NCBI GenBank assembly: GCA_002327905.1
Contig: DCUY01000104.1
Span: forward strand, 7,904-71,903
From: a candidate division WOR-3 bacterium UBA2202
GTDB taxonomy: Bacteria > Hydrothermota > 32-111
Length of the DNA stretch: 64,000 nucleotides
Reading direction: 5' to 3'
Positions 1 to 64,000 of this stretch are shown piece by piece; within the stretch, counting starts at the first letter, position 1, and the number at the start of each line of letters is the position of its first letter. A program made the position numbers and the translations under genes. The notes beneath the pieces were generated by a model, which was given only the letters and a program-made list of their open reading frames with translations, was not told where the DNA came from and ran no database searches.

Positions 1-819
1 GTATTCTGCGGCTATGCGCCTTTTGTCAAGAATCTCTTCAACCCTTTCCATCTGAGCCACACCGACAGCAGTCGAGAGTTCGTCTATCCTGAAATTATAC
101 CCTAAAAATGAATGGTCAAGCCACAGGTCCATATCCTTCCTTCCCTGATTCCTCAGCGCGCGCATCTTCAGATATGTGTCTCTGGAATCTGTGACAATCA
201 TCCCACCCTCTCCTGTTGTTATCTGCTTGTTCGGATAAAATGCGAATACTGAAGCCTCCCCGAAAGAGCCAGCCATTCCGTATGCGGATTCTGTTCCGAA
301 AGCCTCGCACGAATCCTCAATCAGAAAGAGTCCGTTTTTTTTTACTATTCTTTCAATTTTTTTATAATCGCATACATTTCCGAATATATCTACTGAAAGC
401 ACTCCCCTCAATTTTTTTTTTGTCTTTTTGTTAATGAGTTTTCCGTTTATACTCTTATATTCACATTCAATCATATTCTCGAGTTTTTCTGCCGACATAC
501 ACAGAGTATGATCGTCAATGTCGCAGAATTTTGGAGTTCCGCCCGCATGTATGATTACATTTGAAGAAGCCACAAAACTGAATGGTGATGTAATTACTTC
601 ATCATTTTCATTGAGATTATGATTCATCAAGAGAAGAAACAATCCTGCTGTTCCTGAGGATACAGAGACGCCGTATTTTCTTCCGGCATATTTCGACACT
701 CTTTTTTCAAATTCTTCAGTATATTTTCCTATGCTTAGAATTCCTGTTTTTAAGATATTCTTCAGGTATTTCAGTTCATTTCCCTTTAATGAGACTCCGC
801 TAAGATTTACTTTCATCAT
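1..819 (-). CDS. DegT/DnrJ/EryC1/StrS-family PLP-dependent sugar aminotransferase (WbpE-like); partial, with the C-terminus beyond the window edge
   Basis: Manual translation of the reverse strand from the ATG at 819 gives MMKVNLSGVSLKGNELKYLK...SPFSFVASSNVIIHAGG...VLSVDIFGNVCDYKKIERIVKKNGLFLIEDSCEAFGTESAYGMAGSFGEASVFAFYPNKQITTGEGGMIVTDSRDTYLKMRALRNQGR...YNFRIDELSTAVGVAQMERVEE with no stop through position 1. The ORF track omits it because it runs off the edge. The ATG overlaps the upstream stop (TAATGATG). Confidence 0.8.
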   Translation of the reverse strand, partial: MMKVNLSGVSLKGNELKYLKNILKTGILSIGKYTEEFEKRVSKYAGRKYGVSVSSGTAGLFLLLMNHNLNENDEVITSPFSFVASSNVIIHAGGTPKFCDIDDHTLCMSAEKLENMIECEYKSINGKLINKKTKKKLRGVLSVDIFGNVCDYKKIERIVKKNGLFLIEDSCEAFGTESAYGMAGSFGEASVFAFYPNKQITTGEGGMIVTDSRDTYLKMRALRNQGRKDMDLWLDHSFLGYNFRIDELSTAVGVAQMERVEEILDKRRIAAEY

Positions 820-1850
820 TACTCCTTGTCAAGAGGAAGCGGCACGACAGTTCCTTTCTTTGCCGATTTATATATAGCCAAAATCAGTTCTATTGATTTT
901 CTTCCCTCTCTTCCGTCAGTATTGGCTTTTTCATTTTTTTTAAGAACATCTATCACATTTTGATAGTATCCCGAATGACCGAAGCCGTAGACTGATTTTG
1001 TGCTGTAATTTATTTCATTAACAAGAGAATCATCATCATCATATTTTTCAAATTCCCATTTTTCAACTTTATTAACCGCATTTCCGCCTATCTTCACTGT
1101 TCCGCTCTCACCGAGTACTGTTATTGAACCCTCATAGTTTTTCGGGTATGCAAGCATTGTCACCTGAATCACTCCTATAGCTCCCGAGCGGAATTTCAAT
1201 ATTGCGGCTCCTGTATCCTCCACCTCTATGTGTCTTCCAAGAGTGCCTGTAACCGCAGTTACATAATCCACAGGACCTATGAGCCATTGAATCAAATCAA
1301 CATAATGGGAGGCCTGATTCATGAATGCTCCTCCGTCAAATTCCCATTTTCCGCGCCAGTCAGCCATATCATAATATTCCTGAGGCCTCTGCCAATATAC
1401 TGTTGCATTAGCCATGAACAACTTGCCGAATCTCTTTTTATCAATAGCATTTTTCAAAAGTCGAATCGGAGGATTGAGGCGATTTTGCTTAACCACAAAT
1501 AGTTTTACATTATTGTCGTCGCACTCTTTTATAAGCTCGTCTGCTCCTTTAAGAGATACAGCTATGGGTTTTTCTACAAGTACATTTATCTTCTTCTTTG
1601 CCGCCATCACACCGTGTTTCGGATGGAGGCCTGATGGAGTGCAGATGCTTATTAAATCAAAATTTTCTTTTTCAAGCATCTCCCCGTAATCGGAATAGCT
1701 GTTAACATTGAATTCCTCTGCATATTTATCTGCACGGAGTTTTATTTTATCGCACACTGCTGTGACTTTTAATTCATCTTTCAATTCCCTGAATACTTCA
1801 AAGTGCCGCTCTGAAATTCTTCCGCATCCCACTAATCCGATTTTTATCAT
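819..1850 (-). CDS. Gfo/Idh/MocA-family NAD(P)-dependent sugar-nucleotide oxidoreductase (WbpB-like UDP-GlcNAcA 3-dehydrogenase candidate)
   Basis: N-terminal Rossmann motif MIKIGLVGCGRISERH. Typical family length of 343 aa. Translationally coupled to the DegT aminotransferase downstream. Confidence 0.7.
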   Translation of the reverse strand: MIKIGLVGCGRISERHFEVFRELKDELKVTAVCDKIKLRADKYAEEFNVNSYSDYGEMLEKENFDLISICTPSGLHPKHGVMAAKKKINVLVEKPIAVSLKGADELIKECDDNNVKLFVVKQNRLNPPIRLLKNAIDKKRFGKLFMANATVYWQRPQEYYDMADWRGKWEFDGGAFMNQASHYVDLIQWLIGPVDYVTAVTGTLGRHIEVEDTGAAILKFRSGAIGVIQVTMLAYPKNYEGSITVLGESGTVKIGGNAVNKVEKWEFEKYDDDDSLVNEINYSTKSVYGFGHSGYYQNVIDVLKKNEKANTDGREGRKSIELILAIYKSAKKGTVVPLPLDKE

Positions 1851-2788
1851 TTTACACTCCTGAAATAAGTAATTGTTTTCTCAAGTCCGTCCTCTAATTT
1901 AATTTTTGCGCTAAACTTCAATTTCTTCTTTGCCAAAGAAAGATCCGGCTTTCTTCTGCACGGGTCATCAGAAGGAAGTCTTTTATAAATGATCTTTGAA
2001 TTTGAATTTGTAAGAGTGATTATCAATTGTGCTATATCTTTCACGCTCCTCTCGTCATCAGTTCCGAGATTGACAGGACCGGTGAAATCATCACTTGAAT
2101 TCATCATCTTCATAAGTCCGTCCACCATGTCCGAAACATAGCAGAATGACCTTGTCTGATTACCGTCTCCAAAGACTGTAAGATTTTTATTTTCAAGAGA
2201 CTGATTTATGAAATTAGAGACTACTCTGCCGTCATCTTTCATCATGGAAGGACCATAGGTATTGAAAATTCTGCACAATTTAATCTGTACATTGTGATTG
2301 CGGTGGTATTCAAACATCAGAGTCTCTGCGATTCTTTTTCCTTCGTCGTAGCAGGCTCTGATTCCTATCGGATTTACATTTCCCCAGTAGTTCTCCTTTT
2401 GAGGATGGACAAGCGGGTCTCCATAAATTTCCGAAGTCGATGAAAGAAGCACTTTTGATTTGAAGCGTTTTGCCATTCCGAGAATATTCATTGTTCCCAT
2501 GAAATTCGTCTTCAGAGTTCTTATCGGATTTTTTTGGTAAAAAACAGGAGAAGCTGGAGAAGCAAGGTGATAAATTTCATCCGCTTTTATTTCAACAGGA
2601 CTTATAATATCATGTAAAATAAATTTGAAGTTTTTATATTTGGAAAGCAATTTTACATTGGCTTCGCTTCCAGTATAAAAGTTGTCAAGCCCGATTATGT
2701 CGTTTTCCTCCTCTTCCAGAATTTTTTTACAAAGATTATACCCAATGAATCCTGCACAGCCTGTGATAAGAATTTTTTTCTTCACCAT
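1847..2788 (-). CDS. UDP-glucuronate decarboxylase (UDP-xylose synthase, SDR family)
   Basis: ILITGCAGFIGYNL; YHLASPASPVFYQKNPIRTLKTNFMGTMNILGMAKR; CYDEGKRIAETLMFEYH...RIFNTYGP. These closely match UXS/ArnA decarboxylase signatures. Confidence 0.8.
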   Translation of the reverse strand: MVKKKILITGCAGFIGYNLCKKILEEEENDIIGLDNFYTGSEANVKLLSKYKNFKFILHDIISPVEIKADEIYHLASPASPVFYQKNPIRTLKTNFMGTMNILGMAKRFKSKVLLSSTSEIYGDPLVHPQKENYWGNVNPIGIRACYDEGKRIAETLMFEYHRNHNVQIKLCRIFNTYGPSMMKDDGRVVSNFINQSLENKNLTVFGDGNQTRSFCYVSDMVDGLMKMMNSSDDFTGPVNLGTDDERSVKDIAQLIITLTNSNSKIIYKRLPSDDPCRRKPDLSLAKKKLKFSAKIKLEDGLEKTITYFRSVK

Positions 2789-4095
2789 CCGATTCCTCTG
2801 TAATTTTTTCCGCTCTTTCTTTCAGGAAATAAATTGACAAGATCAATTATAAGGACATCTTTACCTTTATAATTATTCAGTATCTCTCTGTATGAATTAT
2901 CTTTATTAGCGATTACAACCATATCAACTTTTTCAAGCATTTTTATCGGGTCGCTCTCCATCAGAGTCGAAATATGCTTTATCTCCCTCTCGATGAATTC
3001 TTTGTTTGTTCCCATGATATTTGCGAGATGCACATTCTCATCATATATGTAAACATCTTTTCCCTTGCCGAGAAGCTTTTCAACCAAAAGAACCGCTGGG
3101 GATTCTCTCAGGTCATCCGTTCCGTTCTTAAAACTTATTCCGAATATTCCGACTTTAGGCGATTTTTCCTTAATTATATTTTGAAATGCCCATTCAACAT
3201 GAAGATCATTTGAATTCATAATATTCTCCACAACAGGCATGTCCACGCCTATTTTCTTTCCTTCATACGATAAAGCCCTTACATCTTTCGGCAGACATGA
3301 ACCGCCGAACGCGAATCCCGGTCTAAGATAGTATTCTGATATATTGAGTTTCCTGTCCATTATGAAAATATCAATCACTTCTCTTGAATCAATGTTCTTT
3401 CTTTTGCAGAATCTTGACACCTCATTTGCAAAATCCACTTTAAGAGCATGAAATGCATTATTTACATATTTCAGCATCTCAGCGGTCCGTATTGCAGTGA
3501 CAATGAACTGACATTCAAGAAATGAGTACATTTTTCTGATCGTCTTTTCACTTGATTCGCATTCGCATCCGAGAAGGGTGTACGGAGGATTATAAAAATC
3601 ATTGACTGCGTTTCCCTCTCTTAAAAACTCCGGATTGGCGGCAATATCAAAATCCTTTTTTCTCTTCAGTCCTGATTTTGCCTCGACTATTTCAGCATAC
3701 TTGTCTACAGTGCCGGGCATTGAAGTTGACCTTATCAGAACAATGTGAAAAGAATTTTTTTCCTTCAGCACTTCTCCAATCTCTTCGGCAGTTTTGAATA
3801 TATAAGAGAGGTCAACCTCTCCGGTCTCTCTCGACGGAGTGCCTACGCATATCAGAGATATGTTAGTCTCCATCACAGCCTGTTTTATATCGCCGGTAGC
3901 AACAAGATTTTTACTTGCAGTGACTTTTTTGACTATCTCACCCACATAAGGCTCAACTATAGGAGAGACTCCGGCATTGACCTGTTCTATCTTGTCCCTG
4001 CTCACCTCGACTCCCAGAACCTTATAGCCCTGCTCTGCAAGGCAGGCGGCGGATATTATTCCCACATACCCAAGTCCGAATACTGAAATTTTCAT
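2782..4095 (-). CDS. ugd: UDP-glucose 6-dehydrogenase
   Basis: MKISVFGLGYVGIISAACLA NAD-binding N-terminus; catalytic GGSCLPKDVRAL motif; 437 aa. Supplies UDP-GlcA to the adjacent UXS. Confidence 0.75.
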   Translation of the reverse strand: MKISVFGLGYVGIISAACLAEQGYKVLGVEVSRDKIEQVNAGVSPIVEPYVGEIVKKVTASKNLVATGDIKQAVMETNISLICVGTPSRETGEVDLSYIFKTAEEIGEVLKEKNSFHIVLIRSTSMPGTVDKYAEIVEAKSGLKRKKDFDIAANPEFLREGNAVNDFYNPPYTLLGCECESSEKTIRKMYSFLECQFIVTAIRTAEMLKYVNNAFHALKVDFANEVSRFCKRKNIDSREVIDIFIMDRKLNISEYYLRPGFAFGGSCLPKDVRALSYEGKKIGVDMPVVENIMNSNDLHVEWAFQNIIKEKSPKVGIFGISFKNGTDDLRESPAVLLVEKLLGKGKDVYIYDENVHLANIMGTNKEFIEREIKHISTLMESDPIKMLEKVDMVVIANKDNSYREILNNYKGKDVLIIDLVNLFPERKSGKNYRGIGW

Positions 4096-6281
4096 TGTTC
4101 ACCCTCTTCTTTTGAATGATAGTGATAATAATAGTGGTAGTAGTAATATCTACCGTAATAACTCGTCATGTTTATGTTATTGAAAACAAATCCTAAGACA
4201 TTGACATTCATGTTGAGGAGTATTTTATTTGCATAATGCAGGTCCCTCTTATGAGCCTTCTTGAATTGCACTACCCACAAGAGTCCGTCAGATATTTTTG
4301 AAAGTATCGTAGGATCTGCTATTGACAGCATCGGTGAAGTGTCAATGATTATATAATCGAACTGCTTTCTCAGTTCCTTGAATATAAGTTTTGTTTTGGG
4401 AGACTCTAAAAGCTCCGTTGAATGTGTGGTTCTCTCTCCATGAGGCATTATATATAAATTTGAAAGCGAGGATTGATGTATGCATTCGCTCAACTCAACA
4501 TCCTCTTTTATTGCATGAGACAAGCCCTTGCTCTTTTGCGGTATTTCAAAGATTCTGCTGATTGTCGGTCTGCGCAGATCACCATCGATTATGAGCGTGC
4601 GCTTATTCAGCTGAGAGAGCACAATTCCCAGATTAGCCACTGTAGTTGATTTTCCCTCTCCCTTGGTTGCTGAAGAGACAGTCATCATCTGATGTGGGTT
4701 TTCCTGCGAAAGATAAATTATATTTGTTCTTAAAATTTTGTATGATTCGCTTACAGGAGAACCTTCAGGAAGGTTTGTTATTATAGGAGATTTTGACGAC
4801 TGGGGTTCCGATTTCCCGTTATTCTCAGTTTTTTTAAGAATCAATGGGACACTGCCTAATGTTTTTATCTTAAATTCTCTTTCTATTTCATCAATATCCT
4901 TAATGGTGTCATCAATATATTCCTTTAAAAGCACGCTTCCGATTGCTATTATAAGAGACAAAAAGAATCCGAGAATCAGATTTCTGCTTGTCTTGGGAAG
5001 TATTGGCTTTGTTGTCAGAACAGCTTTGTCAATTATACGCACTGCTCCGAGTTTTCCGGCCTCCGCGACTCTTGATTCTTCATATTTGCTTCGAAGCATA
5101 AGATAAAGTTCTTCAGACACTTTTTTATCCCTCTCGAGGCGGGCCAATGAAATTTCCTTGAGAGGAACATGTTTCATCTTTGCTTCATATTCTTCAACTG
5201 CAGTTGTGAGAGCATTCAGCATTGACTCTTTGGTCTTCATATCCACCTGCAGAGAGAGTATTTCATCAATGATTCCTTCTGAATACTCCACAGGATTGGC
5301 AGAGATATACCGTTCCTTGAAATTGGATTTGCTTGTTTCAACAATTTGCGCTTTTATGTTGCTGATTCTATTTTTGACTTCAATTATCTTCGGATGAAGA
5401 GAATCGTATCCCAAAGAGAGATAATACGCATAATTGGATTCAAGAGTCTCCAATTCGTTTATGGAGCGGGAAATGAAAGGATTTGAAGTATTGAAAATAC
5501 CTTCTGCAAGAGCTTTCTGCGATTCATTCAGATTTTCCGTCAAAGCATTCAGCCTTGTCTTCGCAGTGTGAAGCTCAACCTCGATTGATTTTCTCTGCTG
5601 TTCATAAATTGATATTGTCTGAACTAAAATCTTTGTCTCCTCTGAAAGTTCAAGAATGGAGTTCCCCTCTTTGTATGTCTTCAGACGCTCCTCGGAATTT
5701 TTAAGTTCAGATTCAATCTTAGTCAGCTGTTCTTCAAGAAAATGCCTCACTTCGCTCAATTCGCCTCTCGTCATGTCAAGATTTATTGTGTGATACTGAT
5801 TCACAATTAAATTCGTTATGTAATAAGCATTGAAAGGAGTCTTGTCCCTGTATGATATCCTTAGTATGTCAGTATCCTTTATCGGTATCACTGAGAGTCC
5901 GCTTTTAATCAAAGACATCTTTCTCTCTTTTGATAATTTCTGCGTTTTCAGATAAACTGAATCCGGTGTCGAATCGTTTTCAATAGCAGTGACTACTCTT
6001 TCTATCAGAGAGCGCGATTGTATCATCTCTATGTGATTATTAATCAATGTCTGGCGCGGATTCATCTCCCTTATCGGGAAGAAAGATAGGCCTTTGTCGC
6101 TGTTTTCAATCAGTACAGTGGAATTTGATTGGTAAACAGGTCTTGAAAGCTTTGTAAAAACGAATATGAAGACAAATACCGCCAAAAATACAGAAAGCAG
6201 AAGGAACCGGTTCTCCATCAGCAGATACCAGTAAGTTCTTAGTTCCTTTCCATCCTCTTCAACCAATTTTTCTTGCATCAT
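4092..6281 (-). CDS. Polysaccharide co-polymerase / bacterial tyrosine autokinase (Wzc/GumC-like)
   Basis: N-terminal TM, long coiled-coil periplasmic region and a second TM. Walker A SATKGEGKSTTVANLG. C-terminal tyrosine cluster YYGRYYYYHYYYHYH. Confidence 0.8.
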   Translation of the reverse strand: MMQEKLVEEDGKELRTYWYLLMENRFLLLSVFLAVFVFIFVFTKLSRPVYQSNSTVLIENSDKGLSFFPIREMNPRQTLINNHIEMIQSRSLIERVVTAIENDSTPDSVYLKTQKLSKERKMSLIKSGLSVIPIKDTDILRISYRDKTPFNAYYITNLIVNQYHTINLDMTRGELSEVRHFLEEQLTKIESELKNSEERLKTYKEGNSILELSEETKILVQTISIYEQQRKSIEVELHTAKTRLNALTENLNESQKALAEGIFNTSNPFISRSINELETLESNYAYYLSLGYDSLHPKIIEVKNRISNIKAQIVETSKSNFKERYISANPVEYSEGIIDEILSLQVDMKTKESMLNALTTAVEEYEAKMKHVPLKEISLARLERDKKVSEELYLMLRSKYEESRVAEAGKLGAVRIIDKAVLTTKPILPKTSRNLILGFFLSLIIAIGSVLLKEYIDDTIKDIDEIEREFKIKTLGSVPLILKKTENNGKSEPQSSKSPIITNLPEGSPVSESYKILRTNIIYLSQENPHQMMTVSSATKGEGKSTTVANLGIVLSQLNKRTLIIDGDLRRPTISRIFEIPQKSKGLSHAIKEDVELSECIHQSSLSNLYIMPHGERTTHSTELLESPKTKLIFKELRKQFDYIIIDTSPMLSIADPTILSKISDGLLWVVQFKKAHKRDLHYANKILLNMNVNVLGFVFNNINMTSYYGRYYYYHYYYHYHSKEEGEQ

Positions 6282-6288
6282 ATCTCCA

Positions 6289-7599
6289 TTATAATTTTAT
6301 TATGTTTTTACTCGAAATTCCCTTGAATCCGTTCCGAGTGTCAAAAATGACCTTTGAATGCTTTGCGTACCATTTGTAATCAAACTTTGTGTGATTTGTC
6401 AGAAGAATAACGCAGTCATAACTCTCAAGCTCTTTCTCCGAGATTGTATTTAAAACTCTTACTTTTTTGTGAGTTCCCCTCTCATCAATAAAATAATTCA
6501 CCATAGGGTCTATCACAGACACATTCGCTTTATCCTCTTTGAGAAGATGATAAACTTCGAAGGATGGAGATTCGCGCAGATCATCAATATCCTTCTTGTA
6601 TGCCATTCCCATAAGAAGAATTTTCGACCCGTTTATCGCGATTTTCCTTTTGTTTAATATTTCCGCGACTTTTCCCACAACGAATCTCGGCATATTTGTG
6701 TTTACATCAGACGAGAGTTCGATGAATCTGTTGTAGAAGTCATACATCTTCGCCTTCCATGACAGGTACATCGGATCAAGCGGAATACAATGTCCGCCTA
6801 TTCCGGGTCCGGGATAAAACGGCATAAAGCCGAATGGTTTTGTAGATGCCGCGTCTATAACATTCCACATATCTATTCCCATTCTGTGGCACATAATCGC
6901 AAGCTCATTCACAAGACCGATGTTCACCGCTCTGAAAGTATTTTCAAGAAGCTTAACCATCTCTGCCTCTTCCGGCGTGTTTACAGGAATAACTTTTTCA
7001 ATAACCTGTCCGTATAATGCCAATGAGAGGTCAGTATCCTTTTTTGTTATTCCGCCTATGACCTTTGGAGTATTCTTTGTATTGTATTTCGGATTTCCCG
7101 GGTCAACTCTCTCAGGAGAGAATGCCACAAAAATATCTTTACCGACTTTGTATCCCTCTTTTTCTATTTCATCCGCTATAAGCTCCCGAGTGGTTCCTGG
7201 ATATGTTGTAGATTCTAAAACAACAAGCATATCCTTATGAAGATATTTTCTGATGCTGTTCATGGAGGATGTTATATAAGAGATATCCGGATCTTTGCTC
7301 TTCTGAAGAGGAGTCGGAACAGCAATTGAAATACAGTCGGTTTTTTTCGCAACGGAATAATCCGTTGTCGGAATAAAATTTCCTTTTTTGATGCACTCTC
7401 TCACTTCAGAGTCTTTCACATCTATAATGTAGGATTTTCCCTTTTTCAGCATATTTATTTTTTCTTCAAGTAAATCAATTCCGTAAACAGTAAAACCCTT
7501 CTTTGCGAATTCCACTGCGAGAGGCAGACCGACATAGCCCATTCCCACTACTCCGATTACCGCCTTCTTAGTCTTGATTTTTTCCATCAAAGCATTCAT
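6289..7599 (-). CDS. UDP-N-acetyl-D-glucosamine/mannosamine 6-dehydrogenase (WbpA/WecC-like nucleotide-sugar dehydrogenase)
   Basis: VIGVVGMGYVGLPLAVEFAKKG NAD-binding motif, GGHCIPLDP catalytic Cys motif, 436 aa. Confidence 0.7.
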   Translation of the reverse strand: MNALMEKIKTKKAVIGVVGMGYVGLPLAVEFAKKGFTVYGIDLLEEKINMLKKGKSYIIDVKDSEVRECIKKGNFIPTTDYSVAKKTDCISIAVPTPLQKSKDPDISYITSSMNSIRKYLHKDMLVVLESTTYPGTTRELIADEIEKEGYKVGKDIFVAFSPERVDPGNPKYNTKNTPKVIGGITKKDTDLSLALYGQVIEKVIPVNTPEEAEMVKLLENTFRAVNIGLVNELAIMCHRMGIDMWNVIDAASTKPFGFMPFYPGPGIGGHCIPLDPMYLSWKAKMYDFYNRFIELSSDVNTNMPRFVVGKVAEILNKRKIAINGSKILLMGMAYKKDIDDLRESPSFEVYHLLKEDKANVSVIDPMVNYFIDERGTHKKVRVLNTISEKELESYDCVILLTNHTKFDYKWYAKHSKVIFDTRNGFKGISSKNIIKL

Positions 7600-7614
7600 T
7601 GTTTTTCCTCCTGT

Positions 7615-8241
7615 TTAATGCACAATTGTTGCTTTTATATAATCCAAATATTCATCAATGTCAATAGAATTCGTCTCTTTCATTATAAAAGGAATAAAAC
7701 TGTCCTGCGGGATTTTCTTCTCAGCATGAAACTGCCGCACTGAAAAAATATAAATCGCACCGTTTATCTGAAATATTTTTGGAGAATTGATATACAATTT
7801 TTCTGCATATCCTTTTTTGGACAGAGTGCAGAGATTGTCATTTACTTTTTTTGCTTCAAAGACCGAGACAACGGGAATTCCATCTTTTTTGAATATGGTG
7901 TAAGCATTTTTAATGTCATCGGAAGTTCTGTTGGGTGAAGTCGGTTGAAGCAGAATAACCGTATCCACATCTTCAAAAGAATATTTTTTTATAAGATATG
8001 ATATGAGAGAGTCTGTAGTGGAAAAGCTCTTCGCAATCTTTTCAGGCCTGATGTCTGTTATCCCACCCTTCAGATTCATATTTTCTCTGATATTTGTAGA
8101 TACAATTATTTCATCGCACACACCGCTCTTAAAAGCTCTCTCGCATGCTATCTCAATTAGATTCTTTCCCTTTATAGTAAGGAGATTCTTTCCTTCAATC
8201 CTTCTGCTGTCTCTTCTCGCAGGAATAATGCATTTAACCAT
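7615..8241 (-). CDS. Acylneuraminate cytidylyltransferase-family CMP-sugar synthetase
   Basis: MVKCIIPARRDSRRIEGKNLL N-terminal signature of the CMP-NeuAc/pseudaminic acid cytidylyltransferase family; 208 aa. Confidence 0.6.
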   Translation of the reverse strand: MVKCIIPARRDSRRIEGKNLLTIKGKNLIEIACERAFKSGVCDEIIVSTNIRENMNLKGGITDIRPEKIAKSFSTTDSLISYLIKKYSFEDVDTVILLQPTSPNRTSDDIKNAYTIFKKDGIPVVSVFEAKKVNDNLCTLSKKGYAEKLYINSPKIFQINGAIYIFSVRQFHAEKKIPQDSFIPFIMKETNSIDIDEYLDYIKATIVH

Positions 8242-8243
8242 AT

Positions 8244-11200
8244 TTATCCGAACAGGATGTCATCCATTGATGAGCTCTCCGAAGAGGACTCCTTGGATGA
8301 TTCACTCTCCATTTTTTTAAATGTTTTCTGAAATTCGCTTATCTGCCTCTCTTCTGCAAATTCTTTCACAGGAGATTTCTCAGAGGCAAAGTCAACATGC
8401 TTGACTGCAGGCTTCGACAATGTCTCAAATATATCCTGTCTTTTTTCTTCAGGATGTTTTTCTCTTTGGAATACATCAGTTGTCTTTTTCGATGCCTCTT
8501 CTGATTTTCCCATCCGCAATTCTCTTATCTCTGACTGCAGAATTTTGTTCTCTCTTAACAATCTCTCTGATGTCTCCTCAAGTTCCCTTATTTTCATAAT
8601 GCCGCCTGCAAAAGATTTCTCTTCAGGAATCCTCTTTGCATTTTCAAGCTCCAGTTCTTTTGTCTTCCTGTGAAGGGATTCGATCTCCTCTTTCGCTTTT
8701 ACAATCTGATTGTTCGTTCTTTGAAGAGATTCTCTTAGCTCCTTATTCTCTGAAAACAATTTGATCATCTCCGCATCAGCCCCAGATTTATCCTTTTCTG
8801 ATGCATTGACTTCAGTGAGGCGCTTATTCTCTTCCGTGAGAGTGTTTATTTCTTTTTCAATAGAATTCTTTTTCTTAGAAAGTTCTTCAAGGTGGAGATT
8901 CTCTGCGTCAAGTTTGGAATCAATCTGTTCTTTATCATCTGTCGCCTTCTTCAATTCTCTCTGAAGAGAGCTGTACTGTTCCTGCATCTGTTTTTCTATT
9001 TTTGCTATCTTAACCATCTTTTGAGTTGTATCTGAGAGTTCCTTTTTCAGATTTTCAAGTTTCACCTGATCATCCACAAATCCCTGTTGCATCTCTTGTC
9101 TCTTCGAACTCATGCGGGCTATCTCAGTGTTCTTCGATTTCAATTCCTCTGTAACACTGCTTAATTCCTTTCTGTATGTAAGCAGAGTCTTCTCCTTGTC
9201 TGAAAGTTCACTCTCAATGTTCTTTTTAATATTCTCTATTTTTTCTATTCCAAGAACAGCCGCAAGCTTCCTCTCCTGATTCTTTCTGAGAACAATGATT
9301 TCATCCAGTTTGTTCTTTATTTTCAGAAGTTGATTGAGGCTCATTTTTGCTTCAATTACCTGAGGAGCATCATCCTGCAGAGGCTTGTATTCCCTTATAT
9401 TGGGAAAATCAGTTTCGATTCTCTCCACCTTTTCATTAAGCTCCTCAAAATCCCTCTTCCTCTCTTCAATGATTGTTCTCGTCTTTATCTCTTCCGCTTT
9501 AAGCTCCTCTATCTCCTGTGCAAAACTCTCCTTCTGCAGTCTGACATCCTCTAAATCTACGGAAGCCATTTTTATGCTCATCTGCAAGCCGTTAAGCCTC
9601 TCCTGTGTCTCTTTCAATTCTGCTCCGCATTTGACTGCTTCCGACTCTTTTTCCTTCAGCCATTTTTCAAGTTCGTCTTTGTCTGACCTTAGGGAGACTG
9701 TCTCATTCTTCAGTTCTATCAGTTCTTCATCAAGAGCCTGCTTCTCCTTCTCCATATCTTCAATTGCAGAAGATACTCCCCTCATCCTGTCTTTAATCTC
9801 ATTCTCTATATTGACCTCTCTGTCATGAAGCTTTGCAATTTTAGCATCCATTGACTCTATTTCTTTCTTCTTTGAATCAAATTCTTCATCTATAATGGCA
9901 AGCTGTGTCTCAGCCTCTTCCATTTTAATTTTCATCTCGGAAAATGCTTTTTCTGAGGATTCGTTTTTGTCCTTAATTTGCTTTTCAATATCCTCAAGAA
10001 TCTCTTCCTGCTCAAGCACTTCCAATTTATATTTGTCAATTTCATTCATTATGTGCGTCTTCTCTTCTGTCTTCTTTGCTATCTCCTCCACAAGTGTCTT
10101 TCTTTCAAGCTCTTTTCCGTTGAAATTAGCGAGTATCATTTCAGCATTGGCTTTTAATTTCTCAAGCTCGCTTTTGTCTTCAATTATACTCTCTTTCAAA
10201 GACGAATCCTCTTCCTTGAGATCTTTTATACTCTTATCCAGTTCAATTTTTTCTTTCCTTGTCTTTTCAATATCGTTTATTAGAGCAGTCTTTTGTTTCT
10301 CATACTCAGCCATTTCATTCTTAATCTCCACATATCTGTCGGAGAAACCCGTGTACTCCTTCATTATTTCATCAAGTTTGTTTTGATTCTGTTTTATTGA
10401 GGTCTTTATATTTTCGATTTTCTCGCTTTCGGATTCAACCTCTGCCTCAAGAATCTTTTTCTTCTTCTCATTGGAATTTACCAGAGTATCTATCTCATTG
10501 AAGTAGGATTCCCTGTCTTTTATCTGTTTCTCTTTGTCGGAAAGCATCTTAATCGCATTTTCATAATCCGTTCTTGCCCTCTTAACTTTCTCCTGATATT
10601 CACCAAGCTGTGTTTTTATCTGGTCATATTCCGATTTTGATTCCTGCAGTTCTTTCTCAACCGACTCTTTCTCCTTCTTGATTTTATCTCTTTCCTTTTC
10701 ATTCTGAGAAGTCTGATTCTTAATCTCCTCAGAATGCTTCTTTAACTCCTTTATCTTCTCTCCAATGTCCATCTCCTGATTCAGAGTCTTTCCCATTCCT
10801 GATTCAAGATTGTTCAAATATTCTCTCTTATCGCTTATTTTTCCTTCAAGGTCTTTAAGAGTATTCTTTTCTTCTTCAATTTTCTTTAATAAGATATCCT
10901 GCTCTTTCTTCGCCTTTTCAATTACTGTCCTTGTCTCCCTCTCCTGCTCTTTGTACTCCTCAAAATTGCTTTCAAGGTCAGAGCGCGATTTTTTCAGGTC
11001 TTCAATTGACTTTTTCAGAAAATTCAATTCATTCTCTGATTTTTCCTTTTCAAGTTTTATCTGATTAAGGTTAGTTCCCTCTCTGTCAATTTTGGATTTT
11101 GCCTCTCTAATCAATTCTTCAAATTCCTTTTTCTCTTTTATTGCAGTTTCAATACCATCATTGAGAGTCTGTTTATTATTTTTCTTTTCTTCAACTTCCT

Positions 11201-12521
11201 TTTTTATCTTCTGATATTCCGAGTCAACCTGATACAGTTTGTCGGCAGATTCTTTTTCAAGGAGTTCAAGTTTTGTTTTCTGCTTTTTATACTCCTCCGA
11301 TATTCTTGATAATTGGCCTTTCTCCCTTTCTATATCCCTTCTGACGGCATTTAATTGTCTGCCATTGTCAGCAATTTTTTCGCGCAGTTCCTTCTCTTCG
11401 ACTGATTTCTTCATTATTATCGAGACCAATTCGTTCAAACTCTCTTCATCTGCCTTTATTGTGGCAGTATCTAAAATTCTGTTTTCAACTGCAGGTTTTA
11501 CAGTATCGGAGTCAAAATCGACCATCTCCTCTTTTCTTCCGAAATTGTCGGTCTCTTCAACAAGAGTCTCTTTTGCCGGTTCCTCTTCGGGAGTCATATC
11601 AATCGCATCAAGCATGTCAGAAAGCCCCTCTGTTTCAATTTTGTCTGACATACTCTCTTTTTCCGCAACCGCAGATTCCTCCTCAGTAATTGAAGCACCT
11701 TCTTTTAAGTCATCCAAAGAAATTTCTTTTATTTGCTCTGTTTCAATTATCCGAGAAGCGGCTTTTGGCTCTTCTATCATTGTTTCAGTCTTATCTTCTT
11801 CAGTTTCAAGAACTATTTCTTCAGAGTCCCCGATTTTTATGTCAGTCGGAGCATCTGCATCCAAATCGACATCTTTTATATATGTCACATCATTATCTTC
11901 GCTTTCAAGCTTCCCTATTCCGTCCACAAGAGAATCAAGAGATTCTGTCTCCATAATACTTTCAGCTGACTTGACTTCCTGTTCAATGCCGCTCTGTTCA
12001 GGCATCTTCTCCTCTTTCTCTGCTTCAGTCCTTTTTATTTCCGGTGTTTCATCATTAATTTCAATCCCAAGATGAGTTTCTTCCTGAACCGCATCCAGAG
12101 AATCAGTCAAATCCATTAAATCCGAAAGGGTATTCTCTAAATTGTCTTCATTCTCTTCTTTTTTAATTTCTTCCGCAGAGACAGAGAGTCCTTCAGTTTT
12201 AGATTCATCAGCATCCTGCGCTGAAGCTTTATTGTCCTGCATTTCATCTATTGAATCAAGCATATCCGTGAGGGAATCTATGGATGATTCATCAGTCTCC
12301 GCTTGTGTTTGAGAATCAAGATCGGAAATTATATCCTCCAAACCTGAAGAGATATCTTCAATTGTCTCATCTTGGCTATCCGTCTTGTCCTGCTTGAGCA
12401 CAGCTCTCTCTTTTCTGTCTAAGGAAGCGGGTTTTATCCCGCGCCTTTTCTTTTTCAGGACAATCGGCGCAGATTTTTTATCGGATTTTTTTTCATCGTC
12501 TCCGTTTTTCTTAAAAAACAT
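8244..12521 (-). CDS. Giant (1425 aa) acidic coiled-coil protein of unknown function
   Basis: Uninterrupted ORF with a short basic N-terminus (KKSDKKSAPIVLKKKRRGIK) and no signal peptide or TM segment. An acidic 300-aa region carries five SLxDxLDxID-like motifs. It is followed by roughly 1000 aa of E/K-rich heptad-like sequence and an acidic, Ser-rich tail. The purine-rich coding strand generates long spurious Ser/Phe-rich ORFs on the opposite strand. Confidence 0.6.
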   Translation of the reverse strand: MFFKKNGDDEKKSDKKSAPIVLKKKRRGIKPASLDRKERAVLKQDKTDSQDETIEDISSGLEDIISDLDSQTQAETDESSIDSLTDMLDSIDEMQDNKASAQDADESKTEGLSVSAEEIKKEENEDNLENTLSDLMDLTDSLDAVQEETHLGIEINDETPEIKRTEAEKEEKMPEQSGIEQEVKSAESIMETESLDSLVDGIGKLESEDNDVTYIKDVDLDADAPTDIKIGDSEEIVLETEEDKTETMIEEPKAASRIIETEQIKEISLDDLKEGASITEEESAVAEKESMSDKIETEGLSDMLDAIDMTPEEEPAKETLVEETDNFGRKEEMVDFDSDTVKPAVENRILDTATIKADEESLNELVSIIMKKSVEEKELREKIADNGRQLNAVRRDIEREKGQLSRISEEYKKQKTKLELLEKESADKLYQVDSEYQKIKKEVEEKKNNKQTLNDGIETAIKEKKEFEELIREAKSKIDREGTNLNQIKLEKEKSENELNFLKKSIEDLKKSRSDLESNFEEYKEQERETRTVIEKAKKEQDILLKKIEEEKNTLKDLEGKISDKREYLNNLESGMGKTLNQEMDIGEKIKELKKHSEEIKNQTSQNEKERDKIKKEKESVEKELQESKSEYDQIKTQLGEYQEKVKRARTDYENAIKMLSDKEKQIKDRESYFNEIDTLVNSNEKKKKILEAEVESESEKIENIKTSIKQNQNKLDEIMKEYTGFSDRYVEIKNEMAEYEKQKTALINDIEKTRKEKIELDKSIKDLKEEDSSLKESIIEDKSELEKLKANAEMILANFNGKELERKTLVEEIAKKTEEKTHIMNEIDKYKLEVLEQEEILEDIEKQIKDKNESSEKAFSEMKIKMEEAETQLAIIDEEFDSKKKEIESMDAKIAKLHDREVNIENEIKDRMRGVSSAIEDMEKEKQALDEELIELKNETVSLRSDKDELEKWLKEKESEAVKCGAELKETQERLNGLQMSIKMASVDLEDVRLQKESFAQEIEELKAEEIKTRTIIEERKRDFEELNEKVERIETDFPNIREYKPLQDDAPQVIEAKMSLNQLLKIKNKLDEIIVLRKNQERKLAAVLGIEKIENIKKNIESELSDKEKTLLTYRKELSSVTEELKSKNTEIARMSSKRQEMQQGFVDDQVKLENLKKELSDTTQKMVKIAKIEKQMQEQYSSLQRELKKATDDKEQIDSKLDAENLHLEELSKKKNSIEKEINTLTEENKRLTEVNASEKDKSGADAEMIKLFSENKELRESLQRTNNQIVKAKEEIESLHRKTKELELENAKRIPEEKSFAGGIMKIRELEETSERLLRENKILQSEIRELRMGKSEEASKKTTDVFQREKHPEEKRQDIFETLSKPAVKHVDFASEKSPVKEFAEERQISEFQKTFKKMESESSKESSSESSSMDDILFG

Positions 12522-12532
12522 AAATCCCCCTT

Positions 12533-13426
12533 TTAACTTCTGGGATGATATGCATTATAAATCTCTTTTATGAATTTTCTGCTCACATGAGTGTAAATTT
12601 CAGTAGTGATAATGCTTGAATGCCCCAGCATCTCCTGAACTGACCTGAGGTCCGCTCCTCCTTCAAGAAGATGAGTCGCGAATGAATGTCTTAAAATATG
12701 CGGGTGAAGATGAATCTTCAGACCTGCCTTTATCGACCTCTCCTTGAGTATGTTCCACACTGACATTCTGCTGAGCTGTCCGCCGAATCTGTTAAGGAAA
12801 AGATATTTTGACTGTTTGGAATTTAAAACAGGCCTTGAAGAAGCAAGATAATTATTAATCGCCTTTATTGCAGTTGAGCTTATAGGTATTATCCTCTCCT
12901 TCATTCTTTTTCCGAGAACAATGACAAACTCTTCTTTGAAATTTATTGATTCCATTGTGAGATTGACTGACTCGGAGACCCTCAGACCGCATGCGTAAAT
13001 TGTTTCAAGAAGAGCTCTGTCCCTTAAAGACATCCAGTCATCTCCCGATATTGATTCAAGAAGCAGATTTATCTCCTCCATTGTCATTGAATCCGGAAGA
13101 TTCTTATTCAGTTTCGGGGTCTCAATATTCTCCGACGGATTTTTTTCTATTTTGCCTTCAGAGAGGAGAAACATGAAAAAATTCTTTATGCTTGTCAGTT
13201 TTCTTGATAGTGTCGTATGCTTCGCGTCAAGGTCAAGCAGACTCTTCATGAAAGACATTATATCTTCCGATTCAGTTTTTTGAATATCCGTATTCTTCTC
13301 TTTCAAGTATTCCATAAACTGCTTTATATCCTTTAAATAAAATTCCACAGTCTCTTTTGAGCAGTTTCTCTCAGAGAGAAGATATGAGGAATACTCTTTA
13401 AGTATTGAAATGTCAAAAGATTTCAT
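12533..13426 (-). CDS. Tyrosine site-specific recombinase, XerC/XerD family
   Basis: C-terminal catalytic region HPHILRHSFATHLLEGGADLRSVQEMLGHSSIITTEIYTHV (R-H-R-Y pentad context). The likely start is MKSFDIS at 13426, not the upstream M at 13456. Confidence 0.85.
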   Translation of the reverse strand: MKSFDISILKEYSSYLLSERNCSKETVEFYLKDIKQFMEYLKEKNTDIQKTESEDIMSFMKSLLDLDAKHTTLSRKLTSIKNFFMFLLSEGKIEKNPSENIETPKLNKNLPDSMTMEEINLLLESISGDDWMSLRDRALLETIYACGLRVSESVNLTMESINFKEEFVIVLGKRMKERIIPISSTAIKAINNYLASSRPVLNSKQSKYLFLNRFGGQLSRMSVWNILKERSIKAGLKIHLHPHILRHSFATHLLEGGADLRSVQEMLGHSSIITTEIYTHVSRKFIKEIYNAYHPRS

Positions 13427-14789
13427 ACGAACTTCCTCTGCTTGGAATCTCCACATTATTGTATCCGTTCATTTTCAGACTATTGGTAAATGCATCCATC
13501 TGGCTTGATTCGCCGTGGACCAAGAATATCTTCTCAGGAGTTGTCTCCTTTACATGCCTCATCAGGTCGTTTTTATCAGCATGCGCGCTGTATTCATTCA
13601 TTATGTAAACATCAGCTCTCACCTGAAACTCTTCAGAGAATATCCTCACCCTCTTTTCATGGTCTGCTATTCTTCTTCCAAGTGTGTTTTCAGCCATAAA
13701 TCCTGTTATCAGAATTGTATTTTTTTTGTCTGTTATATTGTGCTTCAGATGATGCAGGATTCTCCCTGCTTCGCACATTCCGCTTGAGGATATTATTATG
13801 GACGGCTTCTTAAGCATATTCAGCATCTTTGAATCTTCCACTTCGGTTATATAGTGGAGATTTTCAAATTCAAAGGGATTCTGATTATTATTGAATAATT
13901 CCATCATCTCTTTATCATAGCATTCAGGATGATTCTTAAAAACATCAGTCGCATTTGAACTGAGAGGAGAGTCGACATATATTCCTATTTTCGGGATTCT
14001 GTCATCCTTCTGCAGATTAAAAATGTCAAAGAGCAATTCCTGTGTGCGGCCCACAGAGAATGACGGAACTACAAGATTTCCCTTTTTCCCTCTGGTCTCT
14101 TCAATTATTCTTTTCAGCTCATCCTGAGACATCTGAATATTTTTATGGCTACGATCTCCGTAAGTGGTTTCCGTTATCAGAATTTCCACATCACCCACTC
14201 TGTCCGGATTTCTTATTACAGGCATGTGCTCCCTTCCAAGGTCGCCTGTAAAAAGAATTTTCTTGCCCTTGAGTTCGAAAAGTATCTGAGCTGACCCGAG
14301 AATGTGGCCTGCCTCTATAAAAGAGAATTTCAGATCATTGTCAATATTTATGGTTTTGTAGTAGCTGATTCCTTTTATGTGCTCTATCGCATGCTCTGCA
14401 TCCCGAACTGTATAAAGCGGCTCCTTTAAAGGCTCATTCTTTTTTTTCAGCTTTTTATTAAGGTATTCAATATCCTTCTCATGAATATGTCCGCTGTCTC
14501 TCAGCATCAAATCGAGAAGGTCGCGCGTCGCATCTGTTGAAATAATGTCTCTGTTGTATCCCTGTTTTACGAGGTTCGGCAGATTGCCGCTGTGGTCTAT
14601 ATGGGCATGTGATATTATAACCATATCTATTGATTTCGGATCAAAGGGGAAATTTTTATTTATCTCTTCGCTCTCGCTCCTTCTCCCCTGATGAAGTCCG
14701 CACTCCACAAGAATCTTCTTTGAATTATGCTCTATTAAGAACATGGAACCTGTCACTGTGCGCGTTGCTCCGAAAAATGTTATTTTCAT
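13413..14789 (-). CDS. Beta-CASP metallo-beta-lactamase-fold ribonuclease (COG1236, TTHA0252/RNase J-like)
   Basis: MKITFFGATRTVTGSMFLIEHNSKKILVECGLHQG N-terminus, HAHIDHSGNLP metal-binding motif, 458 aa. Confidence 0.7.
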   Translation of the reverse strand: MKITFFGATRTVTGSMFLIEHNSKKILVECGLHQGRRSESEEINKNFPFDPKSIDMVIISHAHIDHSGNLPNLVKQGYNRDIISTDATRDLLDLMLRDSGHIHEKDIEYLNKKLKKKNEPLKEPLYTVRDAEHAIEHIKGISYYKTINIDNDLKFSFIEAGHILGSAQILFELKGKKILFTGDLGREHMPVIRNPDRVGDVEILITETTYGDRSHKNIQMSQDELKRIIEETRGKKGNLVVPSFSVGRTQELLFDIFNLQKDDRIPKIGIYVDSPLSSNATDVFKNHPECYDKEMMELFNNNQNPFEFENLHYITEVEDSKMLNMLKKPSIIISSSGMCEAGRILHHLKHNITDKKNTILITGFMAENTLGRRIADHEKRVRIFSEEFQVRADVYIMNEYSAHADKNDLMRHVKETTPEKIFLVHGESSQMDAFTNSLKMNGYNNVEIPSRGSSYEIF

Positions 14790-14790
14790 A

Positions 14791-15459
14791 TCAGTACCTG
14801 TAAAGAAATATTTTCTTCATGCTGTTTTCAAATAAGAGTTTTTTACCGCATTCTCCGTGCCCCGGATATATCATTGAATCCATCTTCAGTGCTGTCCAGA
14901 AAGATCGCACTGAAGCGACTAACTGGAGAGAGTCGCCGCCCGGAAGGTCTGTCCTTCCAAGTCCTTCTGTAAAAATCAAATCCCCTGAGAAAAAGAAATT
15001 TCCTGTTATTAAAGTGATTGAGCCGGGAGTATGACCCGGAGTCTCTTTTACAAAAAACCTGTTCTCCCCAAGTTCAAGATGGTCATTATTCTTAAGCACT
15101 ATATCGCTTTTTGGCGACACATAGGATATGCCGACAAATTCGGACATGTTCAGAGCGGGTGATGTCAGGTATTCCGCATCCTCAGCTCCAATGCATATCA
15201 AAGGATTATATTTCTCCTTCAAAAACTTATTGCCTGAAATATGGTCAAAGTGCCCGTGCGTATTTACTATGTATTTGACAGTCAATTCCCTCTCGTCAAG
15301 GTATTTTGAAATCGCCTTTCCGTCCGCAGGGTCTATCACTATGCAAGTATTATCCGGAGTGTTGCTTATTATATGGGTATTGGTGTCAATCTCACCGTTT
15401 AATATGGTATCTATCCTAAAACTCGCATTAAGGTTTCTCATAACCTTAAATAATATCAT
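14791..15459 (-). CDS. MBL-fold metallo-hydrolase (glyoxalase II-like)
   Basis: THGHFDHISGN and TPGHTPGS motifs; 222 aa. Confidence 0.7.
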   Translation of the reverse strand: MILFKVMRNLNASFRIDTILNGEIDTNTHIISNTPDNTCIVIDPADGKAISKYLDERELTVKYIVNTHGHFDHISGNKFLKEKYNPLICIGAEDAEYLTSPALNMSEFVGISYVSPKSDIVLKNNDHLELGENRFFVKETPGHTPGSITLITGNFFFSGDLIFTEGLGRTDLPGGDSLQLVASVRSFWTALKMDSMIYPGHGECGKKLLFENSMKKIFLYRY

Positions 15460-15629
15460 ATATTTATATTATTTCAAGATAAATTTATACAAATGAATTG
15501 TCGAACAAAACTGACCGTATTATGTAAAGTTGAAATGAATAAAATTGAATCTTAAAAGCATATTTTAAATCTAATATAATTTTCACTTTTTTATGACAAT
15601 GATATCTATTATAAATTTATATTGTATTT

Positions 15630-17135
15630 TTATCTTATCAAAAAATGCTTTTCTTTGATTGTTCTATTATTCTCTTTCAGTTTTATAAAGTATATCCCGT
15701 TCTTCAAGTGTCTGATGTCTGTTTTGTGCGTTCCGCTTGCTTTTGATTCTTCTTTGATTACCTCTCTGCCTGATATGTCATAAACTGTCAATGTGCCTTG
15801 TGTATTTGTATTCCATATTATGTATTGATTTTGTATTTGCATTTTTAGCTCATGGCTCACAGCGCATGGCACAAGGTTTTTTGCGCACGGCTCATGGCTC
15901 TCTTCTATCCCATTCACTGCCACCGAGTCTTCAAAGATTCTTGTGCATTCATCTCCAACACTCTGGCCGCAGCCGCTGAAGATTATCTCATCATAGCCGT
16001 TCTTATTAAAGTCATGACACTTTATATGGCTCTGGATTGTATTGTATGTAGGGTCAGTGTATTCCCAGCTCATTTCAAACTGATTGTCTCCTGTTGACTC
16101 CCATACCTCTATATGTCTCCCGCCACATATCACAAGTTCATTCAAACTATCCCCATCAACATCTCCATAATCCATATCCCCTGCATACACTAAGCTGTAA
16201 TCTGTATCTACTTCAAAGTCTCTTCTCCATATTGTATCATACACTCCCGTGCCGCTTGTGTCCTCATAAATTATAAATGCATAAGAATTAGGTGGACCTA
16301 AATAATTTAGTTGATATTTCATTATCTCATTTGTTCCATCTCTGTCTATATCAGGTAATATCAATAGCGCCCTAGATCCATATCCTCCTTCAGTTAATGA
16401 ATCCTGTTTTATGAAAGTGGTATCTGATAAATTTTCTGATTCAAAGAAATACAAATAATTCTCCGGTGATGTTATCACCATCTCTGTTAATCCATTTCCA
16501 TCTATATCACCAATATCCATTGCACTTTGTACTCTTGTACTTTCTGCAAATGTATTCAATATTTCATACTGATTATCTCCCGTACAGGTAAAATAATACC
16601 AGCCATAACCATTAGTCGGTGTTGTTATTTCAGGTATGCCTCCACCATAAATCCTTTCTATTCCATCACCTTTTAGATTGTTGGAAATGCTTAAGTAATA
16701 AACAGATCTATACAGTGTATCGGATTGCCATACTAAATTGTCAAAAAATGATGTGCTGTCAATCTGCTCTAATATCATCAGATGCATATATTCATCATCT
16801 CCTGGCATCCCAATAAGCAAATCTTTGAGTCCATCTTGATCAAAGTTACCAGTGCCTGAAGTCCATATAAGATTCGTATCTACAATGGAATCAATCAATA
16901 CATAAGTATTTTCACTTTGGTATTCATAAAATAATATTTTTCGTCCATTATTTATTATAAGCTCTTCATCAAAATCATTATTGTAATCAGATATTTGTTG
17001 TCTTGTAAAAGACATACTTGGATGCACCCCTCTCTGTATATAACTTATCTCTTCAAATGATTCTGCGCGTGTTTTCAAGAATAAGCATAATGTAATAAAA
17101 AACAATAATCTAAATATTTTCATTTTTTTCCTCAT
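15630..17135 (-). CDS. Secreted FG-GAP/VCBS-repeat protein with T9SS C-terminal sorting domain
   Basis: Signal peptide MRKKMKIFRLLFFITLCLFLKTRA. Repeated DxDGxG calcium-binding-like motifs (DQDGLKDLLIG, DIDGNGLTEMV, DVDGDSLNELVI, DFNKNGYDEIIF). C-terminus ...GTLTVYDISGREV...GIYFIKLKENNRTIKEKHFLIR, typical of a type IX secretion CTD. Confidence 0.7.
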   Translation of the reverse strand: MRKKMKIFRLLFFITLCLFLKTRAESFEEISYIQRGVHPSMSFTRQQISDYNNDFDEELIINNGRKILFYEYQSENTYVLIDSIVDTNLIWTSGTGNFDQDGLKDLLIGMPGDDEYMHLMILEQIDSTSFFDNLVWQSDTLYRSVYYLSISNNLKGDGIERIYGGGIPEITTPTNGYGWYYFTCTGDNQYEILNTFAESTRVQSAMDIGDIDGNGLTEMVITSPENYLYFFESENLSDTTFIKQDSLTEGGYGSRALLILPDIDRDGTNEIMKYQLNYLGPPNSYAFIIYEDTSGTGVYDTIWRRDFEVDTDYSLVYAGDMDYGDVDGDSLNELVICGGRHIEVWESTGDNQFEMSWEYTDPTYNTIQSHIKCHDFNKNGYDEIIFSGCGQSVGDECTRIFEDSVAVNGIEESHEPCAKNLVPCAVSHELKMQIQNQYIIWNTNTQGTLTVYDISGREVIKEESKASGTHKTDIRHLKNGIYFIKLKENNRTIKEKHFLIR

Positions 17136-17144
17136 ATAATAATG

Positions 17145-17176
17145 GAGCGGAATAAATCAATTAATTTATTCCGCTC
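17145..17176. terminator. Perfect 13-bp inverted repeat hairpin between the two T9SS cargo genes
   Basis: GAGCGGAATAAAT-caatta-ATTTATTCCGCTC, lying downstream of the 17195 stop on the minus strand. Flanks are A/T-rich. Confidence 0.4.
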
Positions 17177-17194
17177 TCATTAATTAGTGTTTTG

Positions 17195-20185
17195 TTACTT
17201 TATTATATTTATTCTGCTTGTCTCTGTCTCATCTCCATTCTTTAGAACTGCGAAGTAAACTCCGGTTTTATAGATATTGCTCAATTTTATACTGTTTGTT
17301 CCTTTGTTTACTTTTGCAATTATAGATGTTACTTCTCTGCCTGAGACATCATACACTCTTACTTCAACATTGACTTCTTTTTCGGATGTATAATTAATAG
17401 ATACTTTATCTTTGATCGTAAAGATATTTTTGTTTATCTCTTTTGATTCTGTTATTGGTGCAAATATCTTTATCTTATTTGATACTGCAACCACTTCTTC
17501 TCCGTCTGTTTCGTACTGGTAAACCAATACCTCTGCATCTCTATTTGGGTTGCCTCTCTTCCTGTCTATGCTTACAACAATGCTGTAATCCTGATATGTC
17601 TCCTTTGGAAGTGTTATCTCAGTAGTATCAGGTCTGTTGGTATGTCCTGTTACTACTGCATATACTTCTCCGTCTATCTGGATTATCTGTGGCTTTACTG
17701 GGCTTCCCTCCGAGGTAATTACCTTAACCGTATAATTCATCTCAGGATTGAGTCCGTTTATTGTTGTATTAAGTTGTTCAACAGGTTCTTTAACTGCTAT
17801 GTATTCATAAAGAGGAGATGTTGTTACCGTTTCTACTGTATCCTCCGGTTCCGATTCGATAAATGTAAATGCAGTAGGATAATAGTCCCTTGTCATCCAT
17901 TTAATCCTATAGTTCCCGTTGCTTCCTTCACTCCATATATGATAGCCTCTTACCTTCGTCATCAATAAAGGTTTTGTCTCAAATTCAGTCGTATGTATTG
18001 AGTCTGCTCCTGTATATACACTTATATCGTTTCCGCTGTAGTTGGTTATGAGTTTGTTGCTGTTATTGATATAGTTTATGAATATACCGTTGCTTGCTTT
18101 GGGATACTCATTCTTTCCCATTGTTACATTCACCTTTACTGCATTTGCATCAATTATTCCTTTACTCAATTTTCTTCTGTATATGTCTTTTGTTTCGTCT
18201 GTATTTACCGCCTCATATACAAATGATGTTGCATCTCCATAATAATCTGTTGTAGGTGCATTACAAATTTGGTTGGCGTTGCTGACTGTAGTTGGCTGAG
18301 TCCATTGCATAATGTTTGTGTTCCAAATCTTAGCTATGTAGTTTGTTGATGTATCTATAAATCCTATTACTTGTGCGGTAAAATCTGTTGTATTATACAA
18401 TGAAAACACAGGTGATTTCACAGGAACTTTATCATATTCACCCAAATAAGATACAATAGTGTCATAGTAAATACCGTCTGTATTCAACTCATTCATGCTT
18501 GTTAATATGTAATCTCCCTCTTCTCTCTGAAGATAACTATGATTTATGTATCCAAGATATGTCTGGCTTGTCGTACTATTATAACCCAGAACCGGCTCGC
18601 TCAGCAATATCGCAGGATTTACCAATGTATCCTCAGGTATCCACGGACTTGATTTGATAGAATAACTGTAAGAGCTCATCCCATCTCTCCATACTGCTAT
18701 CAGTCCGCTCGCAGTTCTTGTTAGTACTGGCTCAGTTCCTCTGCCCAATACCTCAAGATCCCATGTCTGTCCAAAATCTATACTCCTTCCATACACCACA
18801 CTTTCACCTGTCGTATAAACCATGTCCATCTCGTCAGTTTTTAGCTTTCTTACTATATGCTCCTGATTGTTTGTTCCGAAGGTTTCAGAAGTATTGCTCC
18901 ACATATATGCGCCTATTGTTGACCTGTATGCAACATATCCCACTCCGTCGATTGTAAGTTTCAGCGGTCTGTTGCTATTCAGATATGCCGGTATGAAAAC
19001 CCATCCATACTCATCCGTTATCCCCTGATAATAGAATCCTCCCGGTTGATTGTCTGTCAGTGTTACTGTCAAGCCCGGAATTCCTGTTATTCCCTTCGTT
19101 TCATCTTCTCTTGATGCCTCTATATATATCATATTATCCTTTATTACAGGAACCTCTGTCGGCTTCCCAACACGCTCAATCACCTTATAATCGACATCTA
19201 TTTCATGTCTCTCTATCTGTGTTAGCTCATTAGTATTTTGAACCACAAAATAGTATGGCAGTGTATCTGTAGCAGTAAAAGCAATTCTAATTACTCCATT
19301 TACATCGGCACTCTTTTCTGCTGTTATAATCTGTCCCTTATTATTCTCAATATGTGCTGATGCATTTGTAAATGGATTACCATCTGTACATCTCGTTAAT
19401 CTGATGCCCACTGTATCTAAAAATTCATATTTCACTGTTCGGTCAACAATCTGTGATACAAAAAAACTGTCCATGTCAGGTTCACTACTTATATCATTGT
19501 AGTCGCTCGTATGCTCTTGCACAAATTGCTTTTCAGTATATATGTATACTCTTATCGGTTTTGATGTATCTTCAAATCTAAAAGTGTCACCCAATATTAT
19601 ATAATTGCCATTTTGAATGTTCATTATTATTGCTTTTTCTGGAGCTTGTTCAGTTTGATTACTTGTTGTATCATATTTTACGATATTGTTGTTTACAATT
19701 ATTCGCCAGTAATAATGATTGACACCATCACGCCCCCTTCCTCCTGTTAACTGTATCCCTATTGAATTCCCATCATTTAAATGCAATTCTAGTGTGTTAT
19801 AATTATACAGATTATACCAATTATATACCACTAATTGAATATTGCCATGATCGAAAAGGGCATTTGACAGTAATTCCGGTATCTCCTGATAAACTCCACC
19901 TCTTATTAAATGAGTATCTGCCGGTAAAAAAACTTTTAGATATTTATCTTCTTCATATATATCTATTCCACTAATTGAATTAAACACCGTCCACTTGGAA
20001 TCAATTATACTATCATTGAATCCATCTGAGATATTCTTTATTAAATCTGCTTGTAAATTGCCGATTGGCAATAATGATAACAACATCAATCCAGCCAATA
20101 CTAACATAAATCGTAAGTATCGGGGGGGGGGGGGGTTAAACGCTTTTCGAAATTGTTCATACTTTCCTCCTTTGGTTAAATTCAA
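17195..20185 (-). CDS. Large secreted protein with T9SS C-terminal sorting domain; 5' end carries a C14 homopolymer (candidate phase-variable gene)
   Basis: 996-aa frame. Signal-peptide-like RFMLVLAGLMLLSLLPIGNLQA. C-terminus ...VRVYDVSGREV...GVYFAVLKNGDETETSRINIIK (T9SS CTD). The ORF-track start is a TTG at 20185 with no SD. The only SD-equipped start (AGGAGG 20170..20165, ATG 20160..20158) is out of frame by one nucleotide across the C14 tract. Confidence 0.7.
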   Translation of the reverse strand: MNLTKGGKYEQFRKAFNPPPPRYLRFMLVLAGLMLLSLLPIGNLQADLIKNISDGFNDSIIDSKWTVFNSISGIDIYEEDKYLKVFLPADTHLIRGGVYQEIPELLSNALFDHGNIQLVVYNWYNLYNYNTLELHLNDGNSIGIQLTGGRGRDGVNHYYWRIIVNNNIVKYDTTSNQTEQAPEKAIIMNIQNGNYIILGDTFRFEDTSKPIRVYIYTEKQFVQEHTSDYNDISSEPDMDSFFVSQIVDRTVKYEFLDTVGIRLTRCTDGNPFTNASAHIENNKGQIITAEKSADVNGVIRIAFTATDTLPYYFVVQNTNELTQIERHEIDVDYKVIERVGKPTEVPVIKDNMIYIEASREDETKGITGIPGLTVTLTDNQPGGFYYQGITDEYGWVFIPAYLNSNRPLKLTIDGVGYVAYRSTIGAYMWSNTSETFGTNNQEHIVRKLKTDEMDMVYTTGESVVYGRSIDFGQTWDLEVLGRGTEPVLTRTASGLIAVWRDGMSSYSYSIKSSPWIPEDTLVNPAILLSEPVLGYNSTTSQTYLGYINHSYLQREEGDYILTSMNELNTDGIYYDTIVSYLGEYDKVPVKSPVFSLYNTTDFTAQVIGFIDTSTNYIAKIWNTNIMQWTQPTTVSNANQICNAPTTDYYGDATSFVYEAVNTDETKDIYRRKLSKGIIDANAVKVNVTMGKNEYPKASNGIFINYINNSNKLITNYSGNDISVYTGADSIHTTEFETKPLLMTKVRGYHIWSEGSNGNYRIKWMTRDYYPTAFTFIESEPEDTVETVTTSPLYEYIAVKEPVEQLNTTINGLNPEMNYTVKVITSEGSPVKPQIIQIDGEVYAVVTGHTNRPDTTEITLPKETYQDYSIVVSIDRKRGNPNRDAEVLVYQYETDGEEVVAVSNKIKIFAPITESKEINKNIFTIKDKVSINYTSEKEVNVEVRVYDVSGREVTSIIAKVNKGTNSIKLSNIYKTGVYFAVLKNGDETETSRINIIK
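20122..20135. repeat. G14 (C14 on the coding strand) homopolymeric tract inside the 5' end of the T9SS cargo gene
   Basis: Counted directly: cggggggggggggggtt at 20121..20137. Encodes PPPP in the annotated frame. Confidence 0.9.
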
Positions 20186-20188
20186 AAT

Positions 20189-20217
20189 ATTATAGTAAAT
20201 TTATTTTACCTTGTCAA
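20189..20217 (-). promoter_or_regulatory. Sigma70-type promoter for the T9SS cargo gene
   Basis: Minus strand: TTGACAAGG (20217..20212) - 17 nt - TATAAT (20194..20189). Confidence 0.5.
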
Positions 20218-20245
20218 CTGTATTGAAGTCCTTTCATAATTCTGG

Positions 20246-22114
20246 TTACCGTGGACACACACTAAACCAGTCGAAGGATGAATTCTCATTTTCAGAGAAT
20301 GTCATGATATATTGATTCTTTTCAGATACGGTAATAAATTCTCCTTTTGAAGGACTAAAGAGTATTCTGCTCTTTTCAATCACATTTCCCAAAGAATCAA
20401 TTGTTGACAATTTCACTGTGATTCCATCTGATTTTTGAACTCTTTTATCAGGAAAGAATACTATCTCAAAGGTGTCATCCGCCTCTGCATTAAAAATCAG
20501 AGTGTCATCCAAATAGGATGGAATGACTATTTTTCCGTTCCAAAAAACAACTCTGTCAATATATTTCAGAATGTGCGGATTTGCTTTCTCTCTATATTCA
20601 TATTTGAAGCATTTTATCGAATACTCATTTGAAATCGAAAACGGAAGTATCCCGTACATTGATGTGTAATATCCGGATTTCCCCTCTTTTGACAACAGCT
20701 TCACAGGAAAATTAAAGAGGGACTCTGCTTCAATCAATTTAAGATGCAAAGCAAGATATGAAATGTCAGTCATATTCTCTATAAGAGAGACATACAAAAT
20801 ATCCGATTCCTTCATTTTCGAACTCTTCAACAAAAACGGTTCTGCCCGACTCTTCTCTGCCACAGTTCTAAATCCCCATTCTCCCAAGAAGTATTCTTTT
20901 GCATCAGATGAACAGTTTTCTTTGCTGTCAAACTGCAATTTGCTATAACTGTTCGTTTGTATTAAATCGCTTGTCAGAAGAAGAGATGTCAGGAGTAAAC
21001 TTGAAAATATGCCGAATGAAAGAAACTTCAGTCCGTTGTCTTTGAAGAGTATTATTGCCAAAATAATGAAATATGCAAAGAGGTACCTTCCTATAACCAT
21101 AGGAAAGAATAAGACTATAGCGGCTCCTGTTCCGGCTGTTAGAAGAAGCATTGCCTTTCTCTCTCTGCTTTGAAACATTGACGAACATGCGTTAATTCCT
21201 GAAAAGAGAAGAAGGAAGAGAGTGACTTTCGAAAAAGGATTTCCCGCTGAAGATGAATATGCAAAATAGAGTATTAAAGTCAGTAGAAGAGAGACAATTC
21301 TGAATTTGATTCCGCCTTTAACTTTTTTGAAAACCTCAGGAAAAGCAAACAGACCTGTTAAAACCAGAAGAGCAAGAAATTTCTCAAATGTCTTATGGTA
21401 ATTGAATATTTTTTCAGACCCGTACCATTTTATCGACCTGAACAAAGTGGGGGCAAGCTGATAATGGTTCAATAAGAGAATCACAAGCAGAGTGAAAACG
21501 AACAAGAGTGCAAGAAGAAACATATTCTTTTTATCCCTGCTCTTTTCAAATGCCAAAAAGCAGATAGGAAAAAGAATAAAAGAGACATAAGAGAAGAGAA
21601 GAGAGAGAATTGAAAAAACTGAGAATAATATAAAATTAAAGATTCTTCCGTCTTCGTAAAATCTGATTAAAAAATAAATTCCGAAGATCATAAGAACAAA
21701 AGCGGGTATATCAGCCATGAATGAATTGGCATAGACTCCTATAGCAGGAGAAAAAAGAATAAGAGCAGTGACAGCAAGAGGATGCTTCGTTTTGAAATAC
21801 TTCAGTATTGCCTCAAGAGGAAAGAGCATTGATGCAAATAGCATGTAAATAAATATATGGACAAATCTGTGCGAAAAATTCAGTCTCTCAAGGAGAGCAT
21901 AAAAAAGTATCGGCACAATGGAATGCGTCCCGTCCGTTATTTTTACTGTCTCTCCGTGAAAAGGCCAGTCTCTGTCAAGAAATGCCCTTACCCCGTTTTC
22001 AGAGATGAATTTTCCGTTGCCAATATAAATAATATCATCATAATTCATCTCCCTACTTGAGAATATGCAAAAAAAGGATATAATAAACAGAAATAATAAA
22101 AACCGTTTGACCAT
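20246..22114 (-). CDS. Polytopic membrane protein, GT-C-fold glycosyltransferase-like (ArnT/PMT-like) with C-terminal soluble domain
   Basis: About 12 predicted hydrophobic helices in the first 400 aa, then a roughly 220-aa soluble C-terminal domain; 622 aa. Family assignment is by architecture only. Confidence 0.4.
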   Translation of the reverse strand: MVKRFLLFLFIISFFCIFSSREMNYDDIIYIGNGKFISENGVRAFLDRDWPFHGETVKITDGTHSIVPILFYALLERLNFSHRFVHIFIYMLFASMLFPLEAILKYFKTKHPLAVTALILFSPAIGVYANSFMADIPAFVLMIFGIYFLIRFYEDGRIFNFILFSVFSILSLLFSYVSFILFPICFLAFEKSRDKKNMFLLALLFVFTLLVILLLNHYQLAPTLFRSIKWYGSEKIFNYHKTFEKFLALLVLTGLFAFPEVFKKVKGGIKFRIVSLLLTLILYFAYSSSAGNPFSKVTLFLLLFSGINACSSMFQSRERKAMLLLTAGTGAAIVLFFPMVIGRYLFAYFIILAIILFKDNGLKFLSFGIFSSLLLTSLLLTSDLIQTNSYSKLQFDSKENCSSDAKEYFLGEWGFRTVAEKSRAEPFLLKSSKMKESDILYVSLIENMTDISYLALHLKLIEAESLFNFPVKLLSKEGKSGYYTSMYGILPFSISNEYSIKCFKYEYREKANPHILKYIDRVVFWNGKIVIPSYLDDTLIFNAEADDTFEIVFFPDKRVQKSDGITVKLSTIDSLGNVIEKSRILFSPSKGEFITVSEKNQYIMTFSENENSSFDWFSVCPR

Positions 22115-22164
22115 GTCAAGATTATAACTTTGAATTTTGATGTGTCAATACGAATGGAGGTCTT

Positions 22165-23286
22165 ATGCTCTTGGATTCCAGAATTTCAAAATGGGCTCAG
22201 ACAATAGTAAATTACTCGGTTGAAGTGAAACCCAAGCAGAAAGTGATGATAAGGGGATCTTATGCGGCTATGCCGTTGATTAAGGAAGTGTATAGAGAAG
22301 TAATCAAAGCGGGTGGGCTTCCTGATTTCCGCCTCTCTGAAAGCGAACTCTCAGAGATATTTTTAAAAGAGGCCTCAAACGAACAAATAATGTATGTCTC
22401 TCATCCTGAAGAATGGATTATAGAAAATTATGATGCATTCATTAATATAGGCGGGGAAAACAATCTCAAATCCCTGTCGTCTGTTCCTTCGGAAAAAATA
22501 AAAATACTTATGCAGGCAAAAAAGAAATTGAATGAAATTTATTTCAGCAGAGCGTCAAAGAATGAATTAAAATGGGTGATAACGCATTATCCTACAAACT
22601 CGTCTGCTCAGGAGAGCGGAATGTCATTAAATGATTTTGAAGATTTTGTCATAAGCGCATGCTATCTTGACAAGGAGAATCCCACAGAGGAGTGGCGAAG
22701 AGTGAGCAGGATGCAGGACAAAATAATTGATTTTCTCAAGAATAAAAAGAATTTCAGGTATGTTTCCAAAGATACGGATTTGTCATTCTCTGCTGAAGGG
22801 AGAAAATGGATCAATTCTGACGGAAGGCATAATTTCCCCTCGGGAGAGGTGTTCACAAGCCCTGTTGAGACAAGCATAAACGGCAGAGTCAGATTCTCAT
22901 TCCCTGCGATATATTCGGGAAAAGAGATAGAGGATATCAGCATGGAGTTTAAAAACGGAGAGATAATACGCGCCTCCGCAAAGAGAGGAGATGAGCTTCT
23001 TCAGACGGTTCTCTCTGTTGATGAAGGCGCAAGAAGAGTGGGAGAGGCCGCAATAGGAACAAATTACGGCATAAATAAATTCGTGAAGAATATGCTCTTT
23101 GACGAAAAGATCGGAGGCACGATTCATATTGCTATAGGAAACGGATTTGAAGAGGCGAACGGAAAGAACAAATCTGCGATTCACTGGGACATGCTTTGCG
23201 ATATGAAGGAGCAGGGCGAAATATACGGCGACGGAGAGTTGTTTTATAAGAACGGAAAATTTTTAATAAAAGGAGTGGTATTATGA
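22165..23286 (+). CDS. Aminopeptidase, peptidase family M29 (AmpS/PepS-like)
   Basis: N-terminus MLLDSRISKWAQTIVNYSVEVKPKQKVMIRGSYAAMPLIKEVYREVIKAGG matches the thermophilic-metalloprotease M29 family; 373 aa. Confidence 0.75.
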   Translation: MLLDSRISKWAQTIVNYSVEVKPKQKVMIRGSYAAMPLIKEVYREVIKAGGLPDFRLSESELSEIFLKEASNEQIMYVSHPEEWIIENYDAFINIGGENNLKSLSSVPSEKIKILMQAKKKLNEIYFSRASKNELKWVITHYPTNSSAQESGMSLNDFEDFVISACYLDKENPTEEWRRVSRMQDKIIDFLKNKKNFRYVSKDTDLSFSAEGRKWINSDGRHNFPSGEVFTSPVETSINGRVRFSFPAIYSGKEIEDISMEFKNGEIIRASAKRGDELLQTVLSVDEGARRVGEAAIGTNYGINKFVKNMLFDEKIGGTIHIAIGNGFEEANGKNKSAIHWDMLCDMKEQGEIYGDGELFYKNGKFLIKGVVL

Positions 23287-23576
23287 ACCAGAAGAATCTG
23301 AATATCAAAATAGAGAAAGATGTGGCAGAGGGAAAATACGCGAATCTTGTGCTGACAGTTCATTCACAGTCGGAATTCATACTTGATTTTGCGAAGATGC
23401 TACCCGGGCTCACTGAGGCATCTGTGCACACGCGCATAATAATGACTCCGTCGCATGCCAAGATGCTTCTGAAATCCATTGAGGAGGCAATGAAAAAATA
23501 CGAATCCACATTCGGAGAGATTAAAATTGATGAGCATGCGAAAGACGGAAAGAGCATAGGCTTCACAAACAATTAG
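23283..23576 (+). CDS. DUF3467-family small protein
   Basis: NIKIEKDVAEGKYANLVLTVHSQSEFILDFAKMLPG...HTRIIMTPSHAKMLLKSIEEAMKKYESTFGEI, characteristic of DUF3467. Overlaps the aminopeptidase stop by 4 nt. Confidence 0.55.
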   Translation: MNQKNLNIKIEKDVAEGKYANLVLTVHSQSEFILDFAKMLPGLTEASVHTRIIMTPSHAKMLLKSIEEAMKKYESTFGEIKIDEHAKDGKSIGFTNN

Positions 23577-24913
23577 ATTCTGACTGCCTGATATATAAGC
23601 AGAGCAAAAGATAGGATAGCGCTGAATTTGAACTGCTTGTTGAGGGTGAGGATTATTATTCCGAAGAGAAACGCAAATAGAAATGCGTCGATGTTTAAAT
23701 TGAAAAAGAGAGGAAGCTTCTCGGAAAATAGAATTATCCTTTCAATGAAAAAATAAAGAATTCTGACAGGAAGACAAAGAAAAGAGAGAATCGGAATCAG
23801 AGAGAGAAGAGAGAGAGGAAGAATCAAGTTGAAGAACGGGAGGAGAAGAAGAGTGAAGAAGGGCGATCCTATTGAGACATATTTGAATCTGAACATCATG
23901 AATGGAAATGTAAGAAGCAGTATCAGCATTGATGACGCGAATATTTTATATATTGAATGCTTTGGCGAAAAAATCCTCGAAGTCATAAAGAGCCCGTAAA
24001 CAGCTATGAATGAGAGAATAAACCCCTCGTCATAAAAATTTCTCCTGTTCAAAACGAGCATTACAATCATTGAAATGATAAGCATATTTTCATTATCGGC
24101 ATCTCTTGAAAACATCTGTCCGAATATGATTATTGAGATGAAGAGCACTGCCCTCATAACAGGCGGATTGAGATATGTGAGAAATCCATAAAAGATGATA
24201 AGAGACATTCCTATAAGCATTTTTATTCTTTTGGGCAGAGGAAAAGGAAAGAGAAAGACCATTATTAAAGCAAAAATAACAGTAGTGTGCTGTCCGCTTA
24301 TTGCAATCAGATGAATTACCCCGCTGTGCAGAAACCCCTTCTTCAAATCGCTGTTAAGGTCTTTTCTGTAACCCCAAAGAAGAGAATTGATGAATCCGTT
24401 TATTTTATCGTCAGGATAAAGAGTTTTTACTCTGTTTATGAGAATTGTCCTTATTCTCTCCACTCCGCGCGTGCTCTTGACAGAATCAATAATGATAGGG
24501 GATGCGGTATATCCTATTCCGCTCTCCAAAAGATATTTTTCATAATCAGTATTGCTCTTTATTTTTTTTATTCGGAAAGATCCGTATATTCTGTCCCCTT
24601 CAAAGAGGGAGACTCTTGTCCTTAAAAGCATCTTCGCATTCCCTGTACCCGCAATGTAATCATATCTTAATGCCCTCTCAACTCTCATATCAGTAACATA
24701 ATCATTTTCAGGTATGTTCACTCTATCTGTCTGCATCGAGAGAATAAATCCTGCAAGCACTGCAAGAGCGACAGAGAGCGCGATGATAAATCTTTTTTTG
24801 AAAATCAATAGGGATATGAAAATGAGAGGAATGAGAACAGATGACAGTGCTGTCTTTATGAAAAAACCGGAGATGAGAGAAAAAAGAATATAATAAAGAG
24901 GATTACCCATCAA
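23573..24913 (-). CDS. ComEC/Rec2-family competence membrane protein (competence domain only, no MBL domain)
   Basis: Polytopic membrane protein with the HSGVIHLIAISGQHTTVIFALIM motif, analogous to ComEC ISGLHV; 446 aa. Confidence 0.65.
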   Translation of the reverse strand: MMGNPLYYILFSLISGFFIKTALSSVLIPLIFISLLIFKKRFIIALSVALAVLAGFILSMQTDRVNIPENDYVTDMRVERALRYDYIAGTGNAKMLLRTRVSLFEGDRIYGSFRIKKIKSNTDYEKYLLESGIGYTASPIIIDSVKSTRGVERIRTILINRVKTLYPDDKINGFINSLLWGYRKDLNSDLKKGFLHSGVIHLIAISGQHTTVIFALIMVFLFPFPLPKRIKMLIGMSLIIFYGFLTYLNPPVMRAVLFISIIIFGQMFSRDADNENMLIISMIVMLVLNRRNFYDEGFILSFIAVYGLFMTSRIFSPKHSIYKIFASSMLILLLTFPFMMFRFKYVSIGSPFFTLLLLPFFNLILPLSLLSLIPILSFLCLPVRILYFFIERIILFSEKLPLFFNLNIDAFLFAFLFGIIILTLNKQFKFSAILSFALLIYQAVRI

Positions 24914-25275
24914 ACGTATAAGACGGGGGAGAGCTCCTGTGTGAGGCGCCTGATTTCATACCTTGCCAATCCGACATTCTGCTCTTTTCCTGACAATGCG
25001 TAGTAAATGTAATACTCCTTTCCCACCATTGCAGTTACAATAGTCATTTTACCCGTTATCAGTATTATCTCAGCCATAGCTCCCGCTCCTATCTCCCTTG
25101 AAATCTTCTCCGCGGTTGTCGCAAGAGTCGCCAACTCCGCATCCGCCAGAGATAAATCCGATTGGTCATTCTTTGTATATGATGACAGGGCAATGCCGTC
25201 TATCCCCACAAGAGAGACAGCCACACAGCCTGTAATTTTCATTCCCGATTCTTTTAATACAACATCAAAGTCCAT
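24910..25275 (-). CDS. Roadblock/LC7-domain protein (MglB-like)
   Basis: 121 aa; GCVAVSLVGIDGIALSSY...AMAEIILITGKMTIVTAMVGKEYYIYYA pattern typical of Roadblock/LC7. Confidence 0.55.
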   Translation of the reverse strand: MDFDVVLKESGMKITGCVAVSLVGIDGIALSSYTKNDQSDLSLADAELATLATTAEKISREIGAGAMAEIILITGKMTIVTAMVGKEYYIYYALSGKEQNVGLARYEIRRLTQELSPVLYV

Positions 25276-25937
25276 TATTTCCTCCTGAAAATCATATCTA
25301 GCAATCCCTTCTTTTTCGGCACATACTTCTGCCTCATAAGATACGCTCTCTTGCTTCTCGGATTAACGCTGAATGTCTGCTTTATAAGCTCCTGCGCCTT
25401 ATTCTTCTCATTATTCATAAAATACGCCTCCGCAAGATTGAGCATAAAATCTTCATCCGAAAACATGGATTGCGTCACCGCCTTGTCCATCAGGTCAATT
25501 CCCCTCTTCTTGTCCTTTCCGCTCATAAAGAGCGCATATCCGAAATAAGAGTAAAATTCCTGAGACGGCTGTTTGTTTGTATATTTGTAATTATTCTCAA
25601 GCCTCTCATAGTATTCAAGAGCCTCTAAGTATCTGTGCTCCTTTATTCTTTTTTTCGCCCGTATGAAATAATGTTCGAATTTTTCATCCATCTTCTTCTG
25701 CTCGACATCTATGCCTTCATTGAATTTTTTCAAGTTTGAATCATACTCTTCCCTCTTTTTTTCATCCGACAAAACTTCGTATGCCTCCGATATGTCGGCG
25801 AACATACCTGTATCCTCTCCTCCATCCTGATTAACTTTGTCCGGATGATACCTCTTGGCAAGCATGATATATGTTTTTTTTATCTCAGCTTTGCTTGCTT
25901 TGGACTCTACATTTAAAATTTCATAGTAATTTTTCAT
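25275..25937 (-). CDS. J-domain (DnaJ-like) protein with TPR-like C-terminal region
   Basis: NYYEILNVESKASKAEIKKTYIMLAKRYHPDK, a canonical J domain with HPD. Tyr/Glu-rich helical repeats follow downstream. Confidence 0.75.
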   Translation of the reverse strand: MKNYYEILNVESKASKAEIKKTYIMLAKRYHPDKVNQDGGEDTGMFADISEAYEVLSDEKKREEYDSNLKKFNEGIDVEQKKMDEKFEHYFIRAKKRIKEHRYLEALEYYERLENNYKYTNKQPSQEFYSYFGYALFMSGKDKKRGIDLMDKAVTQSMFSDEDFMLNLAEAYFMNNEKNKAQELIKQTFSVNPRSKRAYLMRQKYVPKKKGLLDMIFRRK

Positions 25938-26066
25938 AATTTATTATTATATCAAAAGACAGACAATAGTCAATTGTATTTGTCAATGAAATGTTTTCAT
26001 CTATTTTGGGAGGCTAAGGCATTTTCCCCTTTACTTTTTAGAAGATTCACATATAATTTTTTCATT

Positions 26067-27191
26067 ATGAAGAAACTTGATATATTGCTTGTCTCTGACC
26101 CTTATTATCCTTACCCTTCGGGAATCTCCGAATATACATTTTATCTGGCAAAATACCTGAGGAAATTCGGAAATAATGTAACTGTGCTGACAACACATTA
26201 CAAAAACGAAATTGAAGATGACCATGTTATCAGATTCGGAAGAGTTCTGATGATTCCAATGAACAGGTCATACGCGACAATGTCTTTCGGGCTTGATATA
26301 CCTGCGAAGGTGAAGAATCTGCTTCATAATAATCATTATGATATAATTCATCTTAACGGACCCTTTCCTCCGTCAATTTCATTCTTTGCACTTCATTATT
26401 CAAAATCAGTCAATATATCCGCATTCCTCAATGCCGGATTCTCTTTCAATTCTACAGGGGCATCAATTGCAAAATTCCTGTACGGGAAATATCTGAAAAA
26501 AATAGATGGGCTTTTTGCCATATCTGAAACGGCAAAGAAGGCTATGGAGCCGTATTTTCCCGGAGAGTATGCGATTATTCCCGCAGGAGTGGATACTGAA
26601 GTCTTCAATCCGGATGTTAAAGAAAGAAATGATTTGAGAGAGGGATACCCGAGAGTTCTCTTTCTCGGACGGCTTGACGAAAGAAAAGGCGTGATTGTAA
26701 TGATAAATGCTTTCAAGAGTCTTTTGAAATTAAAACCCAAGGCACAGCTTGTTATAGCTGGAAAGGGACCTCTTGACAATGAAGCGCGCAATTTGGCAAA
26801 GCACTTGAAAATAGAGGACTCTGTCGAATTCAAAGGATTCATTCCTTTCGGAGAGATTCCGTCATACTATAAATCTACGGACATTTACTGCTCACCGGCT
26901 TTGGGCGGAGAGTCATTCGGAATAGTTCTTCTTGAGGCAATGGCAACAGGAACTCCGGTTATTGCATCAAACATCCACGGATACTCTCAGGTTGTCAAAG
27001 ATAATGAAAACGGGTTATTGTTTGAAACAGGAAATGAAGATGACATTGTGAAAAAGATAATTCAGATTGCAGACAATAAAGAATTGAGGGATAAGTGCAT
27101 AAAAAACGGTTTCATTCTTGCAGACAAATACTCATGGGAGAATGTGGCAAAACAGATTGAATCCTTCTATATATCCCGCCTTAAAAGGTAA
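26067..27191 (+). CDS. Glycosyltransferase family 4 (GT-B)
   Basis: GGESFGIVLLEAMATGTPVIASNIHGYSQVVKDNENGLLFE, an EX7E-type GT4 motif. Likely start is MKKLDILLVSDPYYPYPSGISEY at 26067. Confidence 0.8.
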   Translation: MKKLDILLVSDPYYPYPSGISEYTFYLAKYLRKFGNNVTVLTTHYKNEIEDDHVIRFGRVLMIPMNRSYATMSFGLDIPAKVKNLLHNNHYDIIHLNGPFPPSISFFALHYSKSVNISAFLNAGFSFNSTGASIAKFLYGKYLKKIDGLFAISETAKKAMEPYFPGEYAIIPAGVDTEVFNPDVKERNDLREGYPRVLFLGRLDERKGVIVMINAFKSLLKLKPKAQLVIAGKGPLDNEARNLAKHLKIEDSVEFKGFIPFGEIPSYYKSTDIYCSPALGGESFGIVLLEAMATGTPVIASNIHGYSQVVKDNENGLLFETGNEDDIVKKIIQIADNKELRDKCIKNGFILADKYSWENVAKQIESFYISRLKR

Positions 27192-27253
27192 ATACTATTC
27201 AAAATTTTATCGAAAACTGCTGACTATATAAGGCCCATTCAATTTGATGCATT

Positions 27254-27754
27254 TTAATGTTTTGCATTCGCAAGCATTTTTAGGGTATCATAATAACCAA
27301 AATATTTCTTTTCAAATTCTTCATAATCTTTTTTCTCAGTAATCCATATAATTGTGTAATATTCTTTTGCTCCGCTCCTCACCAATGCTTCAAATCTGTG
27401 GTTACCGTCATTTAGTTCAAATGTGTCATCGTAATACCCGATTATCAGAGGCGGAACATCCCATCCCTCTTCTATATCATTCTGCATCCTTGCCACTTTT
27501 TTTTCAAAACTTTCTGTATCAGTGCGAAATCTCATGTTCTCTTCAGTCCCGCAACACCTTTTAAAAAGATTTAGCGGCATCTTTACAGGATACATATAAT
27601 ATCTGTGTGTCAATTTTAAGCCCTTTGAGAATCCTTCATTACTCCCCTCACCCAAAAGAAATTCATGTATCCATTCTTCCAACTGTCCTTTATCCGCTCT
27701 CTCTATAGCATCCTTCAATGAAAACTCTTTCTGCATTTCTCTTCTCCTGACCAT
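27254..27754 (-). CDS. ParB/sulfiredoxin-like nuclease-domain protein
   Basis: ELNDGNHRFEA (DGxHR ParB N-terminal motif); 166 aa. First gene of the AT-rich island. Confidence 0.5.
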   Translation of the reverse strand: MVRRREMQKEFSLKDAIERADKGQLEEWIHEFLLGEGSNEGFSKGLKLTHRYYMYPVKMPLNLFKRCCGTEENMRFRTDTESFEKKVARMQNDIEEGWDVPPLIIGYYDDTFELNDGNHRFEALVRSGAKEYYTIIWITEKKDYEEFEKKYFGYYDTLKMLANAKH

Positions 27755-27862
27755 TATATAATGCGCATCTTGGAATATTACGAAACAATTTAAATAGTAA
27801 AAAAGTAAAGCGCCGAGATAACAGTTTTTTCATTTCGCTATGCGAAATACGACCTATTTATT

Positions 27863-28537
27863 TTATGGCTTCCTCATTATAAACAAATATTTAAAACCTC
27901 TTAAATAAAAATTAAACTGCCTTGCTCTGTTGTGCCAAACTCCCGTGTTTGACGTTTGATTGTGTCTTGTTAAACAAACAATATCCATTGGCTCAAAATG
28001 TTTTTCCAATCTTTGCCACATCAAAAATCCAACAGCCGTAAATTTCTTTTTAATCCATTGATCGGCAATAACCCAGCCCATAACTTTTCCGGGTTTCAAA
28101 ATTCTTGCAATTTCGGAAGCGGTCTTTTCCAATTCATCATAAAATTCTGTTTTCTCGCAAGAAATTTTACCGATACATTCCTTGTTGTCAGAATAGTTGA
28201 TATTGTCGGAGTATGGCGAATCAATAAAAACAAAATCAACAGAATTGTCCGCAAGCGGGATTTTCCGAGAATCGTTTTTAATTACATCGGGTCTAACAAT
28301 ATTCAAATCATAACCGATTACTTTTCGGTTCAATTCTTTTGCAACATCAATCGTTGTTCCGCTCCCGCACATCGGATCGACAACTAAATCACCTTCTTTG
28401 GTATATCTTTGGAGTAAATTCCAAATGACAAAAGCCGGCGTTACGCCATTGTATTTATTGTTTCCATGTGGCTTGTCGCCATAATTTTGTCTCGGAAAAT
28501 CCCAAAGTGTTGTTGATTCAATAATCAAGTCAGACAT
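27863..28537 (-). CDS. DNA (amino) methyltransferase, N6-adenine/N4-cytosine type, small
   Basis: DPMCGSGTT (motif I, FxGxG-like) followed by FVFIDSPYSD (motif IV, D/S-PP-Y-like); 224 aa. Confidence 0.7.
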   Translation of the reverse strand: MSDLIIESTTLWDFPRQNYGDKPHGNNKYNGVTPAFVIWNLLQRYTKEGDLVVDPMCGSGTTIDVAKELNRKVIGYDLNIVRPDVIKNDSRKIPLADNSVDFVFIDSPYSDNINYSDNKECIGKISCEKTEFYDELEKTASEIARILKPGKVMGWVIADQWIKKKFTAVGFLMWQRLEKHFEPMDIVCLTRHNQTSNTGVWHNRARQFNFYLRGFKYLFIMRKP

Positions 28538-28763
28538 ATTTTTTCATCTGCATGCGATAAAAATTTATAGTCTTTTTATAAACCATTTCATTGAAGACGG
28601 CGTTTTCGTCAGCTTCAATTTTATCCAATAAAACTTGGGCATATAATAGTAAATCACCAAGTTGTGATATGTTTTTATTTTTCAGTCGCCAGCCGAGTTT
28701 CGATCTTTCATGCGTTTCGCAGATTATTTTTCCCCATGCTTTTTGCAATTGTTTTTTAGTCAT
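28530..28763 (-). CDS. Hypothetical small protein within R-M locus
   Basis: 77-aa ORF packed between the MTase and REase remnants; no recognisable motif. Confidence 0.3.
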   Translation of the reverse strand: MTKKQLQKAWGKIICETHERSKLGWRLKNKNISQLGDLLLYAQVLLDKIEADENAVFNEMVYKKTINFYRMQMKKYV

Positions 28764-28768
28764 ATTTT

Positions 28769-29438
28769 TTATTTTAATAATTTTTTCAAATCATCAATAA
28801 ATTTATCAAACATTTTTACTTTGTCGCTTTCTTCAATGTCGGTCTCGCTCAAAACATAACTTCCGTCTGTGTCAACTTCAACAATTGCTCTGCCTTTCTT
28901 TGCAGGTCTTTTAACTGTTAGTGTCCCATCCTCATCAGGCGTTACAAAATAAACTTTGATATGCTTTGTCGCTTCGTCAGAGGCAAGTTTAATTTTCCAA
29001 TATCCCGTTTGTGCAATTCTTTCCCGCAAAGTTACTTTGCTTGATAAAACAGCAACAACTTTGCTTGTTTTTTGGATCATAAATAATCAAATCAACATCT
29101 GGCAAATGCGAGCCAAACTCGCCATAATCAATAAGTAAATTTCTTTTAACTATACTCAATTCTTTTGAAAGGTTTGATCCATTCGTCCTTTCAAGGCTGT
29201 TGCCATTTACTACTTGCAAGCCGAGGGCATTAACCTCGTCCGTTATGATGTATTCAATCAATTTCTCTAAATTTTTACCTTTGAAAGCGCGCCATGATTG
29301 CTCGTGGTCTTTGCCGGTAAAATCTTTTTTGTGCAATTCCTTTGCTTCTTTCAAAACATTTGAAATATGGCGATATGCTTGCAGTCCATATTTTTTCTTT
29401 TTTGTTTCGTAGATTTTGATAAGGTCGTCTATAGTCAT
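28769..29438 (-). pseudogene. Frameshifted Type II restriction endonuclease candidate (two overlapping ORFs, 28989..29438 and 28769..29080)
   Basis: The frame switches at an A-rich run (ccaaaaaacaagcaaag, about 29065..29080). The fused reading gives ...GSHLPDVDLIIYDPKNKQ|VVAVLSSKVTLRER..., resembling a PD-(D/E)xK core. The position between two MTases and a C-protein is typical for the REase. Confidence 0.45.
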
Positions 29439-29442
29439 AGTT

Positions 29443-30714
29443 TTATTTTTCCATTATCAAAATGTATTCTGTTGGATAAACAGAAACTCTATTTTTATTA
29501 TTTATGCTCGCAAATTTACCCGTCTTTTCGTCTCGAACGGACGGCAAATTTTTTGATGGGATTTCTCTTTTGATAATATCGGCGATTTTTAATCCCAAAT
29601 TTTGTAATTGCTCAACAAAAACCTCCGCATTAAGTATTTCAACGCCTTTTAAGCTCGTATTGCCAATAACAATGCAGGCTTTCCCACCTTTCTTTAATAT
29701 TCTTTTCATCTCACTAAACACTTGATTCATTTCACTAAAATATGTCGAAACTTCCTCGGCAGTTTTTTTATCTTTTTTTAGCAATTCTGTTCTGATATTT
29801 TCTGCAATCAAACTGTTGAGAAATAAATCTTTTTTACAATGATACGAAGTTCCAATAAAACGTTTTCGAAAATCACTTAAGTCATTAGTGTATTCTAACC
29901 ACAATGCAGTGAGCTGGTGTAAGTCGGCGTATTCGTAAGAGGTTACATAAGGAGGCGAAGTGACAATCAAACTAACGCTATTATCTTTTGCCGGAATTGT
30001 TCTTGCATCCGTGCAAATTACCTTGCTCGGAATTTTCAAATAACCTTTTTCTGATAACAATTCAAATAATCGTGCGTTGCCTCGCAACATCATTTTTATT
30101 TGTTTCAAAAATGTTTTAATCGGCTCCGATGGTTTTTTTTCAAAATCTCTCGTCGGTTTATTGCTTTTTTGTAGCCAGATTGAGCAATTTTTGAGAATGT
30201 TTGAAAATCCGCAGAAAAAGAAATCTTGGACATCTTGATCTTTTATTTTTGAAATCTCAGCAAAAATAAAGGCGAGTTTTCTTTTTTCTTCTGGCCTAAA
30301 CCAATAGTCAATTCTTTCGTGTTCGGGGGTTTTTACTTTTGTTTTTTCGCTGTAAGCTTCCAATTTCTTTTGAAAAATTGTAAATTCCTTTTCAATTTTA
30401 ACAGGATCAATCGCCGTGATTTTTGCTTTTGTAATTAAAACAGCGACTGGGTTAATATCAACGGCAATTGATGGCCGTCCCATAATTTTTGATTCAACAA
30501 GAGTTGTTCCGCAACCGCCGAACGGATCAACAATAAAATCACCTGCTCGTGTATATTTTTCCACCAAGCGAGAAACTATTTGCGGAATAAATTTTGCTGG
30601 ATAACGATGATAACCATGCGTAATATATGCCGTATCTTTCCTCGTTTTATCAGAAAACGCCCACGAGGGATCGATTTTTGTTTTATTCAATAATGAAGTA
30701 ATAGTCAGACTCAT
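29443..30714 (-). CDS. DNA (amino) methyltransferase, alpha-class architecture
   Basis: HRYPAKFIPQIV...DFIVDPFGGCGTT (AdoMet motif I) near the N-terminus; LIVTSPPYVTSYEY (motif IV, SPPY) about 180 aa later; 423 aa. Confidence 0.8.
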   Translation of the reverse strand: MSLTITSLLNKTKIDPSWAFSDKTRKDTAYITHGYHRYPAKFIPQIVSRLVEKYTRAGDFIVDPFGGCGTTLVESKIMGRPSIAVDINPVAVLITKAKITAIDPVKIEKEFTIFQKKLEAYSEKTKVKTPEHERIDYWFRPEEKRKLAFIFAEISKIKDQDVQDFFFCGFSNILKNCSIWLQKSNKPTRDFEKKPSEPIKTFLKQIKMMLRGNARLFELLSEKGYLKIPSKVICTDARTIPAKDNSVSLIVTSPPYVTSYEYADLHQLTALWLEYTNDLSDFRKRFIGTSYHCKKDLFLNSLIAENIRTELLKKDKKTAEEVSTYFSEMNQVFSEMKRILKKGGKACIVIGNTSLKGVEILNAEVFVEQLQNLGLKIADIIKREIPSKNLPSVRDEKTGKFASINNKNRVSVYPTEYILIMEK

Positions 30715-30716
30715 AT

Positions 30717-30935
30717 TTATTTTTTGATTAAGTCGTTCACTTTTACATCTAATGCTTGGGCAATTTTTGTTAGTGTTTCAAAAGTTGGATTTGGATTCAA
30801 GCTATATTCTACTGTAACAATAGTATTCAGCGACAAATCAGCCAGCTTGGACAAACGATTCTGAAAAATACCTTTTTTCTGCCTTACCTTTTTAAGGTTT
30901 TTTCCTATTGTTGATTTAGAATTATTGTTTGACAT
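30717..30935 (-). CDS. XRE-family HTH protein (R-M controller C-protein candidate)
   Basis: 72 aa; LSKLADLSLNTIVTVEYSLNPNPTFETLTKIAQALDV helix-turn-helix. First gene of the R-M operon behind a strong promoter. Confidence 0.65.
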   Translation of the reverse strand: MSNNNSKSTIGKNLKKVRQKKGIFQNRLSKLADLSLNTIVTVEYSLNPNPTFETLTKIAQALDVKVNDLIKK

Positions 30936-30960
30936 AGTTTTAATTAAAATATATTATTAT

Positions 30961-30989
30961 ATTGTATTGGATAATGGCTCCCTTGTCAA
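30961..30989 (-). promoter_or_regulatory. Sigma70-type promoter of the C-protein/MTase operon
   Basis: Minus strand: TCTTGACAAGGGA (-35 at 30989..30984) - 17 nt - TACAAT (30966..30961). Confidence 0.5.
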
Positions 30990-31135
30990 GACACAAGATT
31001 GGCTTTCTATACTACCAACGCTGTCGAATCCTTCAACTCAGTCCTCGAACACATTCGCCGGCAAAAGGGCAGATTCTTTCAATCCGAAGACATCTTCTTC
31101 ATCAATATTTACATCCGTTATCTGAATATGTTGCC

Positions 31136-31807
31136 TTAATGGAAAATCGGTGTAGTAAATGAAATATCACTTCCATAATTTGTTCCCGAACTGTTTGTCG
31201 CCACTATAATGTAATGATATGTAACACCAGAAGTAAGTTCAGTTAAACTAAAATTAACTGACACTGTATCTATTCCACTGCCAACTGACGTGTTCGTTGT
31301 TATGTTCCCATAATTCGTTGTCATTCCCCACATAAAACAATATGTAGTTGACAATCCATTCGGATTAACTGTCCCGTTTAATTGAGCAGTGCTTGTTGTA
31401 ACATGCGTCGCTGATTGAGTTGTCACTGTTGGTGGAACTGCTACAGTTGTAAATGTAAGAGCCTCTCCATAACTTATTCCAACACTGTTTTCTGCAACTA
31501 AACGATACTGATATGTAGTGCTTGGACTTAAGGAAGATATAATACTCATAACATCTATCTCTTCAGAACCAGAACCAGCGGATTCTTTTTCAGTAGAAAA
31601 TGAATAATCTGATATGCCATATATGCCATATTCAAAATGGTACAGAGTTGCCAGCTCGTTTGGATTTACCCTCCCATGTAAAATTGAGCTATTTGAAGTA
31701 ATTGAAGTGGCTGATTCTGATACTACAGTTGGTGCAATTTTCGTTGTTGTAGTACAAGAAATTAAAATTAAAGCTATAACAAAAATAACAATTCCTTTTC
31801 TTTTCAT
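31136..31807 (-). CDS. Lipoprotein with two tandem fibronectin-III-like roughly 95-aa repeats
   Basis: Lipobox ALILISC. Internal duplication: SATSITSNSSILHGRVNPNELATLYHFEYG...TTYQYRLVAENSVGISYGEALTFTT versus SATHVTTSTAQLNGTVNPNGLSTTYCFMWG...VTYHYIIVATNSSGTNYGSDISFTT. Confidence 0.6.
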   Translation of the reverse strand: MKRKGIVIFVIALILISCTTTTKIAPTVVSESATSITSNSSILHGRVNPNELATLYHFEYGIYGISDYSFSTEKESAGSGSEEIDVMSIISSLSPSTTYQYRLVAENSVGISYGEALTFTTVAVPPTVTTQSATHVTTSTAQLNGTVNPNGLSTTYCFMWGMTTNYGNITTNTSVGSGIDTVSVNFSLTELTSGVTYHYIIVATNSSGTNYGSDISFTTPIFH

Positions 31808-31859
31808 AGTTTCTCCTTTTTTTAAATTAAATTTAATACTTTTTCTTTTATTTGATTAA

Positions 31860-31888
31860 ATTATATGAGATGATGAATCCCTTGTCAA
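31860..31888 (-). promoter_or_regulatory. Sigma70-type promoter of the lipoprotein gene
   Basis: Minus strand: TCTTGACAAGGGA (-35 at 31888..31883) - 17 nt - TATAAT (31865..31860). SD AGGAG at 31813..31817. The 22-bp block around the -35 is a near-exact copy of the block at 30975..30996. Confidence 0.55.
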
Positions 31889-31919
31889 GACTCAAGATTT
31901 TGAAAAAATGTGTAAATTG

Positions 31920-32290
31920 TTAAGCTGTATGAGTATTTGTGATACCTCCATAAACTTCAGATAAAGTCCTGTATCCCAATGACTGATGTTTTCTTCTGTT
32001 GTTATAGTATCCAAAGTAATCTTTTAACCCTCTTCTAAGCTCTTTAATAGTATCAAACCTCCCGTATTCCACAGATAGTTTCTGCAATGTCTTCTCATCA
32101 CTTATCGCCTCCAACGCCACCCTGTCTTAAACTCTGAACCGTGTCTCTTGTAATTCATTTCCGACCTCCTTTTTTAACATATTCTATCACTAAATCGTGT
32201 CTCATTTCGAGAGACCATTATATTAATCAATTCATCTTTAGTCATTTTCCTCAAATCCGAATATGATTTTGACATAGAGATACTCCTTTA
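31920..32290 (-). mobile_element. IS3-family insertion sequence remnant (transposase C-terminal fragment plus possible OrfA N-terminal fragment)
   Basis: The 66-aa ORF ends ...LKDYFGYYNNRRKHQSLGYRTLSEVY, the conserved C-terminal tail of IS3/rve-family OrfB. A 34-aa ORF at 32182..32286 (MSKSYSDLRKMTKDELINIMV...) may be an OrfA remnant. No intact transposase is present. Confidence 0.5.
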
Positions 32291-32324
32291 TCTATTATGT
32301 TTAACTAAAATCTAAATTCTCTGA

Positions 32325-33065
32325 TTACTTTCCGATATAGGAATAAATTGGTTCCGATTTCACCGGATAATCGTTATATATTTTCCCCTCAAGGAGTTTT
32401 CCGGTCTTATGCTTATTAAATCCACCCCATTGTTTAAAGAAAAATGGTATGCTCTCTTTTTCACTCATATCTCTTAGCTTCAAAACCCATTCTTCCTTTA
32501 TGGGTCTTGCGCCCGCCCCTGATTCTCCTCCAACGATAACCCAATCAATGCCCTTCAAGGATATCCGCCCTATGGGTCCAAGAAGGGGTTCAAAAGATAT
32601 AAATTTGATTTTTGAATCTATCTCTTTCAATTCTTTTATGCGATATACATATTCATTCATTTCAACAGTTACACCCATCCAAATATTGTCAGACCAATTT
32701 AATTTATCATTTAATTCAAGCAATCTCTCAGAACGCTTTGTTAATATCTGAAACTGAATGTGCTTACAGTCATTCATAACATTGAAGACTTCTTTAATGT
32801 AGCTTAAAGGAATATCCTTGTGAAACAAATCGGACATCGAGTTTACAAAAACTCTTCTTGGAGATTTCCATGTATAAGGTGCTTTTAAAGCATTCCTTTG
32901 CAGTGTCACTTTAAATCCGTTTTTGTATTGTTTTACACCCATCCTTTGCAGACGAAAGGCGAACTTCTCGGCATAGCAGTTCATACATCCCGGACTGATT
33001 TTTGTGCAGCCCGTTACAGGATTCCAGCTCATCTCTGTCCATTCGATCTTAGTTTTTCCTGACAT
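32325..33065 (-). CDS. DUF5131 (phage Gp37/Gp68 family) three-Cys-motif protein
   Basis: N-terminus KTKIEWTEMSWNPVTGCTKISPGCMNCYA (CX6CX2C) as I recall it for PF07505; 246 aa. Confidence 0.6.
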   Translation of the reverse strand: MSGKTKIEWTEMSWNPVTGCTKISPGCMNCYAEKFAFRLQRMGVKQYKNGFKVTLQRNALKAPYTWKSPRRVFVNSMSDLFHKDIPLSYIKEVFNVMNDCKHIQFQILTKRSERLLELNDKLNWSDNIWMGVTVEMNEYVYRIKELKEIDSKIKFISFEPLLGPIGRISLKGIDWVIVGGESGAGARPIKEEWVLKLRDMSEKESIPFFFKQWGGFNKHKTGKLLEGKIYNDYPVKSEPIYSYIGK

Positions 33066-33932
33066 TTATCTCCTTTTTTCCATTCCATTTATCAAAGACT
33101 GTGCTATTGGTATTGCAGTTTTCGCACCTTTAGAATTACCCGCAGCAAAACATAATAAATAGATAGGACTATTTTTACTATTATAGAATATTTTGGGATT
33201 TTCTACAACCCCTGCAAATTCCTTTTTCAGTTTTCTGGATAAATATGTAATAACATTCTTATAATTGGTTCTTCCTATATTTTCAGTCTTTCCAAATAGA
33301 GTTTCTTCTTCCTCAATTTGATAGAATTCTTGTTCCCATTCATTGTCACCAAATAATTCATTCAGTTTTTTTCTGTTGCCCTCTTCAATTTCACCATCTT
33401 TTTTCAGAAGTCGCATAGCACCAATCCCTAGTGGGAAGAAATACCACATGTCAATTGCTTTTGTTTGTGCAATGGCTTTTATTGTTTCCCACTTAACCTG
33501 CATTCCAAAGGGATCAAGAAACAAAACCGCTCTATATTTTTTCCAATCATAATTATGGCAAATGTCCGTTACTGCTTTATTAGCATCATCTTTTTTTATT
33601 TCATAAGTTACAGAATATTTTTTCACTTCCAATTCCAATTCTTTACATAGTTCAGAATCATTTTCGATAAAAATATATTTATTGAATTTGGTTTCCAATT
33701 CAAGAGCTTTTATAACTGATCCTTTTGAGTATTCGGTAAACTCGTCATTGAATAGCAATTGCTCATCTGATTCACTATAAATTTTCCCACATCCAGCAAA
33801 AGCATCAATATAAATTGTTTCAAAATACTTAGCTCCTTCATTTGTGGTAAATATTTTCATATAGGTTTTTAAATATTTTTCAAGTATTTCAAGTTTTTGT
33901 TGAGTCCAATTTCCTCCCCATAACTGTTCCAT
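33066..33932 (-). CDS. Partner protein of the three-Cys-motif protein (TcmP-like, TIGR04474 candidate)
   Basis: Stop/start abuts the DUF5131 gene (33065/33066). N-terminus WTQQKLEILEKYLKTYMKIF...IYIDAFAGCGKI is MTase-motif-I-like; 288 aa. Assignment rests on gene pairing plus my recollection of the family. Confidence 0.4.
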   Translation of the reverse strand: MEQLWGGNWTQQKLEILEKYLKTYMKIFTTNEGAKYFETIYIDAFAGCGKIYSESDEQLLFNDEFTEYSKGSVIKALELETKFNKYIFIENDSELCKELELEVKKYSVTYEIKKDDANKAVTDICHNYDWKKYRAVLFLDPFGMQVKWETIKAIAQTKAIDMWYFFPLGIGAMRLLKKDGEIEEGNRKKLNELFGDNEWEQEFYQIEEEETLFGKTENIGRTNYKNVITYLSRKLKKEFAGVVENPKIFYNSKNSPIYLLCFAAGNSKGAKTAIPIAQSLINGMEKRR

Positions 33933-34168
33933 TTTGAAGCTCCTTAAATTAAAGATTTTTTCACTACACCCTCTTGGTCATGCATTTCAGAAAACAACCT
34001 TAAACTTCTGTTCCTTCGTCCATTCTCTGAGTACCATTTCCGCCTCCTATTTTTCCCCGCTCTCGTTAAGAAAATCTCGTTTTCCTTAACAGAAATTATA
34101 CTACTTTTCTTAACTCTTGTTAAGCGGACTCAGTATAATCAGTATAATTAGAGATCACCTCTAAATTT

Positions 34169-34684
34169 TCATTCATATAAGTAAACAAAAAAAATAGTGC
34201 CTAATATTATTAACACTGCAGTTCCATAAGATAGACTCTTAATGTATTCATCTCTCATTTCTTTTTTCTTTTCCAGTTCAGCCAATCTCTCATCTAATGC
34301 TTTCCTGACTGCCAAATTATTGATTGTTACTATTTTTCTATCTCCTTCAGCAATAAATATGTCATAAGTTCCTACCCGAATTATTTCATTTAGAGCATCT
34401 CTATTGAGAGTATTAAACACAATTTCATATTGAGGATTCAAATTTAAATACTCACGAAACAATTCTCTCTTAATGTCGTATGTTTTCCAATTAAACATGC
34501 TGATTGTATAAGTGCCTGTGCCTAAATTCTTCAATTTAATTGTATCTGAACTGATGATTTTTACTAAACCTTCATTAACAAAGATTGGGCAGGAATCATA
34601 GGGATCTTCCAGTTTAATCCATAATTCTGTTGAAAAAGCTAAATTTGATAATAAGATTATAGTACACGCAATAAACCACTTCAT
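34169..34684 (-). CDS. Hypothetical exported protein with C-terminal TM anchor
   Basis: N-terminal signal-like MKWFIACTIILLSNLAFS; C-terminal hydrophobic TAVLIILGTIFFVYLY. Confidence 0.35.
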   Translation of the reverse strand: MKWFIACTIILLSNLAFSTELWIKLEDPYDSCPIFVNEGLVKIISSDTIKLKNLGTGTYTISMFNWKTYDIKRELFREYLNLNPQYEIVFNTLNRDALNEIIRVGTYDIFIAEGDRKIVTINNLAVRKALDERLAELEKKKEMRDEYIKSLSYGTAVLIILGTIFFVYLYE

Positions 34685-35533
34685 TTATTTCTCCTTAATA
34701 ATTTCTGTTTCAATTTTGCCTATAAAGCTTGATGTTTCATTTTTCTCTGTCTTTATTTGATTATTTTCTTTTTTTGCTTTGGCATCTAATTTTCTCTTGT
34801 AAGATTTATTAAGTTTATTTATGGTTCTCTTTACTTTGCCGACCTTATCTCCTTCAAATATCTCCCTTTTTAGAACTTCATTAAGTAAAATATTCTTAAT
34901 TTCTTCATTTGTAACTTTTATCTCGGGCGACATTTTTCTGATGTTTTTCCTAATTACATTCAGGACATCATCAGTTAAAACTATTTGCCCGACAGAAAAT
35001 TTATTTAGAATCTTCTTTTGCATATGAAACTCCTCAAGACACGATTTTGACAGACTTTCTTTACATAAATAAAACAATAACTCCAAATCATCATCTTTTT
35101 TGTAATTCAATTTCAGTAAATCGATCTCATAGAGTAATTCATTGCTAACTGGCTGTCCAAAAGTAACTTTATAAATCTTCCAATTTATACCATTTGTTAA
35201 TATAATCCATTCTATTCCTGCATTTGCCCCATAGTCTAAAGCTTGTCTGATATGATCATTTTTCAGGTCCAATCCAATTGCTTTTGCTTCTACTAAAAAT
35301 TTCACTTTTCCATCAATTCTAAGCGCCAAATCACAAAATGTTTTTTTCACTGAGAATTCAGAAGTTATCTCTGAATATTTATCATAGCCTAATATTTCAT
35401 TCAAAATATCAGCTATTATAACAACAGTATCTGATTCATTAATATCTTTTGACTTTGCTGAAATTAAAATCGTTTGGAATTTCTTTACTCCCTCAATCAA
35501 TCTTTCTTTAATTTTAGCTGTTATCTTCGTCAT
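34685..35533 (-). CDS. PD-(D/E)xK nuclease-fold protein, HsdR_N-like (COG4748-like) standalone
   Basis: DLALRIDGKVKFLVEAKAIG (D...EAK) and QALDYGANAGIEWIILTNGINWKIY, reminiscent of the type I R-subunit N-terminal / Mrr-like nuclease domain; 282 aa. Confidence 0.4.
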   Translation of the reverse strand: MTKITAKIKERLIEGVKKFQTILISAKSKDINESDTVVIIADILNEILGYDKYSEITSEFSVKKTFCDLALRIDGKVKFLVEAKAIGLDLKNDHIRQALDYGANAGIEWIILTNGINWKIYKVTFGQPVSNELLYEIDLLKLNYKKDDDLELLFYLCKESLSKSCLEEFHMQKKILNKFSVGQIVLTDDVLNVIRKNIRKMSPEIKVTNEEIKNILLNEVLKREIFEGDKVGKVKRTINKLNKSYKRKLDAKAKKENNQIKTEKNETSSFIGKIETEIIKEK

Positions 35534-36212
35534 TTTCGACCTCCCTGTTTTCTTTTTGATTTTTTACGAACTTAACAATTATTCCTGCGAATTCTGCGGT
35601 CAACATTGAAAACAATCCCATACCGGTTAATACTAATATTGCCGCCATTATCCTGCCGCTAGTAGTAACCGGATAGATATCTCCATATCCAACTGTAGTG
35701 AGTGTTGTAAAACTCATCCATAAAGCATCTTCAAAACTATTCATTGAATTATTAAAACCCTTTTCAAATGTATACAAGCCCACACTACAATAGAAATAAA
35801 TAATTACTGTCAAACTTGCATAAATAGAAAAAAGCGATCTTGCAGGATTTGCCAATAGAATTCTCATTATTGGTAAAGCTCCTTTCAGACCTCTAATGAT
35901 TTTAAATGCTCTGAATATTCTGACAACTCTGAATATTCGTAAAGGCCTCAATAATTGCACATATGGAATTGATGATATCAAATCAAAAAAACGAGTTACT
36001 ATATAATTTTTTTTATCTTTTGCTTTAAACAGAAACAAAAACCAATCAGAAAGAAAAATAATACAAATTAGTAAGTCAATCCAATTTAAAATAGTAATAA
36101 TATTTTCAGGCACATTTAAAATGACTTCTAATACCAACTCTATAAGAACATAAACACTAAGGATTAAAATAAAATAATTATATTTTTTTAGAAAATTGTT
36201 TTTAATTTTCAT
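35514..36212 (-). CDS. Voltage-gated potassium channel (6TM Kv-like)
   Basis: Selectivity filter TTLTTVGYGDIYP; S4-like arginine ladder RPLRIFRVVRIFRAFKIIRGLK; 232 aa. Confidence 0.75.
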   Translation of the reverse strand: MKIKNNFLKKYNYFILILSVYVLIELVLEVILNVPENIITILNWIDLLICIIFLSDWFLFLFKAKDKKNYIVTRFFDLISSIPYVQLLRPLRIFRVVRIFRAFKIIRGLKGALPIMRILLANPARSLFSIYASLTVIIYFYCSVGLYTFEKGFNNSMNSFEDALWMSFTTLTTVGYGDIYPVTTSGRIMAAILVLTGMGLFSMLTAEFAGIIVKFVKNQKENREVENDEDNS

Positions 36213-36298
36213 ACACTTCTTTCCTCCATAATTGCTTATCCTTTTTTATAATTATATCCCTAAATAATTAAAAAATCAATATTCAAAGTTAAAAAACA

Positions 36299-36970
36299 TC
36301 AACGGATGAATAGCGTCAATCCACCCTGAATGCCATAAATGAAAGTTTCAGGTTTGCCTAAGTTGGTTCCTGCTTTTATAGTCAAATACGGCATAATATG
36401 AAGCCCTTTGAAAATTCTTATTTCAGTTGCAACTTGCCCTGCAAGGGATATCATTTTCAAATAATTGCTGTATTCATATCCGTTATCTACATAGTCAATA
36501 CCGAGTATGAGTCTTGATGTAATACCGCTTCTGCTACCGGGACTTGACGAGTAGTGATTTAATGAGGCGTAAAGACCTTTTGTGTCAATCCGAGATAATG
36601 AAATTTGCAAACCAATACTTGTTTGAGATATCTTGTTTTCATACATTTTTATTCTTTTTGTCACTCCTAAAGACAATTGCAGAGGATAATAATTAAAAAA
36701 TCCAACACCGATATTTGCATTGAATCCGTTTGCAAAACCGCACCTTAGAAAAGCATGCATTGGATTAATCCACGGATAAGTATAGAAAGCACCTTCAGAG
36801 GCTACGATTCCAATATTTGATCCGACAGCAAATTCACATTTATTTTTTTCAAGAGTCTTTGCTGAAAAATAATATTGAGAGCACCCTGCAGATATTATGG
36901 ATACTGCAAAAACAATTATTAAAATAATGCCTTTTTTTCTTAAATTCATCTTCCTGAAAAACATAAACAA
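36299..36970 (-). CDS. Lipoprotein / outer-membrane beta-barrel-like hypothetical protein
   Basis: Signal plus lipobox IISAGC; alternating amphipathic strands; C-terminal GGLTLFIR. Confidence 0.35.
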   Translation of the reverse strand: MFMFFRKMNLRKKGIILIIVFAVSIISAGCSQYYFSAKTLEKNKCEFAVGSNIGIVASEGAFYTYPWINPMHAFLRCGFANGFNANIGVGFFNYYPLQLSLGVTKRIKMYENKISQTSIGLQISLSRIDTKGLYASLNHYSSSPGSRSGITSRLILGIDYVDNGYEYSNYLKMISLAGQVATEIRIFKGLHIMPYLTIKAGTNLGKPETFIYGIQGGLTLFIR

Positions 36971-36981
36971 ATCATTACTCC

Positions 36982-37386
36982 TTATACTTTCACCCTCTCT
37001 TTTATCATACCTACAATCTTCTCTTTATTCTCTCTGCCGTAACGGACATAAATGCCGCGGAAATTTTCAAGGCGGCTCGGACTAATAAATGGAGACAAGA
37101 GCACACCGGTATTGTCGGGATAATATGATTTTATTCTTGCAAAATCATACTCCTTTTTGGAAAATAAAAATTCGACAATAAGAGTATTCTCATTAATTGT
37201 GAATGTAGTGGGAAACACGAATTGCATAAACACTATGATAGAGACAAAGAAAGCGATAAATAGTCCGACCCATGAGAGTTCGACGAATCCCACAAGAAGC
37301 ATGAGAAAAAATCCGAGAATTGCTATGACTTTTATCATCGGCTTTGAATCCCTTGCCGGAAGAGAGACCCATTTTAGATTATCCAT
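36982..37386 (-). CDS. Membrane protein with bacterial PH-like (bPH_2/YdbS-like) domain
   Basis: Two N-terminal TM helices followed by a roughly 70-aa soluble domain; 134 aa. Confidence 0.35.
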   Translation of the reverse strand: MDNLKWVSLPARDSKPMIKVIAILGFFLMLLVGFVELSWVGLFIAFFVSIIVFMQFVFPTTFTINENTLIVEFLFSKKEYDFARIKSYYPDNTGVLLSPFISPSRLENFRGIYVRYGRENKEKIVGMIKERVKV

Positions 37387-37861
37387 TCATCACCTCTTTT
37401 AATGCTTTTTTAATCCTCTCTCTGCTCTGCTCTATATGTTCGCTTATTATCTTCGTATCGCTTAAAACAGGCATGAAATTCGTATCACCCTCCCATCTCG
37501 GAACAAGATGCACATGAAGATGATTTGTAATTCCCGCTCCGGAGCATTTTCCGCTGTTTATGCCTATATTTATCCCCTGCGGCTTGTATGTCTTCTTCAA
37601 AGCTTTGTACGCAAACTGTACTCCTGTGAAAAGTTTTGTTATCTCCCCCTGTGTTAATTCGTCCAAATTCTTTCCATGCCTCTTCGGAGAGACCATGATG
37701 TGTCCGTTTGTATATGGGTATTTGTTCATTACAATTGTAAAATCCCTTCCTTTATAAACAAGATATTCTTTTTCCGGAAAGCAGAATATGCATTTCCCTT
37801 TGTTTGATTCAGTCTCCTTTGATATGTACTCCATTCTCCAAGGAGCGAATATTTTTTTCAT
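37379..37861 (-). CDS. HIT-family hydrolase (histidine triad)
   Basis: HLHVHLVPR histidine triad; 160 aa. Confidence 0.8.
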   Translation of the reverse strand: MKKIFAPWRMEYISKETESNKGKCIFCFPEKEYLVYKGRDFTIVMNKYPYTNGHIMVSPKRHGKNLDELTQGEITKLFTGVQFAYKALKKTYKPQGINIGINSGKCSGAGITNHLHVHLVPRWEGDTNFMPVLSDTKIISEHIEQSRERIKKALKEVMNG

Positions 37862-39021
37862 ATTTCCTCCATTGCTTTTATTTTCCCGTAAACTCCGTCA
37901 TACCCTTCATCCAAAAGAATTTTTTTCTCCCTCACATTTATGCAAAAATCGGCAAATTCTTTATTGTATGCTTCAGTCAATTCTTTTCTTGTTGCAAAAG
38001 ATTTCATTTTCATCTCATCCATTCTTTCAAGCATATTAAAAAATGCCTCTTCTTTTGACCGGCATTTTTCAACTCTCTTTCTGAAAAAATCCACATAATC
38101 TTTTATAGGAAGAACATAGAAGACTTCTTTGGAGTATTTTTCTTTTCTGCTCTGCGGAAGATTTTTAATTCTGTTCAACACTCCGTCAGTAAGAGGTTTT
38201 CCGCACACAGGGCATTCTTTCAATTTTTCTTTTGTCTTGAAATCGCATGCTCTGTGCCCTGACAAAAAGTATTTCCCCTCCTGCGGAAAAAACTCCACAG
38301 TGCCCAGTATTTTTTTATTCTCAAATGCCCCCTTCACATCCTTTATTGTCTTTACCCTCCCCTCAAGAATTGTCGCCTCTCTTCCGAGAAGCTCAGGAGA
38401 ATGAGCGTCAGAGAATGATACAAAAGAATATTTTGATGCGTCTTTGTTTAAAGAACACATGTACGGATCAGATGAGAGCCCTGTTTCAAGAGCTGATATG
38501 AGTTTCTCGAGTCCGTCAGGAATGCTGTTATAACCGGATTTTGCTCCGAGAAGTCCGAAATGCGGAGTCCAGATATGCGCGGGAATAAGAATTATATCAT
38601 CTGAAACTTCCTTTACTCTCTCTGCAAATTCGACAACATTCATTTTGATTATAGGTCTTCCGTCCGAATTGAGTTTGCCGAAATCCTTCAGTAATAACTG
38701 AGCCTTTTCTACGGATTTGAAATCAGGGAAGACTGCGACAATGTGTACCTTTTTGCATTTTTCATTCTCCCTGTAAATTAAAGAGACCTCGACTGTCAGA
38801 AGAAACCGCGTTTCTTTGCAGGAATAAATTCCGTATGACTCTTCAGAGAGTTCCCTCTTCGCTTGATCAAAATATTCTCCGTGGAGTATGTCGCCTGTGC
38901 CTATAATTCCTATGCCCTTTCTCTTTGCCATATCGGAAAAATTTTTTATGTCTCCCCTCTTTGAAGAGGCGAGAGAATATTTCGTATGTATATGAAGGTC
39001 AAGAAATGTCATTTCACGCAC
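37858..39021 (-). CDS. PHP-domain protein with C-terminal zinc ribbon (endonuclease Q-like / TIGR00375-like)
   Basis: MTFLDLHIHTKYS PHP start; LIPAHIWTPHFGLLG; CDFKTKEKLKECPVCGKPL Zn-ribbon; 387 aa. Confidence 0.45.
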   Translation of the reverse strand: MREMTFLDLHIHTKYSLASSKRGDIKNFSDMAKRKGIGIIGTGDILHGEYFDQAKRELSEESYGIYSCKETRFLLTVEVSLIYRENEKCKKVHIVAVFPDFKSVEKAQLLLKDFGKLNSDGRPIIKMNVVEFAERVKEVSDDIILIPAHIWTPHFGLLGAKSGYNSIPDGLEKLISALETGLSSDPYMCSLNKDASKYSFVSFSDAHSPELLGREATILEGRVKTIKDVKGAFENKKILGTVEFFPQEGKYFLSGHRACDFKTKEKLKECPVCGKPLTDGVLNRIKNLPQSRKEKYSKEVFYVLPIKDYVDFFRKRVEKCRSKEEAFFNMLERMDEMKMKSFATRKELTEAYNKEFADFCINVREKKILLDEGYDGVYGKIKAMEEI

Positions 39022-39734
39022 ACTGCCATACCCCTTTCCGATGTCCGTTTCAATCCGTTTGTTGACAAAAAATGATAAAAGTGCTTCTCTCTGAAACCCG
39101 AGTTGGAGACTGCAAAATCAAGCTCTTCAATATCAATAGCCCTCTCTTGAAATACTATTTTTTTCTCTTTGTCTTTCTCCTCAATCGTAAGGTCGAGAGT
39201 GCATATCTGCGTACTCTCATCATAGGATGTATTCCAAATTGATTTGAAATTTGTTCCGTTTCTGTACTGCACATGAGAGGCAAATGCATTTAGACCGAAA
39301 TCAGTATTGAAATCAAACATGAATATGCCTCCCTCCTTTAAAGAATCCGCAGTATTCAAAAAGAAAGGGATAATATCCTTTTCATCAAGATGATTCACAG
39401 TATCATACATGCATACTGCAAAATCGTAAGTGTCTCTCAGGGCAAGATGCCTTATATCGGAGCATAATACTGACACTCTTCTGCCTAAAATCTTCTTCTG
39501 CGCCTCCAAAAGCATTTTATACGACTTATCAATGAGAAGAACATCAAATCCCATTTCAGAGAGAGGTATCGAGAGATTTCCGGTTCCGCCTCCGAGGTCA
39601 AGCACCCTGTTCCCCCGTCCTGAATGCTGAAAGAACAGCTCATTGACATATTTCGCCCATCCTTTGTATGGAATGAACTGCATAAGCTCATCATAAATCT
39701 CGGATATGGAATCGTAATTATAGAAAAGATTCAT
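39009..39734 (-). CDS. Class I SAM-dependent methyltransferase
   Basis: VLDLGGGTGNLSIPLSEMGFDVLLIDKS motif I; 241 aa. Confidence 0.7.
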   Translation of the reverse strand: MNLFYNYDSISEIYDELMQFIPYKGWAKYVNELFFQHSGRGNRVLDLGGGTGNLSIPLSEMGFDVLLIDKSYKMLLEAQKKILGRRVSVLCSDIRHLALRDTYDFAVCMYDTVNHLDEKDIIPFFLNTADSLKEGGIFMFDFNTDFGLNAFASHVQYRNGTNFKSIWNTSYDESTQICTLDLTIEEKDKEKKIVFQERAIDIEELDFAVSNSGFREKHFYHFLSTNGLKRTSERGMAVCVK

Positions 39735-40258
39735 TATATTTTCAATGGTTCAAAATTCGAAAAATCAGCATAATGAATTATTATCGCCTCTCTTGTGCGT
39801 TTTGACAGGTCACCCTCTTTTGCGTGCATTGCGATAATGTGAGTGACAGCATCAGGAAGTCCGTGTTTGAATGACATAGCCGCGCCTGAAAACGGGTGGC
39901 GGAGGAATTTTCCGCATGTTGAGACTGAATACTTTCCATTTTCATTTTTATATTCGAGAAGCTTTCCTATATCATGCAGAAGTCCGCCCGCTGTTATCAG
40001 ATCAAGATCGACAAAATTCTCTCCGTAGAACTGGTTCAATGTCTTTCCCATATTCAGAGCTGTATTTGTAACAGCCCTCGTGTGAGTGACAATGGATATT
40101 TTTGTATTCTCTATGAGAAGCGTGAATGGAATGTTTTCAAGAGTCTCTATAGTCCATCCTCCAGTCTTTATCGCATCCTCAATCACTTTGACAGTCTTCT
40201 CTTTCAAATCCTGATTCTTTATCAGGTCTATCTCGGGGAATACTTCATTTGTCTTCAT
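39734..40258 (-). CDS. HD-domain phosphohydrolase
   Basis: LLHDIGK (HD motif) and TVKVIEDAIK; 174 aa. Confidence 0.65.
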   Translation of the reverse strand: MKTNEVFPEIDLIKNQDLKEKTVKVIEDAIKTGGWTIETLENIPFTLLIENTKISIVTHTRAVTNTALNMGKTLNQFYGENFVDLDLITAGGLLHDIGKLLEYKNENGKYSVSTCGKFLRHPFSGAAMSFKHGLPDAVTHIIAMHAKEGDLSKRTREAIIIHYADFSNFEPLKI

Positions 40259-41198
40259 TGATTCTCCTTTGTTTTATGTTTCTGATTATGCCTATAATTT
40301 GTTCATAATCATCCGTTTTATTTATTATCTCCTTAAACTGCTTCACACCCTTGATTCCCTTTACATACCAGTGGAAATGCTTTCTCATCTCTCTGATTCT
40401 GTCCTTTGCCTTTCCGTCGCTACATGCAATAGAGTAATGCTCCTCAAGCACCTCCATCTTCTCTTCAATTGAGGGAATACTGTATTTCCTTTCTTTTATG
40501 TAATCTTTTATCTGTTTGAATATCCAAGGATTTCCGAATGACGCCCTTCCTATCATTATTGCATCGACTTTTGCTCTCTCCCATTTTTCTATAGCATCTT
40601 CCGGCGTCTTAATGTCCCCGTTTCCTATCACAGGAATTGAAACGGATTCCTTTATTTTTTTGATCTCTTCCCAGTTCGCCTCTCCCGTAAACTGCATCGT
40701 GGCGAGCCGTCCGTGAACCGCAATGAATGAGACTCCGCATTTTTCAAGCACATTTGCTATGTCTGTTCCCCTCACAGTATTGTATCCTATGCGCATCTTT
40801 GCCGATACGGGAAGACGGGTTGAAGAGACAACTGCAGACACTATGTCTTTGAGTTTGGATAAGCTTCTTAAAAGAGCAGAGCCGTATCCCTGTTTTATAA
40901 TCTTCGGCACGGAGCATCCGAGATTTATGTCAATGAAATCAGGGGAAAATTCTGAGGCTCTCTCGCTTGCAGATGACATTGCCTCCATACTGCCTCCGAA
41001 GATTTGAATTCCGTAAGGACGCTCCGACTCTGTGAATTCCATAAGCTTCACTGTCTTCTTTGAGTTTCTGAAGAGTCCGTCTGCCGAGACGAGTTCACTG
41101 TACGAAACATCTGCTCCGTATCTTTTGCAAATTTGTCTGTAAGGGGAATCTGTTATACCTGCAAGCGGGGCAAGAATTATCTTACCTGAAAGATCCAT
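40245..41198 (-). CDS. dusB: tRNA-dihydrouridine synthase (DusB-like)
   Basis: ILAPLAGITDSPYRQICKRYGADVSYSELVSADGL N-terminus; catalytic region; 317 aa. Confidence 0.8.
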   Translation of the reverse strand: MDLSGKIILAPLAGITDSPYRQICKRYGADVSYSELVSADGLFRNSKKTVKLMEFTESERPYGIQIFGGSMEAMSSASERASEFSPDFIDINLGCSVPKIIKQGYGSALLRSLSKLKDIVSAVVSSTRLPVSAKMRIGYNTVRGTDIANVLEKCGVSFIAVHGRLATMQFTGEANWEEIKKIKESVSIPVIGNGDIKTPEDAIEKWERAKVDAIMIGRASFGNPWIFKQIKDYIKERKYSIPSIEEKMEVLEEHYSIACSDGKAKDRIREMRKHFHWYVKGIKGVKQFKEIINKTDDYEQIIGIIRNIKQRRINEDK

Positions 41199-42128
41199 CT
41201 ATTCTATTGTGGTATCGTTGTCGAAATACTTTGTAGGGTCTGTCTTGTCGTCGAAGAGGCGCACTTCATAGTGAAGGTGGGTTCCTGTGGAACGCCCCGT
41301 GGTGCCCATATATCCGATGAGCTGATGCCTCTTGACAATGTCGCCTTCTTTTACCGCAAACTTATTCAGATGCGCATAAACAGTGATGTATCCGTAGCCG
41401 TGGTCTATTTTCAGAGTCTTTCCGTATCCTGAAAGGTAATCAGAGAAAATAACTTTTCCGTCAGCCGGAGCATATACAGGAGGAGCCGCCTGATTTGCAA
41501 TGTCTATCCCCGTATGAAGTTCGCTTCTCCCGTTGAATGGGTCCTTTCTGTATCCGAATGGACTCGTTATTGTGCCCTGAGTAGGCATGACGGACGGTGT
41601 ATGCGTTACAAGGTCATATTCATTCAGAAGATTTTTATTCACGCTCTTTACATTCTTTGATTCGAAATCAATAAGGTTCTGCACCTGAAAGAGTCTCTTG
41701 TCCACATTCTCAATCAATCGCTTGGTTGACATATCAAGCATTGCAAGACGGTCATCATGAAAGTCATAACCTCCAAGACCCAACTGCCTGACATCCTCTG
41801 AAAGAACTGAAAGATTTGAGAGTGTTCTCAACCTCTTTTCATATTCGGTAATTTTGTTTATTTCAGTGAAATAATCATTTATTTTTCTGTTGCCGGTGTC
41901 AATTGAACTTATGAGATAATCCCTCTTTGCATAAATCCCTATCAGAGCATCAGGATTAAGATTGTTCAGCTGGGCAAAAATTATAATTGCGATTGAAGTT
42001 GTGAAGAAGATTGCAAAGACTGATAAGAGCATTGTCACCTGCTTCTCTGTAATCTCAAGTGTCAATGGCTTGCTGTTTGACTTGAATTCATTATCTATTA
42101 TAATAGTCCACTTCTTCATAAAAAACAT
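41199..42128 (-). CDS. M23-family (LytM-domain) peptidoglycan endopeptidase
   Basis: HTGIDIA...GTTGRSTGTHLHYEV Zn-binding motifs. The first ATG overlaps the predicted -10, so the real start may be the second Met at 42119. Confidence 0.8.
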   Translation of the reverse strand: MFFMKKWTIIIDNEFKSNSKPLTLEITEKQVTMLLSVFAIFFTTSIAIIIFAQLNNLNPDALIGIYAKRDYLISSIDTGNRKINDYFTEINKITEYEKRLRTLSNLSVLSEDVRQLGLGGYDFHDDRLAMLDMSTKRLIENVDKRLFQVQNLIDFESKNVKSVNKNLLNEYDLVTHTPSVMPTQGTITSPFGYRKDPFNGRSELHTGIDIANQAAPPVYAPADGKVIFSDYLSGYGKTLKIDHGYGYITVYAHLNKFAVKEGDIVKRHQLIGYMGTTGRSTGTHLHYEVRLFDDKTDPTKYFDNDTTIE

Positions 42129-42220
42129 TATATGGTTTTAATATTTCTTGTCAAGTCCTATTTATAAAAAAAATAAAAAAACAATATACCTATTGACAAA
42201 ATGGAAATAATAGGTAAAAT
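42127..42220. promoter_or_regulatory. Divergent consensus sigma70-type promoters (M23 peptidase leftward; mraZ/dcw rightward)
   Basis: Minus strand: TTGACAAG (42154..42149) - 16 nt - TATAAT (42132..42127). Plus strand: TTGACA (42193..42198) - 16 nt - TAAAAT (42215..42220). Confidence 0.55.
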
Positions 42221-42221
42221 A

Positions 42222-42246
42222 TGGAGAAAAATGGAGTAAATTGGAG
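42222..42246 (+). promoter_or_regulatory. Candidate MraZ operator: three TGGAG direct repeats at 10-bp periodicity just downstream of the Pmra -10
   Basis: aTGGAGaaaaaTGGAGtaaatTGGAGtttt, followed by SD-ATG of mraZ at 42251. Resembles the triple-repeat MraZ-box layout known from E. coli and Mollicutes. Confidence 0.5.
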
Positions 42247-42250
42247 TTTT

Positions 42251-42688
42251 ATGGAAACAAAAATGCGCTTTATCGGATTCAAGTTTGTAAATGTAGAGGA
42301 GAATGGCAGAATCTCCATTCCATCCGCTTACAGAGACGCTACTGACGCAAAGATTTTCTTCATTGTCCCCGGATCGAATAAGACTCTGCATTTATACCCT
42401 GAGGAATCATTTCTCAAACTTGAGGAGAAGATATCCAAGCTCGAATCGGAAGAGGACAGAAAAATCATCACTGACTATATCTATTCGAATGCAGTGTCCA
42501 TTAAGAGGGATTCAATGTGGAGAATATCCATTCCCCAGCATCTTATTGAATATGCATCTCTTAAAGAGAGTGTTAAGATTGTCGGAGGAAATGACAAGCT
42601 GGACATTTGGGATCCTAAGAGCCATGATGAGTATAATAAATCACTGCTCACTGAGGGAAGCGCCACATTTAAAAAGATAGGAATATAA
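42251..42688 (+). CDS. mraZ: Transcriptional regulator MraZ
   Basis: MRFIGFKFVNVEENGRISIPSAYRD, matching E. coli [24 protein letters not shown]; two-repeat MraZ fold; SD GGAG 5 nt upstream of the ATG at 42251. Confidence 0.8.
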   Translation: METKMRFIGFKFVNVEENGRISIPSAYRDATDAKIFFIVPGSNKTLHLYPEESFLKLEEKISKLESEEDRKIITDYIYSNAVSIKRDSMWRISIPQHLIEYASLKESVKIVGGNDKLDIWDPKSHDEYNKSLLTEGSATFKKIGI

Positions 42689-42689
42689 A

Positions 42690-43031
42690 ATGAAAAAAAC
42701 AATCTCCAAGAAGTCCACTCACATCCTCATAAAAATCAGCGGAATTGTCTCTCTGGAGGATGTAAGCGAGTTGAAAGAATCCTTGAGCGCGGTTCTGAAT
42801 AGTTCGCTTCCTGTAATTCTCGACATAAGGCAGGCAAAAGCCGTCCACTATAAGACAGGGCTTCTTTTAAGAGGCATGAGAAAGTGTTTTCTTTCAAGGT
42901 GTATTCCCCTGACAATTATATGCACTGACCCTTACATACTTTCGGTTCTATCGCTCTTTGACTGTGATGTCATGTATGGCACCACTAAAGATTTGAATTC
43001 AGCAAGAAACCTTGTAGAGATCAAATTCTGA
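42690..43031 (+). CDS. STAS-domain (anti-sigma-antagonist-like) protein inserted between mraZ and rsmH
   Basis: 113 aa; ILIKISGIVSLEDVSELKESLSAVLNSSLPVILDIRQAKAV... is SpoIIAA-like. Abuts the mraZ stop and rsmH start. Confidence 0.4.
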   Translation: MKKTISKKSTHILIKISGIVSLEDVSELKESLSAVLNSSLPVILDIRQAKAVHYKTGLLLRGMRKCFLSRCIPLTIICTDPYILSVLSLFDCDVMYGTTKDLNSARNLVEIKF

Positions 43032-43032
43032 A

Positions 43033-43875
43033 ATGAGTCACATTCCTGTAATGCTCTCTGAAGCAATCTCGTTTTTAGAGTTGCATGACGGAATGAAGTA
43101 TCTTGATCTCACAGCCGGATTCGGCGGCCATTCTGCTGAAATTCTTGCAAAGATTCCGCACGGAGAACTCTATCTTGTGGACAGGGACAATGCGGCTATT
43201 GAGCATCTTCAGAAAATTTTTTCACAATCAAAGAATGTTCATATTGTTAAAATGAACTTTGCAGATATGGATTTTTCAGTAAAATTTGACGGGATACTCG
43301 CAGACCTCGGGGTCTCGTCTCTTCAATTTGACTCTTCAGAGAGGGGCTTTTCCTACAGATTTGACTCTCCCCTTGACCTTAGGATGGACACTGACGAAGA
43401 GAACCAGCTTGACAAACTTCTGAAGCTTGATTTTAAAGAGATAGCAGAAATAATTAAAGATAATTCCGACGAGTATCAGGCAGAGGAGATCGCCTTAGTG
43501 ATGAAGAGAAGATATTCAGAGGGCAAACTCAAAACCACATTTGACCTAAAACACGCAATAATTGAAGGGAAAAAAGGCAAAGATATAAAGCGCGGTCTTA
43601 AGCGCACATTCATGGCATTGAGAATGTTTGTAAATGATGAAAAGAATTCTCTTTCAAAAATGATCGAGAGAGTCTCCGCCTCCCTAAATCCTTCCGGAAG
43701 ATTCGTCATAATCACATACCATTCAATTGAAGACAGAATCGTAAAGGACTATTTCAAAGAAAGGGATGACATGAAGATGATCACAAAAAAAGTAATACAA
43801 CCGTCATACCTTGAAGTTCAGTCAAACAAGAGAGCGCGCTCCGCAAAAATGCGAGTCTATGAGAAGGTTTCATGA
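43033..43875 (+). CDS. rsmH: 16S rRNA (cytosine1402-N4)-methyltransferase RsmH (MraW)
   Basis: HIPVMLSEAISFLELHDGMKYLDLTAGFGGHS; 280 aa. Confidence 0.9.
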   Translation: MSHIPVMLSEAISFLELHDGMKYLDLTAGFGGHSAEILAKIPHGELYLVDRDNAAIEHLQKIFSQSKNVHIVKMNFADMDFSVKFDGILADLGVSSLQFDSSERGFSYRFDSPLDLRMDTDEENQLDKLLKLDFKEIAEIIKDNSDEYQAEEIALVMKRRYSEGKLKTTFDLKHAIIEGKKGKDIKRGLKRTFMALRMFVNDEKNSLSKMIERVSASLNPSGRFVIITYHSIEDRIVKDYFKERDDMKMITKKVIQPSYLEVQSNKRARSAKMRVYEKVS

Positions 43876-44144
43876 AGAATGTTTTAATTCTTATAGGAGT
43901 GGGTTTCATCTTTCTTGCGGTCTTCGCTACTTCAAGATTTTATGTTATTCAGATAACAATGCAGTCTGACAAACTCAATAATGAATATAAGAGACTTCTG
44001 AACACATCAATGAGGTCTGATTTTGAAATAGAGGAGCTCACATCATTAAAGAGGCTTGAGAAATTCGCATTCGACACCTTAAACCTTAAATACCCCGCAG
44101 GCGAGGATTATGAGTCCGGTGACAAGAAATATTCACAAAGATAG
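43872..44144 (+). CDS. FtsL-like small bitopic division protein
   Basis: 90 aa; single TM ILIGVGFIFLAVFA then a coiled-coil; position between rsmH and ftsI. Confidence 0.5.
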   Translation: MKNVLILIGVGFIFLAVFATSRFYVIQITMQSDKLNNEYKRLLNTSMRSDFEIEELTSLKRLEKFAFDTLNLKYPAGEDYESGDKKYSQR

Positions 44145-44151
44145 CCAATCC

Positions 44152-45852
44152 ATGAACCGCAGGATGAATTATGCCATCATAGCTCTTCTGGTATTGACCG
44201 GACTTGTGGTTATAAGAACCGCATCACTGCAGATATTCTCATCCTTCAAATTCGACAAAGTCGTCTCTTCGAAAAATACAATTAAAATAGCAGACAATGC
44301 AGAGAGAGGAGAAATACTCGACAGAAACGGAGAATCAATAGCAACAAGCATAAAGACATTCAATCTCTATGTTTTAAAGCCGATGATGAAGAGCGCATCA
44401 AACGTTGCAGAGGTCGTCTCCTCGGCGGGAATACTTTCATACAATGATGTTTTAAGCCGCCTCAATTCAAGAATGCTCTACATACCTGTATCCTATGATA
44501 TTCCGCAGAGTGCAGCAATACAGCTTAAAAACAAATATGCCTCAATAGTAGTGAAGGAAGAGAAGACAAGATATTATATAAATCCCCATATGTTTTCAAA
44601 TATAACGGGATTTGTGGGAGTAGACAACAGCGGACTTGAAGGCATAGAATATCTTTATAATGATGACTTGAGGGGAAAGAACGGATTTGCGATTTTCCAG
44701 AAGAAGCCGAACGGAAAAATATACAAGCATCCTGATTATCCGGAGAAATTATCACAGAAGGGAAAAGACATTGTTCTGACAATAGATAAGAGATTTCAGG
44801 AGATTGCATACAATATAGTCGAAGAATGGTGCGAAAAATTCAATGCTAAGCAGGGTTCCGCAATTATTATGGATGTCAAGACAGGCGAAATATACGCAAT
44901 GGCAGACTATCCCACATACAATTCGAATCTCCACGGAAAAGAGAATCCGCAGATATGCAAGAATACATCCGTAGTGAATCTTTTTGAGCCGGGCTCCATA
45001 TTCAAGCTCATTCCCGCAGTGAGCGCCTTAGAAAACAATGCAGTCAAACTTGATGATATTGTCAAAACATCTGTTGACACTCTCAGAATAAACGGAAAGA
45101 AAATCACTGACGCTCATGATCTTGATATTCTCACATTTGAAAAGGCATTTATTCTTTCAAGCAATATAGGATTTGCAAACATAGGCGAAAAGACGGGAAA
45201 AGAGAATGTTTACAATACTGCGGTAAAATTCGGAATTGGAAGAAAGACAAATATAAATGTTCCCGGGGAACAGCGCGGATTCTTCACCGACTATTCAAAA
45301 TGGATTCCTATTCATTTTGCAAATATATGCTTCGGACAGGGGCTAAGCGTAACTTCCATTCAAATACTCTCTGCCTATAATGCAATCGCAAACAATGGAG
45401 TCCTTGTCAATCCAAAGCTCGTGAAGAGCGTCGGCGGCTCAAACCTCATAAAAAACAGCGAGAAGAGAATTGTCTCGCAGTCGATTGCCGATATAATGAA
45501 TGACCTGTTGAAAAAAGTTGTGAGCGAAGGAACAGGAGTTAAAGCGCAGGTCGCTGGAATCAATGTTGCAGGAAAGACCGGAACTGCGGAAAAGGCATCC
45601 GAAAAGGGCGGATACATGAGGGGAAAATACATTTCATCATTCATCGGATACTTCCCTGCAGATGATCCGAAATTTATAATTTTGACTCTCATAGATGAAC
45701 CGAAGGGATTATACTGGGCGAGCGAAATCGCCGCCCCTATGTTTTCGGAAATTGTAAAAAGAATAGTCAATCTCTACGATTACAGATATATGCTTTCTGA
45801 TAAAAAGGAGAGTGCAGAGAATGAAACTCGCAAAAATAATAAACGGTCTTGA
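44152..45852 (+). CDS. ftsI: Peptidoglycan D,D-transpeptidase FtsI (PBP3)
   Basis: N-terminal TM, PBP dimerisation and transpeptidase domains (SNIGFA, KTGTA motifs); likely start MNRRMNYAIIALLV. Confidence 0.85.
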   Translation: MNRRMNYAIIALLVLTGLVVIRTASLQIFSSFKFDKVVSSKNTIKIADNAERGEILDRNGESIATSIKTFNLYVLKPMMKSASNVAEVVSSAGILSYNDVLSRLNSRMLYIPVSYDIPQSAAIQLKNKYASIVVKEEKTRYYINPHMFSNITGFVGVDNSGLEGIEYLYNDDLRGKNGFAIFQKKPNGKIYKHPDYPEKLSQKGKDIVLTIDKRFQEIAYNIVEEWCEKFNAKQGSAIIMDVKTGEIYAMADYPTYNSNLHGKENPQICKNTSVVNLFEPGSIFKLIPAVSALENNAVKLDDIVKTSVDTLRINGKKITDAHDLDILTFEKAFILSSNIGFANIGEKTGKENVYNTAVKFGIGRKTNINVPGEQRGFFTDYSKWIPIHFANICFGQGLSVTSIQILSAYNAIANNGVLVNPKLVKSVGGSNLIKNSEKRIVSQSIADIMNDLLKKVVSEGTGVKAQVAGINVAGKTGTAEKASEKGGYMRGKYISSFIGYFPADDPKFIILTLIDEPKGLYWASEIAAPMFSEIVKRIVNLYDYRYMLSDKKESAENETRKNNKRS

Positions 45853-47269
45853 CCTTAATATCCTGAATTTTCAGGATGTTGAGATTTCAGACATGACAAA
45901 TGACTCAAGAGAGGCGAAGAAAAACTCTCTCTTCATAGCTGTAAAGGGGAAAAACTTCGACGGAAATGATTTTATAGACAAGGCATGCAAGAACGGAGCC
46001 ACGGCGGTTCTCACTCATTTTGCCCCTGCAAAGAATTATCGAATACCTGTTCTTATAAGCTCCGACATGAACAGGGATCAGACTGTAATGGCTAAGAATT
46101 TTTTCTTGAACCCTCTGTCTTCAATAAGAACAATCGGAGTCACAGGAACAAACGGAAAGACTACAACAACATATATTCTCAGGTCGATTTTTTCTCAAAA
46201 TGAAAAGACCGGAGTGATAGGCACTATAAGGAATATTATAGGAGATGAAATTATTGAGACGCAAAACACCACTCCGGAGCCGGTCACGCTCTACAGAATC
46301 TTTGATAAAATGAAGACAAAGGGAGTGAAGACATTACTTATGGAGGTCTCAAGCCACGGATTGAAATTGAACCGCGTCTTCGGTGTTGAATTCGACTCTG
46401 CGATATTCACTAATCTCACGCAGGACCATCTTGATTTTCACGGCACAATGACAGATTACAGAAAATCCAAAGAGATGCTCTTTAAAATGATTAAGAAAGA
46501 CGGATTCGCAGTTATAAACGGAGATGATAAAAATCATCAACACTTCATAAGCGCGGCAGAGAACAAAAAGTCCTTTACATTCGGCATAAGAAACAAAAAT
46601 ACTGATTGGATTATTGATATAAAATCACTCTCTCTTGACGGAAGCAGATTCACTCTGACAGAAAAGAGCGAAGATAAGACTTTTGAGGTCTTTGTGCCTC
46701 TTGTGGGAGACTATAATATTTACAATGCCGCATGCTCATTCGTAACAGCTTATAATTTCAATATAAAACCTTCAATTATCCTTGACGGCATAAAGAATGT
46801 TCCTCAGGTTGACGGAAGATTTGAAAAATTCATGGATAAAAGAGGCTTTTATATTGTTGTCGATTATGCTCATTCTCCTGATGCTCTTGAACGGCTTCTT
46901 CGCACTGTAAAGCGCCTCACAAAGAACAGAGTCATAACGCTCTTCGGATGCGGAGGAGACAGAGACAGGGAGAAGAGGCCTATAATGGGAAAGATCGCAA
47001 CTCATCTTTCGGACTATGTTTTGATCACTTCGGATAATCCGCGCACAGAAGACCCTGAAGAGATTATAAAAGAAATCCTTGCGGGAGTTAAGGAGAAAAA
47101 CTGGGTGGTTGAGCTAAACAGGGCGAGAGCTATAAAGAAGGCGTTTCTCATGGCCCGAGACAATGACACAATAGTGATAGCTGGAAAAGGCCATGAAGAT
47201 TATCAGATAATAGGAACAAAAAAATATCATTTTGACGACAGAGAAGAAGTAAAAAAACATTTGAAATGA
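45821..47269 (+). CDS. murE: UDP-N-acetylmuramoyl-L-alanyl-D-glutamate--2,6-diaminopimelate ligase MurE
   Basis: GVTGTNGKTTTTYIL P-loop; DNPRTEDP (DNPR) motif. Confidence 0.85.
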   Translation: MKLAKIINGLDLNILNFQDVEISDMTNDSREAKKNSLFIAVKGKNFDGNDFIDKACKNGATAVLTHFAPAKNYRIPVLISSDMNRDQTVMAKNFFLNPLSSIRTIGVTGTNGKTTTTYILRSIFSQNEKTGVIGTIRNIIGDEIIETQNTTPEPVTLYRIFDKMKTKGVKTLLMEVSSHGLKLNRVFGVEFDSAIFTNLTQDHLDFHGTMTDYRKSKEMLFKMIKKDGFAVINGDDKNHQHFISAAENKKSFTFGIRNKNTDWIIDIKSLSLDGSRFTLTEKSEDKTFEVFVPLVGDYNIYNAACSFVTAYNFNIKPSIILDGIKNVPQVDGRFEKFMDKRGFYIVVDYAHSPDALERLLRTVKRLTKNRVITLFGCGGDRDREKRPIMGKIATHLSDYVLITSDNPRTEDPEEIIKEILAGVKEKNWVVELNRARAIKKAFLMARDNDTIVIAGKGHEDYQIIGTKKYHFDDREEVKKHLK

Positions 47270-47281
47270 CAAGGAAAAGAA

Positions 47282-48622
47282 TTGGATAAAATTAAAATCT
47301 GTTTTGCAGTCAAATCCGTTAACGGAGTATTAATGAACGGTTCTTCCGCTGTTTCCGAAATTTCAGCTGTGACAACGGATTCAAGGTCTAAAATCGAAAA
47401 TTCCCTATTTGTGCCTCTCAAAGGCGAAAAATTCGACGGACATGATTTTATAAATAAAGCTTATGAAAACGGAGCCTCAATAGTCCTATCGGCAAAAGAA
47501 CTTGATTCAAGCAAGCCGTATATCCGTGTTGATGACACGCTTTTTGCTCTGCACCGTCTTTCAACGGAATATCTTAAGACCTTGAATCTTAGAAGAGTGT
47601 GCATAACCGGCTCGACAGGAAAGACTACTACAAAGAATCTTCTCTCCGCATGCATAAGAGAAGAGGGAACAATTGCGACGGAAGGAAATACAAATAATCT
47701 GATAGGTGTTCCGCAGAATATATTCAGGTGCGGAAGAGAGACGAAGAATGTCATTCTTGAAATGGGAATGAACATGAAAGGCGAACTCACAGCACTCTCC
47801 GATATTGTGAAACCCACCCATATAATAATCACAACAGTAAATAATTCGCATATAGGAAATTTTGCTTCATTTGAAGAAATAATCAATGCCAAGCTTGAGA
47901 TACTCAGCGGATATTCAAACAGAGAGACTCCTGTGATTGTTAACGGTGATGACTCGCATGTCACAGAGAGAATGAAGGGAATAAATATAGTGACATTCGG
48001 AATGAACGGAAAGAATGATTTCCATCCGGAAGACATTACACTGATGAAAGAGAAGAGTGAGATAAAAATCAATTCAAAGACATACAGTATAGGAATACCC
48101 GGAATGGGAGGAGTTTACTCATTCCTCGCGGTCTTCGCATTCTTAAAGACATTTGCGGAATTTAAGTCCGACATTGAAAAGGGTCTCTCTGAATTTGTGA
48201 GGCCGCAGAGCAGACTGAACATTATTCCTTTGAGGGATATTACTCTGATAGATGATTCCTACAATGCCTCCCCTGCTTCAATGCAGAATGCAATTGATGT
48301 TTTGAGCAGATTCTCTGCAAGAAGAGTCGCTCTTCTCTCTGATATGCTTGAACTCGGAGATGAATCAAAATTCCTGCATGAGAGAGTGGGAGAGGAACTG
48401 AACAAAAAATCCATTGATGTGCTGGTCGCAGTAGGAAAAGAGGCAAAGACATACTATGATATTTTTATTGGGGAAAAATATTATTTTGAAGAGAGAAAAG
48501 AGATGGAGAAAAAGATATTTTCGATATTGCAGAGCAGGGATGCGGTTCTTGTGAAGGGTTCGCATTCCACAATGATGAATGAGACTGCAAAACTTATAAA
48601 GGAGAATTATAATGCTTTATAG
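47282..48622 (+). CDS. murF: UDP-N-acetylmuramoyl-tripeptide--D-alanyl-D-alanine ligase MurF
   Basis: ITGSTGKTTTKNLL P-loop; Mur ligase middle and C-terminal domains; 446 aa. Confidence 0.85.
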   Translation: MDKIKICFAVKSVNGVLMNGSSAVSEISAVTTDSRSKIENSLFVPLKGEKFDGHDFINKAYENGASIVLSAKELDSSKPYIRVDDTLFALHRLSTEYLKTLNLRRVCITGSTGKTTTKNLLSACIREEGTIATEGNTNNLIGVPQNIFRCGRETKNVILEMGMNMKGELTALSDIVKPTHIIITTVNNSHIGNFASFEEIINAKLEILSGYSNRETPVIVNGDDSHVTERMKGINIVTFGMNGKNDFHPEDITLMKEKSEIKINSKTYSIGIPGMGGVYSFLAVFAFLKTFAEFKSDIEKGLSEFVRPQSRLNIIPLRDITLIDDSYNASPASMQNAIDVLSRFSARRVALLSDMLELGDESKFLHERVGEELNKKSIDVLVAVGKEAKTYYDIFIGEKYYFEERKEMEKKIFSILQSRDAVLVKGSHSTMMNETAKLIKENYNAL

Positions 48623-49700
48623 TCTGTCACTGCTTTTTTTCAAAGACATAGCCCTGTTCAGATACATCACATTCCGCTCCGCTATGGCTTCAATAACAGC
48701 TCTCCTCGTAACATTTATATTCGGCAGAGGCATTATAAACGCAATAAGGAAACATAATGTCAATGAAAAAATAAGAGAGGACGGACCTAAGACTCATCTT
48801 GTCAAGCAGGGCACTCCGACTATGGGGGGCATTATAATAATAATATCCATATTAAGCGGTGTTCTCCTCTGGGCTGACCTTTCAAATCCCTTCATTCAGG
48901 TCATGATCGCATCAATGCTCGGATTCTCCCTCCTCGGTTTTACCGACGACCTTATAAAACTCACAGACAAAAAGGGAGTTCTGCCTGTATATAAGCTTTT
49001 GTTCCAGTTTCTAATTGCAGGAGGAATAGTTCTGTTCATGATTAATTCAAAGAATTATTCCACGCTCAACACATATACAAATATTTTGTTTGTGAAGAAT
49101 CTTATGGTTGACCTGTCTTTTCTCTTCTTCCCGTTTGTAATAATAGTGATAATGGGAACCACAAATGCAGTTAACATAACTGACGGGCTTGACGGATTGG
49201 CTTCAGGTCTTCTCGCTATTATTTTCTTCGTATTTGCAATAATCATATACATTGTCGGAAACAGGGTTTTCAGCGGATACCTTAATATGATGTATATTCC
49301 AGAAATAGGAGAACTGACACTCTTTATTCTGTGTAGCGCGGCGGCATCTCTGGGCTTTCTCTGGTTTAATTCATATCCTGCGGAGATATTCATGGGAGAT
49401 ACAGGATCCCTCACTCTTGGCGGAATACTCGGCACTGCGGCAGTGCTTTCTAAGCAAGAGATTCTTCTCTTCATTGCAGGAGGCGTCTTTGTAATTGAAG
49501 CCTCTTCATCAATGCTTCAGATAATATATTTCAAAATGACAAAGAGAAGTGCCACAGGAGGAAAGAGACTCTTCAAAATGGCTCCCCTGCACCATCATTT
49601 TGAGCAGATGGGGATAAAGGAGACAAAAATAGTTGCGAGATTCTACATTCTTGCAGTCATATTCGGAATAATTGCATTAAGCACATTAAAGATAAGGTAA
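48612..49700 (+). CDS. mraY: Phospho-N-acetylmuramoyl-pentapeptide transferase MraY
   Basis: 10-TM protein with NAVNITDGLDGLA and MGDTGSLTLGG motifs; 362 aa. Confidence 0.9.
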   Translation: MLYSLSLLFFKDIALFRYITFRSAMASITALLVTFIFGRGIINAIRKHNVNEKIREDGPKTHLVKQGTPTMGGIIIIISILSGVLLWADLSNPFIQVMIASMLGFSLLGFTDDLIKLTDKKGVLPVYKLLFQFLIAGGIVLFMINSKNYSTLNTYTNILFVKNLMVDLSFLFFPFVIIVIMGTTNAVNITDGLDGLASGLLAIIFFVFAIIIYIVGNRVFSGYLNMMYIPEIGELTLFILCSAAASLGFLWFNSYPAEIFMGDTGSLTLGGILGTAAVLSKQEILLFIAGGVFVIEASSSMLQIIYFKMTKRSATGGKRLFKMAPLHHHFEQMGIKETKIVARFYILAVIFGIIALSTLKIR

Positions 49701-49701
49701 T

Positions 49702-51042
49702 ATGGTAAAGGACAAAAGATTCTCAGTCATAGGATTCGGCAGAAGCGGACAGGCGATTGCAAAGCTCTTGACTGCAAAACAGGGAATTGTATTCGTCTCC
49801 GACTCAAAGCCAATGTCCAAGGAGCAGATGAAAGTGATAGCGGATTATCATCTGAAATATGAGACCTCCCACTCTGAAGATATACTCAATGCGGATTACA
49901 TTGTTCTAAGCCCGGGAGTTCCCGACACTATAGAGATGGTCAGAAGAGCCGCATGGAAGAGAATCCCAGTGCTCTCGGAGATTGAGATGGCATCAAGGCT
50001 GATGAAGAATAAATTCATCTGCATTACAGGAACAAACGGAAAATCAACAACCGCATACCTCGCCTACCAGATACTGAAGCTTCTTGATGCTGACTGCGAC
50101 CTTGGAGGAAACATCTCCCCGGGAAAATCATTGAGCGAAATCGCAATCAATGAGCCTGATAAAAACAAACTGATAGTCCTTGAACTCTCTTCATTCCAGC
50201 TTGAGCATATAGTCAAATTTACTCCTTTTATAGGAATGATTACAAATATTTCGGATGACCATCTTGACAGATACAAATCAATTGATGATTACCTTAATGC
50301 AAAACTGCAGATGTTCAAAAATATGAAGGACGAGGGATTCAAGATTCTAAACAAGGATGACACATCTCTGCAGAGGATTGAACCAACGCAGAACACTCTG
50401 TATGTTTCGGAGAATGAGGTTGAGAGAGGAGCATTCTTAAAAGGAAAAGAGATAATCATAAGATTCAATTCAAAGGAGCATTCTTATGACATCTCCGGTT
50501 TCCGTCTTATAGGAAAGCATAATCTGTATAATCTGATGTTCGCCCTTCTCTCGTCTGTAATAGCATACAAATTTTCGCCCTCTCTTGATGAAAAATTCAA
50601 TGAGCTAAAGGGCCTTGAACATCGAATGGAATTTGTTGCAGAAATTGATAATGTAAAAATATTCAATAATTCTATGTGCACCAATCCAAAGGCATTTGTC
50701 TCCTCCCTTGAATCTGCAGGAGAGAATCAAACAGTGATTCTCGGCGGAAGAAACAAAAACTTTGACACTGACATTATTATTAAAGCAATAGTGAAATACG
50801 CAAAACAGGCATATATCATGGGAGAGGTGAAAGAATCAGTGAAACAGCTTCTCATGGATGAAGGATTCTCAAACGCGGAGACCGTAAACTCTCTTGAAGA
50901 GGCATTCGATAAGGCGATACTAAATGCAGATAAGGGAACTGCAATAAACTTTTCACCGGGATTCGCATCATTCGATATGTTTAAGGACTTCACGGACAGA
51001 GGAAACAAATTCAAGGAGATTGTGAAAAGATATGTCAAATGA
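49702..51042 (+). CDS. murD: UDP-N-acetylmuramoylalanine--D-glutamate ligase MurD
   Basis: VIGFGRSGQAIAKLL Rossmann start; ITGTNGKSTTAYL P-loop; 446 aa. Confidence 0.85.
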   Translation: MVKDKRFSVIGFGRSGQAIAKLLTAKQGIVFVSDSKPMSKEQMKVIADYHLKYETSHSEDILNADYIVLSPGVPDTIEMVRRAAWKRIPVLSEIEMASRLMKNKFICITGTNGKSTTAYLAYQILKLLDADCDLGGNISPGKSLSEIAINEPDKNKLIVLELSSFQLEHIVKFTPFIGMITNISDDHLDRYKSIDDYLNAKLQMFKNMKDEGFKILNKDDTSLQRIEPTQNTLYVSENEVERGAFLKGKEIIIRFNSKEHSYDISGFRLIGKHNLYNLMFALLSSVIAYKFSPSLDEKFNELKGLEHRMEFVAEIDNVKIFNNSMCTNPKAFVSSLESAGENQTVILGGRNKNFDTDIIIKAIVKYAKQAYIMGEVKESVKQLLMDEGFSNAETVNSLEEAFDKAILNADKGTAINFSPGFASFDMFKDFTDRGNKFKEIVKRYVK

Positions 51043-52108
51043 CAGAAAGATTCTCCTGATTGTCAGCCTGCTCGTGCTCTTTGGTATATTCACTCTGTTC
51101 AATGCCTCGTCATTCATATCATCACAGCTTGAAAGGTGCGGTCATAATCCTTTTTACTATGTAATCAAGCAGGTCGAGGCGATATTCATCGGAGGTATAG
51201 CGATGCTTGTTTTAAACAAGATTGACCTTGAAAAATTGAAAAAAATGGCTCTTCCCGGCCTCATTTTCTCCATAATGCTTTTAGCGATTGTTCTGATTGT
51301 CGGTAAGGAGATAAACGGAGCAAAAAGGTGGCTTGATTTGGGAATAACAAATTTTCAGCCCTCTGAGATGGCGGAGTTTTTTATACTTCTTTATCTTTCC
51401 GCTTTCATCTCCTCCTCCAAAATCGGCAAAAAGACTCATGAAAAGATAATAGCAGTTCTTGTTCTCTGTCTCACAGCTATTGTTCTTGTGGCTGTGGAGC
51501 CTAATCTGTCAACCGCCCTTCTCATGTACCTCTTTGTGATAGTTCTTCTTCTCCTCTCGGATATTCCCAGAGGATATATCTTTTCCATGTGCGTTTTCCT
51601 TGTGGTCGGCTTTTTGGCGATGATTCCAAGATACGCGCATGCGGTAACTCGCCTTAAAATGCTTGCAGGTTCAGTGCACTCGGAGCAGGCTGAAAATTCA
51701 ATTTTGGCGATAGCGAACGGAGGATTCTTCGGACAGGGGATCGGTATGGGAAAATTCAAATTATTTTTTATTCCTGAAGTCCACTCGGATTTCATATTCA
51801 CAACAATCGCTGAAGAATTCGGATTCATAGGCTGCATAATACTTATAGGCGCGTTTCTCTTGTTTCTGAAGACAGGAATTGATGTGGCAAAGAATTCGTA
51901 CAGCACATTTTCAAAAGTTCTTGCATTCGGAATCACATTCATCATATTCACAAAGGCAATCACTCATATAGCAATATCCCTCAAAATTGCTCCCACGACA
52001 GGACTGGTGCTTCCATTCATATCATACGGCGGTAGCGCAATGATATTTAATCTGGCGATGATCGGAATACTCATGAATATCGCAAGGGACGGCTATAATG
52101 CAAAATAA
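51032..52108 (+). CDS. ftsW: SEDS-family peptidoglycan glycosyltransferase FtsW
   Basis: Polytopic; FIPEVHSDFIFTTIAEEFGFIG and PFISYGGSAMI SEDS motifs; 358 aa. Confidence 0.85.
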   Translation: MSNDRKILLIVSLLVLFGIFTLFNASSFISSQLERCGHNPFYYVIKQVEAIFIGGIAMLVLNKIDLEKLKKMALPGLIFSIMLLAIVLIVGKEINGAKRWLDLGITNFQPSEMAEFFILLYLSAFISSSKIGKKTHEKIIAVLVLCLTAIVLVAVEPNLSTALLMYLFVIVLLLLSDIPRGYIFSMCVFLVVGFLAMIPRYAHAVTRLKMLAGSVHSEQAENSILAIANGGFFGQGIGMGKFKLFFIPEVHSDFIFTTIAEEFGFIGCIILIGAFLLFLKTGIDVAKNSYSTFSKVLAFGITFIIFTKAITHIAISLKIAPTTGLVLPFISYGGSAMIFNLAMIGILMNIARDGYNAK

Positions 52109-53108
52109 ACGCAATCTTATAATCTCCGCTGGAGGAACAGGAGGGCACATAATTCCCGCCCTTACAATCGGACTCTCTCTACAAAATGTAAATCCGATAT
52201 TCATCTGCGGAAGAAGAGATATTGAAAAAACAGTATATGAAAATTTCAATGTCAAACCCATTCTTTTGAATCTCAATTCCTTCTCTTTTGTCTCATTCAT
52301 TTTTAGTCTGCCTAAAAACATAATGACTGCTGTAAAAATATTAATAGATAAAAATCCGCAATCAGTCATTATTGCAGGCAACTATACTTCAGTGCCTGTG
52401 GGAATAGCCTCTGTAATGCTTCATAAGAGACTGTTTGCAGTAGAACAGGACGCTCTTATAGGCAAGGCGAATAAAGTCTTTGCAAGAGCCGCATGCAGAA
52501 TATTCACTGCGTATGAGCCTCCGTTCAGATACATTGACAATAAAAAGGCGGTGTATGTCGGACATGTGATACGAGATGAAGTGAGAAATCCGAGAAAGAG
52601 TGAGAATGACATTACAATTGAAACTGACAGAAAAAAAATACTTATAATGGGAGGAAGTCAGGGCGCTCTAACAATGACAAAAAAGATTATTGAAATTCTT
52701 TCAAAGAAGGGAGAGTATCATCTTATAGTGATTGCGGGAAAAAACCTCGAAAAATTTGAATGTGCGCCCAACACGACATTATTGGGATTCTACAAAAATA
52801 TGGGATACCTCTATTCTATTGCGGACTTGATTATAGCCCGTTCAGGCGCATTAAGCGTTGCTGAAATAGCATCCACCAATAAGCCCGCAGTATTCATTCC
52901 ACTGTCAACTGCTTCAAACAATGAGCAGAGAAAAAATGTCGAAGCATTGATGAAGAATAATTCTCAATTTGAAATACTTGATGAATACAAAATAGATGAA
53001 GAGTCCCTTCTAAGAAAAATAAAGAGAGTCGAAGTTCTAAGAGGCGCAAATAAGAGCGCGGAAACGGTTTTCAAAAAACAGATATCAATCATAGAAAATT
53101 ATGTTTAA
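52098..53108 (+). CDS. murG: UDP-GlcNAc:lipid I N-acetylglucosaminyltransferase MurG
   Basis: ISAGGTGGHIIPAL N-terminus; GT28 fold; 336 aa. Confidence 0.85.
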   Translation: MQNKRNLIISAGGTGGHIIPALTIGLSLQNVNPIFICGRRDIEKTVYENFNVKPILLNLNSFSFVSFIFSLPKNIMTAVKILIDKNPQSVIIAGNYTSVPVGIASVMLHKRLFAVEQDALIGKANKVFARAACRIFTAYEPPFRYIDNKKAVYVGHVIRDEVRNPRKSENDITIETDRKKILIMGGSQGALTMTKKIIEILSKKGEYHLIVIAGKNLEKFECAPNTTLLGFYKNMGYLYSIADLIIARSGALSVAEIASTNKPAVFIPLSTASNNEQRKNVEALMKNNSQFEILDEYKIDEESLLRKIKRVEVLRGANKSAETVFKKQISIIENYV

Positions 53109-54486
53109 AAATATTTATCACATTCATTTTGTCGGGATAGGCGGAATAGGAATGAGCGGCATATCGGAAGTCCTAAAATCAATGGGATACAGCATATCCG
53201 GTTCGGACATAAGAGAGTCGCAGATAACAGACCATCTAAAGAGCATAGGCATAAAGATAGTTATAGGCCATTCACCGTCTAATGTGGGAGATGCCGATGT
53301 TGTTGTCTATTCTTCCGCAGTAAAGAGCGACAATGTGGAGCTTATTCAGGCTAAAAAGGAAAAAATTCCGGTTATACCGAGAGCTGAAATGCTCGCTGAG
53401 CTTATGAGAATGAAATTCTCCATAGGTGTTGCGGGAACACACGGCAAGACAACCACTACTTCGCTTATAGCAAAAATCTTCCACAACGCCAAACTTGATC
53501 CGACAATAATAATCGGAGGACAGGTAAAGGTCTTTGAAGGAGCAAATGCCCGCCTCGGAGCAGGAGAATACCTGATTGCAGAAGCTGACGAAAGCGATAA
53601 ATCGTTTCTAAAACTCTTCACTTCAATGGCTGTGATAACAAATATCGATGAAGACCATCTTGACAATTATAAAGATCTTGAAGAGATAAAAGAGCATTTC
53701 ATAAAATTTGCAAATTCAGTTCCGTTTTACGGTTCAGTGATAATATGTATTGATGATGAAAACAACAGAAATGTACTTGACAGAATAAACTCCAAAGTCA
53801 TATCATACGGATTCGGAAGAAGAGGCGATGTAAGGGCAATTGATTTAAAGATGAAGGTTCTCGGCTCCAAATACCAGCTTGTTTCAAGAAACATGCCTTT
53901 GGGGGAAATAACCCTGAATATTCCGGGAAAGCATAATGTGCTCAATTCACTCGCCGCAGCTGCTGTTGCTATTGAGATGGAGATTCCATTCAAGACCATA
54001 AAAGAGGCATTGTCGCAATTCAGCGGAGTGAAAAGAAGATTCGAAATAATTTTTCAAGACGAAAGGAAAAACATCTTTGTCGTGGATGACTATGCTCACC
54101 ATCCTGCGGAGATATTTACTGTAATCAATTCTGCAAGAAACATGGGAGACTATAAAGTTGTGACTGTCTTTCAGCCGCATTTATATTCACGCACTCTATC
54201 TCTTAAAGACAGATTCTCCGAAGTTTTGTCCAAATCGGATATTTCCGTTGTAACAGATATATACCCTGCAAGAGAGACGCCCGTTGAAGGAGTCACAGGA
54301 GAGATTTTATACAATGAAATAAAAAAGACTCTCAAAGATAATGCGCATTATGTTCCTGATAAGAATGACCTGCCCGGATTTCTCAAAAAATTCGCTGATG
54401 ACAATACAATCTTCCTTTTTATCGGAGCGGGAGACATAAACAAATATTCACTGAGTTTTGCAGAGGCTATGAATGAAAAAATATGA
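53101..54486 (+). CDS. murC: UDP-N-acetylmuramate--L-alanine ligase MurC
   Basis: HFVGIGGIGMSGISEVL; VAGTHGKTTTTSLI; 461 aa. Confidence 0.9.
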   Translation: MFKNIYHIHFVGIGGIGMSGISEVLKSMGYSISGSDIRESQITDHLKSIGIKIVIGHSPSNVGDADVVVYSSAVKSDNVELIQAKKEKIPVIPRAEMLAELMRMKFSIGVAGTHGKTTTTSLIAKIFHNAKLDPTIIIGGQVKVFEGANARLGAGEYLIAEADESDKSFLKLFTSMAVITNIDEDHLDNYKDLEEIKEHFIKFANSVPFYGSVIICIDDENNRNVLDRINSKVISYGFGRRGDVRAIDLKMKVLGSKYQLVSRNMPLGEITLNIPGKHNVLNSLAAAAVAIEMEIPFKTIKEALSQFSGVKRRFEIIFQDERKNIFVVDDYAHHPAEIFTVINSARNMGDYKVVTVFQPHLYSRTLSLKDRFSEVLSKSDISVVTDIYPARETPVEGVTGEILYNEIKKTLKDNAHYVPDKNDLPGFLKKFADDNTIFLFIGAGDINKYSLSFAEAMNEKI

Positions 54487-55303
54487 AATGTATGACCTGA
54501 AAAAGGCATCGTATATAAAAATAGGATGCAAGGCAAAAAACTTTATTGAAGTTTACAATGAAGATGACCTTAAAGAGGCAGTAAGCATGAATAATCCGAA
54601 AATCCTCGGAGGAATGTCAAATGTTCTCTTCGCAGGAGATTCTTATGAAAATACATTCATTTCACTGCAGGGCGAATTTAAGGAGATTGAGAGAATCAGC
54701 GACACTGATGTCAGGGCGGGAGCAGGAGTAATGCTCTCCTCTCTTCTCTCGTTTCTCGCGGAAAACGGACTCTCCGGACTTGAGGAATTGAGCGGCATTC
54801 CGGGCTCTTTAGGCGGAATGCTTTTTATGAATGCCGGCGCAAACGGAGTCTCAATTTCAGACCTGCTTGTAAGCTTTGACACTCTTGAGAATAAGAATTT
54901 GAAAAAGGATGAATGCGTTTTTTCATACAGGCATTCTTCAATAAAGGAGCCTGTTGAATTCGTCACTCTCCGCCTTAAAAAAGATTCCAAGGAGAATATA
55001 AAGAATAAAATGTCCGATATTATAAATAAAAGAAAGATGACTCAGCCTTATGACACTCTCTCTTTGGGATGCGTCTTTAAGAATCCTGCTTTTGAAATTC
55101 CGGCTTGGAAGCTGATAGATTCTGTGGGAATGCGTTCAAAATGCGTAAATGATGTCTGTGTCTCTGAAAAACATTCCAATTTTATAATAAACAAAGGAGA
55201 CGGGAAAGCGTCGGATTTTCTCTCCCTGTCAGAAGAGATTGTGAAACTCGTGTGGGAGAATTATAATGTGAAACTGGAGTATGAAATTGAGATACTATTC
55301 TAA
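54473..55303 (+). CDS. murB: UDP-N-acetylenolpyruvoylglucosamine reductase MurB
   Basis: FAD-binding PCMH-type domain (ILGGMSNVLF) and C-terminal MurB domain; 276 aa. Confidence 0.8.
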   Translation: MKKYEMYDLKKASYIKIGCKAKNFIEVYNEDDLKEAVSMNNPKILGGMSNVLFAGDSYENTFISLQGEFKEIERISDTDVRAGAGVMLSSLLSFLAENGLSGLEELSGIPGSLGGMLFMNAGANGVSISDLLVSFDTLENKNLKKDECVFSYRHSSIKEPVEFVTLRLKKDSKENIKNKMSDIINKRKMTQPYDTLSLGCVFKNPAFEIPAWKLIDSVGMRSKCVNDVCVSEKHSNFIINKGDGKASDFLSLSEEIVKLVWENYNVKLEYEIEILF

Positions 55304-55361
55304 CAAAGGCGACCGTTTGTACAGACATTACACTCTTCAGAAGAAGAAAAAAAAGAATTTC

Positions 55362-56018
55362 ATGAACAAGCTTCCTCAGGCAACCCTCAGAATAATGCTT
55401 TTGATTTTAATAGTGTCTTTGTCCGCATTTGCCGTTAATTATTTTTTGAAGACGGGCAGTATGTTCGCAGTCAAAACAATCAAAATCGTAGTAGCTAATG
55501 AGAAATCCTCTGTTGAACAAAACTCTCTTGATGCATTTAAGGGAGTCAATCTTAATACTCTCAAAAAAAGCGACATAGCGGAGTTCTATAACAATAAAAA
55601 CAGCGAATATGGAGTGAGAAGCATACAGAAGATTCTGCCTTCCGCATTGAAAGTGGTCTTATACAGAAGATTTCCCATTTTCCTCGTCAATAATGAATGG
55701 GTGGTCAATAATGACCTGTCGATATTTCCTTACACTGAAAAATGCGTCAATTATATACCTCTCACTGTAAATGAAAGCGAATTGAAATCCATATTCGACA
55801 TACCGGGGCTTCCGACAATTCACAAGCAGATAATAAAAGAGAGGGATTTAATCAGATCAATGGCATTCGAAGGTTCGAATATATATTTGAGGATGAAGAA
55901 CGGAAAGCTGATAGTGATATCTGCCGGACAGTCTCTCCCCTCTCTCAAGGATGCTTCGGCATCTGATTTCAAAGTTTTGGATTTCAGATTTAATAATGCA
56001 ATATATGTAAAAAAATAA
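55362..56018 (+). CDS. ftsQ: FtsQ/DivIB-like division protein (POTRA)
   Basis: Single N-terminal TM LRIMLLILIVSLSAF, periplasmic POTRA-like region; position between murB and ftsA. Start chosen at MNKLPQ. Confidence 0.55.
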   Translation: MNKLPQATLRIMLLILIVSLSAFAVNYFLKTGSMFAVKTIKIVVANEKSSVEQNSLDAFKGVNLNTLKKSDIAEFYNNKNSEYGVRSIQKILPSALKVVLYRRFPIFLVNNEWVVNNDLSIFPYTEKCVNYIPLTVNESELKSIFDIPGLPTIHKQIIKERDLIRSMAFEGSNIYLRMKNGKLIVISAGQSLPSLKDASASDFKVLDFRFNNAIYVKK

Positions 56019-56032
56019 AAAAGTGAGGTTTT

Positions 56033-57259
56033 ATGGACATTACGGTTCTGGACATAGGAACATCGAGCGTTAAGACTCTGATGGCTTCCTTGGATGAAAA
56101 TGGAAGCATAAATGTCAATGGCTTCGCAAACACGAAAAACAGCGGAATGGCGAAGAGCAGGATTGTCGATATAGACCTGACAATAATAGCAATCAAAGAA
56201 TCCATACAATCCGCGGAAATAATGGCAGGCAGAAAGGCGGACAATCTCTTTGTTTCAATCGGCGGAAGCGACACCATAGGCATTTCAAGCAAAGGCATAA
56301 TCGCCACAAAGCATTCGGGGGGAGCCATCACTCCTGAGGATGTTGTGCGCGTCATAGCACAGGCTAAGGTTGTTCTCACAATCGACAGCAATATACTGCA
56401 TGTCATACCGAAAGAATACACTGTTGATGATCAGACCAACATCAAGAATCCTGTGGGGCTTTTGGGCTCAAAACTCTCTGCAGAGACAATGGTGATTGCA
56501 GTGCAGAATATTCTGATTCAGAATATAAACAATGCGGTGGAGAGAAGCGGTTTCAAGGTGAATGAACTTATTTCACAGCATGTGGCGGCATTTCATTCCA
56601 CTCTTGACAGAGAAGAGATGGACCTCGGAGTAGCTCTCATAGATATAGGCGGAGGCTCCACAAAGATTTCAATTTTCAATGAGGATGCCATAAGATACAT
56701 TGACACGATTGATGTTGCCGGAGACCATATTACAAAGGATATTTCCATAGGACTCCGCCTTACAAAGAATGATTCGGAATCAATAAAGCTGAAGCATGGA
56801 GCATGCCTTAAAGACCTTGTTTCAAACGAGGAGACATTCTCCGCTCCCGGGCTTAATGAGAGAGAGAGCAGAACAATATCCACATCAGACCTCTTTGAAA
56901 TAATCGCTCCGAGAGTCGATGAGATAATCGAACTCGTGTCAAAATCAATAGAGAAGAGCAACATGTTTGACAAGCTCAATGCAGGCATTGTTCTGACAGG
57001 TGGAACTGCGAATCTGAGAGGAATAAAGGAGAGATTTGAAAGAAAGACAAATCTTCCTGTCAAGATAGGAACCCCTCAGCGCTTATCCGGAATTACGGAC
57101 AATCTCAACAACCCTTCATTTGCAGTGAGTGTGGGAATGCTTCTCTATGCTACTGAAATGTTCAGACAGACAGGCGGTTCTTTATCTAAGAAGAATCTCT
57201 CATTTGACGGTTCAATCAACAGATTCATGAACTTTTTCAAAGATATGTTTAAATTATAA
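56033..57259 (+). CDS. ftsA: Cell division protein FtsA
   Basis: Actin-fold ATPase: VLDIGTSSVKTL, ALIDIGGGSTKISIF, LTGGTANLRGI. Confidence 0.9.
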   Translation: MDITVLDIGTSSVKTLMASLDENGSINVNGFANTKNSGMAKSRIVDIDLTIIAIKESIQSAEIMAGRKADNLFVSIGGSDTIGISSKGIIATKHSGGAITPEDVVRVIAQAKVVLTIDSNILHVIPKEYTVDDQTNIKNPVGLLGSKLSAETMVIAVQNILIQNINNAVERSGFKVNELISQHVAAFHSTLDREEMDLGVALIDIGGGSTKISIFNEDAIRYIDTIDVAGDHITKDISIGLRLTKNDSESIKLKHGACLKDLVSNEETFSAPGLNERESRTISTSDLFEIIAPRVDEIIELVSKSIEKSNMFDKLNAGIVLTGGTANLRGIKERFERKTNLPVKIGTPQRLSGITDNLNNPSFAVSVGMLLYATEMFRQTGGSLSKKNLSFDGSINRFMNFFKDMFKL

Positions 57260-57280
57260 AATATAACAAGGGGGAGAAAA

Positions 57281-58399
57281 ATGTTTAGTCCAATTCAAGA
57301 ATCAGTCCAGCCGGCGAAGATAAAAGTCGTCGGAGTGGGAGGAGCCGGAGGAAATGCAATCAACAGGATGATTTCCTACGGATTCACGGGTGTCGACTTC
57401 ATAAGCATCAATACTGACCAGCAGATATTGAGCGTGTCAAAGGCGCCTGTGAAAATTCAGATAGGCAAGAATATTTCGCGCGGACTCGGAGGAGGCGGAA
57501 ACCCTGAGGTGGGCAAAAAATCCGCAGAGGAGTCAAAGGACGAAATCAGAGAGGCTATTGATGGAGCAGACATGCTTTTCATCACAGCTGGAATGGGCGG
57601 AGCAACCGGAACAGGAGCATCGCCAATAATAGCTGAAATAGCAAAGGAGCTCGGGATACTCACTATCGCAATAGTGACAAAGCCATTTGCATTTGAAGGA
57701 AAGAAGAGGATAAACAGCGCTCTCAACGGAATATCCTCTCTTAAAGAGACTGTTGACACTATGCTTGTGATTCCGAATGAGAAGCTGAAAAATATCTCCG
57801 ACAGGTCAACACCTCTCAACTCTCTTTTTGAAGCGGCTGACACTGTTTTGTATCAGGCGGCAAAGGGCATTTCGGACATTATCATAAGGCCCGGATTTGT
57901 GAACAGGGATTTCGCTGATGTCAAAGCGGTTATGACTTACAGAGGAGATGCGGTTATCGGAGTGGGAACGGCAAAAGGAGACGACAGAGGCGCAAGCGCC
58001 GCTCAGATAGCGCTTGATTGCCCGATACTCGAAGACTCTTCAATTGAAGGCGCATCTGCAATGCTCGTGACTCTCACCGGACCTTCAAATATGTCATACG
58101 GAGATATTGAGGATGCAATGGAGATAATAAGAAAGAGAGCAGGAGAGAATACTGACATAAACTGGGGCGCAGTATTTGATGATACTCTTGAAAATGAAAT
58201 AAGAATTACAATAGTAGCCACAGGAATATCGAGGAATGTGCAGACAGAGAAGCCCAAAGCCGAAGCGCTGGAGCTCTTCAGCACTTCCAAAATAGAGGAT
58301 AAAGCGTCTGATAATTCGACTGCAATGAATGTGAGACGGACAGTTACAAAGGATGATGACATAGAAAAGCCTGCTTTTTTACGCAGAGCAAGCGACTGA
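57281..58399 (+). CDS. ftsZ: Cell division GTPase FtsZ
   Basis: GVGGAGGNAINRM, tubulin signature GGGTGTGASP, C-terminal conserved peptide DIEKPAFLRR. Confidence 0.95.
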   Translation: MFSPIQESVQPAKIKVVGVGGAGGNAINRMISYGFTGVDFISINTDQQILSVSKAPVKIQIGKNISRGLGGGGNPEVGKKSAEESKDEIREAIDGADMLFITAGMGGATGTGASPIIAEIAKELGILTIAIVTKPFAFEGKKRINSALNGISSLKETVDTMLVIPNEKLKNISDRSTPLNSLFEAADTVLYQAAKGISDIIIRPGFVNRDFADVKAVMTYRGDAVIGVGTAKGDDRGASAAQIALDCPILEDSSIEGASAMLVTLTGPSNMSYGDIEDAMEIIRKRAGENTDINWGAVFDDTLENEIRITIVATGISRNVQTEKPKAEALELFSTSKIEDKASDNSTAMNVRRTVTKDDDIEKPAFLRRASD

Positions 58400-58417
58400 T
58401 TTTTTTCATACTCCCCC

Positions 58418-58460
58418 AAGAGGGAGGGATCTATATGACCCTCCCTCTTACCCTTTTTAA
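58418..58460 (+). terminator. Rho-independent terminator after ftsZ (end of dcw cluster)
   Basis: AAGAGGGAGGG-atctatatga-CCCTCCCTCTT, an 11-bp perfect stem followed by ACCCTTTTT. Confidence 0.6.
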
Positions 58461-58749
58461 ACATTGATGTTTTATTCTTCCTTGTGATTATCGTATGATA
58501 TGGTGTAATGCAAAGCACTCTGGCTCTCAGTGGCGTCTTCGCCGAAGCAATCTCCTTACTTCTATTCACTCTTTTGTTTTTTTGTGTCTCCCCGCCTCTG
58601 AACTCTCAACCATTAACTATAAACTATTAACTCTTTGATTTTGTTTTGCCCACGGCACATGGCTCACGGTATCTTTGTCACTTTTTTCCACCCCCGCCGC
58701 TATATATACTCCGAACTCCGAATGGATTTTTTTGCATTTTACCATTTCT

Positions 58750-59667
58750 TCACTTTTTCAGTCTTTTATAGCCGTCTTCAAGAATAATCATGAAGTTTTC
58801 CTTCTTATCATTTATGAACGGATAATCCTCAACGAAATTCATTATCTTATCCCTGCTGTCAAGCACTTCCTTTATAATGTTCAAACAAATTGATTCGTCC
58901 ATTTTCATGGCATTTGCCAATCTTAAAAAATCATCGGCTTTCAGTTTGTTTTTTTTACCGTTTACGGTCAAAGCGCTGTCCTCTTCATTTTTAATGACAA
59001 GTTTTGAAGAAACGATATCATAGCACGGAGAAAGAACTTTCTCATTGTCATCATCATATAAGAATCCGTAATTCTTAAGATGTCCATCCCCGTTTCCCAC
59101 TATAAAATTCATAACAACAATCTTAAAAAAGTTTTGAATTTCTAAGCCCGGAAACTTTGCGTATGCTCTTATCGCTTCTCCGACCCTTTCCGCGCTTCCT
59201 GTATATTTGTCATCCGCCTGAATCACGGACTGCATATCTTCAAAATGAATCTTTTTATTTCCTTTTCTGTCAAATCGCCTCACAATATATGCGCTTGAAC
59301 CGTCACGAAGAGTTACGATTCCGTGAAGAGCGGTCTTAACTCCGGCTATTTCAAATATTGTCATGCACATATTTTCATTTTGAGGCATTTCGGGGAATCT
59401 GTCCGTCTGCGGTTTAAGAATGAATTGACCTCCCGCATAAACAACTTCAACCTCTCCATTTTTTCTGTTTATTTTTGTCGAGAGTTTCGGCTGAACACCC
59501 GATATTGAAAGTTTTCCGACACACTCTTGCGCCTTCTCGGAAATTTCATTGAGAGAAAATCTTACGGAAGGAATTTTTGAAACTGAAAAGACCCGTCTCA
59601 CGCATTTTTCATGCATGAGATCCTCACCCTTCAAAGGAAGGCCGCATGATATGCAGTATCTGTTCAC
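58750..59667 (-). CDS. HipA-family serine/threonine kinase core (HipT-like toxin of a HipBST-type module)
   Basis: ISGVQPKLS (E. coli HipT has ISGYQPKLQ) and VGNGDGHLKNYG (catalytic-loop xGNxDxHLxN); 305 aa; lacks the HipA N-subdomain; N-terminal C-x2-C...H-x2-C. Confidence 0.7.
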   Translation of the reverse strand: MNRYCISCGLPLKGEDLMHEKCVRRVFSVSKIPSVRFSLNEISEKAQECVGKLSISGVQPKLSTKINRKNGEVEVVYAGGQFILKPQTDRFPEMPQNENMCMTIFEIAGVKTALHGIVTLRDGSSAYIVRRFDRKGNKKIHFEDMQSVIQADDKYTGSAERVGEAIRAYAKFPGLEIQNFFKIVVMNFIVGNGDGHLKNYGFLYDDDNEKVLSPCYDIVSSKLVIKNEEDSALTVNGKKNKLKADDFLRLANAMKMDESICLNIIKEVLDSRDKIMNFVEDYPFINDKKENFMIILEDGYKRLKK

Positions 59668-59984
59668 TCCATCTCCTTAATCGAAACTGCGCCTATCGCA
59701 TCTTCGCAGGTCTTTATCAAAAAACCGAAATCATCGTCTTTGTCGAGTTTCAATTTCAATCCTGTGATGTCTCTGTACCAGCCCTCAGGAAGAATGGATT
59801 TAAAAAAAACAAAGAGCTTCTTTGACTCGTATGTTTTTTCCGTCAATGGGAAATTAACCGATATCGGAATTCCCGATTTAAGATATTCATCAAAATAAAC
59901 AAATCTGTAGCCGTCTTCAATCTCCTCTATTATTCCCGCATCCATCTCTTTGAAAAAAACAATACCCTTCCTATTCTTTTTCAT
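59664..59984 (-). CDS. HipA N-terminal-subdomain protein (HipS-like)
   Basis: 106 aa; ...FFKSILPEGWYRDI...IGAVSIKEME aligns with the HipA N-subdomain-1 pattern (FFdNLLPEG...GAV). Overlaps the kinase gene by 4 nt. Confidence 0.6.
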   Translation of the reverse strand: MKKNRKGIVFFKEMDAGIIEEIEDGYRFVYFDEYLKSGIPISVNFPLTEKTYESKKLFVFFKSILPEGWYRDITGLKLKLDKDDDFGFLIKTCEDAIGAVSIKEME

Positions 59985-60171
59985 CTTTTACTGCCTCAAG
60001 ATGGTAGCCGAAAAGAGAGAGCACTCTGTTTACTTTGTCCATACGCATAGTTTTTTTGCCCTGTTCAACTTCCCTAACAAACCTCAGTCCGACACCGGAC
60101 TTCTTGGCAAGCTCTGTCTGAGTCAAGTTTGCCTGCTTTCTTAAAGTTTTGAATCTGTTTTTTATTTCCAT
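59971..60171 (-). CDS. XRE-family HTH protein (HipB-like)
   Basis: 66 aa; LRKQANLTQTELAKKSGVGLRFVREVEQGK helix-turn-helix; overlaps the HipS-like gene. Confidence 0.65.
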   Translation of the reverse strand: MEIKNRFKTLRKQANLTQTELAKKSGVGLRFVREVEQGKKTMRMDKVNRVLSLFGYHLEAVKDEKE

Positions 60172-60177
60172 AGTGAT

Positions 60178-60326
60178 ATTTTATACCCTAAACAGCATAA
60201 TGTCAAGCTCTTTCTTTTAAAGAATCAAATTATTATACCATTAAGGGTATTATTCAGAAGTCATTATACCTTTTTAGGTATTATTTATAGCTCTTGAAAT
60301 TCCATTTATACCCTTTTGAGCATAAT
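60178..60326. promoter_or_regulatory. hipBST promoter with four repeated operator-like palindromes
   Basis: Minus strand: TTGACA (60206..60201) - 17 nt - TAAAAT (60183..60178). Four copies of TTATACC(C)-N6-8-(G)GTATTAT / GCATAAT at 60181, 60233, 60264 and 60306, two of them perfect ATACC-N6-GGTAT palindromes. Copy 1 sits between the -35 and -10. Confidence 0.5.
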
Positions 60327-60968
60327 AATAGCAAGTTTAATGCGAATAGGATGGTGCATGTTTGAATGAATGTCAATAGTGAATAAAACTTCCCGCAGAA
60401 GTCAAGACAAAAAAATATCTGTTACTTTTTTCTCGAAGAATACAAAATGTCAAGCATCCGTCATATCTGTATTAAGGTCACAAAATGTGACCTTAAAGCT
60501 TTATTCTGAAATCAATAGGATAAATTGAAAACCTATTCCTGATAAAGAATCCAAAAATACAAGCTACGGTTCCATTTGTTTAAATATATTACTTTTTCAT
60601 CATTTTGATTATATTCATAGGAGGCAATATAATCGGTTGTAAACCTGTTCTACTGCTAATATTGCTGACAAATTCTCTAATATATGGGAATATAATAGCA
60701 GGTGCATTGTTTTTACTAAAATCCTCCAAATCCAAATTGGGATTTGCCGAATCGGTGCTGAATAAACCAATCATTGTAACCATTAGTTTAATCGGAGATT
60801 TTTCATCATCCCTTCCAAACTCAACCTGAATTTCTGTCTGAAGTTTATCTTTTTTCTCATTTAAATTATTTTTTACATTGAAATCAAATTCCTTTTAAAT
60901 TCTACTTAAAAATGATTTCAACTCCATACTTTTGTTTAGCTTCAAAAGCCTCACCTGGTGATATTTGG

Positions 60969-61038
60969 GACTCCTTGTGTTATTTATTTTTCTGAATTAC
61001 AATAATTCAGTTTTAATTCAAGGAGTCCTTTTTTATGC
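60969..61038 (+). terminator. Nested hairpin followed by T6 (plus-strand intrinsic-terminator-like element) in a gene-poor region
   Basis: GGACTCCTTG ... CAAGGAGTCC, a 10-bp perfect stem enclosing an inner CTGAATT-acaat-AATTCAG hairpin, followed by TTTTTTAT. Confidence 0.35.
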
Positions 61039-61161
61039 TCAATGAGTTTTATTCTCATTTTTTTATATCCATGAAATTCCCCTCTATTGCTATATTATAA
61101 CTTCTTCTATCCTAATCTTTTATAAAGAATCGCTCAACTTAGGGTATAGTTATTATCACCT

Positions 61162-62667
61162 TCATTTTTCTTTTGATTTTTTGTGTCTTTCGTCCCATAA
61201 AGGTTTGGTTAATTTACGAATTTTTTCACCAAATTCTGCCATCTTTTCAAAGTATTCAGGGTCATGAAGTGCAATTTTTGCATTTTCATTTTCAGGTTTT
61301 ATGTCGTCACTTAAAATTTTTTCTCTAAAACATTTGTAATTATCTCTAATGGAACAAGGTGCAAAGAAATTACCTGAAGGGTCTTTAAGATAACCATACT
61401 CTTCCTGCCAGGATCTACCTCTTGTAAAAAAGTCACTCATTAATGCATCGACTATTGTTTTGTCATTTTGATAAAGTTCTATGATGTTGTCTTTGTAATA
61501 CGGAATGAATACGCAAGGCATAATGTTGCCATTCCAGTCAATATGGAAATAACCTCCTTCTCGCGCATAAGCCATGCAACCACGACTTCCAGCACCTGCA
61601 TTCCAGAAATCTCCTACAAAATATCCTTTATCAAACATTATGTGTTCCCATTCTTTTAGTAGATTAACTCTTTCTTCAGGAGAAAGAACTAAATCCATTG
61701 TATCTTTTGCTCTTCCTATTGGCATTAAATGAAACATCCACATATAAGTTGCTCCAACCTCATCAAACCAGTATTCATAAAATTTATCTTCCAAGAGAGA
61801 ATTTATATTCTTTTTAGTAGCGGTTACTGAAATTCCAAATGGAATTCCAATTTTTTTCAAATGTTCTATGTTTTCTAAAATCTGTTTGAATACTCCTTTT
61901 CCCCGTCTGTCATCTGTTTCTTTTTCAAATCCTTCTACAGATATTGCAGGTGTTATGTTTCCTGTTTCTGCCATTCTTTCTAATCTATCTCCATATAATA
62001 GTAATCCATTTGTAAAAACAAGGAAAAACATATTCTGAAAAGTTTCTGCTATGGATATTATATCCTTTCCTGCTTCATTCCAGACGAAAGGTTCTCCACC
62101 AGAAACAACAACAAATGTTGAATCACATATATCCCGCATCTCTCTTATAGCCTTTTCTACTACCCAATAGGGCAAAGAAGCCATTGTCTGAGCCTGGCTT
62201 TCCGCATAACAACCAATACATCTCAGGTTGCATTTTTGTGTTGGTGAGATGGTGAAAAATCCAGGGGGCGCAACATTGTACTTTTCTATATATTTCTTTT
62301 TTACAGCAGATTTTTCTGAAGTGTCACTTTCTAACATATTTTTCATAAATATTTCCCATGATTTTTCCACGTATTTTTTTGAAATAAATCCTCTATCACA
62401 ATTTTTCATTAGCTGATTCACAATATTGATAACAAATTGTCCTACCACTCTTGCAATATATTCCGACTCAAAATATGTCGACTTAATTTTCTCAAACATC
62501 TTGTGTTTTATCCTGGCAACTGCCAGATTTCTTAAACATTTTTTAAGTGGAATTTTTGATGTAGATAATTTTATCAAGTTAAACACCACAGAGCTTTTTA
62601 CTCCAGCCATAAACTTTCTTGCATTTTTACGACTTGCATTTTTAGGATTAAACATCTGTGTTATCAT
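61162..62667 (-). CDS. Radical SAM enzyme with SPASM/twitch-type C-terminal domain and a 130-aa N-terminal extension
   Basis: FFTISPTQKCNLRCIGCYAES (CX3CX2C); C-terminal Cys-bearing region GSRGCMAYAREGGYFHIDWNGNIMPCVF; 501 aa. Confidence 0.75.
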   Translation of the reverse strand: MITQMFNPKNASRKNARKFMAGVKSSVVFNLIKLSTSKIPLKKCLRNLAVARIKHKMFEKIKSTYFESEYIARVVGQFVINIVNQLMKNCDRGFISKKYVEKSWEIFMKNMLESDTSEKSAVKKKYIEKYNVAPPGFFTISPTQKCNLRCIGCYAESQAQTMASLPYWVVEKAIREMRDICDSTFVVVSGGEPFVWNEAGKDIISIAETFQNMFFLVFTNGLLLYGDRLERMAETGNITPAISVEGFEKETDDRRGKGVFKQILENIEHLKKIGIPFGISVTATKKNINSLLEDKFYEYWFDEVGATYMWMFHLMPIGRAKDTMDLVLSPEERVNLLKEWEHIMFDKGYFVGDFWNAGAGSRGCMAYAREGGYFHIDWNGNIMPCVFIPYYKDNIIELYQNDKTIVDALMSDFFTRGRSWQEEYGYLKDPSGNFFAPCSIRDNYKCFREKILSDDIKPENENAKIALHDPEYFEKMAEFGEKIRKLTKPLWDERHKKSKEK

Positions 62668-62693
62668 TACATCCTCCTTTTTGCTTCACGCTT

Positions 62694-63600
62694 TTAATAA
62701 TTTACTGCTTTATTAATAAATCTATCAAAATTTCCTATAAAACTCGATCTTGTTAAAAGAATTATTGTGGCAATAAAGTAATTGAACCAACACCTGAAAC
62801 TATCATAGTAATAGCAACCGGAATACCAAATCGCCGCAGGGGAACCAAATTGGATAATGTGAGCACTAAAAAATCCCATTGTCACAGTTATTACATTAAT
62901 AAAAATTGCCTTGCAGGTTGTTTCTAATGTTTTATCCAGCGCCTCAAGTTCAGTTCCGGCTTTCTTAAATTCTTTCCGAAACCTGCTGAAAAAATGGATT
63001 GAATAATCTATCCCAATACCAATAGGGACGCTTCTTACAAGAACAGTGGCAACGTCCAGTGGAATGCTTGAGAACCCCATAAAACCAAAGATGATTAAAA
63101 GTGCGAAACCTATTGGCACAAGACCTATCAACCCACCAATAAAAGAACGCATCATGAACATAAGACAGATAAATACCAGAACAACGGCAATAATAATACT
63201 CTGGATTTGGCTGAGCATAATACTATTATCTAAATTCTGATAGATAGATGGCATCAATGTTTGAGCAAAAATGACATTAGAATTATTTACTTCTTTGATA
63301 TATTCCTCAATATTCTCAAGCAATTTCCATGTTCGTGCCGTATTCATATTCGTAATAGTTGCCTGAATGATGGCTTCTGTTTTTGCTGGATTAACCAATT
63401 GGCTCATAATTTCTTCCTCTTCTAAAAGAAACCAGAGATTGCTGACCTTATCTTTACTATCCGGTATTGTTTTCCCTTCGTCCATTACATCACTCATTTC
63501 TTCTATTATATCTACTACTGATTGGGGATTATGAACATCTTTTTTTGATTCTAAGAAATCTTTCATCTTTTTCATCTCTTCCAGAACCACAGGGTCCTGA
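62694..63600 (-). pseudogene. MMPL/RND-superfamily exporter (COG1033, HpnN-like), C-terminal half only; interrupted by IS630 and possibly frameshifted near its 3' end
   Basis: Second sterol-sensing-like TM bundle MFMMRSFIGGLIGLVPIGFALLIIFGFMGFSSIPLDVATVLVRSVPIGIGIDYSIHFFSRFRKE. The N-terminal half is absent and the 5' end runs into the IS630 transposase gene. An alternative frame near 62770..62810 gives a more MMPL-like C-terminus (GIPVAITMIVSGVGSITLLPQ*). Confidence 0.5.
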
Positions 63601-64000
63601 ATATCGACTTTAACTATCGTGGTGTCTCTAACAATTCTTGACATTTGAAATTTTATTAAGAATGCTTTCGGCTGAGGCTGTCCAGACAAAAACTTTGGGA
63701 TTTTGATTGTGATTATCTATATATTGATTGATAACATTAACAAGCTCTTTAATATTTTCAAATGATCCTCTGCGTATTATTTTGCAGGTTATTTCAGAGA
63801 ACCATCGTTCTGCATGATTCAGCCATGAACTTGATGTTGGAGTTAAGTGCAGATGAAAACGAGGATGACGCTCCAGCCATTTTATTACACTCTTATGTTT
63901 ATGGGTTGCGTAATTATCTACAATAAGATGCAGGTCAAGTTCAGGTGGAGTCTTGACATTGATTATCTGCAAAAACCTTATGAACTCCTGATGCCTGAAC
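63570..64000 (-). mobile_element. IS630-family insertion sequence (3' part; extends beyond the window)
   Basis: Transposase C-terminal region, 63628..64000 and open to the edge: ...FRHQEFIRFLQIINVKTPPELDLHLIVDNYATHKHKSVIKWLERHPRFHLHLTPTSSSWLNHAERWFSEITCKIIRRGSFENIKELVNVINQYIDNHNQNPKVFVWTASAESILNKISNVKNC. This is the classic DDE motif region of IS630/Tc1-like transposases. Confidence 0.8.

What the first reader, a model, noticed from the sequence alone, without database searches (positions are those of the whole stretch)
61162..64000. 501-aa radical-SAM/SPASM enzyme coupled to an MMPL lipid-type exporter whose gene is interrupted by IS630
The radical-SAM protein has CX3CX2C at residues about 137-144, a Cys-rich SPASM/twitch-like C-terminus and an unusual 130-aa N-terminal extension. 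It lies immediately downstream of, and co-oriented with, a COG1033/MMPL (HpnN-like) RND exporter.

Radical SAM plus MMPL pairings are known for lipid tailoring (hopanoid HpnH/HpnN). Radical-SAM enzymes of about 500 aa also make membrane-spanning ether or tetraether lipids (Tes/GDGT-MAS, MSS), which have been proposed in non-Bacteroidetes T9SS-bearing lineages. A RiPP maturase is the alternative, given the N-terminal extension, which is of the size of an N-terminal RiPP recognition element (RRE).

An IS630 element (transposase 3' end at 63628..64000) sits inside the 5' half of the exporter gene. The exporter's 3' end may also be frameshifted (alternative frame near 62770..62810). The module may therefore be inactivated here, or the other half of the exporter lies beyond the IS.
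Basis: inference. Interest (0 to 1): 0.65.

Follow-up and report, generated by a model that had tools for sequence, protein, structure and literature searches.

The report
Lipid-coupling radical-SAM gene beside broken exporter
An intact radical-SAM gene of the family that joins two fatty-acid tails into membrane-spanning lipids (Mss) sits next to the dead 3' remnant of a lipid-type exporter gene cut by an IS630 element; it is a new member of a recently described enzyme family, not a new kind of system.

Summary
Window 61162..62667(-) encodes an intact 501-aa radical-SAM protein. CX3CX2C lies at C146/C150/C153, not 137-144. There are three further invariant Cys (364, 385, 438), not a full SPASM motif, and a basic all-helical N-terminal extension.

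The protein is 34% identical (E 3e-76) to the 482-aa Thermotoga radical-SAM protein that I infer to be Mss, the membrane-spanning lipid synthase. It shares that protein's architecture and its unusual taxonomic spread. It falls in a sister clade (B) for which I found no characterised member. It is not close to Tes, HpnH or anSME, and it has no RRE-like fold.

The upstream MMPL piece (62694..63614) is the C-terminal 42% of a ~754-aa HAE3-type exporter. An IS630 end cuts it at ~63615, and it carries +1 and -1 frameshifts 105 nt apart. Its closest intact relatives form TetR-MMPL-LolA_like-DUF1302 cassettes without the radical-SAM gene. Among 85 loci of the radical-SAM family, 10 carry an MMPL gene and 16 an adjacent TetR.

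The enzyme is therefore probably functional and the exporter is dead. Published work already lists Mss homologues in WOR-3. Interest is low to moderate.

The parts
61162..62667 (-). Intact 501-aa radical-SAM gene of the Mss (membrane-spanning lipid synthase) family, clade B
   Evidence: ORF. Pfam Radical_SAM. It retains all 68 invariant columns of the 34-sequence family alignment. It is 34% identical over 408 aa (E 3e-76) to the Thermotoga 482-aa protein P0357. AF2 model pLDDT is 88.
62263..62667 (-). N-terminal extension (residues 1-135): five predicted helices, net charge +18, no transmembrane helix. Proposed as a membrane-surface or lipid-docking domain.
   Evidence: Secondary structure of the model. 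Charge and hydropathy. An extension of about 120-130 aa with positive net charge is present in both family clades.
62209..62232 (-). CX3CX2C radical-SAM cluster motif (C146, C150, C153)
   Evidence: Invariant in the alignments.
61333..61605 (-). Twitch-like auxiliary-cluster region with three invariant Cys (C364, C385, C438). The clade-B signature is PCSIRD, against PCPIID in the Thermotoga-type clade.
   Evidence: No Pfam SPASM hit for the window protein, whereas clade-A proteins carry PF13186.
62673..62678 (-). Shine-Dalgarno-like AGGAGG, 5 nt before the ATG of the radical-SAM gene
   Evidence: Read directly from the sequence.
62694..63614 (-). Pseudogene remnant: the C-terminal ~42% of an HAE3/MMPL RND exporter. 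It corresponds to codons ~438-754 of the closest intact relative.
   Evidence: MMPL and TIGR00921 hits. tblastn with full-length MMPLs. 81% aa identity to intact genes in L094 and L095. Junction alignment.
62767..62873 (-). Out-of-frame stretch of 35 codons inside the remnant. It is bounded by a +1 T in the T-run at 62868-62873 and a 1-nt deletion between 62768 and 62767.
   Evidence: Frame switch seen in tblastn. DNA alignment with three intact relatives. The same sequence occurs in independent assemblies.
63615..64000 (-). Right-hand part of an IS630-family element: transposase 3' end at 63628..64000 and the right terminal inverted repeat at about 63614-63646. The element runs off the window.
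   Evidence: NCBIfam IS630 and Pfam DDE_3. Full 366-aa transposase and 33-nt inverted repeats in L001 at 422-454 and 1528-1560. L001 is 100% identical to the window.

Best explanation
The 501-aa protein belongs to the Mss family. These are radical-SAM enzymes that join the ends of two fatty-acyl chains of membrane lipids by a C-C bond, producing diabolic-acid-type membrane-spanning lipids.

Shown here:
- A canonical radical-SAM cluster site (C146, C150, C153) and the SGGEP SAM-binding motif.
- Three further invariant Cys, enough for one auxiliary Fe-S cluster with an open or non-Cys fourth ligand.
- A basic helical N-terminal domain with no transmembrane helix.
- Homology to the Thermotoga Mss-type protein.

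Inferred by analogy with the T. maritima and T. ethanolicus enzymes, which were tested by expression in E. coli:
- 5'-deoxyadenosyl radicals abstract H from the omega or omega-1 carbon of two acyl tails that meet at the bilayer midplane, and the two carbons are joined.
- The auxiliary cluster helps to hold or oxidise an intermediate.
- The basic N-terminal domain docks the enzyme on the cytoplasmic face of the membrane.

In other genomes the gene is usually paired with a TetR regulator. In a minority it is embedded in, or lies next to, a TetR-MMPL-LolA_like-DUF1302 envelope transporter cassette for hydrophobic compounds.

In this WOR-3 genome only the last 42% of the MMPL gene survives. It is cut by IS630 and frameshifted twice, and no TetR, LolA_like or DUF1302 partner gene is adjacent. 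The exporter is therefore non-functional. The enzyme gene is intact, keeps a strong ribosome-binding site, and may be transcribed by read-through from the co-oriented IS.
For: Homology and published criteria:
- BLASTP against P0357 (Thermotoga sp. Mc24, 482 aa) gives 34% identity over 408 aa, 236 bits, E 3e-76. phmmer against Thermosipho P0158 gives E 4e-66 and 39%.
- The published criteria for Mss homologues are E<=1e-50 with identity >=30% (PMC13159169), or E<=1e-50 with length >=400 aa (10.1101/2023.10.20.563219).

Identity of the Thermotoga protein:
- P0357 lies in the Thermotoga region whose flanking genes match PDB entries 1VLJ and 2AJR almost perfectly.
- It is the only radical-SAM protein of >=400 aa in that region.

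Shared features across both clades:
- All six Cys and a basic ~120-130-aa N-terminal extension are conserved.
- The taxonomic spread (Aminicenantes, Bacteroidales, Planctomycetes, Spirochaetes, Anaerolineae, delta-proteobacteria, Patescibacteria, Woese- and Pacearchaeota) matches the spread published for Mss homologues.
- The preprint names WOR-3 among lineages encoding Mss homologues.

Neighbours in 85 loci:
- TetR within 500 nt in 16, including Thermotoga.
- Patatin in 11, MMPL in 10, phasin-like in 8, ABC1/UbiB in 8, LolA_like in 7, DUF1302-like in 6, FabH in 4.

Exporter decay.
Against: - No member of clade B has been tested. The characterised T. maritima enzyme is in clade A. The tree separating the clades is neighbour-joining without support values.
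- I could not obtain the sequences of Tmari_0825 or WP_129545148.1. The equation 'Thermotoga 482-aa protein = Mss' rests on the >=400-aa criterion, synteny and taxonomic distribution. A second radical-SAM/SPASM gene of 323 aa lies next to it.
- The E-value of 3e-76 is pairwise, not database-scale.
- Clade B differs near the third auxiliary Cys (R441 against Ile, W378 against Ala/Ser). Regiochemistry or substrate may therefore differ.
- The window contains no other lipid genes such as Ger/PlsA.
- Expression was not tested, and the promoter scan was no better than chance.
Confidence: 0.65

Rival explanations
1. Clade B enzymes act on lipids or other hydrophobic molecules but carry out a different radical reaction from tail-to-tail coupling. 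Examples would be a mid-chain cross-link (Gms-like) or a cyclisation. The product would be handled by the MMPL/LolA_like/DUF1302 transporter.
For: - Clade B is separate from the clade that holds the tested T. maritima-type enzyme.
- There are clade-specific residues next to the auxiliary cluster.
- Two clade-B paralogues occur in one Bacteroidales locus, L044, which suggests functional divergence.
- The gene is embedded in a hydrophobe-transporter cassette in L071 and L061, with a CrtC-like lipocalin gene in L061.
Against: - Architecture, all six Cys and the N-terminal domain are the same as in clade A.
- Both clades share the TetR pairing.
- Published surveys already pool these sequences as Mss homologues.
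- Gms carries a COG4001 domain; I saw no extra domain here.
Confidence: 0.2
2. It is a RiPP maturase: a radical-SAM/SPASM-twitch enzyme whose N-terminal extension is a peptide-recognition element.
For: - The best sequence match among solved structures is SkfB (E 2e-12).
- The extension has the size of an RRE.
Against: - The extension is modelled as five helices with no beta-strand and is strongly basic (+18).
- There are three auxiliary Cys instead of the SPASM set.
- No NCBIfam maturase model comes near its cut-off (best 66 bits against 650).
- Conserved neighbours are TetR and lipid genes. The small adjacent ORFs that recur are phasin-like, not precursor-like.
- The protein is homologous over about 400 aa to the inferred Thermotoga lipid enzyme.
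Confidence: 0.04
3. It is a bacterial Tes/GDGT-MAS homologue making tetraethers, or an HpnH-type hopanoid enzyme paired with an HpnN-type exporter.
For: - The length is similar to GDGT-MAS, and both have an N-terminal extension (query residue 139 aligns with chain residue 111).
- An MMPL gene is the neighbour.
Against: - HpnH scores 47 bits against a cut-off of 225. HpnN scores 44 bits against 752 and 22 bits against 1100.
- Intact relatives of the exporter come with LolA_like and DUF1302 partners, not hopanoid genes.
Confidence: 0.03

Closest known systems
Mss, membrane-spanning lipid synthase (T. maritima Tmari_0825; T. ethanolicus WP_129545148.1; Sahonero-Canavesi et al. 2022, PMC13159169)
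   Same: - A radical-SAM protein of about 480-500 aa.
- A basic N-terminal extension of about 120-145 aa before the CX3CX2C motif.
- Three further invariant Cys.
- 34% identity (E 3e-76) to the Thermotoga 482-aa protein.
- An adjacent TetR gene.
- The same odd taxonomic spread, including DPANN archaea.
   Different: - It lies in a sister clade (B) for which I found no tested member.
- The motif near the third auxiliary Cys is PCSIRD instead of PCPIID, and W378 replaces Ala/Ser.
- It gives no Pfam SPASM hit, unlike clade A.
- Here it sits next to an exporter remnant rather than a TetR gene.
Tes / GDGT-MAS (archaeal tetraether synthase, PDB 7TOL/7TOM)
   Same: A radical-SAM enzyme that joins lipid tails, with a long N-terminal extension and a comparable length.
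SPASM/twitch radical-SAM enzymes (SuiB, SkfB, anSME, CteB)
   Different: - No RRE-like fold in the N-terminal domain.
- Only three auxiliary Cys.
- 16-19% sequence identity.
- Lipid-gene neighbourhood rather than peptide or sulfatase genes.
HAE3-type RND cassettes with LolA_like/DUF1329 and DUF1302 partners (for example AmeABCD of Castellaniella defragrans, PMC6394551; Pseudomonas DUF1302/DUF1329/RND clusters)
   Same: The remnant's intact relatives form TetR-MMPL(754-769 aa)-LolA_like-DUF1302-like cassettes. TIGR00921 (HAE3) is the best NCBIfam hit.
   Different: - Here only the last 42% of the MMPL gene remains. It is cut by IS630 and frameshifted, with no partner genes adjacent.
- The cargo is unknown.
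- It is not HpnN.
IS630-family insertion sequences
   Same: A DDE_3 transposase of 366 aa with HTH domains, 33-nt imperfect terminal inverted repeats, and a length of about 1.14 kb.
   Different: Nothing unusual was found. The distal flank in the only contig that crosses the IS (L001) is non-coding repeat DNA, not the exporter's 5' half.

Membership tests
Mss (membrane-spanning lipid synthase) | Radical-SAM CX3CX2C cluster site and SAM-binding motif | tested here: met
   C146, C150, C153 and SGGEP are invariant. Pfam Radical_SAM E 7e-21.
Mss (membrane-spanning lipid synthase) | Published sequence criterion: E<=1e-50 and >=30% identity to a confirmed Mss (PMC13159169) | tested here: met
   34% identity, 236 bits, E 3e-76 against Thermotoga sp. 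Mc24 P0357. Two caveats apply. P0357 is a proxy for Tmari_0825, inferred from synteny and length. The E-value is pairwise; from the bit score I estimate about 1e-57 at nr scale.
Mss (membrane-spanning lipid synthase) | Garcia et al. criterion: E<=1e-50 against T. ethanolicus Mss and length >=400 aa | tested here: inconclusive
   The length criterion is met (501 aa). The T. ethanolicus sequence could not be obtained; searches did not list it.
Mss (membrane-spanning lipid synthase) | Shared architecture: basic N-terminal extension of ~120 aa plus three auxiliary Cys | tested here: met
   All six Cys are conserved in 100 sequences of both clades. The median motif start is residue 122-128, and the N-terminal charge is positive in both clades.
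Mss (membrane-spanning lipid synthase) | Falls in the same clade as an experimentally tested enzyme | tested here: inconclusive
   The neighbour-joining tree puts the window protein in clade B and Thermotoga in clade A. The tree has no support values, and the position of the T. ethanolicus enzyme is unknown.
Mss (membrane-spanning lipid synthase) | Makes diabolic or iso-diabolic acids from two fatty-acyl chains | not testable with these tools
   This needs anaerobic heterologous expression and GC-MS.
Tes / GDGT-MAS | Full-length sequence and fold similarity to archaeal Tes | tested here: not met
RiPP radical-SAM/SPASM maturases | N-terminal RRE (PqqD-like winged helix with a beta-sheet) | tested here: not met
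   The AF2 model shows residues 12-130 as five helices with no strand. There is no PqqD or RRE Pfam hit.
RiPP radical-SAM/SPASM maturases | Full SPASM Cys set (CX2CX5CX3C) and score above a family cut-off | tested here: not met
   Only three conserved auxiliary Cys. The best maturase model scores 66 bits against 650.
RiPP radical-SAM/SPASM maturases | Conserved adjacent precursor-peptide gene | tested here: not met
   Clustering of neighbours over 84-85 loci found no conserved short ORF other than phasin-like proteins.
HpnH / HpnN hopanoid module | Scores above the NCBIfam cut-offs for HpnH and HpnN | tested here: not met
   HpnH 47 bits against 225. HpnN 44 bits against 752 and 22 bits against 1100.
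HAE3/MMPL RND exporter | Full-length protein with two homologous halves, about 730-990 aa | tested here: not met
   Only the C-terminal ~317 codons are present, with two frameshifts. TIGR00921 scores 120 bits against a cut-off of 352. The piece is a remnant of a member, not a functional member.
IS630 family | DDE_3 transposase and terminal inverted repeats | tested here: met
   The window fragment scores 82 bits against a cut-off of 100, because only 114 aa lie inside the window. The complete 366-aa transposase and 33-nt inverted repeats are in L001, which is identical to the window.

The most novel reading that the evidence does not exclude
Clade-B Mss-like enzymes, for which I found no tested member, are the missing tail-coupling step for branched or otherwise unusual membrane-spanning lipids (brGDGT-type cores) in anaerobic candidate phyla such as WOR-3, KSB1, Aminicenantes and Bacteroidales. 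In diderm lineages they would work together with a TetR-controlled MMPL-LolA_like-DUF1302 machine that moves these lipids across the envelope. That enzyme-transporter link does not appear in any of the papers I searched or read.
Probability: 0.2. Interest if true: 0.6.

Novelty: new member of a known kind. Interest (0 to 1): 0.3.

Why it matters
Mss-type enzymes are candidate sources of bacterial membrane-spanning lipids. These include the brGDGTs used as palaeotemperature proxies, whose producers in anoxic settings remain unclear.

This locus adds one WOR-3 member and three modest points:
- The family splits into two clades, and I found a tested enzyme in only one of them.
- A TetR gene is the family's most constant neighbour, from Thermotoga to Aminicenantes.
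- In about one locus in eight, the gene lies with a hydrophobe-transporter cassette (MMPL, LolA_like, DUF1302).

For this genome the practical message is that the exporter is dead and the enzyme gene is intact.

Tried and rejected
Searches that led nowhere:
- The afdb50 fold library was not available.
- The supplements of the Mss paper are not held. Literature searches for TM0824 and Tmari_082x found nothing beyond the two known papers.
- I looked for a T. maritima TetR structure as an anchor through the PDB. No informative hit came up.
- I looked for Fe-ADH or PfkB genes in my loci to reach T. maritima PDB entries. None were found.
- The first name look-up of ten distant representatives gave only 'Firmicutes bacterium'. 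The second, chosen by thermophile-like composition, found Thermosipho. That led to the Thermotoga locus.
- A search from a Firmicutes member, meant to reach the T. ethanolicus Mss, did not list it.

Readings rejected:
- NCBIfam TIGR00921 aligned the MMPL piece to profile positions 64-311, which suggests an N-terminal half. Comparison with real full-length relatives shows it is the C-terminal half; the two halves are internal repeats.
- The RRE, Tes, HpnH/HpnN and anSME readings were rejected on the scores given above.

Not informative:
- The promoter and terminator scan was no better than shuffled sequence.
- The IS-distal flank in L001 is repeat DNA, not the exporter's 5' half. Because the other contigs with this gene that reach the IS break inside it, that join may be an assembly artefact.
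Full report
**What is in the sequence.**

On the minus strand, from the window end inwards, the elements lie in this order.

| Element | Coordinates | Key evidence |
|---|---|---|
| IS630-family transposase, 3' part | 63628..64000 | DDE_3; NCBIfam IS630, E 4e-23 |
| MMPL-type ORF | 62694..63689 | Pfam MMPL, E 5e-16 |
| Gap with an AGGAGG ribosome-binding site | 27 nt | read from the sequence |
| Radical-SAM ORF, 501 aa | 61162..62667 | Pfam Radical_SAM, E 7e-21 |

Contigs from six public datasets are 99.98-100% identical to this stretch, and those that extend upstream end inside the IS. A near-identical cluster member is annotated as candidate division WOR-3.

**The radical-SAM protein.**

No NCBIfam model comes near its cut-off. 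The best is AhbD at 78 bits against 500. HpnH scores 47 bits against 225.

The protein has more than 3,000 homologues, with identity of 45-62% over nearly the full length, N-terminal extension included. In a 34-sequence alignment the invariant Cys are C146/C150/C153 plus C364, C385 and C438. C446 is not conserved. This amounts to a twitch-like single auxiliary site rather than a full SPASM motif.

The AlphaFold model (pLDDT 88) shows residues 12-130 as five helices with no strand. That region has net charge +18, and the protein has no transmembrane helix.

**Identification as an Mss-family member.**

An exhaustive HMMER search gave 252 representatives at E<=1e-30. One of them, P0158 (E 4e-66, 39% identity), is a Thermosipho protein. 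Its homologues occur in many Thermotogales genera.

In Thermotoga sp. Mc24 the orthologue P0357 (482 aa) lies between a TetR gene and a 323-aa radical-SAM/SPASM gene. The region's Fe-ADH and PfkB genes match PDB 1VLJ and 2AJR almost perfectly. From memory, those entries are T. maritima TM0820 and TM0828, which would make the 482-aa gene TM0824.

Sahonero-Canavesi et al. showed that T. maritima Tmari_0825 and T. ethanolicus WP_129545148.1 make diabolic-type diacids when expressed anaerobically in E. coli. They defined homologues by E<=1e-50 and >=30% identity. Garcia et al. required E<=1e-50 and length >=400 aa, and listed WOR-3 among lineages encoding Mss homologues. In the Thermotoga locus only the 482-aa gene passes the length criterion.

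The window protein is 34% identical to P0357 over 408 aa (E 3e-76).

The taxonomic spread of the family in 586 genome hits also matches. It covers Aminicenantes, Bacteroidales, Planctomycetes, Spirochaetes, Anaerolineae, delta-proteobacteria, Saccharibacteria, Armatimonadota, Latescibacteria, and Woese- and Pacearchaeota. This is what the Mss papers report.

**Two clades.**

A neighbour-joining tree, without support values, separates two groups.
- Clade A holds Thermotogales, Firmicutes, Synergistetes, Atribacteria and gamma-proteobacterial plasmids.
- Clade B holds the window protein.

Both clades keep all six Cys and the basic N-terminal extension. Clade B has W378 and R441 where clade A has Ala/Ser and Ile. 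I found no tested clade-B enzyme in the papers I read.

**Neighbourhoods.**

Counts over 85 non-redundant loci:

| Neighbour | Loci |
|---|---|
| TetR within 500 nt | 16 |
| Patatin | 11 |
| MMPL | 10 |
| Phasin-like | 8 |
| ABC1/UbiB | 8 |
| LolA_like | 7 |
| DUF1302-like outer-membrane protein | 6 |
| FabH | 4 |

Two loci show full clusters.
- KSB1 locus L071: TetR-MMPL-rSAM-x-LolA_like-DUF1302-x-ABC1. The MMPL stop lies 34 nt before the radical-SAM start, the same junction as in the window.
- WOR-3 locus L061: PhaR-like, rSAM, CrtC-like lipocalin, MMPL, LolA_like, DUF1302, FabH.

The context is lipid or hydrophobe metabolism, not peptides.

**The exporter remnant.**

Full-length MMPLs align to the window only by their C-terminal halves: L071 residues 453-965 and L011 residues 458-735.

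A metagenome scan found relatives with 81-60% aa identity. These are intact 754-769-aa genes in TetR-MMPL-LolA_like-DUF1302 cassettes, and none carries the radical-SAM gene.

DNA alignments place the start of homology at window 63614, which is codon ~438 of 754. They also show a +1 T at 62868-62873 and a -1 between 62768 and 62767.

The IS inverted repeats are 33 nt at L001 422-454 and 1528-1560, which puts the IS end at window ~63615. In L001 the DNA beyond the IS is non-coding repeat, not the exporter's 5' half. That join may be an assembly artefact.

No TetR, LolA_like or DUF1302 gene is adjacent in this genome. Downstream lie a SecB-like gene with an in-frame stop, then hipBA.

**Verdict.**

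The enzyme gene is intact and is best read as a clade-B Mss-family lipid tail-coupling enzyme (confidence about 0.65). The exporter is a dead remnant. The RiPP, Tes, HpnH/HpnN and anSME readings are not supported.

Since Mss homologues in WOR-3 are already published, this is a new member of a known kind. The recurrent but minority link to the MMPL/LolA_like/DUF1302 cassette, and the untested status of clade B, are the only points of wider interest.

Noticed in passing
window 60589..60927 (-): A SecB-like gene of 112 codons carries an in-frame TAA at 60895..60897, after the tenth codon. Only the last 64 codons form an ORF (Pfam SecB, E 4e-8). It looks like a second decayed gene next to the exporter remnant.
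   Followed up: partly
window 58750..60171 (-): A HipA_C / Couple_hipA / HTH toxin-antitoxin-like module (305, 106 and 66 aa) lies between the dcw cluster (ftsQAZ) and the radical-SAM region.
   Followed up: no
window 60000..63000: G+C drops to 0.29-0.35 here, against 0.40-0.47 in the neighbouring ftsA-ftsZ region. Together with the IS, the pseudogenes and the toxin-antitoxin-like module, this suggests a variable or acquired region.
   Followed up: no
L001 1..340 and window 58547..58700: The DNA beyond the IS in L001 contains a 34-nt tandem repeat (TGCCATGAGCCATGTGCCGTGAGCAAAACAAAGA, 2.9 copies) and 7-nt repeats. It is 80-93% similar to the ftsZ-hipA intergenic region of the window. This looks like a dispersed non-coding repeat family of this genome.
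   Followed up: partly
L093 8949..12037 (Thermotoga sp. Mc24): The Thermotoga Mss-type gene is flanked by a 323-aa canonical radical-SAM/SPASM gene upstream and a TetR gene downstream. A MarR plus split-MMPL pair lies about 7.5 kb away. The role of the second radical-SAM gene is unknown to me.
   Followed up: partly
proteins P0390-P0418: Clade-A Mss-like proteins, 46-49% identical to the Thermosipho protein, occur in Enterobacteriaceae and Vibrionaceae. Examples are an Escherichia albertii plasmid, Klebsiella, Salmonella, Edwardsiella and Photobacterium. These are unexpected hosts for a membrane-spanning lipid synthase.
   Followed up: no
L009 9529..12912 (Spirochaeta thermophila): Directly downstream of the clade-B gene is a 1127-aa fusion protein: 2-oxoacid dehydrogenase E1, transketolase, lipoyl and FabH (KAS III) domains. 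This would link branched-chain primer supply to fatty-acid initiation.
   Followed up: no
L044 7845..13559 (Bacteroidales MAG): Two clade-B paralogues (474 and 487 aa, each about 46% identical to the window protein) lie 2.8 kb apart, with a 763-aa gene on the other strand between them.
   Followed up: partly
L061 9622..10794 (WOR-3 MAG): A CrtC-like / lipocalin-domain protein (390 aa) is encoded between the Mss-like gene and the MMPL-LolA_like-DUF1302 genes. A PhaR-like regulator gene lies upstream.
   Followed up: no
window 8244..12521 (-) and 15630..20185 (-): A 1425-aa ORF has no Pfam match. Two proteins carry Por_Secre_tail (T9SS sorting) domains, one of them with FG-GAP repeats. This is consistent with a T9SS-bearing lineage.
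   Followed up: no
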